From Bradymonadia bacterium (GTDB taxonomy: Bacteria > Myxococcota_A > Bradymonadia > UBA7976 > UBA1532), in assembly GCA_046290225.1 (NCBI GenBank), contig JBKAGE010000037.1, positions 349,449 through 413,448 of the forward strand: 64,000 bases of DNA. Direction: 5' to 3'. Every line of letters starts with the position of its first letter. The first letter of the stretch is position 1. Positions 1 through 64,000 of this stretch are shown here, in pieces. The notes beneath the pieces were generated by a model. That model was not told the DNA's origin and ran no database searches. It saw nothing but the letters and a program-made list of their open reading frames with translations. A program made the position numbers and the translations under genes.

Positions 1-10
1 ACTCCCCACC

Positions 11-1024
11 GTGGAGGGTGCCCTGTCGCTCACGGCCGTGGGCGATCTGGGCCTCACGGTGAGCCGCGCGCCGATCGACAGCGAAGGTGGGTACAAATAT
101 GGCGAGTTCCATTACTGGCACGAGATGCTTGAGGGCTTCGATCACTTCATCAACGCAGATCTCAACCTTGTGAATCTCGAGACCGCAGTGACCACGCGTG
201 GTGAGGCCGCCGAGAAGACCTACACCTTCCGGATGCCCGCTGAAGCCCTGGAGGCCACTCTGGACGCTGGCTTCAACGTGATGTCCCTGGCGAACAACCA
301 CACAGGCGACTACGGCGCCATCGGGGTCGAGGACACCCTGGAGCACTTGAAGCAAGCCGCAGAGCAGCGCCCTCTGCTGGCGTGGGCAGGTGCGGGGATG
401 ACCTTTGACGACGCCGTGGCCCCACGGATCTTCGAGCACGAAGGTGTCACCGTCGCCCTGAGCAGCATCGGCATCGGCAGAGGGGCTCGATGGAGCGGCG
501 GCGTCGGCGTCGCCCACATCTACGATGATGACGCAGCCATCGAGCGCCTGATGGCCGCAGAAGCTGACATCCACATCCTGGCGGTGCACGGGGGCACAGA
601 GCGCAAGCTCGAACCCACTGCGCAGATTCAGGGCATCGCCCACAAGGCCGTCGACGCTGGCGTCGATCTCGTCTGGGGACACCACCCCCACGTGACTCAG
701 GGCATCGAGCGCCGAGGCGAAGGACTGATCATGTACAGCCTGGGCAACTACGCTCTTCGTGGCGCCCGAAACATGGGCACCCTCGCCGTCGATCTCGACT
801 ACGGCCTTGCGGTCCGGCTGATGTACGACCGCGAAGCGAAGCGCTTTAGCCGCCTCGAAGCAGCCCCCATCTTCGACATGCACCGCGTGGTGCGCCCATT
901 GCGCACGGTAGAGCGCACCGCCGAGCGGATTCGTCGCCTGAACAATCGCGGCGAGGCTCTGGGTGAAGGCGGGATGAAGTTCGAGATCGACGAGGCGACG
1001 GGGATGGGCTGGGTCGAGCTCTGA
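11..1024 (+). CDS. CapA/PGA_cap family metallophosphoesterase-like protein (probably 5'-truncated by the window edge)
   Basis: Motifs VGD, NLETAV, SLANNHTGDYG, HGG, GHHPHV, YSLGN typical of the CapA family; frame is open from base 2. Confidence 0.85.
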   Translation: MEGALSLTAVGDLGLTVSRAPIDSEGGYKYGEFHYWHEMLEGFDHFINADLNLVNLETAVTTRGEAAEKTYTFRMPAEALEATLDAGFNVMSLANNHTGDYGAIGVEDTLEHLKQAAEQRPLLAWAGAGMTFDDAVAPRIFEHEGVTVALSSIGIGRGARWSGGVGVAHIYDDDAAIERLMAAEADIHILAVHGGTERKLEPTAQIQGIAHKAVDAGVDLVWGHHPHVTQGIERRGEGLIMYSLGNYALRGARNMGTLAVDLDYGLAVRLMYDREAKRFSRLEAAPIFDMHRVVRPLRTVERTAERIRRLNNRGEALGEGGMKFEIDEATGMGWVEL

Positions 1025-1037
1025 GTCCAGACTGGGC

Positions 1038-2123
1038 TCAGGCCACCTCGACGTCGAAGCCCGTCACATAACGCAGCTCCGTGGGATCTCCAGCCTCTTC
1101 CCAACGATAACGCGCGTTCCGCAGCACCTCACCCTGCTCGTTGATCGCCAGCAGCCCGAAGCTCAGATCTGTGTCGTAGCGGCCGTCGATGGTCACCTGG
1201 ATCACCTCGTCGGCCACGGCGATGCCCCGGCACCAGTTGGGCTCCCGGCCCAACGAGGTCTCTTCGAGGCGGATCAGCTTCGAGACCATGTCCCGCAGGT
1301 ACACTCCGGGGGCCTCGACACGATCGAGCTCCTGGTGGGTGTGGTGCTGGTCGAGATGTGGCGAGGCGATGATCACCTTGCCATCGATGCTGGTGAAGAA
1401 GAAGCGTGACCCGACCTTGCGGCCGTCGTGCAGCAGCGCCGGCGTGCAGAGGTTCATGAGCTTCAGCCGCGCCGTGCGCTTCACAGGGTCGACCACCACG
1501 AAGCAGTTGGCATTGCGGCTGGTGAGCCACAGCTCACCATCGATGCGCTGCACATAATTGAAGTGCCAGTACCCCGTGCTCCCCCGAAACTGCTTGCCCA
1601 CGAAGCGCCAGTCCACGCCTTCGGCCCCGCTGTCGGTGGTGATCGACAAATCAGAGTGCACGCGGAAGTGTTCGACGACGTTGCCGTCGAGATCGGTGAT
1701 CACCACCGTGTCACGGGGGGTGAGCACGGTGACCACGTGATCCTCCTCGGCCCAGATTCCGTGCATGTCGGACATCATCTCGTGGCTGATGATGCCCTCG
1801 AGGCTCAAGTCATCGCGGTTGATGACGTACACCCCGTTCCAGCTGCCGGCGTACACACGATCACCAGCAACTGAGAGCCCAGTGAGGCCAAAGCGCGGCA
1901 AACGCTTGAACGAGGGCTGCTCGGCCCCGGGCTGCGTACCTCGGATCACGTCACCGAGCTCGGCGAAGTCTTCCGGCGCCCTGGGGAATGGGTAGCTGTG
2001 GGCCACTCGAACATCGCCCTGCACGGACCACAGCGCTGGCCGCGGCCCGTTGCCCAGGGTGATGTCGAGGTTCTGATAACCGTGGACGAAGCTGACGAGG
2101 GTGCGCTGGTCGAGGGGGTGCAT
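1038..2123 (-). CDS. Hypothetical beta-propeller-like protein (weak resemblance to arylsulfotransferase/DUF4915-type propellers)
   Basis: 361-aa ORF with GC-typical codon use; repeated beta-rich blades (DMHGIW, YWHFNYV, LLHDG, WCRGIAV). Confidence 0.6.
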   Translation of the reverse strand: MHPLDQRTLVSFVHGYQNLDITLGNGPRPALWSVQGDVRVAHSYPFPRAPEDFAELGDVIRGTQPGAEQPSFKRLPRFGLTGLSVAGDRVYAGSWNGVYVINRDDLSLEGIISHEMMSDMHGIWAEEDHVVTVLTPRDTVVITDLDGNVVEHFRVHSDLSITTDSGAEGVDWRFVGKQFRGSTGYWHFNYVQRIDGELWLTSRNANCFVVVDPVKRTARLKLMNLCTPALLHDGRKVGSRFFFTSIDGKVIIASPHLDQHHTHQELDRVEAPGVYLRDMVSKLIRLEETSLGREPNWCRGIAVADEVIQVTIDGRYDTDLSFGLLAINEQGEVLRNARYRWEEAGDPTELRYVTGFDVEVA

Positions 2124-2192
2124 GCGATCTCCGAGTGAAGCTCTCGATGATCATGCATCGGCAAACGCGCGTGGCCAGTTTATGCGGCATAC

Positions 2193-2483
2193 TCAGCGGC
2201 GGCGCTTCCAGTCATCTGGGTGACGCGCCACATGCAATATCGCGAAGACTACGATCGCGTTCAGGCTCTGCTCGAGGCTGTAGTAAACCGCATAGGGGAA
2301 CTTGGACAAGAGCGCGCGGCGAGTGCCGGAGTCGTCGATGGTTGAATACAACTCGGGATGCTGTACGACAGTGTTCAGGGTGTGCTCGACCTCTGCTCGG
2401 AACTCGTGCACCAACTCTGGCACCTGGCGTTGATACCAGAGGCAGGCAGACATCAACTCATTTTCAGCAGGAGGAGCGCCCGC
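2193..2483 (-). CDS. RelE/ParE-family type II toxin; N-terminus apparently disrupted (possible pseudogene)
   Basis: AENELMSACLWY...EFRAEV...RRALLSKFPYAVYY...VFAILHVARHP matches ParE-like addiction toxins; no in-frame start before TTG 2456. Confidence 0.75.
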   Translation of the reverse strand, partial: AGAPPAENELMSACLWYQRQVPELVHEFRAEVEHTLNTVVQHPELYSTIDDSGTRRALLSKFPYAVYYSLEQSLNAIVVFAILHVARHPDDWKRRR

Positions 2484-2723
2484 TCACCCACCACTCAGCT
2501 CATCATTGAGGCGTGACCGCACAGCGCTCCAAGCCTTCAACTTCGCGGGCTCTTTCAGGGCTGCCTTGCGCCTGTCCGAGACCACCTCCAAGTGGCTTTC
2601 AAGCACAGGCACCTCTCCAGCATACATGACGACATGGCCCCACAGTCGGTTGAGGTACCGCAGCTGGCCCTCAACGGTGAGCGACTCGAAGCCGGGGGGC
2701 AGTGGCAACTCTGATGCAGACAT
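2484..2723 (-). CDS. Putative addiction-module antitoxin (TIGR02574-like)
   Basis: 79 aa from ATG 2723 with GAGGTGG RBS; LPPGFESLTVEGQLRYLNRLW...SHLEVVSDRR...WSAVRSRL pattern; directly upstream of the ParE-like ORF. Confidence 0.75.
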   Translation of the reverse strand: MSASELPLPPGFESLTVEGQLRYLNRLWGHVVMYAGEVPVLESHLEVVSDRRKAALKEPAKLKAWSAVRSRLNDELSGG

Positions 2724-2784
2724 ATCCACCTCACTCTCAGGGGCTCTCGACCCCAGTCTAACGTCCACCATCAAAATGTGACAA

Positions 2785-4437
2785 TCACCCAGGCTGTGCC
2801 GGTGGATCTTCAAATGCTCGGTAGAAAGCGCTCCAGTAGCTGCTCCTCGAGCCCACGCGATACTCCTCTTCGTGTACCCCCACAGTGCTGGCGCCGGAGA
2901 TATTGCCATCCACGGTGGTCACCTTGTATGACGCCCGGCCCAGGCGCACCACGTTCACCACCGTGCCGTGGTGCATGCCGTCGATCTTGAGGGCGATGTC
3001 GCCGATCCTGGGCACCTCGGTGCCGGGCACCGCAGGCCACTGACGACTCAGCCACGGCGTACCCCGACCTTGTGGAGGCCAGTTCGCAGCCGAAGCGTTC
3101 CCCGCCATCTTCTGCATGGCCAGGGCGAAAATGCCGCACCAGCTCGGGACCCCCGTGTTGTTGCCCCCTACCTCCATACTGCTGTCGAAGATGGCCTTCT
3201 TCGAGGCGGTGCCAATGGTGCCTACAGGCACGTCTTCACCCGCCACCGCCCCAGACTTCTTGAACACCGCGTAGAGTGTCTCTGCGCCATATCGCCAGAC
3301 CACCTGTTCGGTGGTGCCGGGGATCGCCGCCAGGCTGGTGCCTTGTCGGGCGTTGATGGCGCCCACGAGGCCAAGGGCGTGGCTCACCACCGACGCACGG
3401 CCAGGGTGCAGCGGCCCAGTCTGATCACCCTCGTCGAAGGGATCACCTGCGCCGTCAATGCCTTGCAGGTTGTTGGCCATCGACATCAGCCCCACCACCA
3501 TCATGTAGTCGTTGAGCCACTGCCGCTCGCCGGGACCGAGGTGGTTGGGGTCATTCGGCAGGTCTCGACGCATGTGGGCGGTGTAGATGCGCTCGTGAGC
3601 GGCGCTGATCTGCGTCGGCGCCGTACGGTTGCCCGGGTTGGCTGGGTATGGGGCCTGTTGGATCAGTAGCCGGTCGATGGCCGCGGCGAGGCGGGGGATG
3701 TTCCCCTGAAGGGCCAGAGGATCTCCCCCACTTTGTGGTGGCGTAGTGTCGTTCGCTGAGAGCGCCACGAACTCCGGGCCACCACCGAGGTGCATGGCCA
3801 CCAGCCCCACAGGGCTGGCCATCACCACCGGTGAAGTGACGAGGGTGGGCCACTGGGTGGCGAACTAAGCGATGTGCGGGCCCACCTCGCCGCCACCTCC
3901 CAATGGCGTGGTGTTGCCGGAGTCGCCTCCCGGCCCGGTGCCACCAGGGCCAGGTACGTCATCGGGCTCCGGGCCTGGGGGCCTCTCGTGCTCACCGTGA
4001 TCGGGACCACCTGTATCCGGTGTCGTCGACCCGCCTCCGGAGAGCGCGCCCCATGTCTGCGGGCCCACCACGCCGTCCACATCGACGCCTGCCTCTTGCT
4101 GGAACGCCACCACGGCGCCTCGGGTCATCGGGCCGAAGATGCCGTCTGCGGTGAGTGAGACCCCTGAGGTGTTGAGCATGCCCTGCAGGTGCGCCACCGT
4201 GGGGCCACTCGATCCTATCCGGAGCACTTGATCGACGTAGGGGTTGTCGGTGACTCCAGTGGCGGGCTGGGCCACTGTTGGTTCATCCGTGAGCCCCACC
4301 GCGATGCTCTGCAGCAGCTCATTGCTCTGCAATGTGGCGGCTTGCTGAACCATCGGGGCGCTGGATTGTGCAGAAGGTGTGCTCTGCTCAACGCTCGCTG
4401 CCGGTCGGAGCTCCTGGTTGTGCATCGGCCGTCCCAT
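2785..4437 (-). pseudogene. Peptidoglycan-binding + CHAP/NlpC-P60-like hydrolase, split by an in-frame TAG at 3865-3867
   Basis: ORF 3865-4437 carries a PG_binding_1 domain (LRIGSSG...DGIFGPMT...FQ...VDGVVGPQTW); ORF 2785-3828 carries WCGIF...GDI...HHGTV...TVDGN; both are in one frame with 12 open codons between them. Confidence 0.7.
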
Positions 4438-4528
4438 CGTGATTTTGCTGGTGTGATGGCCAGCATCTCTGTGAATTCAGGCGACGGTGGACCACACATC
4501 ACGACAGACCTTCAGTGAAAAAGGCGTC

Positions 4529-5293
4529 TCATCGACTTGCAGAGAGCACGATCCGAAAGCCGAGGTAGTCATAGGCACAATCAGGTGGATCACCATCCCG
4601 TACAGCGGCCCGTGCCGTGCGGGCAAAATAACCCCAGGCGCCACCACGGATGACCCGGTCGTCACCCTCTCCAACGCACGTACCAGGATTCACTGTGGGC
4701 GTATCGGTGTAATCCGAGAACGCATCGGCGCACCACTCGAAGACGTTGCCGTGCATGTCGTAGAGCCCCCAGGGGCTTGCGGGCTTCTGGGCCACGGGGT
4801 GTATGTGGCCCCCTGAGTTCTCTCCGTACCAGCCCACCCGGTAGAGGTCCTGCTCGTCGTCGCCAGACCAATATCGGGTGGAGGTACCCGCTCGACATGC
4901 GTATTCCCACTGCGCCTCTGTGGGCAGCAGCGCGCCGACTCCAGACAGGCGGGCCTCCAACGCCTTCAGGCAACGTTGAGCGTCATGCCAGCTCACGCAC
5001 TCTACAGGCTGACTCAGGTCATCAGCAGAGCGACTGGGGTTGTCACCCATCACAGCCACCCACAACGCTTGGGTCACAGGTGTGTCACCGAGCCAGAAGC
5101 CATGAGTGAGGGTCACCTGATGTTGTGGCCCCTCCCATGTGTACCGGCCCTCTTCGTTCTTTGGTGAGCCCATCAGGAACGTGCCCGGCTCGATCCATCG
5201 CAGGCGCTGCACGACACCATCGACCTCGAAGCACGCGAAGGTGCCGAAGTCGTCCTCGCCCCAATCACTCATCCAGTCAGCTCTCGTCGACAT
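4529..5293 (-). CDS. FGE-sulfatase (SUMF1/C-type lectin fold) domain protein
   Basis: ATG 5293 with GGAGG RBS; FLMGSP, PVTQALW, LPTEAQWEYACRAG, WGLYDMHGNVFEWC, RGGAW, GFR motifs. Confidence 0.9.
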   Translation of the reverse strand: MSTRADWMSDWGEDDFGTFACFEVDGVVQRLRWIEPGTFLMGSPKNEEGRYTWEGPQHQVTLTHGFWLGDTPVTQALWVAVMGDNPSRSADDLSQPVECVSWHDAQRCLKALEARLSGVGALLPTEAQWEYACRAGTSTRYWSGDDEQDLYRVGWYGENSGGHIHPVAQKPASPWGLYDMHGNVFEWCADAFSDYTDTPTVNPGTCVGEGDDRVIRGGAWGYFARTARAAVRDGDPPDCAYDYLGFRIVLSASR

Positions 5294-5374
5294 CTGCCTC
5301 CAAATCTTCTCAGGCTGACCCGGCGACTGGCCGAACCAAAGGAGAATTATCCGGCCACAAGGATCCACCCGGCG

Positions 5375-8300
5375 ATGAAATATCTGTTCCTCTACCCGCA
5401 TCAAGTCTGGCCCATGCACTACTTCCACGGCGGAGTGCTCGCCAGGGCCTTGATCAACGAGGGTCACGAAGTGTTGTGGGTCAATTGCCAGAAGACCCTG
5501 CCCGGGTGCCATGCCCAGTGGATCGTGCCCGACACCCCACCGGAAGAGGTCTGCCGTGATTGCGAGCAGCGGACCAACTTCATCACCCACAAGATGGGCA
5601 TCCAGCCGAGGCCACTCTCCGACTGGCTCACCGACGCAGATCGAGCAGACGCCGCCAAGGTGCGCGAGATCGACGATGCCTGGGTGCTCAAGGACTGGAT
5701 GGACGGCGACATGCCCGTGGGCTACTACGGCCTGTCGTCGCCGGCGAGCTGCGAGCGCATGCTCGAGCTCGACGACATGACCCCCACCTTCATGCCCAAG
5801 TTCCGACAGGGGGTCGAGAACGCCATCCTGTCGCACCGGGCCCTGAAGAAGATCCTCGACGAAGAGGGCATCGATCGTGTGGCGCTGCATCTGGGCCGGC
5901 TGCCCAGCCAGCAGGTGCTCATGGCGCTGAGCAAAGAGCGCGACCTCACGTGGTACAGCTGGGAGACCGGCGAGATCCGGAACACCCTCGCCCTGCGACA
6001 CTGCACCACCCTCTACGACTACGCCTTCTGCCGCGACCTCTGGAAGACCTACAAGGACGCGCCTCTCACCCTCGCCGAGATGGAGACGGTGACCACCTGG
6101 ATGGAGGCCCGGCGTCAGAGCGGCAAGAAGACCGGGCGGTACACCTTCAGCCCCCAGGCCACCTCGCCTCGGGAGATGTTCGAGGGCCTCGGCATCGAGC
6201 CCACGGAGAACATCGTCACCCTCTTCACCAGCAGCGTCGACGAGACCAGCTTCACCAAGCGAATGGAGGACCCCACCTTCAACGCGGTCTTCGAAGATCA
6301 GTACGAGATGATCGGCGACGCCATCGAGTGGGCCAAAGGCCGACCGGACTACACCCTGGTCATCCGGATCCACCCCAACGAGTCCGCCCGGGCCAACCAC
6401 CTCGGCATGGAAGGCACCAAGGCGCTGAATCTGTATCAGCAGCTCTTCGATCGCTTCGACCCCATGCCCGAGAACGTCAGGGTGGTCTGGCCTGACGAGA
6501 AGATCAGCAGCTACACCCTCATCGACGTGTGCAAGGCGGTCATCGTCTACCGCAGCACCACCGGCATCGAGGCCGCTGTTGTGGGCCGCCCCGTGGTCTG
6601 CACCGAGAACCCGCCGTGGCGCGACGCCGGCTTCGAATATCTCGTGCCCACCCGCGAGCAGTTCGGCGACTACATCGAGCAGGCCCTCGCCACCGACGAG
6701 GACGATCTGCTGCGGCGCAGCACCCTGGCGTGGCGCTTCTCGATGCACAACTACCTGAAGTTCCTGATCCCCTTCCCCCTGGTGAAGGATCACGGGCGCA
6801 TGATGCTCATCAGCCTGGGCTTCGACAAACCCGAGCAGCTCAAGTACGGCTTCCACCCTGGCCTCGACACCGCCCTGGACAACCTGATCAAAGACACATG
6901 GCCCTTCCCCCACGTGCGTGAGGACTGGACCGAGGCTGACGCCGCCTGGGAGCGGGCCATGGTGAAGGCCCGGCTGCGGCCTCAGCCCACCCTCGCCGAG
7001 ATGCAGCCCGTGGCCGAGACGGCCGCCCTTTCCGAAGCGCAAAAGGGCATCTTCGAGGCCGATCTCGCCATGTTGCTGCCTCAAATCGATCGACAGCAGC
7101 CCAGCCTGGTCACCGGGCCACTGGCCTCGGCCTTCACTGATCTCTTCACCGCCGCAGGGGCGAAGCCCCCGGTGATCATCGACGAAGAAGACGCAGGGCG
7201 CCGGGCCCGGGCCATCCAAGGTCACATCGGCGGCCCCGCCACGGCCCTGCCCTTCGCCGATCGGTGCGCGGCCTTCGTCGCGGTCACAGGTGGCCTCGCC
7301 CAGCGCTCGGAGGCCGAGGCCAGCCTCGACGCCTACCGACGCTGGCTCCGACCACAGGGGCGCATTTGGGTGCACCTCGAAGCGCCCACGGCCACCGATC
7401 AGTGGCGTCCGGGCGCTCGAGGCCTCGAGCGGGCCCTCACCGAGCGGGGCTTCATCGAGGTCTTCGTGCGCCCAGGGCCCGACGGCAGCCTGCTCGCCAT
7501 CGGCCGGGTTCCTGGCGAGTTGCACGACGATCCGGGCCACACCATCACCGCAGGTCAGGATCCCATCCGCGCGCTCCTGTCAGCCACCCGCCTTGCCGGT
7601 GACTGCCTGGTGAGCGTGGCCACCGGCGACGTGATCGCCGTACGCCAGAGCGGGTTCACGTCAGAGGGCGAGGTGGCCCCCTGGACCTGCTGGCCCGAGC
7701 ACCTCGACGGCCACCAGCCTGTGCCGCCTTACTATTTGATGGACCGCCCCGAGGTCCGCGATCTGCTGCCCAAGGGCGCCGAGAAGATCCTCGATGTGGG
7801 CTGCGCCGGCGGCGGCCTCGGCAAGGCCGTGAAGGCCGCCCGGCCCACAGCGGTGGTCGATGGGGTCGAGGTGGTGGAGCGCGCCGCCCGCCATGCCGAC
7901 GCCCACCTCGACCAGGTCTTCCGAGGTCCCGTGGAGCAAGTGATCCCCCGGCTCGAAGACGGCCGCTACGACGCCGTGATCTTCGCCGATGTGCTCGAAC
8001 ATCTCGTCGACCCGGGCGTGGTCCTCGACGAGATCAAACCCAAGCTCGCCGAAGACGGTGTGTTGGTGATCTCGCTGCCCAACGTGCGGCACTGGTCCGT
8101 GGTGGGGCCATTGCTCGAAGGGCGGTTCACCTACGAAGACGCCGGCATCCTCGACCGCACCCACCTGCGATTTTTCACGAAACAGTCGATCCAGAGCCTC
8201 TTCGAGGCCCACGGATACGACATCGTCGAGCTCAAGCAGGTGCGCTTTGGTGGTCGGGCCCCCGACGCAGTGGTGCAGGCCCTCGGCGCAGCGCCCGTGA

Positions 8301-9649
8301 ACACCAGCACCCTCGCAGACGAGTCAGGGGTGTATCAGTATCTGCTCGTGGCCCGGCCCCAGCCCAAGCGGCCGCCCAAGCTCACCAGCATTGTGCTCCT
8401 GGGCTGGAATCAGGTGCAGTACACCCGCATGTGCATCAACAGCGTCATGCGATACACCCGAGTGCCCTACGAGCTGATCCTCGTGGACAACGGCAGCGTC
8501 GACGGCACGGGGGACTACTTCAGATCTCTCGCCGAGCAGCACGACAACGTGAAGGTGGTGCTCAACCGCAAGAACCTCGGCTTCGCCAAGGGCTGTAATC
8601 AGGGCCTCGCCCGGGCCGACGGCGACTATGTGATGTTCCTCAACAACGACACCATCGTCACCGAAGGCTGGCTGAGCCGTATGCAATGGTGGATCGAGTT
8701 GGAGCCCAACATCGGCGTCGTGGGCCCCCGGAGCAACCGCGTGGCGGGGATCCAGAAGGTGGATGGGGTGGGCTACAACGAAGACGACCCCCGAGCCATG
8801 GCGCACATGCACGCCTGGGCCAGCGCCTTCACCACGGCGCATCATCAACAGAGCACCTTCGTAAACCGTCTCATCGGGCTCTGTTTGCTGGTGAAACGTG
8901 GTGTCATCGACCGCATCGGCGGCTTCGACGTGGGCTTCGGCACGGGCAACTTCGAGGATGACGACTTCTGTATGCGGGCCAAGGTGGCGGGGTACACCCT
9001 GCTCATCGCCGGCGACGTCTTCATCCATCACTTCGGCTCGAAGACCTTCGAAGGCAACGGGGTGGACTATCAACAGACCTTCTCTGGCAACATGGACAGA
9101 TTCCTCAACAAGTGGGGCTTCGAGCGGCAGGGGAACGGCTACGCCACTGAAGGCCTCGACGAGATCGCCTACGAGCGTGGACAACACTTCGTGCCCTACG
9201 GGCGTGAGGAGGGTTTCCGGCCCGAGGCAGCCCCTGTGAACGTGCTCGAGCGGGGTGAGCGCAATGTGCTCGTGTTGCCGCCGTGGTCCGACGAGGGCGC
9301 CCTCACCGATCTCATCCGAGTGCTCCATGACACCGCCGAGCCCGCTCGACGACAGCGCTGTGCATACTGGCTGCGGGTCGAGCCCAAGTCCGGCCCTGCC
9401 CGCCTGAGGCAGCTCGAAGAGGCCACACGCAAAGCTGGCCTGAGGCCGGCGCTGCTGCCCGAGGTGCTGCTCATCGACGCGCCGTTGTCTCCAGAACGAG
9501 AGGCCGGGCTCTTCACAGCCTGTGATGCTGTGCTCCTCGATCGGGACTGGCCGGAGTCCGATATCGCCGCCCGGCGTGCCATGGACTGTGAATCCACCCT
9601 CGTGGACGGCTTGTCGGCGTTGCCACAGTGGCTCTCCTCAAGCCACTGA
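5375..9649 (+). CDS. Multidomain glycan-synthesis protein: capsule-synthesis (KpsS-like) domain + degenerate and intact SAM methyltransferase domains + GT2 glycosyltransferase
   Basis: 1424 aa; IRIHPNE and STTGIEAA (capsule_synth/GT-B), ILDVGCAGG...DVLEHL (class I MTase), LVDNGSVDGT...NLGFAKGCNQG...FLNNDT...FEDDDFC (GT2). Confidence 0.85.
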   Translation: MKYLFLYPHQVWPMHYFHGGVLARALINEGHEVLWVNCQKTLPGCHAQWIVPDTPPEEVCRDCEQRTNFITHKMGIQPRPLSDWLTDADRADAAKVREIDDAWVLKDWMDGDMPVGYYGLSSPASCERMLELDDMTPTFMPKFRQGVENAILSHRALKKILDEEGIDRVALHLGRLPSQQVLMALSKERDLTWYSWETGEIRNTLALRHCTTLYDYAFCRDLWKTYKDAPLTLAEMETVTTWMEARRQSGKKTGRYTFSPQATSPREMFEGLGIEPTENIVTLFTSSVDETSFTKRMEDPTFNAVFEDQYEMIGDAIEWAKGRPDYTLVIRIHPNESARANHLGMEGTKALNLYQQLFDRFDPMPENVRVVWPDEKISSYTLIDVCKAVIVYRSTTGIEAAVVGRPVVCTENPPWRDAGFEYLVPTREQFGDYIEQALATDEDDLLRRSTLAWRFSMHNYLKFLIPFPLVKDHGRMMLISLGFDKPEQLKYGFHPGLDTALDNLIKDTWPFPHVREDWTEADAAWERAMVKARLRPQPTLAEMQPVAETAALSEAQKGIFEADLAMLLPQIDRQQPSLVTGPLASAFTDLFTAAGAKPPVIIDEEDAGRRARAIQGHIGGPATALPFADRCAAFVAVTGGLAQRSEAEASLDAYRRWLRPQGRIWVHLEAPTATDQWRPGARGLERALTERGFIEVFVRPGPDGSLLAIGRVPGELHDDPGHTITAGQDPIRALLSATRLAGDCLVSVATGDVIAVRQSGFTSEGEVAPWTCWPEHLDGHQPVPPYYLMDRPEVRDLLPKGAEKILDVGCAGGGLGKAVKAARPTAVVDGVEVVERAARHADAHLDQVFRGPVEQVIPRLEDGRYDAVIFADVLEHLVDPGVVLDEIKPKLAEDGVLVISLPNVRHWSVVGPLLEGRFTYEDAGILDRTHLRFFTKQSIQSLFEAHGYDIVELKQVRFGGRAPDAVVQALGAAPVNTSTLADESGVYQYLLVARPQPKRPPKLTSIVLLGWNQVQYTRMCINSVMRYTRVPYELILVDNGSVDGTGDYFRSLAEQHDNVKVVLNRKNLGFAKGCNQGLARADGDYVMFLNNDTIVTEGWLSRMQWWIELEPNIGVVGPRSNRVAGIQKVDGVGYNEDDPRAMAHMHAWASAFTTAHHQQSTFVNRLIGLCLLVKRGVIDRIGGFDVGFGTGNFEDDDFCMRAKVAGYTLLIAGDVFIHHFGSKTFEGNGVDYQQTFSGNMDRFLNKWGFERQGNGYATEGLDEIAYERGQHFVPYGREEGFRPEAAPVNVLERGERNVLVLPPWSDEGALTDLIRVLHDTAEPARRQRCAYWLRVEPKSGPARLRQLEEATRKAGLRPALLPEVLLIDAPLSPEREAGLFTACDAVLLDRDWPESDIAARRAMDCESTLVDGLSALPQWLSSSH

Positions 9650-9775
9650 AATCAAAGCCCTAACTCAAAACACATCACACTTTCTGCAAAAAACATTCAG
9701 CGACAAACAACCTTCCGCCCTCCAAAACATCACTGATTTACGATATGTTGCTTTTTGAGCGGAAGGTTGTCTCCT

Positions 9776-10282
9776 ATGCACACGCCACATCTCATCACTC
9801 CGGTGGATGCAGAGGCCCTGGCCAGCATCATCGAACAAGTGGGTCGAGCCATGTACGCCATGGCGTTCACTGATGGGTTGAACCCCGCTCAGTGGGCAGC
9901 GCTGCGATACTTTCATCGCGCAGATGACACCGGGCGTACGGTGAGCGGTTTTGCCCGCTTCCAAGGCACGACACCGGGGACCGCATCGCGGACGATCTCG
10001 GTGTTGATCCGCCGTGGCTACCTGACCCGCGACATCGATCCTGCAGATCGTCGCCGGGCCCTCATCGGGCTCACAGGCGAAGGTCACGCCATGATGGATC
10101 TCGATCCCATGACCAACCTGACCGCCGCCCTCAAAGAGGTCTCCCCTCCAGAGCGGGGCATGGTGCTGGGCGTGATGGAGCGCTTACTGCATCACCTGCA
10201 ACAGCCCAAGACCTCTGACGAGGACTCGATCGCTGATCCCAGCGCCACGCATCTCTCCCCTGCCCACCTCGCCTCTGACTGA
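9776..10282 (+). CDS. MarR-family transcriptional regulator
   Basis: GLNPAQWAALRY...TASRTISVLIRRGYL...DPADRR...LTGEG winged-helix pattern. Confidence 0.88.
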   Translation: MHTPHLITPVDAEALASIIEQVGRAMYAMAFTDGLNPAQWAALRYFHRADDTGRTVSGFARFQGTTPGTASRTISVLIRRGYLTRDIDPADRRRALIGLTGEGHAMMDLDPMTNLTAALKEVSPPERGMVLGVMERLLHHLQQPKTSDEDSIADPSATHLSPAHLASD

Positions 10283-10452
10283 AGGCAAGCTCCAGGCCCA
10301 GCCTGGCGCATTTCAGGTCAGCGCACAGTCATCTTCCTTGCCCTCGGGCCTACCTGACGCATATCCATATATACACAGACGAGCGGAGAAGACCGCAGAC
10401 CTGAGGGAGAGGCACCTGAAGGGCTGCGCCAATTTGAGTTGAGGACATTACG

Positions 10453-11190
10453 ATGACGTGTCTGAGGCGGACGTGGGCAGTGCTCACCCTCTGCGCCATG
10501 GGCCTCACCGGCTGCCCGGGGTTCGGCGATCGCACCCTGACGTTCACCGGTGACGTGCCCACCTGGGAAGGTGACATCAAGGCCCTATTCGAAGCGCGAT
10601 GTACGACGTGTCACGGTGATCCACCGGTGGCCGGTGCGCCCTATCCGCTGCTGACCTTCGAGCAGGCGGTGGAGCGTTCGAGTCGTATCTATGCCCGCTC
10701 GGTCACGGTACGCGAGATGCCCCCTGGCGGCGGCCTCGATGACAGCGAGGCCGCCATGCTCAAGGCCTGGCTCGACAACGGCACTCCTCGAGGTGAAGCG
10801 CAGGCGACCCCTGACGCCGAGGTCATGGGCGGCGCCGGTGGTGAGGGCGGTATGGGTGGCGCGATGGCCGGTGCAGGCGGGATGATCGCTGGTGATCCCA
10901 CCTACGACGGTCAGGTGAAGGCCATCCTCGATGGCAGCTGCGCCTTCCCAGGCTGCCACGGTGGCGACGCCCCCGCGGTGAACCTCGACCTGACATCCTA
11001 TGCCGGCTTCACAGCAGGCGGCCTCTCCGGCGTGCTCACCTCCGACTCTGGTGATCCCGCCGACTCGCTCCTGATCAAACGCGTGCGGGCCCTCGATGGC
11101 TTCACCAGCATGCCCCCAGGCAGCATGCTCCCTGCTGATCAGCTCGACATCCTGGACGCCTGGATCGCCGCTGGCGCACCAGAGAATTGA
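10453..11190 (+). CDS. Dihaem c-type cytochrome lipoprotein (planctomycete-type cytochrome c domains)
   Basis: Lipobox LTG-C; haem motifs CTTCH and CAFPGCH, each followed by MPP and W(L/I)xxGxP; Gly/Met linker. Confidence 0.8.
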   Translation: MTCLRRTWAVLTLCAMGLTGCPGFGDRTLTFTGDVPTWEGDIKALFEARCTTCHGDPPVAGAPYPLLTFEQAVERSSRIYARSVTVREMPPGGGLDDSEAAMLKAWLDNGTPRGEAQATPDAEVMGGAGGEGGMGGAMAGAGGMIAGDPTYDGQVKAILDGSCAFPGCHGGDAPAVNLDLTSYAGFTAGGLSGVLTSDSGDPADSLLIKRVRALDGFTSMPPGSMLPADQLDILDAWIAAGAPEN

Positions 11191-12647
11191 GGGCACGACT
11201 CGTGATCAAGACACTCCGTCGTTCATCGACCCCTGGCGCCTGCTTCTGGGCTCTACTGGCCCTCGTGTCGCTTCTGGGGGCCGAGGCGCTGGCCTTGCCC
11301 CAATGGGCGGTGCAGTCGGGGCGGGCCTGTGACACCTGCCACACAGATCCCACGGGCTGGCCCAACCCCGAGCTGGCGGAGCGCAAGTGCTCGCTCAGCT
11401 GTGGCACCTGCCACGTAAACCCCACCGGGGGCGGCATGCGCAACGCCGGGGGGCTCTACTTCGGACGCCAGACCCTGCCCATGTTCGGCAGTCGCCCCGC
11501 CGACGAGCTCTACAAAGCACCGAAGATCAAGCTGACCAACGGGCCCTCGCCGGGCTCACAGCCCTCACAGGCGCCTACGGAAGAGATGAAGGGCACGCCG
11601 ATCCCCAAGGGGGACTGGTACTGGCAGATGCCCCTCGATCAGGCCCCTCGGCTCGGTGTCTGGCCCTGGAAGGTGCCTGGGCCCATGACCGCGGGCCGCT
11701 ACGCCGGGATCCCGGTGAGCCCCACGTTCCAGGTGGGTACCGATCTGCGCTTCATGGCCTACTACCCTCAGGAAGAAGGGGTCGAGACGGCCTACTTCCC
11801 CATGCAGGCCGATCTGCACCTGCTCGCCCGGCCCTACAACCCCGAGGGGGTGAACGTCGGCCGCCTCACCACCTTGATCACCATGGGCTTTCAAGGGTCT
11901 CGCGGCGAAGAGTTCGATGGCTTCGTCGATCGATACTTCACCCGTGAATGGTGGGCGCTCTACGACAACCTGCCTTATCAGTTCTATGTGAAGGGTGGGC
12001 GCTTCCTGCCGGCCTATGGCTGGAAGCTCGACGATCACACGGCATATACCCGTCAAGGCATGGACTTGCTGGGCACCCCCTTTGATCACGAGCGGCAGGT
12101 CACCGGCGTAGAGGTGGGCCTCAACCCCAACTATTTCTATGCCCACGCCAGCCTCTTCAATGCTGCCCAGAAATGGGACGAGCCCATCAAGGACGAAGAT
12201 GGCTATGGCGCCGCCCTCACCGCCGGCTGGCGGCACATGGGCTGGCACGTGGGCGGCTCGTTGATGGGGGGCTCGAAAGAGGGCCTCGACCAGGTCACGG
12301 CGGGGGCGAACTGGGCCCTCAACCTGATGTGGTACGACATCTTGCCCATCATGTATCTCGGAGAGCTGAACTACACCCACTCGGGTCTCGACGGCCGAGA
12401 TCGCAACGGCATGAACGCGTTCCACGAGGTCGAGGTCCGGGCCACGCGGGGGGTGCAGCTCAAGCTGCGCTATGACTGGCGCGATCCCGACACCCAGTTC
12501 ATCGACGATCACTTACACCGCTACATCGTCGGTGTGCAGTGGTACCCCGTGAGTTTCCTCGAGGTGATTGTGCAATACCGTCATAACCGGGAGCTCGAGC
12601 AAATCGACAACGATGAATTCTTCGTGCAGCTCCACGGTTGGTATTGA
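11187..12647 (+). CDS. Cytochrome c-outer-membrane beta-barrel fusion (Cyc2-like, two CxxCH)
   Basis: Signal peptide, then LPQWAVQSGRACDTCH...CGTCHVNPTGGGMRN; amphipathic beta strands; C-terminal FFVQLHGWY beta-signal; start may be GTG 11202. Confidence 0.75.
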   Translation: MRARLVIKTLRRSSTPGACFWALLALVSLLGAEALALPQWAVQSGRACDTCHTDPTGWPNPELAERKCSLSCGTCHVNPTGGGMRNAGGLYFGRQTLPMFGSRPADELYKAPKIKLTNGPSPGSQPSQAPTEEMKGTPIPKGDWYWQMPLDQAPRLGVWPWKVPGPMTAGRYAGIPVSPTFQVGTDLRFMAYYPQEEGVETAYFPMQADLHLLARPYNPEGVNVGRLTTLITMGFQGSRGEEFDGFVDRYFTREWWALYDNLPYQFYVKGGRFLPAYGWKLDDHTAYTRQGMDLLGTPFDHERQVTGVEVGLNPNYFYAHASLFNAAQKWDEPIKDEDGYGAALTAGWRHMGWHVGGSLMGGSKEGLDQVTAGANWALNLMWYDILPIMYLGELNYTHSGLDGRDRNGMNAFHEVEVRATRGVQLKLRYDWRDPDTQFIDDHLHRYIVGVQWYPVSFLEVIVQYRHNRELEQIDNDEFFVQLHGWY

Positions 12648-12706
12648 CCACCGACCTGGGCCGGCATAATCCACCCCGGTCGGATGCTTGACCGGGAGGA
12701 GCCAGA

Positions 12707-14392
12707 ATGTCGCGCCGTCACCTGCCTCGCCGAGGCCTGTTCACACCACTCATCATCGCCCTGACGCTGTCGCTGGGGGTGGCCCACGCCGCTCCGGTGG
12801 ACGACACCGCACGTCGCCTGATGGAGTACGTGCCTGCGGACACGCCCTATGCCTTCGTGGGGCTCGAGTCGTTCCCCGAGGCCATCACCAAGAAGATGAC
12901 TCAGGCGGTCCAGCCCACCTTGGATCAGCTGAAGACGCAGATGGCCGAGCTCGAGAAGACCCCGGGTCAGAGCAAGGGCGACCGCGTGATCCAGGCCGTC
13001 GTACAGGAGATGTTCGCCAACGTCGATGACGCCATGAACATCTTCGGCATGGGCCCCGACAGCCGCATGGTGATCTATGGCCTGGGCTTCCTGCCCGCCG
13101 CCCGCATCACCCTCAAAGATCCCAAGCGACTTCAGAGCTTCATCGGCAAGGTGGAGAAGCGCTCCGAGGTGAAGTTCGATCGCAAGCAGTTCGACTCGGT
13201 GTCGTACTACAGCTTCGGCGACGCCGAGTTGCAGGTGGCCCTGGCCATCATCAACAACGATCTGGTCATCGGCGCCTCACCCACCTCGATGACCGAGGAG
13301 GTCTGGCCTCAACTCTTCGGACTGCGCAAGCCCCTGAAGACCACCCTCAACCAGTCGGGCAAGATCGACGACCTGATCAAGCGCCACAACCTCAACAGCT
13401 TCGCTGTGGGCTTCCTCGACCACAAAGCCATCGCCCAGCTGCTCATGGGTGACAACACGGGCCTGGGCCAGAAAATGGCCACGGCCCTGGGCTACAAGGT
13501 GAAGCTCGACGCCACCTGCAAGGCCGAGGTCTACAGTCTGGTGGACTATGCACCTCGCTCGATCATCGACTACCGGATCATCGGCGAGCAGGAGATCCGC
13601 AGCGATCTGCTCTTCGAAACCGAGGCCGCCCTCACCCATGATCTCGCCGGCCTCACCACTCGGGTGCCGGGCCTCGGCGGCGCCCAGAAGTCCCACCTCG
13701 GTGAGATGGCTTTTGCCCTCGACGTCAATGGCATGTTCGACCTGCTCGGCCGCCGGGCGAAGGCCGCCGCGGCGAAGCCCTTCACCTGCCCCGACCTGCA
13801 GGGCCTCAACGAGATGGCCACGAACCTGAGCCGGGATCTGGGCAACGGCACCCCCGCACCAGCGGCAGCCTTCGCCAAAGGCTTCCGCGGGCTGCACGCG
13901 GTCATCGAAGACGGCCGGATGACCAAGGACAAGAGCTTCGAGGCCAAGGGCTTTGTGCACTTGTCCCACGACACCCCCATGACCTTCATGGGCATCCTGG
14001 GCATCGCCCTCCCTGCTCTGGGGCAGGCAGGCCTGACCGACGACGGCAAGGTGGTGGACGTGAAGCTGCCCAAGTCGCAGTCGAGCAAGATGGACTTCTC
14101 CGCGGTCTCCGCCGTGGCGGTCCGGGGCAAAGGCATGGTGGTGGGCTCTGGCAAGGGCATGAAGGGCCGCATCACCGGCGTGCTCGACGCCCCCGCCCCC
14201 GGGCCGGCCCCAGTGTTCCTGTTCAACTACGATGCCGGACGCTTCCTCAAGCTGATCGGCGACACGCTGCCCCCCGACGCCACCGAGCGCGAGGCCATGG
14301 AGTCCTTGCTCAGCGTCTTCGGCGCCACGGGATACGGCGTCTACTTCACTGATCGCGGGCCCATGATCCGCAGCACCATCTTCTTGCGCTGA
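12707..14392 (+). CDS. Secreted hypothetical protein (possibly DUF3352-like)
   Basis: 561 aa, signal peptide ending AHA, strong codon bias. Confidence 0.65.
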   Translation: MSRRHLPRRGLFTPLIIALTLSLGVAHAAPVDDTARRLMEYVPADTPYAFVGLESFPEAITKKMTQAVQPTLDQLKTQMAELEKTPGQSKGDRVIQAVVQEMFANVDDAMNIFGMGPDSRMVIYGLGFLPAARITLKDPKRLQSFIGKVEKRSEVKFDRKQFDSVSYYSFGDAELQVALAIINNDLVIGASPTSMTEEVWPQLFGLRKPLKTTLNQSGKIDDLIKRHNLNSFAVGFLDHKAIAQLLMGDNTGLGQKMATALGYKVKLDATCKAEVYSLVDYAPRSIIDYRIIGEQEIRSDLLFETEAALTHDLAGLTTRVPGLGGAQKSHLGEMAFALDVNGMFDLLGRRAKAAAAKPFTCPDLQGLNEMATNLSRDLGNGTPAPAAAFAKGFRGLHAVIEDGRMTKDKSFEAKGFVHLSHDTPMTFMGILGIALPALGQAGLTDDGKVVDVKLPKSQSSKMDFSAVSAVAVRGKGMVVGSGKGMKGRITGVLDAPAPGPAPVFLFNYDAGRFLKLIGDTLPPDATEREAMESLLSVFGATGYGVYFTDRGPMIRSTIFLR

Positions 14393-14400
14393 TCGAGCAC

Positions 14401-14973
14401 ATGCCTCTGACGCTCCCCCCCATCCATCTGCCCATCACGCACGAAGACGTCGATCAGCTCGCAGCGGCGCTTGGCGAGGTCATCCCCCGCTTCGCGATTC
14501 GCTACAAAGACGAGTCACCGCTTCAGCGCCTGATCGGCCGCCTGGTGTCACCCTTTAACTCGGAATACATGACCCGCTTCACCACGGTGATGTTCGGCAA
14601 AGTATATTTCCCGAGTCGGGCGTGGTGTGACGAGATGGGCCCGGAGGCGGTTTACAGCATCTTGCGCCACGAGGCGGTGCACCTGCTCGACGCCAAACAC
14701 TTCCCGGTGATCTTTCACCTGAGCTACTTGTTCTTGTTGCCAGCAGGCCTCACGGCCCGGGCGTGGTGGGAGTGGCGTGGGTACGTGGAGACAATGCGGG
14801 TGGAGGTGGCCCTTCGAGGGTACGTGCCCGAGCATCACATCGAGTGGATCGCAGGCTGCTTCACGGGGCCTGCGTATCTATTCATGTGGCCGTTCCCGAA
14901 GCAGATCCGTCGCGCCCTGAGGCGTAAGGCGAAACAGCTTCAAGCCCAGCGTGAAGCTCAAGGCAGCCCGTAG
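14401..14973 (+). CDS. Putative HExxH zinc metallopeptidase-like protein
   Basis: ILRHEAVHLL with a downstream EWRGY third-ligand-like motif. Confidence 0.65.
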   Translation: MPLTLPPIHLPITHEDVDQLAAALGEVIPRFAIRYKDESPLQRLIGRLVSPFNSEYMTRFTTVMFGKVYFPSRAWCDEMGPEAVYSILRHEAVHLLDAKHFPVIFHLSYLFLLPAGLTARAWWEWRGYVETMRVEVALRGYVPEHHIEWIAGCFTGPAYLFMWPFPKQIRRALRRKAKQLQAQREAQGSP

Positions 14974-15404
14974 TCGAAGCCCTTCATCGTCGCCAGATAG
15001 ATGCCCAGCGCCGCGCTCACCATGGCCATCAATGCTGACAGGCCGTAGACCAGCCGCAGCTGGGGCACGAGCCTCAGGCTCGATTGCCGTGCGCAGGCCA
15101 CCATCATCACCCCACCGGCGAGCGACAGCGCCAGGGCATACCAGGCCAGGTGCTCTTTGATCTCGAACATCTGCCCCATCTGCAGGTCAGCCAGATAGAG
15201 CTGACGGCGCAGCTCTTGTCGGTATGCGGGGTAGATCACCCAGCCCATGATGTTGGTGCCCAAACACGTGAGCGTGGCCAGATAGCCCGCCAGCCGTGTG
15301 CGAGGGCTCGGCCGCTTCGCCCGCCGCAATGCCAGAGGTGGGTGCAGGGCCAGGGCGATGCCCAGCAAGGCCAGATGGCCGTGGATCTTCTCCCAAATCA
15401 GCAT
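14958..15404 (-). CDS. 4-TM membrane protein with His residues (last gene of the rSAM operon)
   Basis: Four hydrophobic segments; HGHLA, IYPAYR, FEIKEHLAW; TGATG overlap with the upstream gene. Confidence 0.7.
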   Translation of the reverse strand: MLIWEKIHGHLALLGIALALHPPLALRRAKRPSPRTRLAGYLATLTCLGTNIMGWVIYPAYRQELRRQLYLADLQMGQMFEIKEHLAWYALALSLAGGVMMVACARQSSLRLVPQLRLVYGLSALMAMVSAALGIYLATMKGFDYGLP

Positions 15405-15736
15405 CAGGGATACATCACGCTGAGCAACGCGCAGCCGAGGGTCACTGGCACGAGCAAACGCGTCAGCCAGCGTATGATCTGCTCGGCCCGGCCGAGGGCC
15501 AGACGCCAGCCGGCGATGGCCCCCACGGTGGAGATGAAGGCCGAGAGCCCCAAGCGCCAGAAATACTCCACCCGCACGGTGGCCATGATGGCGGTGGGGT
15601 CCACCGGGCCCATGTCGATGGCCGCTCGTGTGCGATCAAGGCTGTAGAACAGACAGCCCACCAGGGCGCCGGCGAGAGCGCCGGCGCAGATGCGCAGCCA
15701 CACATCTCGCTCATGGTGCGCTTCGACGTCTGACAT
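15404..15736 (-). CDS. Small 3-TM membrane protein (rSAM operon)
   Basis: 110 aa from ATG 15736, which overlaps the rSAM stop (TGATG); three hydrophobic segments. Confidence 0.7.
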   Translation of the reverse strand: MSDVEAHHERDVWLRICAGALAGALVGCLFYSLDRTRAAIDMGPVDPTAIMATVRVEYFWRLGLSAFISTVGAIAGWRLALGRAEQIIRWLTRLLVPVTLGCALLSVMYP

Positions 15737-16908
15737 CAGGGACACCTCACGGGCTCGAAGGGCACACCCCGGTGGTGGGCCATCACCCGAGGACACTCCG
15801 GATCCGGAGCGAAGTACGTGTCGTCGTAGAACGCCGTCACCGCCTTGCAGCCCCCTTTGCAAATCGACCGATAGACGCATGTATTACACGGCGCAGGGGC
15901 GTTCTCCGGGTAGCTCCGCCAGCGCTTCAAGGTCTCGTCAGTGCCCCAACGTGGCCCCAGAGCGCCCGCGTCTCCGAGGGGGGTCTCGATGAAGCTGCAC
16001 GGGGTGGCGTGCAGCTCTGCAGTGATCGCGCTCAGCGCGTGACCCGCCTCGCAACCGTACACCCCGAAACGTTCGAGCTGCTCCGGGTCGGGGTTCGCCG
16101 CGCAGAGCATAGGGATGAACGAGCAGTCCACCTTGAAGCTCACGGCGGGATATTGCTCGGCGAGGGCCATCAGAGTGGGCGTGAGGGATCGACTCTGGGC
16201 CTCGGTGAGGGCCATGCTCTCATAGATGTCCCGGCCTCGACCCGTGGGCTTAAACCGCAAGCACTCCACCTCATCCACCCCATAGGCCACCACGGCCTCG
16301 ACGGTCTGGGGCAGCGCTTCGAAGGTGGCCCGACTGAGCACACAGTTGATGCCACAACGCACGCCGGCTTCCGCGAGCATGGACAGCGCCTTCAACGCAG
16401 CGGCGGCGCCATCGTAGCCGCGACTCTGGCGGTAGACCGCGCCCACGCCATCCATGGAGACGTTGACCCGCCCAAAGACAGTGCACGCCCGAGCCCGCTC
16501 AGGGGTCAGGCCGATGCCGCTGGTGGTGAGGTTGGGCACCATGCCCCGCTGACGAATGTAGTGAGCCAGCTCGAAGAGGCCCGGCCTCAGCATGCTCTCC
16601 CCGCCGCCGAGGGCCACGTGGAACACACCTGCATCGGCGAGCTGATCCACCACGGCCTTCAGAGCACTGACTGTGGGCTCTGCCCCTGAAGGCGTGGCCC
16701 CGGTGTAGCACCCCGGGCAGGCTGCGGGGCAGCGATTGGTGGTCATCAAGTGCACCTCGATGGGGGCGCTCAAGTGACCTGATGGTGCAGACCACGATGG
16801 ATGCTCACGGCCACCGAGGGCTCGAGCCATGGTCTGATCGACGTGCACCAGCGCCGGCGGATCGTCCAGGGCGATGATGGCGCCGAAGTCTTCGTAGCGC
16901 AGCTTCAC
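15736..16908 (-). CDS. Radical SAM/SPASM-domain protein (PqqE/MftC-like clade)
   Basis: CPAACPGC, GGGE, SPASM cysteines CEAG...PCSF...CNTCVYRSICKGGC...PDPEC. Confidence 0.92.
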   Translation of the reverse strand: MKLRYEDFGAIIALDDPPALVHVDQTMARALGGREHPSWSAPSGHLSAPIEVHLMTTNRCPAACPGCYTGATPSGAEPTVSALKAVVDQLADAGVFHVALGGGESMLRPGLFELAHYIRQRGMVPNLTTSGIGLTPERARACTVFGRVNVSMDGVGAVYRQSRGYDGAAAALKALSMLAEAGVRCGINCVLSRATFEALPQTVEAVVAYGVDEVECLRFKPTGRGRDIYESMALTEAQSRSLTPTLMALAEQYPAVSFKVDCSFIPMLCAANPDPEQLERFGVYGCEAGHALSAITAELHATPCSFIETPLGDAGALGPRWGTDETLKRWRSYPENAPAPCNTCVYRSICKGGCKAVTAFYDDTYFAPDPECPRVMAHHRGVPFEPVRCP

Positions 16909-17180
16909 TGATCCGCCTCAGGCTCGGAGGCCGCCTCACCATCGGTAACCTGCTGGCGCTGGGCGCGGGCCTGCAGCAGCGCTGACATGAGGTTCACAGC
17001 CACAGTGCTCGCCGTGGCTGTCCAGAAGAGCATGTTGATGACGCTGCCCACGGAGCTGGAGTTCGGGTTGTAGCCGAACTTGATCTTCAAGATGCGGCCC
17101 GGCAGCGGCGCACCGGGCTCGATGGCCCCTTCAGCGCGCAGGGCTTCTCTCAGCGCCTCGTGCCAAGCGTCTTCGTCCAT
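16905..17180 (-). CDS. Small protein with KIKFGYNPNSSS motif and one hydrophobic segment; candidate rSAM substrate or partner
   Basis: 91 aa; starts 1 nt after the upstream stop; its TGA overlaps the rSAM GTG (GTGA). Confidence 0.7.
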   Translation of the reverse strand: MDEDAWHEALREALRAEGAIEPGAPLPGRILKIKFGYNPNSSSVGSVINMLFWTATASTVAVNLMSALLQARAQRQQVTDGEAASEPEADQ

Positions 17181-17181
17181 C

Positions 17182-18294
17182 TCACATCCCCATGAGGGCC
17201 TGCAGCCCAAAGGTGTCGAGCACCATGAAACATGCCCCGAGAGAGGCGGTGACCGACAACACCGCCAATGCCATATGAAGCCCGAGCCCTGTCGTGGGTC
17301 GCCCGTGACGGCTCGCGCCCACGATCAAGTGCACCCCCACGAGGGCCACACCACACGACCAGAAAGGCCAGAGGTGCCCCGGGCTCCACAGCTCGGCGAT
17401 CAGGCCGCCGGCCCCGAAGACATACACGATGAAACTCGCCCCTCGCCAGGGTCGCCAACGCCTCAGCGTCGAACCTGAGAAGGCCCGCCACCCTTGTCTG
17501 AACACGCACAGACCGAGGAGAGCGGCGAGCATCACCCAAGAGCCGAGCCGAGCCCGAATGCGCCACAGCAGATCTCGGGCGTTGTGGAGCAGCCTTCTCA
17601 AGCGCACGTGATCGGTATGCTGAGCCAAGTGCGCCTCCAGCGCCTCGATGAGCGGTGTCGGATCTCTCGAGCCCACGGCGCGAAACGCGAGCTGATATGC
17701 CGTATAGGCCTGCACCTCGTTCGCGGCAGCAAGGCCAATTGCGAGGGTGCGCTGCAGCGATGCTTCAGGGCGTCTTTGCACCTCGAGATCGTCACGGGCG
17801 AGCCAGAGCTCCAGAGCGAATACCGCCTCGGGCTCTGCATCGGCTCGCAACGCCTGTACCGCAGCACGGGTGGCATCACCGCCAAGCTTCAGAGCCTCGG
17901 CTTTGATGCGCTCGAAGCGCGCCAGAGTGTTCTGAGCGGCCTCGGGGCGAGCACCGATCACTTCGAGGCGACGTCGAGCACGGCGCGCGAAACGACCACC
18001 GGGATCGAGTTCGAGGGATCGCTGGTACCATCGCTGAGCCCCACTCAGCCCTCTCGACTCCATCAACTCACCCAACGTGTAGGCCGCGCGGGCCCCCTGG
18101 CGTTTCAGAGCCTGAGTCGCTTCGGGGTCAGACGCTTGATTCACCATCTGCCGCAGCTCCACGGCCCCTTGCCGATATGCCGCTTCGTCATCGGCAGCCC
18201 GGACAGCATCGAAGATCGCCCGAGGATCCCGCTCTGCGCTGGCTGGTGCGGAGCACAGGGCGATCACGAGCCACACGAGAGGCACGCACAACAT
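17182..18294 (-). CDS. Exported TPR-like helical protein with a C-terminal multi-TM domain
   Basis: Signal peptide (APASA), TPR-like AAYTLGEL...WYQRSLELDPGG, about 4-5 C-terminal TM helices. Confidence 0.7.
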   Translation of the reverse strand: MLCVPLVWLVIALCSAPASAERDPRAIFDAVRAADDEAAYRQGAVELRQMVNQASDPEATQALKRQGARAAYTLGELMESRGLSGAQRWYQRSLELDPGGRFARRARRRLEVIGARPEAAQNTLARFERIKAEALKLGGDATRAAVQALRADAEPEAVFALELWLARDDLEVQRRPEASLQRTLAIGLAAANEVQAYTAYQLAFRAVGSRDPTPLIEALEAHLAQHTDHVRLRRLLHNARDLLWRIRARLGSWVMLAALLGLCVFRQGWRAFSGSTLRRWRPWRGASFIVYVFGAGGLIAELWSPGHLWPFWSCGVALVGVHLIVGASRHGRPTTGLGLHMALAVLSVTASLGACFMVLDTFGLQALMGM

Positions 18295-18356
18295 GTTGCC
18301 TGCAGCAGCATCTAAAGTCGTGATACCTTCTCTCCTCTCTTCAGCCGGGTAGAACC

Positions 18357-19781
18357 ATGAGATGCACCCTCACCTCCACCGTCGCACTGTGCGCTGCAAC
18401 CCTCTTCACCTTCGGCTGTGACACCACAGAGAGTACCCAGACAGCGACATCAGATGCCGACGCGCTCACCGACACCGGTCTCACCGACGCAGAGCGTGTC
18501 GAGGATGCCGAAGCCATCACCGATGCCAGTGTCGTCGCCGACGCTGCTCTGCCGGCACCCGACGCAGCTCAACCCATATATGCCGAGAACTGCGACGATG
18601 CGGTGCAGCATGGGCTCACCTTCACGCCAGCGCTGTGTGCCCACGAGATCACCCACCAGGAAGGCCTGGAAGAGATCACCGCGAGCTGTGGCGTCGCCAC
18701 GGAGACGCCCGTCCATCTGCACCTGAACTTCCCCACGGAAGATCCCTCCACCACCATCGCCATGCTCTGGACCACTGGTGGTGACACTCGGGTGAGCGAG
18801 GTGCGCCTCGGCAATGACCCAAGCGCCCTCGATCAAGTCTGGCACGGTCACACGTTCACCCATAGTCAGATGGAAGGCCGCCGCCTACACGAGGTGCACG
18901 TGTGCGGCCTCGAGCCCGGGCGTACGTACTATTATCAAGCAGGCGGTCCGGGCGGTTGGAGCGAAGTCGCGAGCTTCACGACGGCCCCAGTCAAAGACAC
19001 AGACGAAGAGTTCACCTTCGCCTTCGCCGGCGACACACGCTCTGAAGACTTCATCATGTGGAACGAGGCCTTGAGGGCCATCGACGCCCGTGGGGTGGAC
19101 ATGATGCTCTTCAGCGGTGATCTGGTGGATCGCGGGTTGATGCAGGATCAATGGGACGGCTGGTTCGGCGCCGGAGATCCGTACATGTCGCGCCTGCCCT
19201 TCATCCCGGCCAACGGCAACCATGACTGGCTCTCCCTGAACTACCTCGCCCACTTCGCCTTGCCGCGAAACGAAGAGAACTTCCATTACCGATATGGCAA
19301 CGCCCTCATCATCTCGGTCAATGACTTCCCGGCGATGGACCCCCGGGCCATCCGCGGTCGCACGCGAGAATATCTACGCGATACGCTGGCGGCCCATCAG
19401 GACGCCAAATGGAAGTTCGTCGTCAACCACCGCGCCTTCTTCAGCGCGAGCCAGCACGGCTCGACATCGGTGCTTCAAGAGGAGTGGCTGCCGTTCATCG
19501 ACGAATATGGCGTCGATATGGTCTTCAACGGCCACGATCACAACTACGAGCGCTCCAAGCCGATCCGCAACATGGAGGTGGTCCCCATGGGTGAGGGCAC
19601 GATCTACGCCATCGCAGCAGGCATCGGCGCCCCGCTCTACGAGAACGGCTCCGAGTGGTGGACCGAGATCTCCGAGAAAGTGCCTTCATATGGCATTGTG
19701 CGCGTAGCGGGTGATCGCCTCGAGTACACGGCCTACCGTCTCGACGGCACGATGCTCGACAGTTTTACTTGGACCAAGTGA
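18357..19781 (+). CDS. Purple acid phosphatase-family metallophosphoesterase lipoprotein (FN3-like + catalytic domain)
   Basis: Lipobox TFG-C; GLEPGRTYYYQ; GDTR, GDLV, GNHD, GHDHNYER. Confidence 0.9.
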   Translation: MRCTLTSTVALCAATLFTFGCDTTESTQTATSDADALTDTGLTDAERVEDAEAITDASVVADAALPAPDAAQPIYAENCDDAVQHGLTFTPALCAHEITHQEGLEEITASCGVATETPVHLHLNFPTEDPSTTIAMLWTTGGDTRVSEVRLGNDPSALDQVWHGHTFTHSQMEGRRLHEVHVCGLEPGRTYYYQAGGPGGWSEVASFTTAPVKDTDEEFTFAFAGDTRSEDFIMWNEALRAIDARGVDMMLFSGDLVDRGLMQDQWDGWFGAGDPYMSRLPFIPANGNHDWLSLNYLAHFALPRNEENFHYRYGNALIISVNDFPAMDPRAIRGRTREYLRDTLAAHQDAKWKFVVNHRAFFSASQHGSTSVLQEEWLPFIDEYGVDMVFNGHDHNYERSKPIRNMEVVPMGEGTIYAIAAGIGAPLYENGSEWWTEISEKVPSYGIVRVAGDRLEYTAYRLDGTMLDSFTWTK

Positions 19782-19782
19782 C

Positions 19783-20160
19783 ATGATGTCGAAGAAATCA
19801 TCGTTCAGCGTGCTGGGCACCCCCCTGGAGCTTTGCAGCTGCGAGCCCATGACCGGCTGGTTCCGCAACGGCTTCTGCGAGACCGACAAAGATGATCGCG
19901 GCAGCCACGTGGTGTGCGCCGAGATGACCGACGAGTTCCTGGCCTACACCAGGCGCCGGGGCAACGATCTCAGCACCCCACGGCCCGAGTTCGGGTTCCC
20001 GGGCCTCGAAGCAGGCGATCATTGGTGCCTCTGCGCGATCCGTTGGGCCGAGGCCGTGGAGGCTGGGGTGGCCCCACCCGTGTTCCTCGAGCGCACGGAA
20101 CGCTCGGCCCTCGAGGTGGTCGATCTCGACACCCTCAAGCGCCACGCGGTCCTGCACTGA
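19783..20160 (+). CDS. DUF2237 family protein
   Basis: VLGTPLELCS...PMTGWFRNGFC...HVVCA...GNDLSTP...FPGL...WCLCAIRW. Confidence 0.9.
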   Translation: MMSKKSSFSVLGTPLELCSCEPMTGWFRNGFCETDKDDRGSHVVCAEMTDEFLAYTRRRGNDLSTPRPEFGFPGLEAGDHWCLCAIRWAEAVEAGVAPPVFLERTERSALEVVDLDTLKRHAVLH

Positions 20161-20432
20161 TGCTCGAGTCACGAGAAGACGAAGCGATCCCCATGGGGGA
20201 CGATCCAAACGATCCCACCCGAGTGGCCGTGGCCCGAGAAGCCGAAGCGCTCCCTCTCAAACCACTGCTCATGGCTTTGGTGATTCCCGGTGTCACCGCT
20301 GGCGTCGCTTATGGCTTGGGCCAGTGGCTGTTCCCCGGTGAAGATCAGGAGACGATCCGTCAGGTGATGGTGGTGTCGGGCCTTGTCGCGGCGGCCGGGG
20401 CGGTGGCCTGGATGTTTACCCGCAAGCGGTAA
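20160..20432 (+). CDS. Small 2-TM membrane protein
   Basis: ATG overlaps the previous stop (TGATG); two hydrophobic helices, basic tail. Confidence 0.6.
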   Translation: MLESREDEAIPMGDDPNDPTRVAVAREAEALPLKPLLMALVIPGVTAGVAYGLGQWLFPGEDQETIRQVMVVSGLVAAAGAVAWMFTRKR

Positions 20433-20453
20433 AATCTGGCTACACTGCCGGGC

Positions 20454-21671
20454 ATGGCTGACGAGATTCACACACCCGAGCAGCTCATCGCCGTGATCCG
20501 CGAAGGTCGACGCACGGCGTGTCCGCACTGTCGACACCCCAACCCGCCCGGTCAGCGCTTCTGCTCGAGCTGTGGGTTACGGCTGAAATTCCCCTGCCCT
20601 CAATGCAACGCCCCCTGCCAGTCGGGGCAGAGCTTCTGCGGCAGCTGCGGCGTCTCCCTCGCCGAAGTGCTCAATGATCACTTCGCCCAGCTCGAAGCCG
20701 GTGAAGCAGATGCCAGAGCCGCCCGAGAAGCTGACCCTCTGAGGCGCTATCGCACCCTGCGCACCATCGAAGAAGGCCGCATGAGCCACATGCTCGGCGT
20801 CACCCCCGAGGGCGAGCGCCACTTCTTGAAGGTGGCCCGCAGCGCCACTGGCAAGCGGCTCATGGCCAACGAGCTCTCGGCGCTGGCAGATCTCGAGGAC
20901 GTACAGGGGATTCAACACCCCGTGCACACATACAGTGACGATCAACACGCGGTCGTTGCATTCGAGCAACTGCACAACCCCGCGCTGCGGTTCCCCGTGG
21001 ACATCCCCGAGCTGCTGCAGCTGACCATCGATGTGCTGGAGATCCTCAGCGCAGTGCACGCCCGCGGCTGGGTGCACTGCGATCTCAAACCTGCGCACTT
21101 GATGCAGAGGGCCGACGGCCAACTCGCCCTCGTGGACTTCGACATCGCCCAGAAGCCCGGACCAAGTGCTTTTGGGGCCTACACCGCCCTCTTCGCCGCC
21201 CCGGAGCAGATCGTCGGTGATGCCCTCGACCACCGGGTCGATCTACACGCTGTGGGGGTCATGCTGTACATGCTCTTCACCTATGATCGATTCCCTGCAG
21301 TCCTCGAAGAGCGGACGGAGTCAGAGGCGTACATTGGGGTGCTCAAGGCGCGCCCGGCGAAGAACCGGGCCTATCTGAGTGGCCAGACGATGTACGTAGG
21401 CAAGGGCTCGCTGAGCAAGGTGGCAGGTGCCCCGCAAAACATGGCGGGCCCGCCGACGAACACCGAGGCCGAGAAGCGGCGCGTACTCGGCGCGAAGTAC
21501 CTCTTCAGCGCCGAGCTCAAGCGCACATGCGACGTCAACGCCGAGATCAGGCTCGCCGGTGAGGTCATGCGGGTGGTGCGCACCGCCTGCGCAGTGGATC
21601 CGGAGGCGCGCTATCCCAGCGCTGAGGTCATGGCCGCTGATCTGCGCCTGATCATGGAGGGCGCCCGATGA
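20454..21671 (+). CDS. Double zinc ribbon + Ser/Thr protein kinase-like protein
   Basis: CPHC/CSSC/CPQC/CGSC; FLK, HCDLKPAHL, DFD, APEQ, DLHAVG. Confidence 0.85.
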   Translation: MADEIHTPEQLIAVIREGRRTACPHCRHPNPPGQRFCSSCGLRLKFPCPQCNAPCQSGQSFCGSCGVSLAEVLNDHFAQLEAGEADARAAREADPLRRYRTLRTIEEGRMSHMLGVTPEGERHFLKVARSATGKRLMANELSALADLEDVQGIQHPVHTYSDDQHAVVAFEQLHNPALRFPVDIPELLQLTIDVLEILSAVHARGWVHCDLKPAHLMQRADGQLALVDFDIAQKPGPSAFGAYTALFAAPEQIVGDALDHRVDLHAVGVMLYMLFTYDRFPAVLEERTESEAYIGVLKARPAKNRAYLSGQTMYVGKGSLSKVAGAPQNMAGPPTNTEAEKRRVLGAKYLFSAELKRTCDVNAEIRLAGEVMRVVRTACAVDPEARYPSAEVMAADLRLIMEGAR

Positions 21672-22678
21672 CCCCCAACGAGCTCAACATCGCCTTGGGT
21701 CAACATCGCCCGTCGGGCCTCTTCTACAAGCCGCTCAAGCAGGCGGGGCTCCGGCGACTGAGAGTCCTCGAACACCCGTTGATCCATCAGTGGCTCGGCG
21801 AAGCCCCCGACGGCAGCCAGATGCTGGTTCGCGCGGGCACGCATCACGAGGCCCTCGAGCTTTTGCTCAACGAAGCAGAGCGCTGCGCCGCAGTGGAGCA
21901 CCAGCACGTGATCTCCATGGCCTGGACGGTGCGCCCCAAGGCCCACCATCTGACCCTGGGCTTTCACTGGCCCAAGCCCCTCACGTTGAAGTGGCCTCTC
22001 GACCTGCGGTGGCTGATTCGATGCTTCATCTCCGCCGCCCGTGGGGCCGGCGCGCTGCACCGGGCAGGGCTGGTGCACTGCGATCTCAAGCCAGAGTCGA
22101 TCTGTTTCACCGAGGATCCACAGCACGTGCGGATTTGGGGGCTGCACATGGCGCAACCGCCAGGCACGCCCGAGGTGGAAGCCTGGTCCGCCCGGTTTGC
22201 GGCGCCAGAGCAAATCACCGGGGCTCCCCTCGACGCCACCGCCGACGTCTATGCCCTTGGGGTCTCCCTGTACTCGATGTTCATCCGCTCGCGGTTCCCC
22301 ACAATTCAGCTCTCGGGCCAGCCACGGGGCGTTTCGCCGGCGCCGCCGTCACCGCAGACGATGATGGGGATCGACACAGGCCCCGTGGGCCCACCCCCTG
22401 GGGGCGCGTTTCTGAGCGCGGCCACTCATGTGGGGGTGATCCCTGATCACGCAGGCGTGCCTGCGGCTGCTCAGGGGCCCGCTCAGGAAGCGACCCACTC
22501 GATTCTGGGGGCCAAGCTGATGTTCGCGCGGCAGATGGAGCAGGTGGCGGAGCGCACCGCGGACATCGGCGCCGCCCACGGCCTGCTCACCTTGATCGAC
22601 AAGGCCTGCGCTCAGAAGCCGACGGACAGATTCGCCGACGGAGATGCGCTGGCGAGCGCCCTGGAGGGCCTGTTATGA
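21668..22678 (+). CDS. Ser/Thr kinase-like protein, probable pseudokinase
   Basis: ATGA overlap; HCDLKPESI, APEQ, DVYALG present; VAIK Lys and DFG not recognisable (RIWGL). Confidence 0.75.
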   Translation: MTPNELNIALGQHRPSGLFYKPLKQAGLRRLRVLEHPLIHQWLGEAPDGSQMLVRAGTHHEALELLLNEAERCAAVEHQHVISMAWTVRPKAHHLTLGFHWPKPLTLKWPLDLRWLIRCFISAARGAGALHRAGLVHCDLKPESICFTEDPQHVRIWGLHMAQPPGTPEVEAWSARFAAPEQITGAPLDATADVYALGVSLYSMFIRSRFPTIQLSGQPRGVSPAPPSPQTMMGIDTGPVGPPPGGAFLSAATHVGVIPDHAGVPAAAQGPAQEATHSILGAKLMFARQMEQVAERTADIGAAHGLLTLIDKACAQKPTDRFADGDALASALEGLL

Positions 22679-22808
22679 GGCCAATTCAAGTGCACTCCGT
22701 ACATCTACGATGGATCTATTTTGAAGCGAGTACGTTTTTCTAGGGGTCAAAGGAATAAACCTCTTACCCACGAAGCTTAGTCTTTGTGTTGGATTTACGG
22801 AGCCCCCC

Positions 22809-23459
22809 ATGCTTGGCAACTTGTTCAAGAAGAAAGACCACGCCGAATTCGAAGCGGTGGCCATGCCCCACGCCGACGCCCTCTACGGCGCCGCTCTGCG
22901 CATGACCCGCGATCCCACCCGCGCCGAAGACCTGGTGCAGGACACCCTGCTTCGAGCGTACCGCTTCTGGCACAAGTTCGAGCAGGGCACCAACATCAAG
23001 GCGTGGCTGTTCCGCATTCAGCTGAACACCTTCATCAACAAGTACCGTAAGAAGCAGACCGAGCAGACGGTGATGGACGATCGCGACATCCACGATCTGC
23101 TCCACCGTCACGCCGCAGAAGAGTCTCGGGTGATCCCCCCAGACACCCGCGACGAGTTCTTCAAGAAGGTGCTCAGCGACGACGTGCTCGCCGCCCTCGA
23201 CAGTCTGCCCTTCGACTTCCGTATGACGGTGGTGCTCGCCGACATGCACGACTTCTCGTACAAAGAGATCGCCGAGATCCTCAACTGCCCTGTGGGCACC
23301 GTGATGAGCCGCCTGCACCGCGCACGCAAGCTGCTGCAGGCTCAGCTCTTTGCCTATGCCGTCGAGAATGGCATCATTCAGGCACCTGAGGGCGTCACCG
23401 CCGACAACGTCGCCGATCTCGACGCCTTCCGCCGCCGCCGTAAAAAGGCCTCTGCCTGA
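22809..23459 (+). CDS. ECF sigma-70 factor (SigR/SigH-like)
   Basis: AEDLVQDT, GTNIKAWLFRI, SYKEIAEIL..PVGTVMSRLHRAR. Confidence 0.93.
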   Translation: MLGNLFKKKDHAEFEAVAMPHADALYGAALRMTRDPTRAEDLVQDTLLRAYRFWHKFEQGTNIKAWLFRIQLNTFINKYRKKQTEQTVMDDRDIHDLLHRHAAEESRVIPPDTRDEFFKKVLSDDVLAALDSLPFDFRMTVVLADMHDFSYKEIAEILNCPVGTVMSRLHRARKLLQAQLFAYAVENGIIQAPEGVTADNVADLDAFRRRRKKASA

Positions 23460-23475
23460 GAAGGGCCCTCACCTG

Positions 23476-24267
23476 ATGTCGACTTCAAAGATCAGCTGCG
23501 CAGACTTCCGCCAGTTCATCGATCCCTACCTCGACGGTGAGTTCGACGAGCGCGACCGGGCCGACTTCGACGCCCACGCCGCGGGCTGCCCCGACTGCCG
23601 CCAGACGCTCGAGCAACACATCTGGTTCCAGCGCAACATCAAGCGCAACCTCGCCGAGCCACAGTCGATGCCCCCGGCGGCCCGAGCCAAGCTCAGGGCC
23701 CGCCTGCACATCGCTCAGCAGCCCGAGCGCCGCGCCCGCTGGGTCAAGCGCCTCGCCCTGCCAGTGCCCGTGCTCGCCGCAGGCGCAGCGTTGCTGCTCA
23801 TCACCCCCCTCACGGGCTTCACCCCTGTGGTGGACGACGTGGTGGAGCAGCACAATCAGACGATGCCTGTCGAGGTGCCCAGCGATCAGGCCAACGAGGT
23901 GGATCAGTGGTTCAAGGACAAAGTGCCTTTCGCCATGCACGCCCCCCGATTCTCTGATCAGCGGGTCACGCTGCTCGGCGGTCGCCTGAGCCAGCTACGC
24001 AGCCCCATCGACGGTGAGCCGATGCAGAAGGCCGCCTACCTGATGTACGGGGTGGGCCGCGAGAAGCTCACGGTGCTGGTCTTCGAGGGCAAGCAGCTCG
24101 ATCTGAGCAAGTTCGGCACTCAAACCCGCCTCAAGAACCTCGAGTTGTCGATCCTCGATCGCGGCGACTACCGCGTGGCGATGTACCGTAAAGACGGGCT
24201 GACTTACGCGGTGACCTCACGGCTGCCCGAGTCGGAGATGATCCGATTGGTGAGCACGGCCCTTTGA
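23476..24267 (+). CDS. Zinc-binding (zf-HC2) transmembrane anti-sigma factor
   Basis: YLDGEF...HAAGCPDC, one TM helix, periplasmic domain; follows the ECF sigma. Confidence 0.88.
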   Translation: MSTSKISCADFRQFIDPYLDGEFDERDRADFDAHAAGCPDCRQTLEQHIWFQRNIKRNLAEPQSMPPAARAKLRARLHIAQQPERRARWVKRLALPVPVLAAGAALLLITPLTGFTPVVDDVVEQHNQTMPVEVPSDQANEVDQWFKDKVPFAMHAPRFSDQRVTLLGGRLSQLRSPIDGEPMQKAAYLMYGVGREKLTVLVFEGKQLDLSKFGTQTRLKNLELSILDRGDYRVAMYRKDGLTYAVTSRLPESEMIRLVSTAL

Positions 24268-24676
24268 GCGGACGACCGTGCCTTCGGCACCGTCTGTAGC
24301 GGACGGTCATCGCCTTTGGCGACAGCCTGTAGCGGACGCCTCGCCTTCGGCGAGAGCTGTAGCGGACGCTCATTTGCCTACGGCAAATTCCCTGTAGCTT
24401 TTTGAAGATCACTTTGGGGGTGTGGGCTCGTCTACCGCGAACATTGTGGCCCTCTGACGGACCAGTTCCGGCGTAAGCCCCTACCCTGGTCCGGAAGCCC
24501 ACCAGACACACCAAAAGTCTCTTAGAAAGCTACAGCTCAGGCTGCCGGAGGCAGACTCGGCGTCCGCTACAGCTCTGCAAGGCGAAGCCGAAGCAAGCGT
24601 CCGCTACAGACGCAGCGCAGCGAAAGCTTTTGCTGGGTCGTCCGCTACAGGCGGCCCGAAGGGCGGCCGTCCGCTC
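24266..24676. repeat. Mirror-symmetric repeat/hairpin array: 3 full + 2 partial CTGTAGCGGACG copies, then the same set inverted, with unique hairpin spacers
   Basis: Direct copies at 24294, 24327, 24357; inverted copies at 24561, 24598, 24639; outer GAGCGGACG/CGTCCGCTC; inner CTGTAGCTTT/AAAGCTACAG. Confidence 0.92.
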
Positions 24677-24678
24677 CA

Positions 24679-26568
24679 TCACTCGTACCAAATCACATAA
24701 GCACTCAACGCGATGTCCCCACCTCGGGGATCCCCGCCGTTGAACAGCCCGCGGTACGTCAGTGTGCTCTCCGCGCCTGGCGTGATGTGATCCGTGATGT
24801 CCAGGCGGATGAGATCCACCGGTAAGCCCGGGCACCAGTAAGCGCGCCCTGGCGCCCAGTTGCCCCACTGACCTGGGGGCACCCCCTCACCCGCCCGCTC
24901 GGCGCAGCCCTTGAGCGTGCCTGCCTCCATGGCCGAGCTGATCTCGGTGAGCTCTACGTCATTGAGCGTGAACTGGTGGCGATGATCACACCACTCCGCG
25001 CAGTTGTCCTGCGGGGTCTGGCCGTGGCCGCTGATGATGGTCACCAGCTCCGCGCGGCGGGTGCCCTCGGGGGCCGTGAAGGTGAAGGGCTCCCGGGTGT
25101 TGTAGTTCTCGTCGAAAGCCCCGCCGGTGAAGGCGAGAGCGCCGCCAGTGGCCGAGCCCTCGGGGCCAGCGGCGGGCATGGCCTCGGAGAAGCGCAGGGT
25201 GATGCGGGCGTTGCGCTCAGTCTTGCGCTCCCAGTCGGGGCCCATCTCGATGAAGAACCGCTGGGTGCCGCCTGCCCGGAGCAGGGCGAGCATCGGCGAG
25301 ATGTCCTGAGCCCACCGGCGACGACCACGACGCCAGTAAGGCGTGATCCAGCGCATGATCTCCTGCCGCTGGGCGCACTCTTCGTCGAGGCAGAGCGAGA
25401 TGCGGGCGATGCGATCCCACTCACTGCAGGCGAAGGGGTGCTGGAACGGGCAGGTGACCTGAATGTCCACCTCGAGGGTGTTGAAGGCCGCCATCTCTTC
25501 AGCGGATGGCAGCTCCACCTGCTCGGTGAAGACCCGCTCGGTCACAGCCCGCTCAAGCAGCGTCACTTCGGTGATCTCCGAAGTGTCGGCGAGCCGGGCG
25601 TCGAGCGAGGAGAGGTGGTTGTAGAAGTGGCCGGCGTACGCCGCCATTTCGAAGTTCGGCGGCTGCCCCACCACAGGCGAGAGGCTGCCCACAGGGTCGA
25701 ACTGTTGATGCCGGTTGATAGCGAAGACGTCGGGCAGCGGCGCCTGGGCCATGCCACGGTCACCGAGATCGACAACGCCCTCGTCAGAGAACATGAAGTC
25801 GAGATAATTGCGGGCGAAGAGCCCGGCGCTGCCCTCGATCTCGGTCATGCGATCAGTGACGAAGTGGAAGTGGCTGCGCCAATACGCGCGATCGGCTGCG
25901 TCGGCGACGTTGGCACCGAGGAACCGGTCGAAGCCATCTCGAAGCGTGTTCATGCGGGCTTCGCGCTCGGCGAGCTCTTCTTCGAAGCTGGTGAAGAAGT
26001 AATGCACATTGCGCGGGCCCTGCTGATACAGGGGGGAGAGATCGCTGCCCCAGAGCTGATCGCCCTGCCATGGGCCTCCACCGCCCTGACGTAGATCCTG
26101 GAAGTAGTTCAGGAACACGTAACTCTCACAGCCGCTCCAGTTCTGGGTCAGCTGCCATGGGCCGTCGAGGGTCTGCACGGTGAAGTCACCGGCGATGTCG
26201 CCAAAAGCCGTGCCGCCATCCGCGGTCTGAAATGGTGCCTTGGGCAGGTCGAGATCTTCACATGGCCCATCGGCGAACATGACCTCACCGCCACCGGCGC
26301 CGCCCATCATGCCGCCCATGGGCTCACCACCGGCGCCGCCCACGGGCTCACCGCCCATGCCTCCGGCACCACCGCCGGCCTCACCGCCAGCGCCACCGGA
26401 AGGCTCGCCTCCCGCGCCGCCCACGGGCTCACCACCCATGCCACCGCTGGCTTCGGCATCGGGCGCTGGCGCCCCACCGCTGTCGCCATCGTCATCGCAC
26501 CCAACTACGACACAGGCTGAGATCATCAGGGCCATCGGCAACTTGCCAAACATCACGCGCAACCTCAT
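24679..26568 (-). CDS. Peptide-N-glycosidase F-related lipoprotein
   Basis: Lipobox VVG-C, Gly-rich linker, CSEWDR, RWITPY, SGHG, CAEWC, GNW..GRAYWCPG; start 26568 or 26553. Confidence 0.85.
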   Translation of the reverse strand: MRLRVMFGKLPMALMISACVVVGCDDDGDSGGAPAPDAEASGGMGGEPVGGAGGEPSGGAGGEAGGGAGGMGGEPVGGAGGEPMGGMMGGAGGGEVMFADGPCEDLDLPKAPFQTADGGTAFGDIAGDFTVQTLDGPWQLTQNWSGCESYVFLNYFQDLRQGGGGPWQGDQLWGSDLSPLYQQGPRNVHYFFTSFEEELAEREARMNTLRDGFDRFLGANVADAADRAYWRSHFHFVTDRMTEIEGSAGLFARNYLDFMFSDEGVVDLGDRGMAQAPLPDVFAINRHQQFDPVGSLSPVVGQPPNFEMAAYAGHFYNHLSSLDARLADTSEITEVTLLERAVTERVFTEQVELPSAEEMAAFNTLEVDIQVTCPFQHPFACSEWDRIARISLCLDEECAQRQEIMRWITPYWRRGRRRWAQDISPMLALLRAGGTQRFFIEMGPDWERKTERNARITLRFSEAMPAAGPEGSATGGALAFTGGAFDENYNTREPFTFTAPEGTRRAELVTIISGHGQTPQDNCAEWCDHRHQFTLNDVELTEISSAMEAGTLKGCAERAGEGVPPGQWGNWAPGRAYWCPGLPVDLIRLDITDHITPGAESTLTYRGLFNGGDPRGGDIALSAYVIWYE

Positions 26569-26651
26569 CCGCAACTCCAGAGCATCTGGGTCCACTTCGG
26601 AATACAGGCTACTGTGGCTGAAGTGGAGAGACGAGGTCCAGGGAGAGGGGC

Positions 26652-27998
26652 ATGAAGACGAGAGGTTTGACGTATTTCGGGCTGGTGTGGCTCATGGCAG
26701 GGTGTGTCGATCGTCAATCGACCGCTGACGCGCCAGAGTCGAGGCAGGATTCAGGCACACCGGCAATGAACACCGACGCTTCGTCGGGCAACCAGAGCAC
26801 CCCACCAGACGCCGGGCTCGCCGAGCCTGACGCCACCCCTGGATCCGATGCAGAGCCTGCAGCGCTAGACGCCGAGGTGCCAGATGCGGCGATGGCCGAG
26901 CCTCAGTGCGCTCAAATCACCTACTATCACGATGACTTGCGATGGGCTCCAGGGCCACCCATGGGTTTCATGGACGACCGCCTGCTCTTCTCGGTGCAAG
27001 ACGATGAGGGCCGATGGCAACTCGGCACTGAGGTCGGTGAATTGCTGCCCTTCAGCCCCAACCAGGCCGTGCTCATGGGCAGCGGCGGAGGTGGCCTCGG
27101 CTTTGCGCTGGTCAACGCAGACGGCAGTTGGATGATCTCTCATGCTGTTGACGGCACCCTCATGCCAGTGAGCGGGCTGCAACCTGTCCCCCTCGACTTC
27201 GCCCCAGGGCAAACCTGGCAGGCAGGGCCAGACTTCGTGGCCTGGACTCATGCCGGGTTCGCCTCCCGTTGGGATGCAGACATTGGAGAGCAGACGCTGG
27301 GAGACGGGCGCGTGCTCGACGCCCACGCTGACGGCACCCTGGTCTTCGACTCACTCATGCAGCTCGTGCTCCATGGCCAGGATGGGAGCGCCTTCACCGT
27401 GGACATTGGGCTCCCCCTCGTCGATGCCGCCTTCAACAGCGTTGGGCAGTACTGGGTCGAGCCAGGCGACGGCGCCCTGTGGCGTACGAACCGCAGCAGA
27501 ATACGGGAGCAGCTCGGCGAAGGCTGCGCTCACCTGTCCGTGGTGAACGATCGCATGGTGGCGGTCTGTGACCGATACATACGCCGTGGCACACTCGTCG
27601 AAGGCCCCGCCCTCATCAGTGAGGCCCCTTCAGCGCCCGGCTCACAGGCGCGCTCCATCCAGAATCAGCTCGTGCTTGAAGATGGCGCCCACATCGCGGC
27701 AGTGGCCACAGATGGCACCGCTGTCGCCTGGGCACAGTTCGATGATGAGGTGGACTGGTGCAACGGCTCTGAGGGCGGAGGGCGGCTCAGATACACACCC
27801 TCTCTCGGCGGAGGCACCACCATCTCGGAGCTGGACCGTCTCGACGCCGGCTGTATGTGTTGCGACTCGTTCTGGCCAGAGATGTGGCTGGGCTTCTCCC
27901 CTTCTGGCGACGCGCTGGCTTGGTCCTATGCAGTCTCTGACGCAGGGAAACAGGCAGCACAGGCCGTCAAAGCCGCCAAAGCCCAATTCTGCCCTTGA
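26652..27998 (+). CDS. Lipoprotein, paralogue 1 of a tandem triplet (beta-rich, possibly propeller)
   Basis: MAG-CVDR lipobox; GCMCCDSFWPEMWL; ends FCP. Confidence 0.75.
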   Translation: MKTRGLTYFGLVWLMAGCVDRQSTADAPESRQDSGTPAMNTDASSGNQSTPPDAGLAEPDATPGSDAEPAALDAEVPDAAMAEPQCAQITYYHDDLRWAPGPPMGFMDDRLLFSVQDDEGRWQLGTEVGELLPFSPNQAVLMGSGGGGLGFALVNADGSWMISHAVDGTLMPVSGLQPVPLDFAPGQTWQAGPDFVAWTHAGFASRWDADIGEQTLGDGRVLDAHADGTLVFDSLMQLVLHGQDGSAFTVDIGLPLVDAAFNSVGQYWVEPGDGALWRTNRSRIREQLGEGCAHLSVVNDRMVAVCDRYIRRGTLVEGPALISEAPSAPGSQARSIQNQLVLEDGAHIAAVATDGTAVAWAQFDDEVDWCNGSEGGGRLRYTPSLGGGTTISELDRLDAGCMCCDSFWPEMWLGFSPSGDALAWSYAVSDAGKQAAQAVKAAKAQFCP

Positions 27999-28073
27999 AG
28001 CGATCCTGAGGGGCACAGATAGACTGCGGGCATCTTCTCCCGGGCGCATCCTCGATGCGGGAATGGTGAAACG

Positions 28074-29375
28074 ATGTCGCGGTGGTCTCTGTGCCTCGCC
28101 CTGGCCCTGCTGGGCTGTGTCGATCGACAAAGCACACTCGATGGCGATCCAGGTGGTGACACTGCTGATGCTGGGGCACCCCTCGGCGGCGCAGCAGGTG
28201 CCCCAGCAGGCGGCGCGGGTGGCGCAGGGCCAGATGGTGGCACCCCAGACATGGGTGTCGTCGTGGGCCCGGGCGTCGACTGCGAGGGCACGCCACAGAT
28301 CGCTCAACTCGATCAGCAGAATCAGAGCACCATCGGGCCGAGTATGGGCTTCGTGGGCAACACGCTGGTCTTCACAGAGTGGGTCAGTGGCCAGGACGAC
28401 CTGCGTCTCGTCGACGAGACCGGAGCGCCCATCTTCGAAGATGACGCTCGAAACGTGCAGATCATGGGCGGGGGTGCAGGCACGATCATCGGCACAACGG
28501 GCTCGAGTGATCGCTGGGCACCCTTCATCGGGACGGTCGAAACAGGTCGGTTGCTCGATGGTCGACTGAGCTCTCCATCCCAGTTGGGCCGGTGGTTCTC
28601 CGGGCCTTTCTTCGGCGTATGGCAAGAAGGCCAGCGCCAAGTCTGGCGATGGGACACCGAGCTGGGTACTCGACAGCTCAGCGGTGATGGCACCCAGCTG
28701 CTCGATGCCGAGTCATATGGCACGCTCACCTATGATGCAGACGAGAAGGCCCTCGTCTTCTTCGGGGAGTTCGATGGTCAGCTGTTCATCCCCATCGATC
28801 TGCCGCCCTTGTATGGTGCCTTCCACCGCCGCGCGGTCTACTGGATCGACATCGAAGGCTTCCTCTGGCGCGTCCAGCTGGACTCCGGCCGACTCGACCA
28901 GCTCGCAGAGGCGTGCACTCAGCTCGTCACCGATGGAGATCTCATGGTGGCGTCGTGCGCCACCGACTCCGCCGTTCGCCCTGGCAGCGCGCTGGCGCTC
29001 GTCATGGAGTCCTCGGAGGCGCCAGCGGACGGCTCGGACCTCGTGCTCACCACCCTCGCCCTCGACGCCGCCTATGTGGCCGCCGTCGCCACCAACGGCA
29101 AGTTCGTGGCCTGGGCCGCCTACGACGATCCCGACGCGTGGTGCCAGGACTTCGACACTTTGGGCCGATTGATGGTGCTCACCCGACTCGATGGCAGCCT
29201 CAGCCCCACACAGGTCGACGCCCTCGGCGTCGGCTGCATCTGCTGCGGCGCTTTCTGGCCCGAGATGTGGCTGCAGTTTTCCGGCGACTGGCTGGGCTGG
29301 AACTACGCCATCGACCCCGAGGTGATGAACGAGAGGCGAGACATCAAGGCGGCGAAGGTGGAGATCTGTCGATGA
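28074..29375 (+). CDS. Lipoprotein, paralogue 2 of a tandem triplet
   Basis: LLG-CVDR; GCICCGAFWPEMWL; ends ICR. Confidence 0.75.
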   Translation: MSRWSLCLALALLGCVDRQSTLDGDPGGDTADAGAPLGGAAGAPAGGAGGAGPDGGTPDMGVVVGPGVDCEGTPQIAQLDQQNQSTIGPSMGFVGNTLVFTEWVSGQDDLRLVDETGAPIFEDDARNVQIMGGGAGTIIGTTGSSDRWAPFIGTVETGRLLDGRLSSPSQLGRWFSGPFFGVWQEGQRQVWRWDTELGTRQLSGDGTQLLDAESYGTLTYDADEKALVFFGEFDGQLFIPIDLPPLYGAFHRRAVYWIDIEGFLWRVQLDSGRLDQLAEACTQLVTDGDLMVASCATDSAVRPGSALALVMESSEAPADGSDLVLTTLALDAAYVAAVATNGKFVAWAAYDDPDAWCQDFDTLGRLMVLTRLDGSLSPTQVDALGVGCICCGAFWPEMWLQFSGDWLGWNYAIDPEVMNERRDIKAAKVEICR

Positions 29376-30742
29376 GCGCCCGTACGCCCATCGCGGCGTT
29401 CTGGATGTGCGCGCTGGCGGCCTCGGGGTGTGTGGAGCGCGCGACGACGCTGGACACCGAGACGCCCCCTGCGGGAGAGCCCCCTGCAGGAGAGCGCCCC
29501 ACGGCGTGCACCCCAAGGCAGAACTCCGTCTCATTGCCGACCTACATCAACGGCGTCGACGAAGCGCAGCCCTTCGGCACGCCGGCGTTCATCAACGGGC
29601 GCTTCGTCTATCCGGAACTGGGCCAGGGTGAGCGTCACGTGGTGGTCGACGACACGGGTGAAACATTGCTGTCCAACCCTGGCGCCGAGCTGAGCGACTT
29701 CTTCATCATGCCTGGGCAGAGCGGGACGGCACTGGTCTGGCAATCGATCGACGCCGACCCGCCCCACGTGGACATGTACCACCTCGACGCTCAGGGCACC
29801 TCGTATCTGACCACCGAGAGACAGCCTGAGGGCCTCAGGGTCGTGACCCCCCACTCTGTGGGCCGAGGCTTTGCAGTGTGGCGCCAGCACCCGCCGCCCG
29901 GCCAGCTGGGCGCAGGGGGGACTCGGATTTGGTGGTGGGGCCCAGATCTCGGCGCCATGCCCACTGATCTGCCAGGCACCCGCATGGCTCGCCTCCATGG
30001 CACGGATCGCTCTGTCTTTCACTTCACCCCAGACTCAGAAGGGCAGTTTGGGCAATTGCTGAGATGGCGCCCTGGTGAGGGCACCATCGAGCTGGCCACA
30101 GACGTACGATGGCTGCACGCCGATGGCGAGCGCGCGCTCCTGCAAGGCCAGGATGAGCACCTGTACGTCATCGACGAGAACAACATCGAGATCTGGCGCT
30201 CTACGACCCCCGTCGGGTTCACCACCTGGGCTCAACTCGCTGGCGACTTCGTGTATTGGCGCAGTGAGACCAACTCATTGCTACAGGCCTTGATCGGCAA
30301 TGAGCTACTACTGGAAGTGTGCCCAGACACGCTGCGCTCCTGGTTCGTGGCCGGAGATCGAGTGGTGGCTGCGTGCAAAGCCGATGGCCAGCCGGGGCAA
30401 ATCGTCACTGTGAGCCCCACCGGCGACACCAGCTGGCCCATCGAAGCCGACGCGCGGTGGCCTTTGGTCACCACCGACGGTCAACGCGTCGCTTGGGTCG
30501 AAACCAACGGCATTTGCGGAGAAGGCAACACCTCCCGGCTCATGGTGGATATCGATCCAGAAGATGACCGCCCAGCGTATGTCGCGGCAGAGATCGACAG
30601 CTCGGATTGTGAGGCGGAGTACGCCCATGCCATCAGCTTCGCCGATGACTGGTTGCTCTTCGGTCGCTCTGTGCAGACACAAATCAGGGCCCTGAACGAG
30701 CCCGATGCGTCGCTCTGGCACCGCGTGGAACTCTGCCCATAA
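29372..30742 (+). CDS. Lipoprotein, paralogue 3 of a tandem triplet (more divergent)
   Basis: ATGA overlap; ASG-CVER; VTTDGQRVAW matches VATDGTAVAW/VATNGKFVAW; ends LCP. Confidence 0.7.
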   Translation: MSARTPIAAFWMCALAASGCVERATTLDTETPPAGEPPAGERPTACTPRQNSVSLPTYINGVDEAQPFGTPAFINGRFVYPELGQGERHVVVDDTGETLLSNPGAELSDFFIMPGQSGTALVWQSIDADPPHVDMYHLDAQGTSYLTTERQPEGLRVVTPHSVGRGFAVWRQHPPPGQLGAGGTRIWWWGPDLGAMPTDLPGTRMARLHGTDRSVFHFTPDSEGQFGQLLRWRPGEGTIELATDVRWLHADGERALLQGQDEHLYVIDENNIEIWRSTTPVGFTTWAQLAGDFVYWRSETNSLLQALIGNELLLEVCPDTLRSWFVAGDRVVAACKADGQPGQIVTVSPTGDTSWPIEADARWPLVTTDGQRVAWVETNGICGEGNTSRLMVDIDPEDDRPAYVAAEIDSSDCEAEYAHAISFADDWLLFGRSVQTQIRALNEPDASLWHRVELCP

Positions 30743-30756
30743 TGCGGGCGTGAAGA

Positions 30757-33015
30757 TCAGCGGAGGGCGAAGCCGTACTTGTCGGCGAGGGCCTCGAGGG
30801 CCATGGGCTTGCAAAAGTGATAGCCCTGCAGCCAGCGCACACCCATGTTGGTACAGGTGACCGCCTCTTCTGGACGCTCGATGCCTTCCGCCACCGTGTC
30901 GATGCCGTGTCGTCCAGCGTATTCCACCAACAAGCGGACCATCTCCGCCTTGCGGTCGTCTTTGTCGAGGCCCGACACCAGCGAGATGTCGAGCTTGAGC
31001 ACCTCAGGCTCCACCGCCACCACCGCAGCGAGAGAGTTGTAACCTGCGCCCACATCGTCGAGGGCTAGGCGGAAGCCCACCTCGCGGAGACGCTCCACCG
31101 CAGCGGCCTGCGCCGGATCAGTCCCCAGGCGGGCGCGCTCGGTCATCTCGAGGATGACCTGACCCGCCACCGGGTAGAGATCGCCGAGCACAGCATCCAC
31201 ATGGTGCACGCTCGTCACCAGCCCCGGATCGACGTTCACGAAGAGCAGCATGTGCTCTGGCAGCTGCAAGCGAATACGCTGTGCCAGACGTGTCAGCACC
31301 TTCTGAAGGGCGATGTCCCGATCGAAGGTCTTGGCGGCGTCGAGGATGTCGAGGGGACCACGGAAGTCGGGGTGCAGGCTGCGCATCAGGGCCTCACAGG
31401 CCACGATTTGCCGTGTGCGGGCATCGAAGATGGGCTGCAGATGCAAAGTGAGCTTCTCACCTGCCAGCATGTCTTCGAACCGTGCCCTGAGCGTCTCGTC
31501 GTCAGGTGACAGACGACCTGTCGACAGCTGACGGCGCTCTTGCACCACAGCATCGATGCACCGCTTGAGGACCGAGTACTCAGACCCCTTCTGGATGTAG
31601 CGGTGCACCACGCCCTGGTTGAAGGCATCCACCACCTCGGTGTCGGCGCCAAAAGCCGTGTAGAGCATACGGCTGGTCCGGGGCGCCAGACTGCGGGTGC
31701 GACCCAGAACCTCGAGACCTCGCATGCCCGAGGGCGTGAGGTTGGCGTCGCACAGCACCAGATCCGGGGGCGGCTCGGCGAGCGGCAGCGACTTGAGCAT
31801 CGCCTCACCGGACTCGAAGAGTTTGGTGTCGTGACCCCACATGCGCAGCAAGCGTGCAGTGGCCTTGAGCACCATGGGCTCGTCGTCCACGAGCCAGACG
31901 TTCAAACGGGCGTGATCCACGCGGGGCATCGCCGCGCCGTCGTCGAACTCGCCGTTGTTGATCAAATTGGGCCAGACCGTACGCACGAGCAGGCCGCCCT
32001 CGTCCCGGGGCGCCAGCTCGAGCTGGCCACCATGGGCCTTCAGCACCTCGTCGACGTAGGCCAGACCCACCTGCTCCTCTGCGAGCTGATAGTTGCCTGC
32101 AGCGAGCTCCTCGGAAAGGCCCGGGCCGCGATCACCGACCTCCACAACGAGGCGACGGCCGTCGATGCGGACCTTCAGCTCTGCGGTGCCTTCACCATAT
32201 ACCTGGGCGTTCAGCAGAAGGTGCTCCAGCACACGGCGGAACATCACCGGATCAGCTTCGAGCTCGGGATCAGCATTTCGGGGCAGCCAGGTCACCATCC
32301 CTGCGGCAAACCCGACAGCCGCCGATGCTTCTCGGATCAGCTCGCGCACCTTTACAGACTGCGTCTCGGGTGCCTGTACGTTCACCAGCTCGCCGTGCGT
32401 GCGCCGCACCTGCTCGATGCGTTTGAGCGCCATCCTCGAGGAGGCCATGAGGGCGTCGAGGTCCCGACGTCCTGCCGGCGAGAGCAGCTCCACATTCGAC
32501 ATCTGCTCGATGCGTTGCTGCATGGCCATCAGGCCAGCGCGCACATCGTGAATCATCACCTGGGCGAGGATCTGCGCCCCATCCTCGTCGCTGTCGGACT
32601 TCAACGGCGCCTCCTCACCCTCGAGCGACTGCATGGTGCCCAACGCAGCCCGAAGCGCCTCCTGTGTCAGAGGGTTCGGCAAGTGAGCGTCCGCGATTTC
32701 TTCGGAGATCTCGCGCTGAGCGGAGTCCATCTGCGGTGGGTGAGCTCCATCCAGAGTCACCACCTTCGAGCCTTCAGGGGCCAACATCGACTTCATGCGT
32801 TTGATGATCTCCACTCCAGGCGCCGTGGCGAGATCAATGAGCACAGCGACAAAACTCGCGCCCGACTCCATCGCCTCGAGGATCGGCCCAGGCTCTGGAA
32901 AGAGCTGAACCTCGAACCCGTCATCGGCGAGCCAGCGTCGAACATCGGACAAGCCCTCGCGGCCGTGGAGCACGGCGAGGGTCTTGTTCTGAGAAGTCAG
33001 TGCATGTGCGTTCAT
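30757..33015 (-). CDS. Hybrid signalling protein: degenerate REC + histidine kinase + REC + EAL phosphodiesterase
   Basis: HDVR H-box, N-box, DRGPG, LVDDEP/LCD receiver, EALMR, EMTE, DDVGAGYNSL, KLD, EGIE, QGY. Confidence 0.85.
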   Translation of the reverse strand: MNAHALTSQNKTLAVLHGREGLSDVRRWLADDGFEVQLFPEPGPILEAMESGASFVAVLIDLATAPGVEIIKRMKSMLAPEGSKVVTLDGAHPPQMDSAQREISEEIADAHLPNPLTQEALRAALGTMQSLEGEEAPLKSDSDEDGAQILAQVMIHDVRAGLMAMQQRIEQMSNVELLSPAGRRDLDALMASSRMALKRIEQVRRTHGELVNVQAPETQSVKVRELIREASAAVGFAAGMVTWLPRNADPELEADPVMFRRVLEHLLLNAQVYGEGTAELKVRIDGRRLVVEVGDRGPGLSEELAAGNYQLAEEQVGLAYVDEVLKAHGGQLELAPRDEGGLLVRTVWPNLINNGEFDDGAAMPRVDHARLNVWLVDDEPMVLKATARLLRMWGHDTKLFESGEAMLKSLPLAEPPPDLVLCDANLTPSGMRGLEVLGRTRSLAPRTSRMLYTAFGADTEVVDAFNQGVVHRYIQKGSEYSVLKRCIDAVVQERRQLSTGRLSPDDETLRARFEDMLAGEKLTLHLQPIFDARTRQIVACEALMRSLHPDFRGPLDILDAAKTFDRDIALQKVLTRLAQRIRLQLPEHMLLFVNVDPGLVTSVHHVDAVLGDLYPVAGQVILEMTERARLGTDPAQAAAVERLREVGFRLALDDVGAGYNSLAAVVAVEPEVLKLDISLVSGLDKDDRKAEMVRLLVEYAGRHGIDTVAEGIERPEEAVTCTNMGVRWLQGYHFCKPMALEALADKYGFALR

Positions 33016-33136
33016 GATCACCAGGGCCTGAGCTACACCACGTACAGGCATCAGGGGCAGATAACGTCATGCACATCGGTCAACTTGAGGAGGGATCGCC
33101 CAGAGAGCCCAAGGTGGGTCATCGGCTCGGAGCAGG

Positions 33137-34540
<1,404 letters not shown>

Positions 34541-34892
34541 CAGGACCTCACATCATGCTCGGGGGCCCTCGAGGGCCACCCAGGATGGGCAAAAATCAGG
34601 CCTCGCCAACAGGTGCACATCGCACCACCAGCGCGGCTCAACAATCAAAAATCGGCACGAAGATTCTAAAAGGCTGCCTCAGCGGGCGCGCCAGGGGTCA
34701 GCCGTCGAGGACGTCGGGCTGATGGAGGACGTTGGTGAAGAACCACATGCACACGAAGATAGCTGTGGCCCCCAGAGGTCGTCAACGATCGAACGTGCAC
34801 ATCATCTCAAACTTCTGATGTCCCACTCAGCTCGAAACACGCTACAGTCGGCAGGCTGTGCATCCTGACCCCACACTTGTTATCCTTACTCC

Positions 34893-36905
34893 GTGAACAC
34901 ATCTCACACCATGAATCTGGTTCAACAACTCAGCCAGATCAACGAGCGCCTGACTCGAATCACCACACTGGACTCATTGTCTCGCGAGATCGTGGGGATG
35001 ATCGAAGACATCGTGGGCGTGGAGTATTCCGGCGTCTATTTTCTCGATCCTGTTCAGGGTCGATTCAGGCTGCCGTACCTGAAAGGGTTCACCCCCGAAG
35101 AGCGCGTAATCGCTGAGGCCACCGCCCACGAACGCCACCCGGGACGGGTCGTACGCACTGGAAAGCCAGTGCACATTCGCGACACCCAATCTCCAGAGTC
35201 GCCGCCTTCGGACGAGAGCCCGCGCAGCTTCGTCGTGCGCTCGAGGCTCTGGCTGCCCATGATCTCTCAAGGTCAGTGTGTGGGCTCGGTGGGCATGGCC
35301 AGCGCCCATGTGGACCACTTCACAGACACACATATAGAGGTCATGCAATATGTCTGCAACGTGGCCGCGGTGGTGTATCAAAACATTACAACTCAGCAAG
35401 CGCTGAAGCAGGCAAAAGAGCAAGCTGAAGCGGCCAATGACGCCAAAGGTGCGTTCCTCGCCACCGTCAGTCACGAGCTGCGCACGCCGCTCAATGGCAT
35501 CATTGGCATGTCGGATCTATTGCTCGATGCCACCTTGGGCAATGAGCAGCGGCAAATGGCCGAGGTGATCCGCAACTCGGCAGACACCCTGCTCGATCTC
35601 ATCAATGATCTGCTCGACTTCTCCAGGCTCGAAGCGGGGCAGGTCAGCCTCGACCCCGAGACTTTCTCGGCGCATCAAATCGTAGATGAGGTGTGCGATC
35701 TCGTGATGCCCCGGGTGAAAGAGAAACAACTGAGTGTGCTCAGCTGGATCTCACCTGACGTGCCATCGAAGCTGCATGGTGACGGACGCCGCCTCAAGCA
35801 GGTCCTGCTCAACCTGCTGGGCAACGCCGTCAAATTCACCGACACAGGCCATGTCCAGCTCACGCTCACTGTGGGCGACGAGTCCGCTGATGGCTGTGTA
35901 CCACTGCGTTGTGAGGTCGAAGACACCGGCGTAGGGATCCCGCCCGATCGCATCCCGCAGCTCTTCACCCGGTTCTTCCAAGGCGACGCGTCGGTGACCC
36001 GGCGCTTTGGCGGCACCGGCCTGGGTCTGGCCATCTCTCGAGCCCTCGTCGACTTGATGGGTGGTGAGATCGACCTGCTCCACAGCACACCCGGTGAAGG
36101 CTCGACGTTCTACTTCACGATCCCCTTGCCCGCTGTGGCGCCCCCGACCCCGTGGCCAGATCTGAATGCACACCCGGTCTACCTCTTCATGGAGGACCGG
36201 CCTGAACGCACGCTGCTGCAAAAACATCTCACCCAGATGAATGCCCAGCTGGTGATCAACCCCACCGATCTCGGCGCTCTGCCCAAACCCTATGCATGTG
36301 TGGTGGACACCACCTGGGCCGACGTCTCCCCCATGCAGCTGGCCACCGAGTGTCGCACCCATTGGGGCAATGACGTGCTGACCATAGGCCTGTCGGTGGT
36401 GGGCAAGGGCAACCACCACCGGGCCTTCTTCAGCAAAATGCTGTACCTGCCTCTCAAACAGCGCGCGCTCCACGACGCGTTCAGTCTCGATGAACAGCCA
36501 GACCAGCATGTCCTGGTGGTGGACGACAACCCAGTGAATCGCATGGTGGCCGGGCGCTTCTGCGAGCGGTTGGGCTACACCACCTTGATGGCCTCGAATG
36601 GTACCGAGGCCCTGTCGATTCTCGAACGGCAGTCATCCATGACGGTCCTGATGGATGTACGCATGCCCCCACCTGACGGCATCGAGACGGTCCGGCTGAT
36701 TCGCCAGCATGACCTGCCCCAGGTGGCCTCGAGCCACATCATCATGCTGTCTGCCGATGCGCTCTCCGAGACCCGATACCAATGTATGCGGGCCGGCGCC
36801 GACGTCGTGCTCAACAAGCCACTCTCTCTGGAGAGTTTGCGCTACGCCCTCGCCACGAATGCATTGTCGAGCAGAGGGCGCCTCTCAAAGAAGCCCCGCA
36901 GCTGA
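34893..36905 (+). CDS. Cytoplasmic GAF-domain hybrid sensor histidine kinase/response regulator
   Basis: [44 protein letters not shown]...MDVRMP; start 34893 or 34911. Confidence 0.92.
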
Positions 36906-36976
36906 TCATCAAGCCCCCACGGCACTCGTAACCATTTTGAGTCATTTTTTGCACACAGTGAGCCGATGCTCACTCT

Positions 36977-38761
36977 ATGAGCGCACATCCACCTCAACGT
37001 AAGCACATGCGGCTTGGTGATCTCCTCATCGACTCGGGGCGGATCACACCAGAGCAGCTGCAAGAGGCCATTCACCTTCAAAAACGGACTGGGGAACGCC
37101 TCGGCAGCGCTTTGGTGCGTGCCGGCTACATCACCGAAGATGTCTTGATCGCAGCGCTCTCGGGCCAGCTCGGCGTCGAGGCCGCCACCGAGGCCGATCT
37201 CGACATCGACCCCGAGATCGTCAAGCACTTGTCCGAGGAGTTCGTCAAACGGTTCGAGGTGGTGCCGGTGCGTATGTCACCGGACGGGCGCACCCTCACC
37301 GTGGCCACCGCCACCCCCAACAATCTGTCCCTTGTGGACGAGATCAGATTCGTCACCGGCATCAACGACGTCCGCACTGTCGTTGCCACCGAGATGGCCA
37401 TTCGCCGGGTGATCGAGCAGCACTACAGCACCCACTCGCTGCTGGAAGAGGTCATCCAGAGCGGCAACCTCTACGAGAAGGCGCTCCACGAGGTCAAACA
37501 GTCGGACAACGACGTTCAGTCCGAGAGCGACGTACTCCAGCTGCAAGTGGAGAGCGAAGCCCAACCCATCGTGGCATTGGTGAACTACCTGCTCATCGAG
37601 GCGGTGCGTCGACGGGCGAGCGACATCCACATCGAGCCCTATGAAGACCACTTTCGCATTCGCATGCGCATCGACGGCATCTTGCACCATGTGTTGTCGC
37701 CGCCTCAGAGCCTGCACCGACCCTTGATCAGCCGGTGCAAGATCGTCGCGGGCATGGACATCGCGAAGAACCGGATCCCTCAAGATGGTCACATCGGCCT
37801 CGAGTACACCGGCGAGGTGCTGCACTACCGCGTAAGCACCTTGCCTACGGTGTACGGCGAGAAGTGCGTGATCCGTCTGTTGAAGAAAGATCAGGCCCTC
37901 GCCGATCTCACGCGTCTGGGGATCCCGGGGCCTGTCCTCGCCGAGCTCCAAGGCACGATCCGGCTGCCTCAAGGCATGGTGCTGGTCACAGGCCCTACAG
38001 GATCAGGCAAGACCACCACGGTGCACGCCGCCCTCAATTCCATCAACAGCGTCGAGACCAACGTGGTCACCCTCGAAGATCCGGTGGAGGCGAGCATCTC
38101 CGGCATCAACCACGTGCAGATCCACAACCGTGCTGGGCTCACCTTCATGGGGGGCCTGCGATCGATCCTGCGACAGGATCCAGATGTGGTGTTCATCGGT
38201 GAGATCCGAGATCGCGAGGTGGCGGCCATCGCCATGGAGGCCGCCATGACCGGCCACATGGTCTTCAGCACCCTGCACACGAACGGCGCCATGGAGACCC
38301 TCACCCGCCTCGACGACATGGGGGTGGAGATGTTCCTCATCGCCGGAGCCCTCAAGGCCATCCTCGCCCAACGCCTGATTCGACGGGTGTGCCCTCAGTG
38401 CAAGGTGCCCACCGATCCGCCCATGGAGCAGCTGCTCAAGATGGGGGTGCACCCTCAGCAGATACGCACGGGGCGCTTCTTCAAGGGGCAAGGGTGCAAT
38501 CACTGTATGAACAGCGGCTACAAGGGCCGAGTCGCCGCCTACGAAGTGCTGTTCGTGAGCGATCGCATCCGAGAGATGATCCGCACCCGACAATCAGTGG
38601 AGGACATCGCCGTCGTGGCCCGAGAAGAGGGCTTCACCACATTGCTCGACGCCGGGATGGAGCTGGTCCTCTCGGGGCTGACGACGCTGGCCGAGCTGCA
38701 TCGAGCCATCGGTATGGGCCAGATCAGCCAGTCTTCAGGGCGCCAGCCCGCCTCGCTCTGA
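36977..38761 (+). CDS. GspE/PilB-family secretion/pilus assembly ATPase with N-terminal MshEN domain
   Basis: RLGDLL..G.IT..QL...Q...RLG; ASDIHIEP; GPTGSGKTT; LRQDPD; TGH..FSTLHTN; CxxC...CxxC. Confidence 0.92.
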   Translation: MSAHPPQRKHMRLGDLLIDSGRITPEQLQEAIHLQKRTGERLGSALVRAGYITEDVLIAALSGQLGVEAATEADLDIDPEIVKHLSEEFVKRFEVVPVRMSPDGRTLTVATATPNNLSLVDEIRFVTGINDVRTVVATEMAIRRVIEQHYSTHSLLEEVIQSGNLYEKALHEVKQSDNDVQSESDVLQLQVESEAQPIVALVNYLLIEAVRRRASDIHIEPYEDHFRIRMRIDGILHHVLSPPQSLHRPLISRCKIVAGMDIAKNRIPQDGHIGLEYTGEVLHYRVSTLPTVYGEKCVIRLLKKDQALADLTRLGIPGPVLAELQGTIRLPQGMVLVTGPTGSGKTTTVHAALNSINSVETNVVTLEDPVEASISGINHVQIHNRAGLTFMGGLRSILRQDPDVVFIGEIRDREVAAIAMEAAMTGHMVFSTLHTNGAMETLTRLDDMGVEMFLIAGALKAILAQRLIRRVCPQCKVPTDPPMEQLLKMGVHPQQIRTGRFFKGQGCNHCMNSGYKGRVAAYEVLFVSDRIREMIRTRQSVEDIAVVAREEGFTTLLDAGMELVLSGLTTLAELHRAIGMGQISQSSGRQPASL

Positions 38762-40876
38762 CCCTTCGTCTTTCAAGGGCAACACGCCATCAAAACCCTC
38801 TCCGCCATCGACGAGGGTACCGTCGGGGGCCACCTCGATGAAGGTGGGGGTGCTGAGCACTTGAAACTGCTCGAAGGTGGCGCCGCTCGGATCCACCGAC
38901 ACCGGAAACCCCGGCCATTGAGGAAACCGCTTCAGGAACCCGGAGACTGTCTCAGGCGGCTCCTGGGCGATGGCCCACACCACAGCGTCATGCTCACGGG
39001 CCCAGGCCTGCAAGGTGGGCAGGGCCGCTTTGCATGGTCGACACCACGTGGCCCAGAAAAAGAGCATCACCCGACGACCCTGGCCCAGCTCGGGTGGTGT
39101 GCCTTGGACTGATGTGGTGATCAACTCGGGCACCTGGTCGCCCACGGCGAGGAGGGGCGGAGGCAGAGGCGCCACTGTGGGCGTCAACGATACTTCGAGG
39201 CGCGTGCCGTCACGCTCGAGACCCACCTGAAGCGGCACCCCTGGGGGCTGGAGCATCAAAGGCAACAGGAAGCTCTCGGGGTATTTCAGGGGCGCGCCGC
39301 CGAGGGCGAGGATGATGTCCCCTGTGCGCATGCCCGCGCGCTGCCCAGGGCCGTCGGGGTCGAGCCCCTGAATCACCAACGCTGCTGGGGCTTCGGGGTG
39401 AGGCTTCCGGTCGAAACGCACACCTGCAAAGGCAGGGCGTAGTCTGTCGACGCGCTGCCTCAAGGTTTCGAAGGGCACAGGGGGGTTCCGTGTCTTTGAC
39501 GCCGGGTTTGGGTTGGGTACAGCACGTGGTGACCACAGCGGCGACGACTCACACTGACGCAGCCGCTCGAAATCACGCCGCTCAGCGTCGCTCAAGTGCG
39601 TCAAGCCGGCATCCCGGGCCATCAAATAGGCCACCCGCAAAGCCGCAGCCTCTTGTTGCTCGATGTGCATCCACAGCGCGTCGGCCTCTTTCAAGCGCGT
39701 GTGCACGATGCGCGCAGATCTCCAACGTTCCGGTGTGGCCTTGAGAGTCTTCTGCGCCAGGGCCACTGCGCCCCGACGCAGAGATCTGAGCTGGTCTCGC
39801 CGGGCGCCACGCTTCACACCACCGAGAAACCGCGTAGACCACGGCGCCACAGCATCGTCTTGCACCATGGTCAGCGGCTCTTGCCAACGATCTCGCCAGG
39901 TCAGCAGCGCGTCACGCATGTTGGCGAGCGCGTCCAAGCGCTCGGAGAGCGCAGCATAGGTGGGCAGCGGACCAAGGCCGTACGCCCTGGAGACCTCTTC
40001 GATCAGCGCTGTCGAGGGTGCCGGCTCACTGCGGTTCTGATCAACGAAGGTGGCCAGGGGCACCCCCGTTTGCTCAGAGGTTCGGGCCAGATGCCTCCAC
40101 AACAATGCGTCGCTGGTCAGATGGGGCACATCAGGGGTGTCGTCGAGGACGAGAGCGGCGTCGCTCGCCGCTGCGAGAGAGCCGGAGCCTTCCAGACCAT
40201 CGAGCAAACGCATGAAGTGGCCGATGTCGTCTTGCGTGGCCAGATCAGGGTAGCAGCCATACGCCACCCGCTCCGCTGTGGTGCTGAAGGCACCACAGAC
40301 GTTGGGCAACGACTCAGGCAACGCGTCGAAGCCCCCGGAGAAACACTGGCTCATCCACATGACCACCCGACCGGCCTTCGAGAGCGATGCCAAATCTTCA
40401 GCGGCGTGGGCCACCGTCCAGCGCTCTCCCCACAGGCTCACGGCAGTGTTGCCCGCGTAGGTTTCGTCGGGCACACCATGATCAGTCACCGCCAAGAGCA
40501 CCGTGTCGTCTGGACTGAGCGTCGGGCCCAGGGTGGAGGCCCAACGCTGAATCGACGCCCTGCTCGCGGTGTGCAGCGTGAACCCCTTCAGCGTAGTGTT
40601 CTCGATCTCCAGAGGAATCTGGGTGGGCGCGTCGACGGCGCTGCCCTCGATGATCCATGCGCCCTTTACATCAGGGCGACGCCTCACAGCACGATCTGGC
40701 TTTGGATCTTCGCCATCGGCCCAGAACACGGTGATGTCCTCTGGTGAGACGCCACGCTCCACCAGGGCCTCTGTCAACTGTCTTACATGGGTGAGATGAG
40801 AGTTGTAATTGCTCTCGGGGGTGTCGCCGCCGGCGATCACCGCCACCTTCAACGCGGCGAGGATCAACAGGCTCAC
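38735..40876 (-). CDS. Caspase-like (clan CD) peptidase + PDZ + TlpA-type thioredoxin fusion
   Basis: GTG 40876 after GGAGGAG; TDHG and SQCFSGGF dyad; GPGQRAGMRTGDIILAL (PDZ); FWATWCRPC. Confidence 0.78.
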   Translation of the reverse strand: MSLLILAALKVAVIAGGDTPESNYNSHLTHVRQLTEALVERGVSPEDITVFWADGEDPKPDRAVRRRPDVKGAWIIEGSAVDAPTQIPLEIENTTLKGFTLHTASRASIQRWASTLGPTLSPDDTVLLAVTDHGVPDETYAGNTAVSLWGERWTVAHAAEDLASLSKAGRVVMWMSQCFSGGFDALPESLPNVCGAFSTTAERVAYGCYPDLATQDDIGHFMRLLDGLEGSGSLAAASDAALVLDDTPDVPHLTSDALLWRHLARTSEQTGVPLATFVDQNRSEPAPSTALIEEVSRAYGLGPLPTYAALSERLDALANMRDALLTWRDRWQEPLTMVQDDAVAPWSTRFLGGVKRGARRDQLRSLRRGAVALAQKTLKATPERWRSARIVHTRLKEADALWMHIEQQEAAALRVAYLMARDAGLTHLSDAERRDFERLRQCESSPLWSPRAVPNPNPASKTRNPPVPFETLRQRVDRLRPAFAGVRFDRKPHPEAPAALVIQGLDPDGPGQRAGMRTGDIILALGGAPLKYPESFLLPLMLQPPGVPLQVGLERDGTRLEVSLTPTVAPLPPPLLAVGDQVPELITTSVQGTPPELGQGRRVMLFFWATWCRPCKAALPTLQAWAREHDAVVWAIAQEPPETVSGFLKRFPQWPGFPVSVDPSGATFEQFQVLSTPTFIEVAPDGTLVDGGEGFDGVLPLKDEGSERGGLAP

Positions 40877-41072
40877 ACGCACTCCTCCGGCCGTGTACTC
40901 CACCGCAGTGTGTTCGGCCGCTTGAACGGCCATCGAGGCGTGCTCCCCGAGGCCTCGAAGACTCCAGGGCAGTGTAGCAGAGAGATCACCTCAAGGCACC
41001 ACAGCGGCAAGCCGTTGAAAACAGGTAAAGATCTGCAAAGTACTTTCATTTCATCGCCAGCACGGCGCATAT

Positions 41073-41128
41073 TGAATGAGCATTCACTCATTTTCGTGCG
41101 ACCTTGGCAGTGAATGAGTGCTCATTCA
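41073..41128. promoter_or_regulatory. Two palindromic operator boxes resembling the TetR-family FadR(YsiA) box
   Basis: TGAATGAGCATTCACTCA (41073-41090) and perfect TGAATGAG-TG-CTCATTCA (41111-41128), upstream of the acyl-CoA dehydrogenase. Confidence 0.75.
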
Positions 41129-41184
41129 AAGCAGACACAGAATCCCCACGAGGGTGACACCAGACAGGCGGAACGAGACCTCAC

Positions 41185-42951
41185 ATGCAGATTTACAAAG
41201 CCCCCCTCGACGATATGAAGTTTGCCCTCGAGACCATCGATTACGAAGGTCGAGTGGCCAGCCTCAAGGCCTTCGCGGACTTCGATCTCCTCACCTCGAT
41301 GAGCATCCTCGAAGAGGGCGGTAAGTTCTGCGCCAACGAGCTGCTCCCCCTCAACCGCATCGGCGATCAGCAGGGCGTCTCCTTCGATCCCGAGACCGGT
41401 GAGGTCACCACCCCCGAGGGCTTCAAGAAGCTCTACAAGAAGTACGTCGACAACGGCTACGCTGGCATCGCCATGCCCACGGCCCACGGCGGCGGCGGCG
41501 CCCCCCACTCCATCGCCAACCTGCTCGGCGAGATGGTGACGGGCACCAACAAGAGCTTCGCCATGTGCCCTGGCCTCACCCACGGCCTCGTGGAGGCCCT
41601 CGACGCCCACGGCACCGATGAGCAGAAGAAGTACTTCCTGCCCAAGCTGGTGAGCGGCGAGTGGACGGGCACCATGTGCCTCACCGAGCCCCAGTGCGGT
41701 ACCGATCTGGGCCTGCTCACCACCCGGGCCACCCCCGAGGGTGATCACTACCGCCTCACCGGCACCAAGATCTGGATCACCTTCGGCGAGCACAGCATGT
41801 CGGAGAACATCATCCACCTGGTGCTCGCTCGCCTGCCCGACGCCCCTCCCGGCATCAAGGGCATCAGCGTCTTCGTGGTGCCCAAGTTCCTCGAGGACGG
41901 CTCGAAGAACGGCGTGGCTTGTGGCGGCCTCGAGCACAAGATGGGCATCCATGCTTCGCCCACCTGCGTAATCAACATGGAAGACGCCGTGGGCTACCTC
42001 GTGGGCGAGCCCCACAAGGGCATGCGCTCGATGTTCACCATGATGAACGCCGCCCGCCTCCAGGTGGGGATGGAGGGCGTGGCCCTCGGCGAGATCGCCT
42101 ACCAGACGGCCCTGGAGTTCGCCAAGGACCGCCGCCAGATGCGCTCCCTCGATCCGTCGAAGCGCGACAAGAACGCCAAGGCCGACAACATCATGGTGCA
42201 CCCCGACGTGCGCCGCATGCTGCTCAACGTGAAGGTGACCACCGAGGCCCTGCGCCACCTGGGCACCTGGACGGCGGCGAACATCGACATCAGCCACCAC
42301 CACGAGGACGAGGCTGTCCGGGCCCGCTGCGAAGATCTGGTGGCCCTGATGACCCCGATCTTCAAGAGCTACGGCACCGAGCGCGGCTTCGACAACGTCT
42401 CCGAGGCGATGCAGGTCCTCGGCGGCTCGGGCTACACCACGGACTGGTCCATCGAGCAGTACCTCCGCGACATGCGCATCGGCATGATCTACGAGGGCAC
42501 CAACCACATCCAGGCCCTCGACCTGGTGGGCCGCAAGCTGCCCATCGACAACGGCCGCCTGTTCCGCGTGTTCCAAGAGGAGGTCTCTGCCCTCATCGGT
42601 GAGAGCAAGGCTGTGGACGGCATGGAAGAGTTCGTCACGCCCCTGAAGGCCGCCTCGAAGAAGCTCGTCGAGCTCACGATGAACCTGGGCATGAAGGGTA
42701 TGCAGGATCCCGAGGAGGCCGGCGCCGCGGCGTCGAACTACCTCAACATCTTCGCCCTCACGGCCCTGGGCTTCGCTTGGTGCCAGCAGGCGAAGTACGC
42801 TCTGGAGCACCCCGAGAACAAGCTCTCGGCGACGAAGCTCAAGAGCGCCCGCTACTACATGGCGATGATCCTGCCCGAGTACCACTCCCTCGCCGCCATC
42901 ATGGATGCTGGCAAGCAGCACATGATGGACTTCGACGTCGAAGAGTTCTAA
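41185..42951 (+). CDS. Acyl-CoA dehydrogenase (long form with C-terminal domain)
   Basis: GTMCLTEPQCGTDLG, GTKIWIT, EHKMGIHASPTC, IYEGTNHIQALDL. Confidence 0.95.
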   Translation: MQIYKAPLDDMKFALETIDYEGRVASLKAFADFDLLTSMSILEEGGKFCANELLPLNRIGDQQGVSFDPETGEVTTPEGFKKLYKKYVDNGYAGIAMPTAHGGGGAPHSIANLLGEMVTGTNKSFAMCPGLTHGLVEALDAHGTDEQKKYFLPKLVSGEWTGTMCLTEPQCGTDLGLLTTRATPEGDHYRLTGTKIWITFGEHSMSENIIHLVLARLPDAPPGIKGISVFVVPKFLEDGSKNGVACGGLEHKMGIHASPTCVINMEDAVGYLVGEPHKGMRSMFTMMNAARLQVGMEGVALGEIAYQTALEFAKDRRQMRSLDPSKRDKNAKADNIMVHPDVRRMLLNVKVTTEALRHLGTWTAANIDISHHHEDEAVRARCEDLVALMTPIFKSYGTERGFDNVSEAMQVLGGSGYTTDWSIEQYLRDMRIGMIYEGTNHIQALDLVGRKLPIDNGRLFRVFQEEVSALIGESKAVDGMEEFVTPLKAASKKLVELTMNLGMKGMQDPEEAGAAASNYLNIFALTALGFAWCQQAKYALEHPENKLSATKLKSARYYMAMILPEYHSLAAIMDAGKQHMMDFDVEEF

Positions 42952-42954
42952 TCA

Positions 42955-43386
42955 CTCCGGCGCTGCGGCGGCGTCAGCCGCCGTGACGCCGGCGATCTCC
43001 CGCCCAGCTGCGACCTTTCCGTCCTCGGGGTAGCGCTGGCAAACGCCTTCGCTACCCCTGCGGGTGAAAGCCCACATCTGGACGGGACCTCACCACCCTC
43101 GCGACGACTGCCGCCACCTCCGCGCCTCCGCAAGGCACGTGCACATATCCGCTCCAGCTTTGGATGACATGATGAGCACATCGTGTGGTGGCAGTCGGAG
43201 ACTTTTGCCGTCGTGAGGTTCGCAGGTTCGCGTGCAGGCGCCGTGAAAATTCGGGCGTCGTAGCCGGATGCCAGAAGAACAAAGGCCTCAACACTGCTCC
43301 CGTAGAAGTCGGAGAAATGTCGTGCACGTGCAGCGCGGAGCCGCAAACTCGTGGGCCTCACGACGGCTGACGCCGCCGTAGCGGAG
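42955..43386. repeat. Intergenic element bounded by 26-bp imperfect inverted repeats (REPIN/MITE-like)
   Basis: CGCTGCGGCGGCGTCAGCCGCCGTGA (42961-42986) vs TCACGACGGCTGACGCCGCCGTAGCG (43358-43383), 2 mismatches; internal hairpins. Confidence 0.7.
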
Positions 43387-43396
43387 GAGCAAAAGA

Positions 43397-44413
43397 CTAG
43401 AGAAGTTCAGGAATCGGGGTCTTGAACGACGGGATCGGATCACCAGAGCGGCTCGCCGACCAGCGGGCCGCCACGCAGACCGCTACATTGGCCACACCGT
43501 CTTCTCCCGGGTGATCCAGAGGCTGATCTTCAAGCACCGCCTGCGAGAAGTACTCCACCATGTGCAGATAGTGGTTCGCCCCGCCTACCTGAACGCGCTC
43601 CACGCTGCCGAAGCGGCGGAGGATGATGTCCACCGGATCGAAGTGGGTCACGAAGGGACGCTCGAGATAAATCTCACCATCCGTACCCACGATGTGCACT
43701 GATTGACCGCCGAAACCTTCGAAGCTGCCCCAGGCGCCGGCGTGGCCACCTTCAGGGAAGGTCATGATCACCCGAGAGCTGCGATCAGTGCCGCGCTCGT
43801 CCCAGTCGGCCACCGCCTGCACCGAGGTCGGCTCCGCGTCGAAGACCAGGCGCGCCACGTTGATGCCATAACAGGTCACGTCGAAGAGGGCCCCACCGCC
43901 GAGGTCGGGATCCCAGCGGTGATCTTCAGCGCCCACGTGCCCCGAGAGGCGAGCATCTACAGAGATGATGTGGCCCAGGTGCCCATTGCGCACCAGATCC
44001 TCCACCTTCGCCCATTGGGGGTGGTGGCGGTACATGAAGGCCTCCATCAGGTGCACACCTGACGACCAGCACGACCCGCGCATGCGTTTGGCATCTTCTA
44101 GATTGAGGGAGATGCTCTTTTCGCAGAGCACGTGCTTCCCTGCGGCGGCGGCTTTGCACACCCACTCGGCGTGCAGGCCATTGGGCACCGCGATGTACAC
44201 CGCGTCGACCTCTGGATCATCGAGCAATGACTCGTAATCACCATACGCCTTCGGGATCGACATGCGAGCGGCGAGGCGCTTGGCCCGTTTGGGATCACGC
44301 GAAGCCACCGCATAAGGCGTGGCGTTGATGGCGTGGTGCAGAGCTGGGATGACTGCAGACTGGGCGATTCGGCCCGGGCCGATGATCCCCCACCTCACTG
44401 TGGGCGTTTCCAT
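43397..44413 (-). CDS. Gfo/Idh/MocA-family oxidoreductase
   Basis: WGIIGPGRIA, VDAVYIAVPN..H, KHVLCEK, EAFMYRHHPQ, GGGALFD. Confidence 0.92.
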   Translation of the reverse strand: METPTVRWGIIGPGRIAQSAVIPALHHAINATPYAVASRDPKRAKRLAARMSIPKAYGDYESLLDDPEVDAVYIAVPNGLHAEWVCKAAAAGKHVLCEKSISLNLEDAKRMRGSCWSSGVHLMEAFMYRHHPQWAKVEDLVRNGHLGHIISVDARLSGHVGAEDHRWDPDLGGGALFDVTCYGINVARLVFDAEPTSVQAVADWDERGTDRSSRVIMTFPEGGHAGAWGSFEGFGGQSVHIVGTDGEIYLERPFVTHFDPVDIILRRFGSVERVQVGGANHYLHMVEYFSQAVLEDQPLDHPGEDGVANVAVCVAARWSASRSGDPIPSFKTPIPELL

Positions 44414-44553
44414 CAGAGACTCCATCACGGAGGGGCTGTGAGGATCATCTTCGCACGAACGCCCGCTCAACTTGAAAGTAATGGGCCCACCACAGGACAA
44501 AGATCTGTGACTTCGAGTACACTTGTGTACGTATTTTCGGCTTAGAGCACTTC

Positions 44554-47500
44554 ATGCGCTTACATTCGCTCTCACTCTTGTTTTTCTTTGCGTTCACGGG
44601 ACTTAGCTGTCCCACATCGGCACAATCGCTCTCCGGCGAAGTGATTGCGATCGATCCCCCCACGGGATCACGCATCGTTGTGGGTGACGTCATCGAATAT
44701 GGTGTTCAGTGGCGTTTTCCAGCAGGACAAATCGCCGGTGCAGTGGCCGAGGTTCAGCTCGCCCCTCAGCTCGCCCTTCAAAATGATCAGTTGCAGATCA
44801 TCGACAACCCGGCCCTCGACTACGGACGACCTCTACAGCCTGTGGTGAGCCCTGACGGTCAGAGCATCACGGCAGCCTTTGGTGACGTGTCCAACAACTC
44901 CGGGGCTGAGCAGATCCTGGAGATGCGTCTGAGCGCGGTGTTGCTCGACGTGCCTGCGAACGCCGATGGCGCCGCGATCTCGCTCGTGGCTGCGCAGAGC
45001 GGTGGTGGGGTGCCTTTCCCGATTCCACAACTCACCGTCGATGATCCCGAGATCAACGTGGCGGTGATCCCGGCACAGATCGAAGGCTCTGCAGATGCGG
45101 TGGTCGTGTTCGACGTCCTCGTCTCTCGCATCGAAGCCCCTGCTGATGATGCCGATGCCCATGATGTAACCCTGAGCGTCGCCCTCCCTCAGGGGCTGTC
45201 CAACCTGACCCTCTCGAGCCGCAGCGGCCCCGCACCGGACCTGGGCACTCAACTCGGGGCCGACAGCCTCAGCGCGGGCTGGTCGACATTCCCCCTCGGC
45301 GAAGCGACGGTCTTCACGCTCGAAGCCACCGTGGACAACCCCATCGTCGCCGGTGAAGTACGCACGCTCACAGCCGATGCCTCCTGGACCACGCAGGCAG
45401 GTGATCCTGGGGCATTGTCCGACTTCTCGGCCGAAGCCCGTGAGCGCACGTTGAGCGCCTCTGCCACGGGCTCGGTCTCTGTGGGTGACTACACCATCGT
45501 GGGGCAGCCCGTGGGCTCTGAGGCCCAAGGTGACAAGGTGGTGCCTGGTGAGCAGATCACCATCACCTTCGAAGTGACGCCCCCTGAAGGCTCTCAGGCG
45601 TCGACCTCCTTCACCTCTACGCTCGAGGGCCTCACGCCAGTGGCCGGGCGGGCCACGGTGCCACCTCCGTTGACTGTGACGGGCGATCTCGTCGCTGAAG
45701 TGATCGGCGACGAGGTGCGCTGGTCCTGGACAGACTTCGACAACCCGACTCGAGGGGGGGTCTCACCGACCATGACCTTCGAGATCGACGCCGTGGTGGA
45801 TGATCTCGAGGGCCAGACATTGCTCGCCCAGCGGGCCGTAACGCTGGCGTCCAATGTGGCCCAGGGCACCGCCGACGTCTTTGTCGCCCGCCCCTTTGTC
45901 ACCCTGAGCCCTGGCCAGATGCAGCCGGTGGACGGGCGGGACGAGATTCTGTTCTCGTGGGGTGTGCTCAACAATGGCCAGCGCCCCGCCTACAATGTTC
46001 AGCTGCAGGTGGATGCAGGCCCCGCGCTCAGCCAGGTCGGCGTGCTGGAAGGCACCTGCCTGCCAGACGGTGACGGCCGTCTGGCTGCCCCTCTCGACGC
46101 CCAGGGCTTCTGTACACTGGTGGCCCGCCTTCGGGTCGATGACGATGTGCCTGCAGGCAGCGCCCTCGACTTCAGCGCCTCGGTGAGCTGGTCCACCCTC
46201 TCGGAAACGCCCCCTGGGCTGACGGCCATGAACTCCACGGCCTCCACCGCCTCGGTGCCCGACCCGACGCTGGCCTTTGCCCTCTCTGGAGCAGAGCCCG
46301 AGACCGGGCTGGCCCCGGCCACCACCCTCGGACAGCGCCTGCTCTTCGACCATGTGATCGATGTGCCCGAAGGTATCAGCCCCTCGATGACCCTCGAGAT
46401 CATCGTGCCACCAGCCCTCGCCCTGGACTCGGTGGAGCTGATCGCCGGCGAATATCCCGGAGCATTGCCCCAAGGGGTGTTCCAAGGGCCAGGCGCGCCA
46501 GGTGCCGGCGTCACCCTCGACCTCGGCGACTTGCTCAACCCCGCCGACAACAACGCGGACAACGACACCTTCACCCTCAGGGCCATCGTGGTGCCCCAGG
46601 ATCTGCCCAATGTCGCCCAAGAAGGCCTGGTTCAGAGCATCTTGCGCATGGACGGCGAGGCCGTGGGCTCTGGCCAGCAGCTGACCACAGTGGTCCGGCC
46701 GGAGGCAGAGCTCGAACTGCTCACCAGCAACCCTTCGCCCCGAGAAGCGCAGCTGGTGCCGATTCAGATCACGGTGGAGAACTCTGGAGACGGATTGCTG
46801 TGTGATGCCCGTGTCGATCTGACATGGCCCTCAGGGTTCACCCTCACCGACGCCGAGGCAGACGGGATCATCGTCGACGGCCCCAATACAGGACACGTCG
46901 ATCTGACGGGCTGTATCGACCCGGACGAGGACGAAGACAAGGTGGTGCGCCTCACCGCTGATGCGGCGCTGCCGCCTGATCCGGTGCAGGTGGTGGCCAC
47001 GTTGCAGCGCTTCAATAGCCTGCCCGGCGGGCTCGGCATCGAGCTGACACCCGAGCTGAACACTCCGCTCGCCCTGACTCCCCAAGCCCCCCGCCTGAGC
47101 TTCGACGTCGAGGTGACCGACGACAATGGTGGCCTCGTGGAGCCCGGTGACCAGCTCACCTACCGCGTGACCGCCGAGAACACAGGCACAGGCACAGCCC
47201 TCAATACGCAGATCACTGCACCCCTTGACCCCGACACGGTCTTCGTCGAGGGCTCGGTGGTCAGCACGGGGGCCGCCTCTGCAGTTCAGGGTGAGCCCCC
47301 CGGGCTGCTGGCGTTGGTGGGCGGGATGGCCCCCGGTGAATCTGTCGACATCACGTTCGCGGTGCAGGTGATCTTCCCCCGCCCTCCAGGGACGGAGATC
47401 TCTCTGGTGGCTCGCCTGGACACCAACGATGGCTATGGAGGCCTGGAGGCTGTAGCGCCGGTGCTCACGGTGTCGGCCGATCAGGATCAAGATGGTGACG

Positions 47501-50500
47501 GCGTGCCCTCACCGCTGGATCCCGACGACGCTGATCCCGACTCGGATGACGATGGTCTCTGTGATGGCGCCTTCCCTGTGGAGGGTGTCTGTGTAGCAGG
47601 AGAAGATCTCGACGCTGATGGCGTGGTCGATCCCGGTGAGACGGATCCCAACAACCCCGACTCTGATGCTGATGGCCTCTCTGATGCGGTGGAGCGCCTC
47701 TCGCCCAGGCCCACGGACCCCAACCGCATCGACACTGACGATGATGGCCTCGACGACGCCCTCGAGGACGCCAATCGCAATGGCCTTACTGATCCAGGAG
47801 AGACTGATCCCACCCGTGCTGACACCGACGGTGGTGGGGTCAACGACGGTGCCGAGATCGGTGCAGGGACCGATCCCCTCGACCCTGCCGATGACGCCGT
47901 GGACACCGACGGTGACGGCCTGACCGATCAGCAAGAGCGCGCGCTGGGCACCCGCGTCGATCGCCCCGACACAGACAACGACGGCTTGCTCGACGGCGTG
48001 GAGGTCAATGGCAACAACCCCACTGATCCGCTGCTCTTCGATACGGACGATGATGGCCTCTCTGACGGCGAAGAAGACGCCAACCGCGACGGCGCCCTGT
48101 CACCGGGGGAAACCAACCCCAACACCTTCGACTCGGACTTCGGTGGTGATCCCGACGGGGTGGAAGTTGCTGCAGGGCAAGATCCCCTCGATCCAAACGA
48201 CGACGGCCCGGGTGATCCAGACGGTGATGGGCTGATCAACGCTCGGGAGCGTGCCCTCGGCACCCGCATCGACCTCGCAGACACCGATACAGATGGTCTG
48301 ACCGACGGCATCGAGGTCGATGGCGATAACCCCACCAATCCTCGGGTGGCCGATACGGATGGTGACGGCCTCGATGATGGTGAGGAGGACACTGACCGTG
48401 ATGGTGTCCGCGATGCAGACGAGACAGATCCGAACAACCCCGACACCGACGATGGCGGGGTGAACGACGGCGGCGAGGTGGCCCTGGGCACTGACCCTCT
48501 CGATCCAGATGATGACCCCCTCGACACAGATCGAGATGGTATCCCAGATAACCAGGAAGCAGAGCTGGGCACTGATCCGTTCCGACCAGACACGGACGCT
48601 GATGGCCTCTCAGATGCCTTGGAACTCTTCGGGGAGAACCCGACGAACCCTCGGGTGCGCGACACCGATGTCGACGGCATCAACGATGGGGTGGAAGACG
48701 CCAACCGCAACGGCCGTCTCGATCCCGGCGAGACGGATCCAGCACGGGCAGATACTGATGGTGGTGGTGCCTCTGATGGAGAGGAGAACCGCAATGGGAC
48801 TGATCCCCTCGACCCGAGCGACGACATCCCGCCCGACGCGGACGATGACGGCCTCACTGATGAGGAAGAGGCGGCCCTGGGGACTGATCCGAACAACCCC
48901 GACACAGATCAGGATGGGGTGCTCGACGGCGTAGAGGTCAACCGCGATCCGCCGCTGAATCCCCTCAATGCCGACACCGATGGCGACAATCTCTGTGATG
49001 GCTCGCTTCCGGTGCCTGGGGTGTGCTTCGAAGGCGAAGACATCGACGCTGACGGCCTCTACGGTGAGCTCGAGACCGACCCGACCCGGGCAGACACCGA
49101 CGGTGGTGGGGTGGATGATGGCCAGGAGCGCCTGGTGGCCGGTACCGATCCACTCGATGCTGCTGATGATCCTGGCGCAGACTTCGACGGTGACGGGGTG
49201 GAGAACCAGGCTGAGATCGCCGCGGGCACTGATCCCCGTAACCCCGACTCGGATGACGATGGTCTCTCCGATGGTGAAGAGCCTGACCTGGGCACGAACC
49301 CTCTCCTGGCAGACACTGATGAAGATGGCCTCAGCGATCTGATCGAGACACAGGACTTCTCGCGCACGGACCCCCTCGACCCCGACTCGGACGACGACGG
49401 CTTGCTCGATGGTCAGGAGGACGCCAACGGCAACGGGCTGGTGGATGCTGGGGAGACCGACCCCTCGCTGTTGGACTCTGACGGTGGCGGAGTGAGCGAC
49501 GGCCGAGAGGTGAACCGTGATGGCACCGATCCCCGTAACGGCGCCGATGACGGCACGGCAGACATCGACGAGGACGGCCTCACGGACGCAGAAGAAGCGC
49601 AGGTGGGCTCTGATCCAGATCGCCCCGACTCTGACGACGACGGACTGCTCGACGGCGCTGAGGTCGCCGCAGGGACTGACCCGCTCGACCCGGACTCTGA
49701 TGACGATGGTCTTTCCGACGCCATCGAACTTCAGCGTGATCCACCACTGGACCCGCTCGACGCCGACACCGACGACGATGGCCTCTGTGATGGCCAGCCA
49801 CCCGTCCCAGAGGCGGTGGAGTGCTCGGCGGGTGAAGATCTCAACGCTGACGGCCTTTTGGATCCGGGAGAGTCTGACCCGGCCCTCGCCGACACCGATG
49901 GTGGAGGCACCGACGATGGGGACGAGGTGCTCCGCGACGAGACAGATCCGCAAAACCCGGACGACGACACCGCCGGTGATGAAGACCAGGATGGCCTCGA
50001 CGCTGAGCAAGAAGCCGCAGCAGGCACTGATCCTCTCGACCCCGACTCTGACGACGACGGGCTGCTCGACGGCACCGAGGTCACCGCAGGGACTGACCCG
50101 CTCGACCCGGACTCTGACGACGATGGTCTCTCCGACGCCATCGAACTTCAGCGTGATCCACCACTGGACCCGCTCGACGCCGACACGGACGACGATGGCC
50201 TCTGTGATGGCCCCGGCGAGGCCTCGGAAGATGAAGACATCGACCCGTGTGTTGGGGCTGAAGACGCCAACGCCGATGGTGTGCTCGACGATGACGAGCC
50301 TGATCCATCTCAAGCAGATACGGATGGGGGCGGCATCAACGACGGCCTCGAGGTGATCCGCGACGCCACTGATCCACGCGTGGCAGAAGACGACGGTACG
50401 GGCGACCGGGACATGGACGGCCTCAACGATCAGCAGGAGGCGGCGCTGGGCACAGATCCGGCGAACCCCGACTCCGACGATGATGGCCTCGCGGATGGTG

Positions 50501-51465
50501 AGGAGATCCTCCTGGGCACTGAGCCCCTCGAGGCAGACACCGACGAGGACGGTCTGCTCGACGGTGAAGAAATCGCCGGGCGTACAGATCCTCTTGATGA
50601 CGACTCCGACGACGACACGCTGCTCGACGGGGTGGAGGTGAACGGGGACAACCCCACTGATCCCAACAACCGGGACTCCGACGCAGATGGCCTGCCCGAT
50701 GGCCTGGAGGACGCCAACGCCGATGGCGCCCGTGGCCCTCGAGAGACTGATCCGAACAACGCCGACACGGATGGCGGCGGCCTCGACGATGGTGACGAGA
50801 TCAACGAGGGGAAGGATCCCCTCAATCCAGAAGACGACATCCCACCCATGCCCCCTGCAGACTCTGATGGCGATGGCCTCACCGACGCAGAAGAGGCAGA
50901 GCTCGGCACGGACCCGAACGATCCCGACACCGATGGTGATGGCCTCACTGATGGGGAGGAGGTCGCCGGCGGCACTGATCCGCTCACGCCAGAAGAGCCC
51001 GAGATGCCCATCGATGAAGATGCTGATGACGATGGCCTCACCGATGCCGAGGAGGCAGAGCTCGGTACTGATCCCAATGATCCGGACACGGATGATGATG
51101 GCCTCTCTGATGCTGAGGAAGCCGAAGGGCCCACAGATCCGACAGATCCGGATACAGACAACGACGGTCTCTGCGATGGCCCATCACAGCTGTCGGATCC
51201 GTGCGTCGATGGTGAAGATCTGAACAGAAACGGCAGGGTGGACGCCGGCGAGACAGATCCGACGAACCCGGACACCGATGGCGATGGCGCCACGGATGGT
51301 CTCGAGGTCTTGAACGGGCGGGATCCGCTGACGCCCGACTCAGCCACCGTGGCACCTCCAGGAGATGGTGGTGGCTGCAGCACGACGGGCGGCTCGACCC
51401 CTGCCATGTTGGGGCTGCTCCTGCTCACCCTCGGCCTGCTCCCGGGCAGGCGCCGATGGCGATGA
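44554..51465 (+). CDS. Giant surface protein: Ig-like/DUF11-like domains + long array of TSP3-like DxDxDG Ca-binding repeats + MYXO-CTERM
   Basis: 2303 aa; signal peptide; [15 protein letters not shown]; dozens of DP..PD(T/S)D.DGL.DG.E units; C-terminal GGGCSTTGG...[17 protein letters not shown]. Confidence 0.88.
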
Positions 51466-51475
51466 AGGCGTCGTT

Positions 51476-52600
51476 GTGAGATGGGCGCTCCTCCTCCTCT
51501 GTCTCTGGGGGTGTGACAGCAACACGACCACCTCAGGGGATGATCCCACAGATGCTGTCCCCTTCCCGGACTCGGCGCTGTTGGACATGGGGGTCGTGGA
51601 TGTGGGCCTGACGGATGCGCAACCTCGACCTGATGCCTCGATGATCCCACCCCACGATGGCGGCGTGACTCAAATGGACGCCGGGCAACTCGACGGTGCA
51701 CTCTCTGACTTCGACCTGCCGGACATCGAGTTGGCCGATGCAGAGGTGCCTGATGGCGCGGCGTCCGATGCCATCTTGCTGGACGGTGAGGCCTCTGACG
51801 CTGCACAGCCTGACGCAGAAGCGTTGCCTCCACCGTGGGTGCGTTGGGATCAAGATCGAGTGCGCATCCCCGCGGGCTTCTTTGTTCGGGGCAGCCGCCT
51901 GCCCGTGCACCCCGAGCGGGAGAAGCCTCAGCGCGCCATAGAGATGTCGGCCTTCGAGATTCACCGGGACGAGGTTTCGCTTCGGGCCTGGGCTGACTGC
52001 GTCGAGGCGGGCGCATGTGAGGTGCCCGGAGATGGCTCTGGCTGTACCTGGCCCCTCAGAGACTCCGCTCCGCGCTTGCCGGTGACCTGCGTGAGTCGCG
52101 ACCAGGCACGGGCATACTGCGTGGCCCTCGGGGGTGATCTACCCACAGAGGCGCAATGGGAATATGCCGCCCGTGGGGCCTGTAATCAGCGCGGCGACGG
52201 CGTGTGCGAGCAGGGCATCGATGATCCGGACTTTCCCTGGCCGGGGCCAGAGCTGGGCTGTCGTCAGGCCCGGAGTCAGCTCTGCCCGGACTGGTCGGAA
52301 GGGCCAGAGCAGGTCTGGTGGCGCTCACCGGATGGCGACAGCATCTTCGGTGTGCGCAACATGGGTGGAAACGTGGCGGAGTGGGTGCTCGACGACTATG
52401 TCGAGGACGCCTATGTGCCCGTCGAAGGTGATGCGCTGGATCCCGTGGTGATTCAGCCTGGCACCCCAGGCATCGTCCGGGGTGGGCACTACGCCACCCC
52501 TGGGGTACAGGCCCTGAGAGTCGCTCACCGGCAACCTGCTGATCCAGCGACGCCACGCCCCGAGCAAGGGGTGCGTTGTGCCTTCCCAGCTGCCCCCTGA
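51476..52600 (+). CDS. FGE-sulfatase (SUMF1) domain lipoprotein
   Basis: LWG-C lipobox, acidic PDA linker, LPTEAQWEYAARG, MGGNVAEWV, RGG, GVRC. Confidence 0.85.
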   Translation: MRWALLLLCLWGCDSNTTTSGDDPTDAVPFPDSALLDMGVVDVGLTDAQPRPDASMIPPHDGGVTQMDAGQLDGALSDFDLPDIELADAEVPDGAASDAILLDGEASDAAQPDAEALPPPWVRWDQDRVRIPAGFFVRGSRLPVHPEREKPQRAIEMSAFEIHRDEVSLRAWADCVEAGACEVPGDGSGCTWPLRDSAPRLPVTCVSRDQARAYCVALGGDLPTEAQWEYAARGACNQRGDGVCEQGIDDPDFPWPGPELGCRQARSQLCPDWSEGPEQVWWRSPDGDSIFGVRNMGGNVAEWVLDDYVEDAYVPVEGDALDPVVIQPGTPGIVRGGHYATPGVQALRVAHRQPADPATPRPEQGVRCAFPAAP

Positions 52601-52647
52601 GGCGTCGTCCGACCCCCTGCAGAGATGACCGTGCTACTCTGCGGGCC

Positions 52648-54156
52648 ATGAATCAGCGCCACACATCTTCAGCGGTGGTCACCCTGCGCAGTGTCAGCAA
52701 AGGGTTCGGCGGCAAGACCATCCTCGACGCTGTCGATCTCGAACTGCATGCCGGCCAGATTACGGTGGTGGTGGGGCCCTCCGGCGGAGGCAAGTCGGTG
52801 CTGCTCGATCTCATCCTCGGGCTGCTCGAGCCTGATGCCGGCAGCGTGCGGGTGAGCGGTCGGGTGGGCATGGTCTTTCAGGACGGCGCCCTCTTCGATG
52901 ACCTCACCGTGGGCGACAACCTCGCCTTCCCTGCCCGCCGCATGGCCCCCGAGGCCCGTAACCAGCTCGTAAACGAGGCCGCCGAGGCCGTAGGGCTCGC
53001 GCCAGGGCACCTCGCCGCTCGGCCCAGTCAGCTGTCTGGCGGTCTACGCAAGCGAGCGGCCATCGCCCGAGCGCTCGTACAGGGGCCGCCGATTCTGCTC
53101 TACGACGAGCCCACTGCAGGCCTTGATGCCGCCTCTGGCGCCAAAATCGGCCACGCGATCCTCGCCGCCCGGGCGGCCCGGGCCGAACAATCGGCCCTGG
53201 TGGTCACCCACGACTACGCCCTCGTGGCTCAGATCGCCGACGAAGTGCTCTATCTCGATCCCGAGGCCCACCGCCTCGTGCCCCTGTTCACCGCCGAGGC
53301 CCTCGCCGAGCTGGGTGAGCAGACTGATCCGACCCGTGTGCGGGCGGTACGCGACGGCCTCGAGGCCCACTTCGCCGCAGCTGATCCGCCGCCGAGTGAG
53401 CCGGGCACCGCCAAACCTCCCCTGTTCGGGCGCTTCTTGGGTCAGCTGCGCCAGGGCGTCACCGGATGGGGTGTGTTGCGAGGCCTGCGCCTGCCACCAC
53501 TGGCGGCGGTCATGCGCCGTTTCTGGGAGCTCGGCCTCACCAGCATCCCTGCCGTCGCGGTTTCAGGTCTCGTCTTGGGGCTGGTCTCGGCACTCCAAAT
53601 CGGTCAGGCCCTCGATGGCACGCTCGGCGACATGGATCCACTGCCAGCGTTGCTCGGGGTGGTGCTCTGTCACCATGTGGGACCGCTCTACACCGGCCTG
53701 TTCCTCGCAGGGCGGGTGGGCGCCCGGGTGGCCAGCGAGGTGGGGGTGAAGACCTACCTGAGGCAGGGCGACGCCCTCGACACCTTCGGGGTGACCCCCG
53801 AGGCCCACTGGCTTTCTCCCATGGCCCTCGCGGCACTGCTGGCGTTTCCGTTGCTGGCGATCATTTTGGAAGCCTTTGGCGTGCTCGGCGGTTTCCTCAC
53901 CTATGTGGGCTTCTACGCCCAGAACACCGCAGGCTTTGAACACACCGTGCTCGCCGACGTCCGCTGGGGGCCCTTCGCCCTGGGCCTCGCCCGGGCGGCG
54001 GTCTGCGGGCTGGTGGTGGTCACACTGGCCTTCAACGCCGGCCGAGGGGCCAGGCGCGGCAGCGACGCCGTGGGTCGCGGCACCACCCGCGCCGTGGTTT
54101 CGGGCCTTCTGGGCATTATTCTGGTGGAGCTGATCTTCGGGTTGCTCTCTGTGTGA
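52648..54156 (+). CDS. MlaF-like ABC ATPase fused to an MlaE-like permease
   Basis: GPSGGGKS, FQDGALFD, LSGGLRKR, LLYDEP, VTHD, then GPLYTGLFLAGRVG...VGRGTTRAVV in one continuous frame. Confidence 0.85.
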   Translation: MNQRHTSSAVVTLRSVSKGFGGKTILDAVDLELHAGQITVVVGPSGGGKSVLLDLILGLLEPDAGSVRVSGRVGMVFQDGALFDDLTVGDNLAFPARRMAPEARNQLVNEAAEAVGLAPGHLAARPSQLSGGLRKRAAIARALVQGPPILLYDEPTAGLDAASGAKIGHAILAARAARAEQSALVVTHDYALVAQIADEVLYLDPEAHRLVPLFTAEALAELGEQTDPTRVRAVRDGLEAHFAAADPPPSEPGTAKPPLFGRFLGQLRQGVTGWGVLRGLRLPPLAAVMRRFWELGLTSIPAVAVSGLVLGLVSALQIGQALDGTLGDMDPLPALLGVVLCHHVGPLYTGLFLAGRVGARVASEVGVKTYLRQGDALDTFGVTPEAHWLSPMALAALLAFPLLAIILEAFGVLGGFLTYVGFYAQNTAGFEHTVLADVRWGPFALGLARAAVCGLVVVTLAFNAGRGARRGSDAVGRGTTRAVVSGLLGIILVELIFGLLSV

Positions 54157-54245
54157 CGCCTCAACAACGTACGCCGGGTCCACTACACTCGGTGTGCCTC
54201 ACGCGCATGCCACGTGCACGTGTCAACTGAACCGTGGAGGACTCC

Positions 54246-55193
54246 ATGACTCGCTGGCGACTGCCCCTCACCGCCTCGCTCTGTGCAAGCGCCGTCATCG
54301 TCACCACCGCCTTGAGCGCTTGCAGTGAAGAGCCGGTCCTCTTCGAGGTGACCTTTCCCGAGACCGGTGGCCTCAAGCCCGGTGACAACGTGGTGCTCCA
54401 TGGCCTCTCGATCGGCCAGGTGAGAGACATCGACATCGACACCGCTCAGGAAGGCGTGGTGGTGAAGGTGGAGATCACCCCCAAGCACCGCCCGCACCTC
54501 AAAGAAGGTGTCGCGTTCTCCGTGGCCTCGGAGAAGCTGGTCACGGGCAAGCAGATGCTGGTGATGCAGCCCGCCCCAGCCGAAGCCCCCGCCTTGAAGC
54601 CGGGCAGTCGCATTGCCGGCGCTGCGCTGTCTCCAGGGCCCGTGGACCAGATCGAAGACGCCCTCAAGGGCACTGTCGTCGAAGCAGAGCACCGCGTGCG
54701 CAGCTTGATCCACCCCGATCAGATGCCCCCCCGTGCCACCGGCGCCACCATCGATCTCGATCGCCCCGGCCGCTTTGTACTCACCTTGCACACTGTCGAG
54801 GTCTACACCACGCAAGCAGACGGCGATGACTGGGATGGTATGGGGGCCGGTGATCCGGATTTGGTGGCCCAGGTCTGGGTGAACGATCGGCAGGTGATGC
54901 TCACGGAAGATTCCGAAGAGGCGTTCTTCGCCGAATGGCATGCCGACAGCGAGCCCTTCGACCTCACCAAAGGGCAAGCAGAGGTCCTCATCAAGATCCT
55001 CGATCGAGATGTGAGCTTCAATGACGAGATCGGAGTGATCACATTATCGCCGACCCCGGCCGACGCCCGCAGCGGCCGCCGATTCCGGCTGGCAGGGGGC
55101 CGAGTGAAAGAGGCAGTCATCTCGCTGCGGCCCGCCGGACAGGCTGCAGCAAAAGACACGCCCACAGAGCAGGCACCCTCCAAACAACTGTGA
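54246..55193 (+). CDS. MlaD/MCE-domain lipoprotein with a C-terminal C2-like domain
   Basis: LSA-C lipobox; FPETGGLKPGDNVVLHGLSIGQV (MCE); WDGMGAGDPD...W...IKILDRDVSFNDEIG (C2-like). Confidence 0.8.
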   Translation: MTRWRLPLTASLCASAVIVTTALSACSEEPVLFEVTFPETGGLKPGDNVVLHGLSIGQVRDIDIDTAQEGVVVKVEITPKHRPHLKEGVAFSVASEKLVTGKQMLVMQPAPAEAPALKPGSRIAGAALSPGPVDQIEDALKGTVVEAEHRVRSLIHPDQMPPRATGATIDLDRPGRFVLTLHTVEVYTTQADGDDWDGMGAGDPDLVAQVWVNDRQVMLTEDSEEAFFAEWHADSEPFDLTKGQAEVLIKILDRDVSFNDEIGVITLSPTPADARSGRRFRLAGGRVKEAVISLRPAGQAAAKDTPTEQAPSKQL

Positions 55194-55433
55194 GCCCATG
55201 ACCCCCTGACCAAGGTGGGTCACGCTGGACCTGTATCACTCTGTGACGGCATAGCCTGTTATGGTCCATGGTTCTCCAGAGACCCACTTCTAATACCTCG
55301 CAAAGCCTCAAAATCTATACTGGGCATATGTTTTGGGTCAGAACCCTCTACAGACCCTCAAGCATGCCCCTGCGACACCCGTAGAATAGATCGTATGTGA
55401 CAACCCGCGCCTCACACTCAGGATGCACATCTG

Positions 55434-57107
55434 ATGGCAGCAGAACTCCCTACGCCTCCTGCAGGACTGATGATGGTGGTCAAAGCCGCCAGCGATCCAG
55501 ACTGCACCATGGGTAAAATCGGGCAGCTGATCGGCATGGAGCCGACGCTGACGACCTCGCTCCTGCGCATGTCCAACAGCGCGAGCTATGGTCTGGGTCG
55601 CCCGATCCGCACCGTCAAGCAAGCGACTGTGCTGCTCGGCACGCGGACGATCCGCAACATCGCGGTCACCACCGCCGTGCAAGTCACCATGGGCAAGGTG
55701 GACACCGGGGACTTCGACAACGTGAAGTTCTGGGAAGACTCCCTCAGGCGCGCCACGGCAGCCCTCATCGTCGCCCGCCATGCAGGCTACGAGGAGCCCT
55801 CTGAAGCCTTCACGATCGGCCTGCTGCAGGAGCTGGGCATCTTGATGATGGCGGTGCAGTCGCCCGAACATCAGCAGGCCCTGCAAGACGTCTCCGAGCG
55901 GCCCATCGACGAGCGCCGCGAGCGCGAGCGCTCTCTCATGGGTATGGATCACGCCGAGCTGTTCGTGTCCACGGCCCGAGAGTGGGGCCTGCCCCAGGAC
56001 ATGATCGAGGTCATCGGCACGCAGTATCGCACCAATACCCGGTCAGAGGATCGCCGCACGGCCCGCCTCGTGAGCATCGCCCGGGTGGCCACGGCCATCT
56101 CCGACGTGGTGCAGACCAAGGGGCAAGGGCAGGCCATGGCCCAAGCGCGTGGTGCCCTGAGCCAGCTGCCGAGCCGTGAGAAGGATCTCGAGCTGGAGCA
56201 GCTCATCGAAGAGATCAACGAGCACATGCTCAAGGCCTCTGAAGAGATGGGCATCCGCATCAAGTCGCAGCCCACCTACCAGGCCCTCATGGAGCAGGCG
56301 AACGCCGCCCTGGTGGACATCAACCTCAGCTACGAGGAGCTGACCCGCCGTCTCGAGCAAGCGCTCAAGGAGAAGGAGTCGCTCGCCCGTGAGCTGCAGG
56401 CGAAGAACGAGCAGCTGCGCCGCCTCGCCGCCACCGACGCCCTGACGCAGGTGGCCAACCGACGCCACTTCACCGAGATGTTCCAGAGCACGCTGGCTCA
56501 GGCACAGACATCGGGGCAGCCGGTGACGCTGCTTATGTTCGACATCGATCACTTCAAGAAGATCAACGACACCTATGGCCACGCTGCCGGCGATGAGGTG
56601 CTCAAGGCCTTCGTGAAGCGCATCGCCAAGGCGATCAGGCCAGAAGATCTGGTGGGCCGCCTCGGCGGTGAGGAGTTCGGGGTCCTGCTCGGTGGATGCG
56701 GCCGTGTTCAAGGTCGCGGTGTGTCCGGCCGCATTCGACAGGCGATCCGCTCGGAGCAGTTCCGCCTCGACGATGGTCAGATGATCACGGTGACGAGCAG
56801 CATCGGCGGGGTCACTGCCGTGGCGCCTACGGCCCTCGCTGTGGACGATCTCTTCAAGAAAGCCGACGAGGCACTCTACGAGAGCAAGCGCAATGGTCGA
56901 GATCGCGTGACCTGGGGTGAGACGAAAGAGGCTGGGGCACCGCCGAAGGCCACCAACACGCAAGGCAACGCAGGTCGCTCGAGCACCGGGCGTCCGGCGG
57001 CCCAGGGCCGCCCTGCTGCAGGCCGGGTGGCGCCAGGCCGCGCCACGCAGACTCGGGCCGGCGCTTCGGGCCGGCCCGGCGGTCGGGTCACCCTCCCCCG
57101 GAGCTGA
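55434..57107 (+). CDS. HDOD + GGDEF diguanylate cyclase
   Basis: LLRMSNSASYG...FW...GLLQELG..DHAE (HDOD); DIDHFKKINDTYGH, RPED I-site, GGEEF. Confidence 0.92.
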   Translation: MAAELPTPPAGLMMVVKAASDPDCTMGKIGQLIGMEPTLTTSLLRMSNSASYGLGRPIRTVKQATVLLGTRTIRNIAVTTAVQVTMGKVDTGDFDNVKFWEDSLRRATAALIVARHAGYEEPSEAFTIGLLQELGILMMAVQSPEHQQALQDVSERPIDERRERERSLMGMDHAELFVSTAREWGLPQDMIEVIGTQYRTNTRSEDRRTARLVSIARVATAISDVVQTKGQGQAMAQARGALSQLPSREKDLELEQLIEEINEHMLKASEEMGIRIKSQPTYQALMEQANAALVDINLSYEELTRRLEQALKEKESLARELQAKNEQLRRLAATDALTQVANRRHFTEMFQSTLAQAQTSGQPVTLLMFDIDHFKKINDTYGHAAGDEVLKAFVKRIAKAIRPEDLVGRLGGEEFGVLLGGCGRVQGRGVSGRIRQAIRSEQFRLDDGQMITVTSSIGGVTAVAPTALAVDDLFKKADEALYESKRNGRDRVTWGETKEAGAPPKATNTQGNAGRSSTGRPAAQGRPAAGRVAPGRATQTRAGASGRPGGRVTLPRS

Positions 57108-57669
57108 ACGCCGGCTCGAGCGCAGCCGGATCGAGCCGCGGCAGGCTGATGGGCTTCACTGGCGGTTCCGGTGGCTCTCTCAACCCCAGCCGCCACCACC
57201 CCACATCTCTCCACGCCCCAGCTTTGTAGCCGATCTTCGGGTACACCCCGATGAGGGTGAAGCCCATGGACTCGTGCAGCCCCACACTGGCGGCGTTGGG
57301 CAGCGCGATGCCCGCGAAGACGTGCACGAACTGCTGAGCCCTCAAGATCTCGAACAATGTGGTGTACAGCCGACGCCCGAGGCCCATGCCCCGGGCCTGC
57401 GGAGCGAGATACACCGAAGCCTCGACGCCCCACTGATACGCCATCCGGCTACGATGTGGCCCGGCGTAGGCATAGCCGATGATCTGCCCGCTCTCTTCGG
57501 CCACGAGCCACGGCCACCGCCTCAACACCGTGGTGATGCGTTTCTCAAGCGCCTCATGGGTGGGCACCTCGGTCTCGAAGGTGGCGTGGCCCCCAGTGAT
57601 GTGTGGGGCGTAGATGGCGTGGATCGCAGCAGTGTCGTCGGCTGTGGCCAGCCGGATGCTCACTGGCAT
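57088..57669 (-). CDS. GNAT N-acetyltransferase (phosphinothricin/ArsN1-like)
   Basis: ATFETEVP, GYAYAG.HR.R.AY.W, GIALPNAASVGLHE..GF, GYKAG.W.DV. Confidence 0.88.
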   Translation of the reverse strand: MPVSIRLATADDTAAIHAIYAPHITGGHATFETEVPTHEALEKRITTVLRRWPWLVAEESGQIIGYAYAGPHRSRMAYQWGVEASVYLAPQARGMGLGRRLYTTLFEILRAQQFVHVFAGIALPNAASVGLHESMGFTLIGVYPKIGYKAGAWRDVGWWRLGLREPPEPPVKPISLPRLDPAALEPAFSSGGG

Positions 57670-59570
57670 CGCTCCACCTCGGTCTCGATGGTGTAGCGGG
57701 CGCTGCAGTTCTGGCAGGACAAGAACAACCAGGCGTCCCCTGAGTTGCAGCCCGTGGAGAGGATCTGCTGCGCACCGAGCACACCTTCTTCCACGGGGAA
57801 GCCGTCTTCGTTGACCAGGGCGTATCGCGGCGCGTCACCGCTGTTGGTCAGCGTGGTGACGACGATGGTGGCCTCGCGGTTGTTCCGCACCCGCACCAGA
57901 TACCAGTCATCGTCTGCAGGGCACAGCTGGGACTGAATCTCGGCGCCGCCACCGATGCGAGTAGCCTGGTCGAGGATGTCGTTCTCCTCGAGGTTGTCGT
58001 CGACACACTCCGGTTGAGGCTGAGGATCGATGCAGGTGCCCTGATTGGGGTCGAGGCAGATGCCGCTGCCTCCACCGACGTCGAGGCACTCGAGGCCTGG
58101 CGGGCAGCCGCCGGCTCCGCAATACGACACACACCGGTTGGTGCCATCCTGGCTCACCGGACCACAGAGTGCCGTGGCGCCACAATCAGCGGGCTCATCG
58201 CAGGGCGTACAGGCGCTCGCGGTGTCGCCGGGCACACACCGCCCACCCATGCACACGCTGCCATTGATGCATTCGAAGGGGCTGGTGCAGTTGGGGGCCG
58301 TGGGCAGGCACCGCCCAAAGACGCACTGACGCGGGCCGCCGAGATCCTCGCCGCAGTCATCGCTGGTCTCACACAGCTGAACGGGCTCGCACACCCCGCC
58401 GCTGCAAACCCCTGTGTCACACTCTTCGTCGAAGAAGCACTCCTGGGCCTGACAGAACACATCCGGGCGACAAATCCCGGCGTCACAGAAAGTGCCTTGG
58501 GGGCATTGACCGGCATCGCACGGCTGCAGACACACCCCGAGGAACTCTTCGTCACACACGAGCCCGGCGCCACAGGTACCGCCACGGCCACAGGGCACGC
58601 AGATCTGACCGCGATACCCAGGGGCGCACTGGTACACGTCGAGATCGCAGTAGGTGCCTTCAGGGCACATACCGTCGGCGGTGCAGGCCACACACCGATT
58701 CTCGTCCCGCAGACATCTCAGGCCGTCGGGGCAGCCCTGATCTGCGCAGGTAGGCTCGGGCACACAGGCGTCGTCGAGGCACACCTCGCCTGGGGGGCAG
58801 CCCTCGGGGCATCCACCCATGATGGGCACGCAGGCGTTGTCGACGCAGACCTGCCCGTCGGGACAGCCGAGCTCTTCGCATCCCATGGGAATCTGGGGTG
58901 TGCACTGACCGCTGCTGCACATCTCTCCTGGGGGGCAATCCTCGTCGAGGATGCACTCTTCCTGACGCACACACCGACCAGGGGGGAGCATGCACGACAG
59001 GCCTGGGGCGCACTCCTCGTCGCTGCTGCACTCCGGGCCCCGGAACCGGCAAGGATTGCCGGGCTGAGGACACTCGAAGTCCTGTGGGCAGTCGCCGTCG
59101 TCCTGGCAGACGGCCGGTTGGGGCTGGCAGATGTTCTCGAGTCGATCGCAGATGAGCCCCGGATCACAATCGCCGTCGACGAGGCACTGGCCGCTGCGCG
59201 GGCTGATCGAGAAGCTGCGGAAGCCCTCGTCGGGGGACCGGTCGCTGCCACCAGGGCCATCGACACGGACGGCGAACTCGATCTCGGTGCCGGGGGCTGC
59301 ACCAGGGATGAGACCGATCCACCGCCGGCCATCGACTCGGCTCAGAGCGACCTCTTCGGGCAGGGTTTCGCCACCAACCCGCCACAACACGACCCCCCCA
59401 TCGACGAGGCCGTCAGCGACGACGGCCACCTGATAGGGGCCCACGGGGTTGGCGGTGTCTCGGGGGCTCTCGATCTCGATGATGCGTGGGGCTGCGGTCT
59501 GTCCGCAGCCCGTCAACAACAGGGCGAGCAGGGCGCCGAGCGTGGCGTTGTAGATGGACTGAGTGCGCAT
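57660..59570 (-). CDS. Cys-rich repeat lipoprotein with a C-terminal PPC-like domain
   Basis: LTG-C lipobox; many CxxDxxC/CPxGxxC units; EEND...DDDWY. Confidence 0.78.
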   Translation of the reverse strand: MRTQSIYNATLGALLALLLTGCGQTAAPRIIEIESPRDTANPVGPYQVAVVADGLVDGGVVLWRVGGETLPEEVALSRVDGRRWIGLIPGAAPGTEIEFAVRVDGPGGSDRSPDEGFRSFSISPRSGQCLVDGDCDPGLICDRLENICQPQPAVCQDDGDCPQDFECPQPGNPCRFRGPECSSDEECAPGLSCMLPPGRCVRQEECILDEDCPPGEMCSSGQCTPQIPMGCEELGCPDGQVCVDNACVPIMGGCPEGCPPGEVCLDDACVPEPTCADQGCPDGLRCLRDENRCVACTADGMCPEGTYCDLDVYQCAPGYRGQICVPCGRGGTCGAGLVCDEEFLGVCLQPCDAGQCPQGTFCDAGICRPDVFCQAQECFFDEECDTGVCSGGVCEPVQLCETSDDCGEDLGGPRQCVFGRCLPTAPNCTSPFECINGSVCMGGRCVPGDTASACTPCDEPADCGATALCGPVSQDGTNRCVSYCGAGGCPPGLECLDVGGGSGICLDPNQGTCIDPQPQPECVDDNLEENDILDQATRIGGGAEIQSQLCPADDDWYLVRVRNNREATIVVTTLTNSGDAPRYALVNEDGFPVEEGVLGAQQILSTGCNSGDAWLFLSCQNCSARYTIETEVERCQ

Positions 59571-59654
59571 ACACAGGGGTGTAGCATGATCGACGGGGAC
59601 GATGGCAGCGGGTGGATGCAGGGTGAGTGAAGAATAAGCGCAGCGCTCAACCCC

Positions 59655-60113
59655 TCAACGCAGTTGATCGCACATGAGCTCAGGCGGGTTCACCATGCGA
59701 CAGGGCGTCGACATGCCCTCAGAGTCCCAGCAGTCGAGCACACACGCGCAGAAGCCCTCCGAGTCACAGGGCACGTACACCGCCCGCTCTCGGGCCACCA
59801 CCTGACGATCGTCACACGAGAAGCGCTCGCCGCCATCAGCGCGATCCCCATAGATGACCGTGCCATCAGAGGCGTAGGTCACGTGGGGGCCTACAGGTCG
59901 CGTAAAGCCCACCGACTCATCGAAGTCGAGGCAAACTGCCCGCCGATCGCCTTCTTTGAGCGGTTGTTGCCCTGTGGGACACACCACCTCCTCCACGAGA
60001 GGGGGCTCACAACAGGGGGCGTCACGGCCAGAGCCCGGACCACACGGCGGCGTGGAGTCATCGTCACAGGCCACGAGGGCGAGGGTGGTCAGAAGAAGGA
60101 TCGTACTGCGCAT
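59655..60113 (-). CDS. Small Cys-rich lipoprotein
   Basis: LVA-C lipobox, 152 aa, multiple Cys. Confidence 0.65.
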   Translation of the reverse strand: MRSTILLLTTLALVACDDDSTPPCGPGSGRDAPCCEPPLVEEVVCPTGQQPLKEGDRRAVCLDFDESVGFTRPVGPHVTYASDGTVIYGDRADGGERFSCDDRQVVARERAVYVPCDSEGFCACVLDCWDSEGMSTPCRMVNPPELMCDQLR

Positions 60114-60142
60114 CAGGCTCAGTACTCTACCGGATCAGCGCC

Positions 60143-61138
60143 TCAGGGGCACATGCAGATCACCCCGAGCAGAGGTTCTGCCGCGCACGCCTCGGTGTTT
60201 ACTTGCTGACAGCTCGCCTGAGCCTGACCCTCGAAGAGGGCCGGGTCAGCCTGACACGACTCCATGCAGGTCCCGGAGATCTGGCCGCCAAAGGAGGCCA
60301 GGGTGTTGGCATCGCAAATCTCACCGAGGCACACCGTGAGCGCCTCACAGGCGGCATTGCAGTCCACCGCCGGGGGATCCGGGTCTGGCTGAGGGTCAGG
60401 ATCGGGCTGAGGGCCAGGATCAGGCTGCGGATCAGGATCAGGCTGCGGATCAGGCTCAGGCTGGCCGCCGGGGTTCCACGGCGGACAACCACACGCCTCA
60501 CCAATCTCCGGGATAGACGCGCAGAGCCCCGGCTGCATCTCCCGGCAGCGCAGGTCCTCCACGTCGTCCGGATCCGCAAGCCCCGGCTGCCGGCGACAGT
60601 GCAACACACACTCATCTATCGCATCGGCGTCGAAGCGAGACGCCATGGCCGGATCGCAGATGTCGTGCAGGCACTCGGCCATCTCCTCACAGGCTTTGAT
60701 GCACTCTCGCAGGGAGTTCCGCTCTGGAGGCGTGCAGTCGAGATCGTCAATGACACCACAAAGCATCTGCATCAGATACTCGGGCTCCGGTGGAGGCGGT
60801 GGCGGGTCCATCTCGGGGGGGTCCATCTCTGGAGGATCTTCCCCACCCTGCCCGGGTGGATCCATCTCCGGGGGATCAGCCTCTGGCGGCTCGTCTTCTG
60901 GTGGATCCATCTCTGGCGGATCCATCTCAGGCGGATCCATCTCTGGCGGTGGCTGCTGTGGAGGTTGCTCCGCCTCTTCGTCATTCCCCGGAGGTGCTTG
61001 AGGCGATGGCGGGTCCGACTCGCCACCCGAAGGCAGGTTGATCACCTGCCCTGCCCCGGCGTCGCTGCCACCAGACTCGGCCAAATCACATCCGGCCGCC
61101 AGGGCACACACCATCAACACACGCCAGTCCAGCTTCAT
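60143..61138 (-). CDS. Cys-rich lipoprotein with PPEMD and PDPQ repeat linkers
   Basis: ATG 61138 after AGGAG; AAG-C lipobox; two related CxxACExxxxCLxxIC domains. Confidence 0.75.
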   Translation of the reverse strand: MKLDWRVLMVCALAAGCDLAESGGSDAGAGQVINLPSGGESDPPSPQAPPGNDEEAEQPPQQPPPEMDPPEMDPPEMDPPEDEPPEADPPEMDPPGQGGEDPPEMDPPEMDPPPPPPEPEYLMQMLCGVIDDLDCTPPERNSLRECIKACEEMAECLHDICDPAMASRFDADAIDECVLHCRRQPGLADPDDVEDLRCREMQPGLCASIPEIGEACGCPPWNPGGQPEPDPQPDPDPQPDPGPQPDPDPQPDPDPPAVDCNAACEALTVCLGEICDANTLASFGGQISGTCMESCQADPALFEGQAQASCQQVNTEACAAEPLLGVICMCP

Positions 61139-61303
61139 CGCCACTCCTCCTGTCTCGACGCAGCGCGTACATACGGGAGCAAGTCCCGGACCAGGGCACC
61201 GAATGTCCGAGATGGGCAAGATCTGGTGGCAAACCGAGACCCATTTGACACACCCCCAGCAGTGGCGTGCTCTTCGAGTCTCAGACCAGTGAGCCCCAGC
61301 GAC

Positions 61304-61798
61304 TCACTCGCTGTCGAGCCACGCCCCTGCGCGAATCGCAGCGTCGTCGAGGGCACCCTGCAGCGTACGAAAGTGCCAGTGCGCCTGAGGCTCTGGCGCG
61401 CCCCAGAGCGCCAGCAAGGCATCGCGATTGTGCTCCGCGCTCACGATGATCACCGGAAAGCTGCCTTCATCATCAGGCGCCTCTTCAGCGTCATCAGTGC
61501 CCATGTAACGATGAATGCCCTGAATCACGCCCAGCAGGGCGTTGCCCCAGGGGAACACCAGCTTCTGGAGATCGAGCACCAGGGCACAGGGTGACCACCG
61601 GGCGAGACCAGCAAGGGCATGGGCCTCGATGAAGGCTGCGTCGGGGTTGCCTTCGGTGCCGCTTCGGTACTCGCCCTCGATCTCGAGCACCAGGACCATC
61701 GGGTGGGCGGGATCATCATCACGTCGCACGGCGTAACGACACGTGAGCGGGCTGTGGGCGTTCAAATCGAGGGAGCGGAGATTTACGGGATCCGACAT
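61304..61798 (-). CDS. Hypothetical protein (weakly STAS-like)
   Basis: 164 aa with GGAGG RBS; LVLDLQKLVF. Confidence 0.55.
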   Translation of the reverse strand: MSDPVNLRSLDLNAHSPLTCRYAVRRDDDPAHPMVLVLEIEGEYRSGTEGNPDAAFIEAHALAGLARWSPCALVLDLQKLVFPWGNALLGVIQGIHRYMGTDDAEEAPDDEGSFPVIIVSAEHNRDALLALWGAPEPQAHWHFRTLQGALDDAAIRAGAWLDSE

Positions 61799-61833
61799 GG
61801 TGCCTCCGTCGGGGCTTCGATAGACTGGCCGCG

Positions 61834-62820
61834 ATGATTCGAGTCCGCGACCTCACCAAGGTGTACCGGGTCCCCGAGAAAGATCCGGGGCTGAGGGGAG
61901 CGCTGCGCTCGCTCTTCAACCGGCGATACAAAGAAGTCCGAGCGGTCGATGGGGTCGCCTTCGAGATCGAACCCGGTGAGCGAGTGGCCTTCCTGGGGCC
62001 CAACGGCGCGGGCAAGACCACCACCCTGAAAATGCTCACGGGCTTGCTGGCGCCCACCGCCGGGCACATCGAGGTCCTCGGCCTCGACCCTAGAGGGCGC
62101 CCGGTGAAGCTGCTGCACCAGATCACCCTGGTCATGGGTCAGAAGCAACAGCTGCTCTGGGATCTGCCCCCCCGGGACACCTTCGATCTAAACCGCGCCC
62201 TCTTCAACATTCCTCAAAACGAGTACGACGAGACCCTCGGCGAGCTGCGCGAGCTGCTCGCCCTCGACGAGGTGATGGATCGCCCCGTACGCAACCTGTC
62301 GCTGGGGCAGCGTATGAAGTGCGAGCTGGCGGCGGCGCTGCTGCACCGACCCAAGGTGTTGTTCCTCGACGAGCCCACCATCGGCCTCGACGTGGTGATG
62401 CAGGCCCAGGTGCGCCGCTTCATCGCCGCCTGGAACGCGCGCTTCGACGCCACGGTGATGCTCACCAGCCACGACATGGACGACATCGCCGCCTTGTGCC
62501 CCCGGGTGATCCTGATCGACGCGGGCAAAGTGCGCTACGACGGCCCCCTTGAAGATCTGGTCCGACAACACGCCCCCAGACGTCGAGTGGTCCTCCAGCT
62601 CGAGGCGCCTCTCGACGCCGAGGCCCTGGGCACGCTCACCGAGCAAGACAGCGCGCTCCGACACCTCGAGCACGAGGGCGCCTGGCGCCTGGAGGCCGAT
62701 GTGGCCCCGGAGCACGTCGGCGAGACGGTTCAGCACGCCCTCGCCATGGCCCCTCACGGCCACCTCACCATCGAAGATCCACCCCTGGAGGCGGTCTTCG
62801 CCGAGCTGTTCGGTGAGTAG
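61834..62820 (+). CDS. ABC-2 type transporter ATP-binding protein
   Basis: GPNGAGKTT, MGQKQQL.WDL, LSLGQRMKCELAAALLH, FLDEPTIGLD, TSHDM. Confidence 0.93.
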   Translation: MIRVRDLTKVYRVPEKDPGLRGALRSLFNRRYKEVRAVDGVAFEIEPGERVAFLGPNGAGKTTTLKMLTGLLAPTAGHIEVLGLDPRGRPVKLLHQITLVMGQKQQLLWDLPPRDTFDLNRALFNIPQNEYDETLGELRELLALDEVMDRPVRNLSLGQRMKCELAAALLHRPKVLFLDEPTIGLDVVMQAQVRRFIAAWNARFDATVMLTSHDMDDIAALCPRVILIDAGKVRYDGPLEDLVRQHAPRRRVVLQLEAPLDAEALGTLTEQDSALRHLEHEGAWRLEADVAPEHVGETVQHALAMAPHGHLTIEDPPLEAVFAELFGE

Positions 62821-63646
62821 TCGCCTGCCCCTGACTGATCTGCGCCGAGCGGTCCGAGCAGGGCCGGCGATGTTTCGCGTGGGCATCTCCGAAGCCCTGG
62901 CCTATCGGGCGGAGTTCATCATCTGGGTGCTCACGGCCACCCTGCCCCTGGTGATGCTGGCCCTCTGGGACGCGGTGGCCCGAGGTGGCCCCATCGGCCC
63001 GGGCGACGGCTACGGTCGGGCAGAGTTCGCCCGCTACTTCACGGTGACCCTCATCGCCCGACAGTTCACCGCGAGCTGGGTGGTCTGGTCCCTCAACGAG
63101 CAGATCCGCACTGGCGCCCTGAGCCCCCACCTTCTTCGCCCTGTAGGCCCGGTGTGGCTGCACGCAGCCCGCAACATCGCCGCCATGCCGCTGCGAGCGG
63201 TGGTCCTGCTGCCCCTGGTCACCCTGCTGTGGTGGTGGCAACCCGAAATGAGCCTGCCCACCGATCCCCTGCGCTGGCTGGCCTTCTCGGTCACGGTGAC
63301 CTTCGCCTGGGTGATGGGCTTCATGGTGCAAACCTTCTTCGGTCTGCTGGCCTTCTGGTTTGATCAGTCGGTGGGGCTCTACTACGTGTGGTTCGGGCTG
63401 TTCTCGCTCATGGGGGGTTATCTGATCCCCATCGATCTGCTCCCAGAAAGCATGCAGCTGCTGGCCCACTGGCTGCCCTTCCGCTCGATGCTGGGCCTGC
63501 CCGTCGAGGTGGGGGCGGGGCTGCTGCCCTGGAGTCAGCTGTGGGTAGACATGGCCATTCAGCTGGGCTGGCTCGTCATCTTCAGTGTGGGGGTGTGGTG
63601 GGCGTGGGGGAGAGGGTTGAGGCGTTATGGGGCATTTGGAGCATGA
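62813..63646 (+). CDS. ABC-2 family permease (DUF990-like)
   Basis: GTG 62813; LAYRAEF, IRTGALS..LLRP, GYLIPIDLLP, WLPF, RYGAFGA end. Confidence 0.85.
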   Translation: MSSRLPLTDLRRAVRAGPAMFRVGISEALAYRAEFIIWVLTATLPLVMLALWDAVARGGPIGPGDGYGRAEFARYFTVTLIARQFTASWVVWSLNEQIRTGALSPHLLRPVGPVWLHAARNIAAMPLRAVVLLPLVTLLWWWQPEMSLPTDPLRWLAFSVTVTFAWVMGFMVQTFFGLLAFWFDQSVGLYYVWFGLFSLMGGYLIPIDLLPESMQLLAHWLPFRSMLGLPVEVGAGLLPWSQLWVDMAIQLGWLVIFSVGVWWAWGRGLRRYGAFGA

Positions 63647-63660
63647 AAAAGAGAGTTTTT

Positions 63661-63931
63661 CGGGCACGGGCACGGGCACGGGCACGGGCACGAGTTGATA
63701 CATATGCGGACCCGTGGGCCTGCATGAATTCAGGGCGATGGCTGCGACTGAGGCTGAGATGATGCGTTCCAGATCGACCTGAGAGTTCAGGTCTTGGGGT
63801 GTATGGAGGCCAAAACCTCCAATGAGAGACATATGGGACCCAGTGGAGCCTCCACCATCACAAACCTACGAGCGGAGCCATTCAGGGCCACGGGTCCAGA
63901 GCCGAATCAACTCGTGCCCGTGCCCGTGCCC
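63661..63931. repeat. (CGGGCA)n tandem hexamer forming the ends of a ~270-bp inverted-repeat element
   Basis: (CGGGCA)5-CGAGTTGAT at 63661-63699; ATCAACTCG-(TGCCCG)2-TGCCC at 63906-63931. Confidence 0.8.
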
Positions 63932-64000
63932 TGTACCAATTGGATTGTCGCTTTGGATCTTGATGCGAGGCATCTGAGAACACCACCCGTACCCAGTACA

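What the first reader, a model, noticed from the sequence alone, without database searches (positions are those of the whole stretch)
24266..24676. 411-bp mirror-symmetric array of 12-bp repeats with unique hairpin spacers: candidate novel structured RNA/ssDNA element
Seen: left arm GAGCGGACG (24266), CTGTAGCGGACG x3 (24294, 24327, 24357), CTGTAGCTTT (24392); the right arm mirrors these repeats exactly (24526, 24561, 24598, 24639, 24668). The eight spacers (17-29 nt) all differ and are not complements of each other, yet each is a hairpin: GTGCC-TTC-GGCAC, TCGCC-TTT-GGCGA, CTCGCC-TTC-GGCGAG, ATTTGCC-TAC-GGCAAAT, CTGCC-GGA-GGCAG, GGC-GAA-GCC, AGC-GAAA-GCT, GCCC-GAA-GGGC. Folded, this gives a long rod with four stacked four-way junctions. 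Structure kept with sequence varied suggests selection on fold. It fills the gap between two convergent genes. GTAG + hairpin recalls REP/BIME substrates of RAYT, but the variable stems and strict symmetry are unlike canonical REPs. Function is unknown.
Basis: partly seen in the sequence, partly recalled or inferred. Interest (0 to 1): 0.85.

Follow-up and report, generated by a model that had tools for sequence, protein, structure and literature searches.

The report
Shuffled-hairpin foldback repeat family
This 411-base mirror-image stretch is one of about 27 copies of a non-coding repeat scattered behind gene ends in an uncultured marine bacterium; each copy strings together a different pick from a small kit of DNA hairpins, and two sister repeats enclose a small ring-protein gene, so it is most likely a gene-less relative of a poorly understood mobile cassette rather than a new RNA.

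Summary
The mirror array is real but neither unique nor an RNA gene. It is one of 27 full copies of a dispersed repeat, plus single arms and collapsed forms. Its spacers come from about 19 shared hairpin modules; 25 of 25 parsed copies have a different order. Loops read C(GNA)G or C(GNNA)G on one strand in 140 of 198 modules, 0 on the other: a DNA mini-hairpin signature. Copies abut stop codons, 30 of 48 between convergent genes; no target duplication. A relative lacks the full element here. No RAYT is assembled. The genome's only two four-helix-bundle (23S-IVS/Avd-like) genes lie inside two sister foldback families, one sharing this element's centre; other Bradymonadia carry such genes between spacer-plus-hairpin arms. 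Best reading: a gene-less derivative of an inverted-repeat four-helix-bundle cassette, reshuffled by recombination. Mobility mechanism unshown. The scan noted such cassettes before on other DNA.

The parts
24266..24676 (.). One full copy of the foldback repeat family (called F1 here): left arm, centre, right arm
24266..24401 (+). Left arm: terminal 9-mer (24266-24274), three 12-bp GTAG junctions (24294, 24327, 24357), inner 10-bp junction (24392-24401), and four hairpin modules at 24275-24293, 24306-24326, 24339-24356, 24369-24391 (classes K, I, C, A); loops read TNC/TTT inward
24402..24525 (.). 124-bp asymmetric centre; mean 20% different between copies; homologous to the centre of sister family F2; no conserved fold, no four-helix-bundle remnant; bounded by AGATCA(G/C)TT and AGAGA(G/C)TT motifs shared with sister family F3
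24432..24518 (+). Three centre motifs kept between F1 and F2 at near-equal spacing (24432-24442, 24470-24481 with a GNAA mini-hairpin, 24507-24518)
24526..24676 (-). Right arm (mirror): inner junction 24526-24535, junctions at 24561, 24598, 24639, terminal 24668-24676; modules at 24536-24560, 24573-24597, 24610-24638, 24651-24667 (classes B, D, J, N); loops read GNA/GAAA on the + strand
23476..24267 (+). Left neighbour: zf-HC2 anti-sigma factor gene (after an ECF sigma gene at 22809-23459); its TGA uses the element's terminal GA
24679..26595 (-). Right neighbour: PNGase F C-terminal-domain protein gene, convergent

Best explanation
F1 is a non-autonomous, gene-less member of the inverted-repeat cassettes that carry a four-helix-bundle gene (PF05635/TIGR02436; 23S-rRNA-IVS protein and DGR Avd family; FHB below). 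Shown: a lineage-specific dispersed family that sits just behind stop codons without a target duplication; arms of a constant GTAG junction alternating with hairpin modules drawn from a small kit and ordered differently in every copy; loops fixed to G-N-A / G-N-N-A on one strand; a centre homologous to sister family F2, whose arms at one locus enclose an FHB pseudogene, while family F3 arms enclose the only intact FHB gene. Inferred: (1) the element acts as folded single-stranded DNA or a cruciform, in which the 5' arm shows TNC loops and the 3' arm hyperstable GNA mini-hairpins; (2) it is copied to new gene ends in trans, most plausibly by a complex containing the FHB ring protein plus a host or co-resident nicking or reverse-transcribing enzyme, in the way Avd-containing DGRs need a G-R-N-A-loop DNA hairpin beside a stop codon; (3) recombination or gene conversion between dispersed copies at the 12-bp junctions reshuffles modules, and microhomology deletions collapse the palindrome into 28-200-bp forms and single arms; (4) insertions survive because they keep or supply the stop codon and lie in 3' ends. 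My odds: descent from the FHB-cassette lineage about 0.65; FHB protein being part of the mobiliser about 0.35; function on folded DNA rather than RNA about 0.75.
For: Family: 197 exact junctions in 45 clusters; 26 intact centres, one interrupted, one diverged. Shuffling: 198 modules, 72 exact variants, 19 classes plus 4 unclassified, 25 of 25 distinct orders; copies with centres 5.6-7% apart carry different arms; Mantel centre-vs-arm p 0.71 and 0.05; 71% of 561 centre site pairs fail the four-gamete test. DNA-hairpin rule: 140 of 198 vs 0 of 198, background 5.9%; all four GNA variants used; module ends G-C 68 / A-T 29 of 97, C.C mismatch 75 of 97; junction exact in 166 of 179; F2 repeats it, 189 of 316 vs 0 of 316, with non-GNRA loops GTCA, GCCA, GTTA. 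d(GCGNAGC)/d(GCGNNAGC) are far more stable as DNA than as RNA (PMC13037366, passages). Placement: 21 of 72 ends near a gene 3' end directly abut the stop codon; 30 of 48 two-ended copies convergent vs 969 of 5873 gaps (my own crude gene calls). No duplication. Near-empty site in a relative's contig. FHB link: only 2 PF05635/TIGR02436 hits in the genome, both central in F2 or F3 arms of 197 and 316 bp; F1-F2 centre homology, best E 1e-10; an F1-left/F2-right chimera at C82; boundary motif in 50 of 50 F1 ends and 48 of 54 F3 ends; FHB relatives flanked by inverted repeats in 56 of 75 loci vs 0 of 75 mismatched pairs; FHB loci L269, L272, L283, L288 (same class) and L253 have arms of a constant spacer plus TNC/TNNC-loop hairpins reading inward, the F1 design. 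DGR parallel: variable GC stem, G-R-N-A loop required (PMC3240598, passages); PF05635 resembles Avd (PMC10053308, passage).
Against: No F1 copy encloses an FHB gene and the F1 centre is not an FHB remnant: the tie is indirect, through F2 and F3. The FHB gene could be a passenger captured by repeats that something else moves. The loop polarity is not general around FHB genes: 100 inward TNC vs 83 GNA over 103 loci, p 0.24, 32 vs 33 loci; the inner modules around the intact C72 gene have the opposite polarity (2 vs 12). The five F1-like loci were picked by eye from ranked output, and L288 fails the BLAST inverted-repeat test. [quoted passage not shown] Linkage decay along the centre is not significant (p 0.17), so homoplasy could explain part of the mosaic. 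F1 shows no copy-specific mirror extension into its flanks, unlike F2 and F3. Bodies of multi-copy IS elements are missing from the assembly, so another mobiliser may be unseen. The letters of the relative's 207-nt replacement were not shown; a collapsed F1 there is not excluded.
Confidence: 0.55

Rival explanations
1. A REPIN/BIME-type element of an HUH tyrosine transposase (RAYT): GTAG-tagged bulged hairpins cut at CT and rejoined, which would both move the element and reshuffle modules at the CT-GTAG junction; the RAYT is lost or unassembled.
For: Every junction reads CT-GTAG followed by an imperfect hairpin with a conserved C.C mismatch; E. coli TnpA-REP needs GTAG plus a bulged stem, cuts at CT and recombines BIMEs (PMC8266576 abstract and introduction; PMC3333891 passages); 3'-end placement and no target duplication fit; RAYT-less genomes keep REPINs for a time (10.1101/2021.07.10.451892 passages).
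Against: No Y1/RAYT in a 99.4% complete assembly; Y1 genes of 15 of 27 family relatives are long forms, and the terminal repeats seen at 3 of 17 such loci are GGGG-type, unrelated to F1; junctions are 93% exact, unlike a decaying population; head-to-tail REPs are rare in GTAG families (PMC3733652) yet are the rule here; the genes found inside sister arms are FHB, not RAYT.
Confidence: 0.2
2. A host-useful 3'-end element (bidirectional terminator, mRNA stabiliser or RNase III stem, as the IVS stem is) or a non-coding RNA, kept by selection on RNA structure and spread by gene conversion.
For: Very stable RNA fold on both strands; 47 of 48 copies lie behind at least one gene 3' end; IVS stems are RNase III substrates.
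Against: No Rfam match; centre has no conserved fold; loops follow the DNA GNA/GNNA rule and break the RNA GNRA rule; one terminator-like site vs 0.4 expected, no promoter-like site; a relative lacks the full element at this site. The one RNA run laid shows no cover of the element, but it holds other organisms and is uninformative.
Confidence: 0.12
3. A MITE of a DDE transposase whose gene lies among the unassembled multi-copy IS elements, the 12-bp junctions being transposase binding sites.
For: Inverted arms with repeated sub-terminal motifs; many IS bodies are missing from the assembly.
Against: No target duplication in 48 elements; no contig-end IS family shows F1 termini; strict 3'-end placement and strand-specific loop rule are not expected; the one DDE gene inside a foldback element (C50, in F3) is a secondary insertion with its own flanking duplication.
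Confidence: 0.07
4. A nested (matryoshka) pile of small palindromic elements, each inserted into the middle of the previous one, adding one junction to each arm.
For: Slot-specific module classes on both arms; minimal terminal-module-terminal forms exist.
Against: Arms often differ in unit number; left and right arms are not associated (Mantel p 0.11); the predicted one-layer central palindrome occurs 0 times; minimal forms join at microhomologies, as deletions do.
Confidence: 0.06

Closest known systems
ORF-bearing 23S rRNA intervening sequences (S23p / PF05635 four-helix-bundle gene between terminal inverted repeats; Coxiella, Leptospira; PDB 2GSC)
   Same: Long complementary arms with short repeats around an FHB gene or, here, around a gene-less centre; the intact C72 protein matches TIGR02436 and 2GSC; about 0.4-kb size (PMC4990558 passages).
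   Different: F1 lies behind protein-gene stop codons, not in rRNA; has no gene; arms are 136-151 bp of interchangeable hairpin modules rather than a 28-bp stem with heptamers; 27 dispersed copies.
REP / REPIN / BIME repeats of RAYT (TnpA-REP) systems
   Same: GTAG tag before an imperfect hairpin, CT next to it, inverted head-out arrangement around a variable spacer, extragenic 3' placement, collapse to single palindromes.
   Different: Four to five head-to-tail units per arm, each with a different stem; a 124-bp conserved centre; about 27 rather than hundreds of copies; no RAYT assembled.
DGR target hairpin and Avd (Bordetella BPP-1)
   Same: GC-rich stems free in sequence with a fixed G..A loop, just downstream of a stop codon; associated protein of the Avd fold.
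   Different: No TR/VR pair or linked reverse transcriptase is seen at F1; many hairpins in inverted arrays instead of one; I did not test any RT link.
Neisseria dRS3/NTS repeats with Ssn GIY-YIG nucleases; bacterial MITEs
   Same: Strand-specific DNA hairpins with a CGTC end and G..A loops (PMC11893778 passages); non-coding inverted-repeat structure.
   Different: No small GIY-YIG gene in the genome; no target duplication.

Membership tests
REPIN/BIME (RAYT system) | GTAG-tagged imperfect palindromes | tested here: met
   Junction exact in 166 of 179; C.C mismatch in 75 of 97 outer modules
REPIN/BIME (RAYT system) | Inverted pair around a spacer, extragenic, multi-copy | tested here: met
REPIN/BIME (RAYT system) | Cognate RAYT gene flanked by the repeat | tested here: not met
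   No PF01797 or NF047646 hit, no motif hit, best tblastn E 0.063; assembly 99.4% complete but lacks multi-copy IS bodies
REPIN/BIME (RAYT system) | Cleavage at CT by the enzyme | not testable with these tools
   needs in vitro assay
FHB (PF05635) inverted-repeat cassette / IVS type | FHB gene in the loop of the element itself | tested here: not met
   No F1 copy holds a gene; centre does not match an FHB profile
FHB (PF05635) inverted-repeat cassette / IVS type | Homology or exchange with arms that do enclose an FHB gene | tested here: met
   F1-F2 centre homology and chimera; F2 and F3 arms enclose the two FHB genes; shared boundary motif
FHB (PF05635) inverted-repeat cassette / IVS type | Arms of short repeated units in inverted orientation | tested here: met
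   same design at FHB loci L253, L269, L272, L283, L288
FHB (PF05635) inverted-repeat cassette / IVS type | Loop polarity shared by FHB arms in general | tested here: not met
   100 vs 83 over 103 loci, p 0.24
23S rRNA IVS proper | Located in rRNA and excised by RNase III | tested here: not met
   All 48 two-ended copies lie between protein genes; processing not testable here
MITE of a DDE transposase | Target-site duplication | tested here: not met
   At most 5 of 48 for any 2-6-bp register; longest shared word no higher than shuffled pairs
MITE of a DDE transposase | Autonomous IS with the same ends | tested here: inconclusive
   None among assembled genes or contig-end families, but IS bodies are unassembled
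Structured ncRNA (Rfam-type) | Rfam match or conserved covarying fold | tested here: not met
   a ten-sequence alignment gave only 2 of 25 pairs with double changes
Structured ncRNA (Rfam-type) | Discrete transcript | not testable with these tools
   No RNA run of this organism was offered
CRISPR array | Direct repeats with unique foreign spacers | tested here: not met
   Spacers recur 3-11 times and are hairpins; arms are inverted
NTS/Ssn system | Small GIY-YIG nuclease gene beside the repeat | tested here: not met
   Only one GIY-YIG hit, in a 625-aa frame

The most novel reading that the evidence does not exclude
Four-helix-bundle (Avd-like) ring proteins are the trans-acting core of a transposase-free class of mobile DNA. 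They recognise arrays of G-N-A mini-hairpins on folded single strands and deliver copies to the stop codons of genes; F1, F2 and F3 are the non-autonomous populations of such a system, and F1's junction-and-module arms are a natural combinatorial library of its binding sites that is rebuilt by recombination in every copy.
Probability: 0.28. Interest if true: 0.85.

Novelty: new variant of a known kind. Interest (0 to 1): 0.58.

Why it matters
The PF05635 family has a solved structure but no known function, and how its inverted-repeat cassettes spread is open. This genome supplies what a test needs: one intact gene, one pseudogene and over a hundred gene-less copies in three families whose arms vary freely in stem sequence while fixing junction, mismatch and loop. 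That variation reads like a natural mutagenesis of the recognised DNA structure and names exact substrates and controls (GNA strand versus TNC strand). It also warns that GTAG-tagged hairpin repeats in genomes without a RAYT may belong to another system. If the link fails, what remains is an unusual but local REP-like repeat.

Tried and rejected
Homologue searches for F1 outside this genome found none in those searched: 0 of 40 relatives; 1 of 300 phylum genomes with a 27-nt match at E 7.9e-4, not followed; 3 of 112 class genomes with a single unrelated pattern match; 6 GTDB, 12 metagenome and 7 viral pattern hits, all inspected, none with the F1 design; no plasmid or phage match. F2: 0 of 112 class genomes, one chance GTDB hit. 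A centre-motif scan gave 44 GTDB hits, none with foldback arms. The short-palindrome pattern is not enriched on its own (23 hits vs 33 in the reversed genome); the 16 minimal forms used were accepted by their recognisable modules. Mobiliser searches: Y1/RAYT none; IS110 none assembled; IS91 Y2 and Rep_1 uninformative because controls did not ring; four TnpB-only elements with unrelated ends; eight tyrosine-recombinase matches and two RT genes, none seen tied to F1; the single DDE gene is an insertion into F3. Integron attC reading rejected: core sites face the wrong way (from recalled attC layout). Centre as coding remnant rejected: F1 and F2 motif spacing differs by one base and no FHB match. 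GAGCTC-target model weak: 14 of 670 short convergent gaps hold the hexamer. Synteny in 11 family-level relatives is not kept downstream of the anti-sigma gene, so they give no empty site. Runs X1-X4 hold only small shares; depth there is no copy number and absence of RNA cover is no evidence. No structure prediction or complex prediction was run. Supplements of the papers were not read; Di Nocera's figures of repeat consensus sequences and TIR families are not held as text, so a listed family resembling F1 cannot be fully excluded.

Full report
Observation. The 431-nt stretch folds with z between -10.7 and -12.6 and no shuffle of 100 matches it. Mirror-register pairing of the units has probability 0.91-1.0, but facing spacers often cross-pair, so four clean four-way junctions are not the predicted optimum. 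The element lies between an anti-sigma gene, whose TGA overlaps its first two bases, and a convergent PNGase-F-domain gene. Rfam has no match for this copy or four others.

It is a repeat family. A profile of the centre finds 26 intact copies, one interrupted by a TA-flanked insertion and one diverged copy. There are also 8 single arms and short forms down to terminal-module-terminal palindromes of about 30-60 bp; their joints fall at microhomologies, as expected of palindrome collapse. I call the family F1. It was not found in the relatives, GTDB, metagenome, viral, plasmid or phage sets searched.

The spacers are a kit, not unique inserts. In the 25 copies parsed, 198 modules fall into 72 exact variants and 19 classes (4 unclassified); classes are slot-specific (inner, second, outer) and all 25 copies have a different order. 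Seven of the eight spacers of this copy occur 3-11 times in the genome. Copies whose centres differ by only 5.6-7% carry different arms; Mantel tests of centre against arm give p 0.71 and 0.05, arm against arm 0.11. Of 561 informative site pairs in the centre 71% show all four gametes, though linkage does not fall significantly with distance (p 0.17). I infer exchange between dispersed copies at the junctions. Facing slots share a class in 11 of 93 cases, fewer than pooled arms would (26.6) but as expected once sides are kept apart (10.7): the ancestral element is asymmetric.

Selection acts on DNA hairpins. The junction is exact in 166 of 179 internal positions while centres differ by 20% on average. 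Outer modules begin and end G..C (68) or A..T (29) of 97 and keep a C.C mismatch in 75; these are counts of copies, not of independent changes. On the strand opposite the GTAG tag, 140 of 198 modules close a C(GNA)G or C(GNNA)G loop, with all four GNA variants, and 32 more C(AAA)G; on the GTAG strand 0 of 198; the genomic background for GNA among C-G-closed triloops is 5.9%. Sister family F2 repeats this (189 of 316 vs 0 of 316) with loops GTCA, GCCA and GTTA that break the RNA GNRA rule. GCGNAGC and GCGNNAGC mini-hairpins are much more stable as DNA than RNA and occur at phage G4 and RSF1010 priming sites and the N4 promoter (PMC13037366, passages). The centre has no conserved fold: mean z -0.4 to -0.9, conservation index reached by 24-29 of 40 null alignments.

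Placement and mobility. Among 48 two-ended elements, 30 lie between convergent genes, 17 between co-directional genes and 1 between divergent ones, against 969 convergent of 5873 gaps (crude gene calls of my own). In 21 of 72 ends near a gene 3' end the stop codon directly abuts the terminal repeat. No target duplication is seen. A contig from run X1, about 85% alike in the genes, carries the same three genes and replaces 569 window bases by 207, which leaves about 49 intergenic bases if the protein ends are equal; the letters were not shown. A short contig of run X2 spans the left junction with 8 differences in 152 bases, so a nearer relative has the element here.

The mobiliser. GTAG, an adjacent CT and a bulged stem are what E. 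coli TnpA-REP uses (PMC8266576 abstract and introduction; PMC3333891 passages), but no Y1/RAYT gene is assembled, nor a small GIY-YIG gene. Multi-copy IS bodies are missing from the assembly, so absence is not proven. The genome has two further foldback families: F2 (about 550 bp, 39 centres, GTA-tagged hairpin slots) and F3 (hexamer arms, at least 37 centres). F1 and F2 centres are homologous (about 30 F2 hits at E 6.5e-4 to 1 genome-wide; reciprocal best E 1e-10 in a small file), one element has an F1 left arm and an F2 right arm, and F1 and F3 share a boundary motif (50 of 50 and 48 of 54 ends). Recalling that four-helix-bundle genes often sit among short repeats, I searched PF05635: the genome has two hits, a frameshifted gene between complete F2 arms (C77) and an intact 116-residue gene between F3 arms (C72). 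Both pass TIGR02436 and the intact one matches PDB 2GSC. FHB relatives are flanked by inverted repeats in 56 of 75 GTDB loci with enough flank (80 fetched; mismatched control 0 of 75), 15 of 25 class loci (30 fetched, including the own C77 locus) and 7 of 12 family loci. Most arms are 6-10-mer runs of about 30 bp, but L269, L272, L283, L288 and L253 alternate a constant spacer with TNC- or TNNC-loop hairpins reading inward, the F1 design.

Results against this reading. No F1 copy encloses a gene and its centre is no FHB remnant. Loop polarity is not a general trait of FHB flanks (100 vs 83 over 103 loci, p 0.24), and the inner modules around the intact C72 gene point the other way. The F1-like loci were chosen by eye. 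F2 and F3 show copy-specific mirror extension into their flanks, F1 does not.

How it most likely works. Shown: family, kit, loop rule, placement, kinship with FHB-bearing arms. Inferred: a folded single strand or cruciform, with exonuclease-resistant GNA hairpins on its 3' arm, is recognised in trans and copied to gene ends; recombination at junctions reshuffles modules; deletions collapse it. The closest mechanistic precedent is the DGR target, a GC stem of free sequence with a required G-R-N-A loop just past a stop codon, in a system that uses Avd (PMC3240598 passages), which resembles PF05635 (PMC10053308 passage). I give this reading 0.55, a RAYT-driven REPIN 0.2, an RNA-level host role 0.12, a DDE MITE 0.07, nested insertion 0.06.

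Comparison and novelty. It works like a REPIN and is built like an ORF-less intervening sequence (PMC4990558 passages), but fails membership in RAYT systems (no enzyme), MITEs (no duplication) and IVS proper (not in rRNA). Searches returned no paper on inverted-repeat FHB cassettes outside rRNA, and searches none on this modular design; I saw listings for these, parts 1-2 of 8 and further passages of PMC3733652, part 1 of 7 of PMC8266576, and passages only of PMC6006769, PMC3116915, PMC11893778, PMC8700078, 10.64898/2026.09.22.753630 and 10.1101/2021.07.10.451892. The scan itself has 64 notes on FHB cassettes in other genomes, some mentioning gene-less hairpins; I met them after finding the two genes, reuse their framing, and do not count them as support. 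What this locus adds is a gene-less population with long combinatorial arms and a strand-specific DNA mini-hairpin rule. Verdict: new variant of a known kind, interest 0.58.

Noticed in passing
G000 C72:82230-83380 (L169): Intact 116-aa four-helix-bundle gene between 316-bp, 96% complementary F3 arms with extra tandem inner modules; the best candidate for an autonomous cassette in this genome.
   Followed up: partly
G000 C77:107000-107870 (L128, L168): Frameshifted four-helix-bundle gene replacing the usual centre between complete F2 arms.
   Followed up: partly
window 63650-63935: An F3 foldback copy broken inside its hexamer run by an IS-like end at the contig end; 10 and 14 contig ends show the two ends of that element, those inspected inside F3 hexamer runs, with no terminal inverted repeat and no assembled body: a repeat-targeting IS.
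   Followed up: partly
window 42955-43389: Another hairpin-rich foldback element (F4) with partial matches at about 60 places in the genome but no second full-length copy.
   Followed up: partly
G000 C82:48330-48830 (L127): Chimera with an F1 left arm, a diverged centre and an F2 right arm.
   Followed up: yes
G000 C78:372744-372905 and C34:360961-361136: A small element with 18-20-bp terminal repeats and TA on both sides occurs twice in the genome, both times inside an F1 or F2 centre.
   Followed up: partly
F2 and F3 flanks genome-wide: Left and right outer flanks of the same copy mirror each other more than those of other copies (p < 0.005), suggesting arm-to-arm copying by template switching.
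   Followed up: partly
G000 C79:178058-181478: Two convergent reverse-transcriptase genes (frames of 579 and 465 aa), not next to the repeats studied.
   Followed up: no
G000 C35:40085, C35:142955, C64:11728, C45:37122: Four TnpB genes without a TnpA in the assembly.
   Followed up: no
contig ends of G000: The largest end family (19 ends) appears to be an IS inserted at a recurring short repeat; six ends carry a group II intron-like 3' end (recognised from recall).
   Followed up: no
L154-L164 (G019, G041): Relatives carry dispersed runs of five GGGCAC and of GGTCAA/GGGCAA hexamers, some in inverted pairs; the GGGCAA type flanks their four-helix-bundle genes.
   Followed up: partly
window 20454-22678: Two tandem Ser/Thr-kinase-like genes, the first with a double zinc ribbon, upstream of the ECF sigma/anti-sigma pair.
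   Followed up: no
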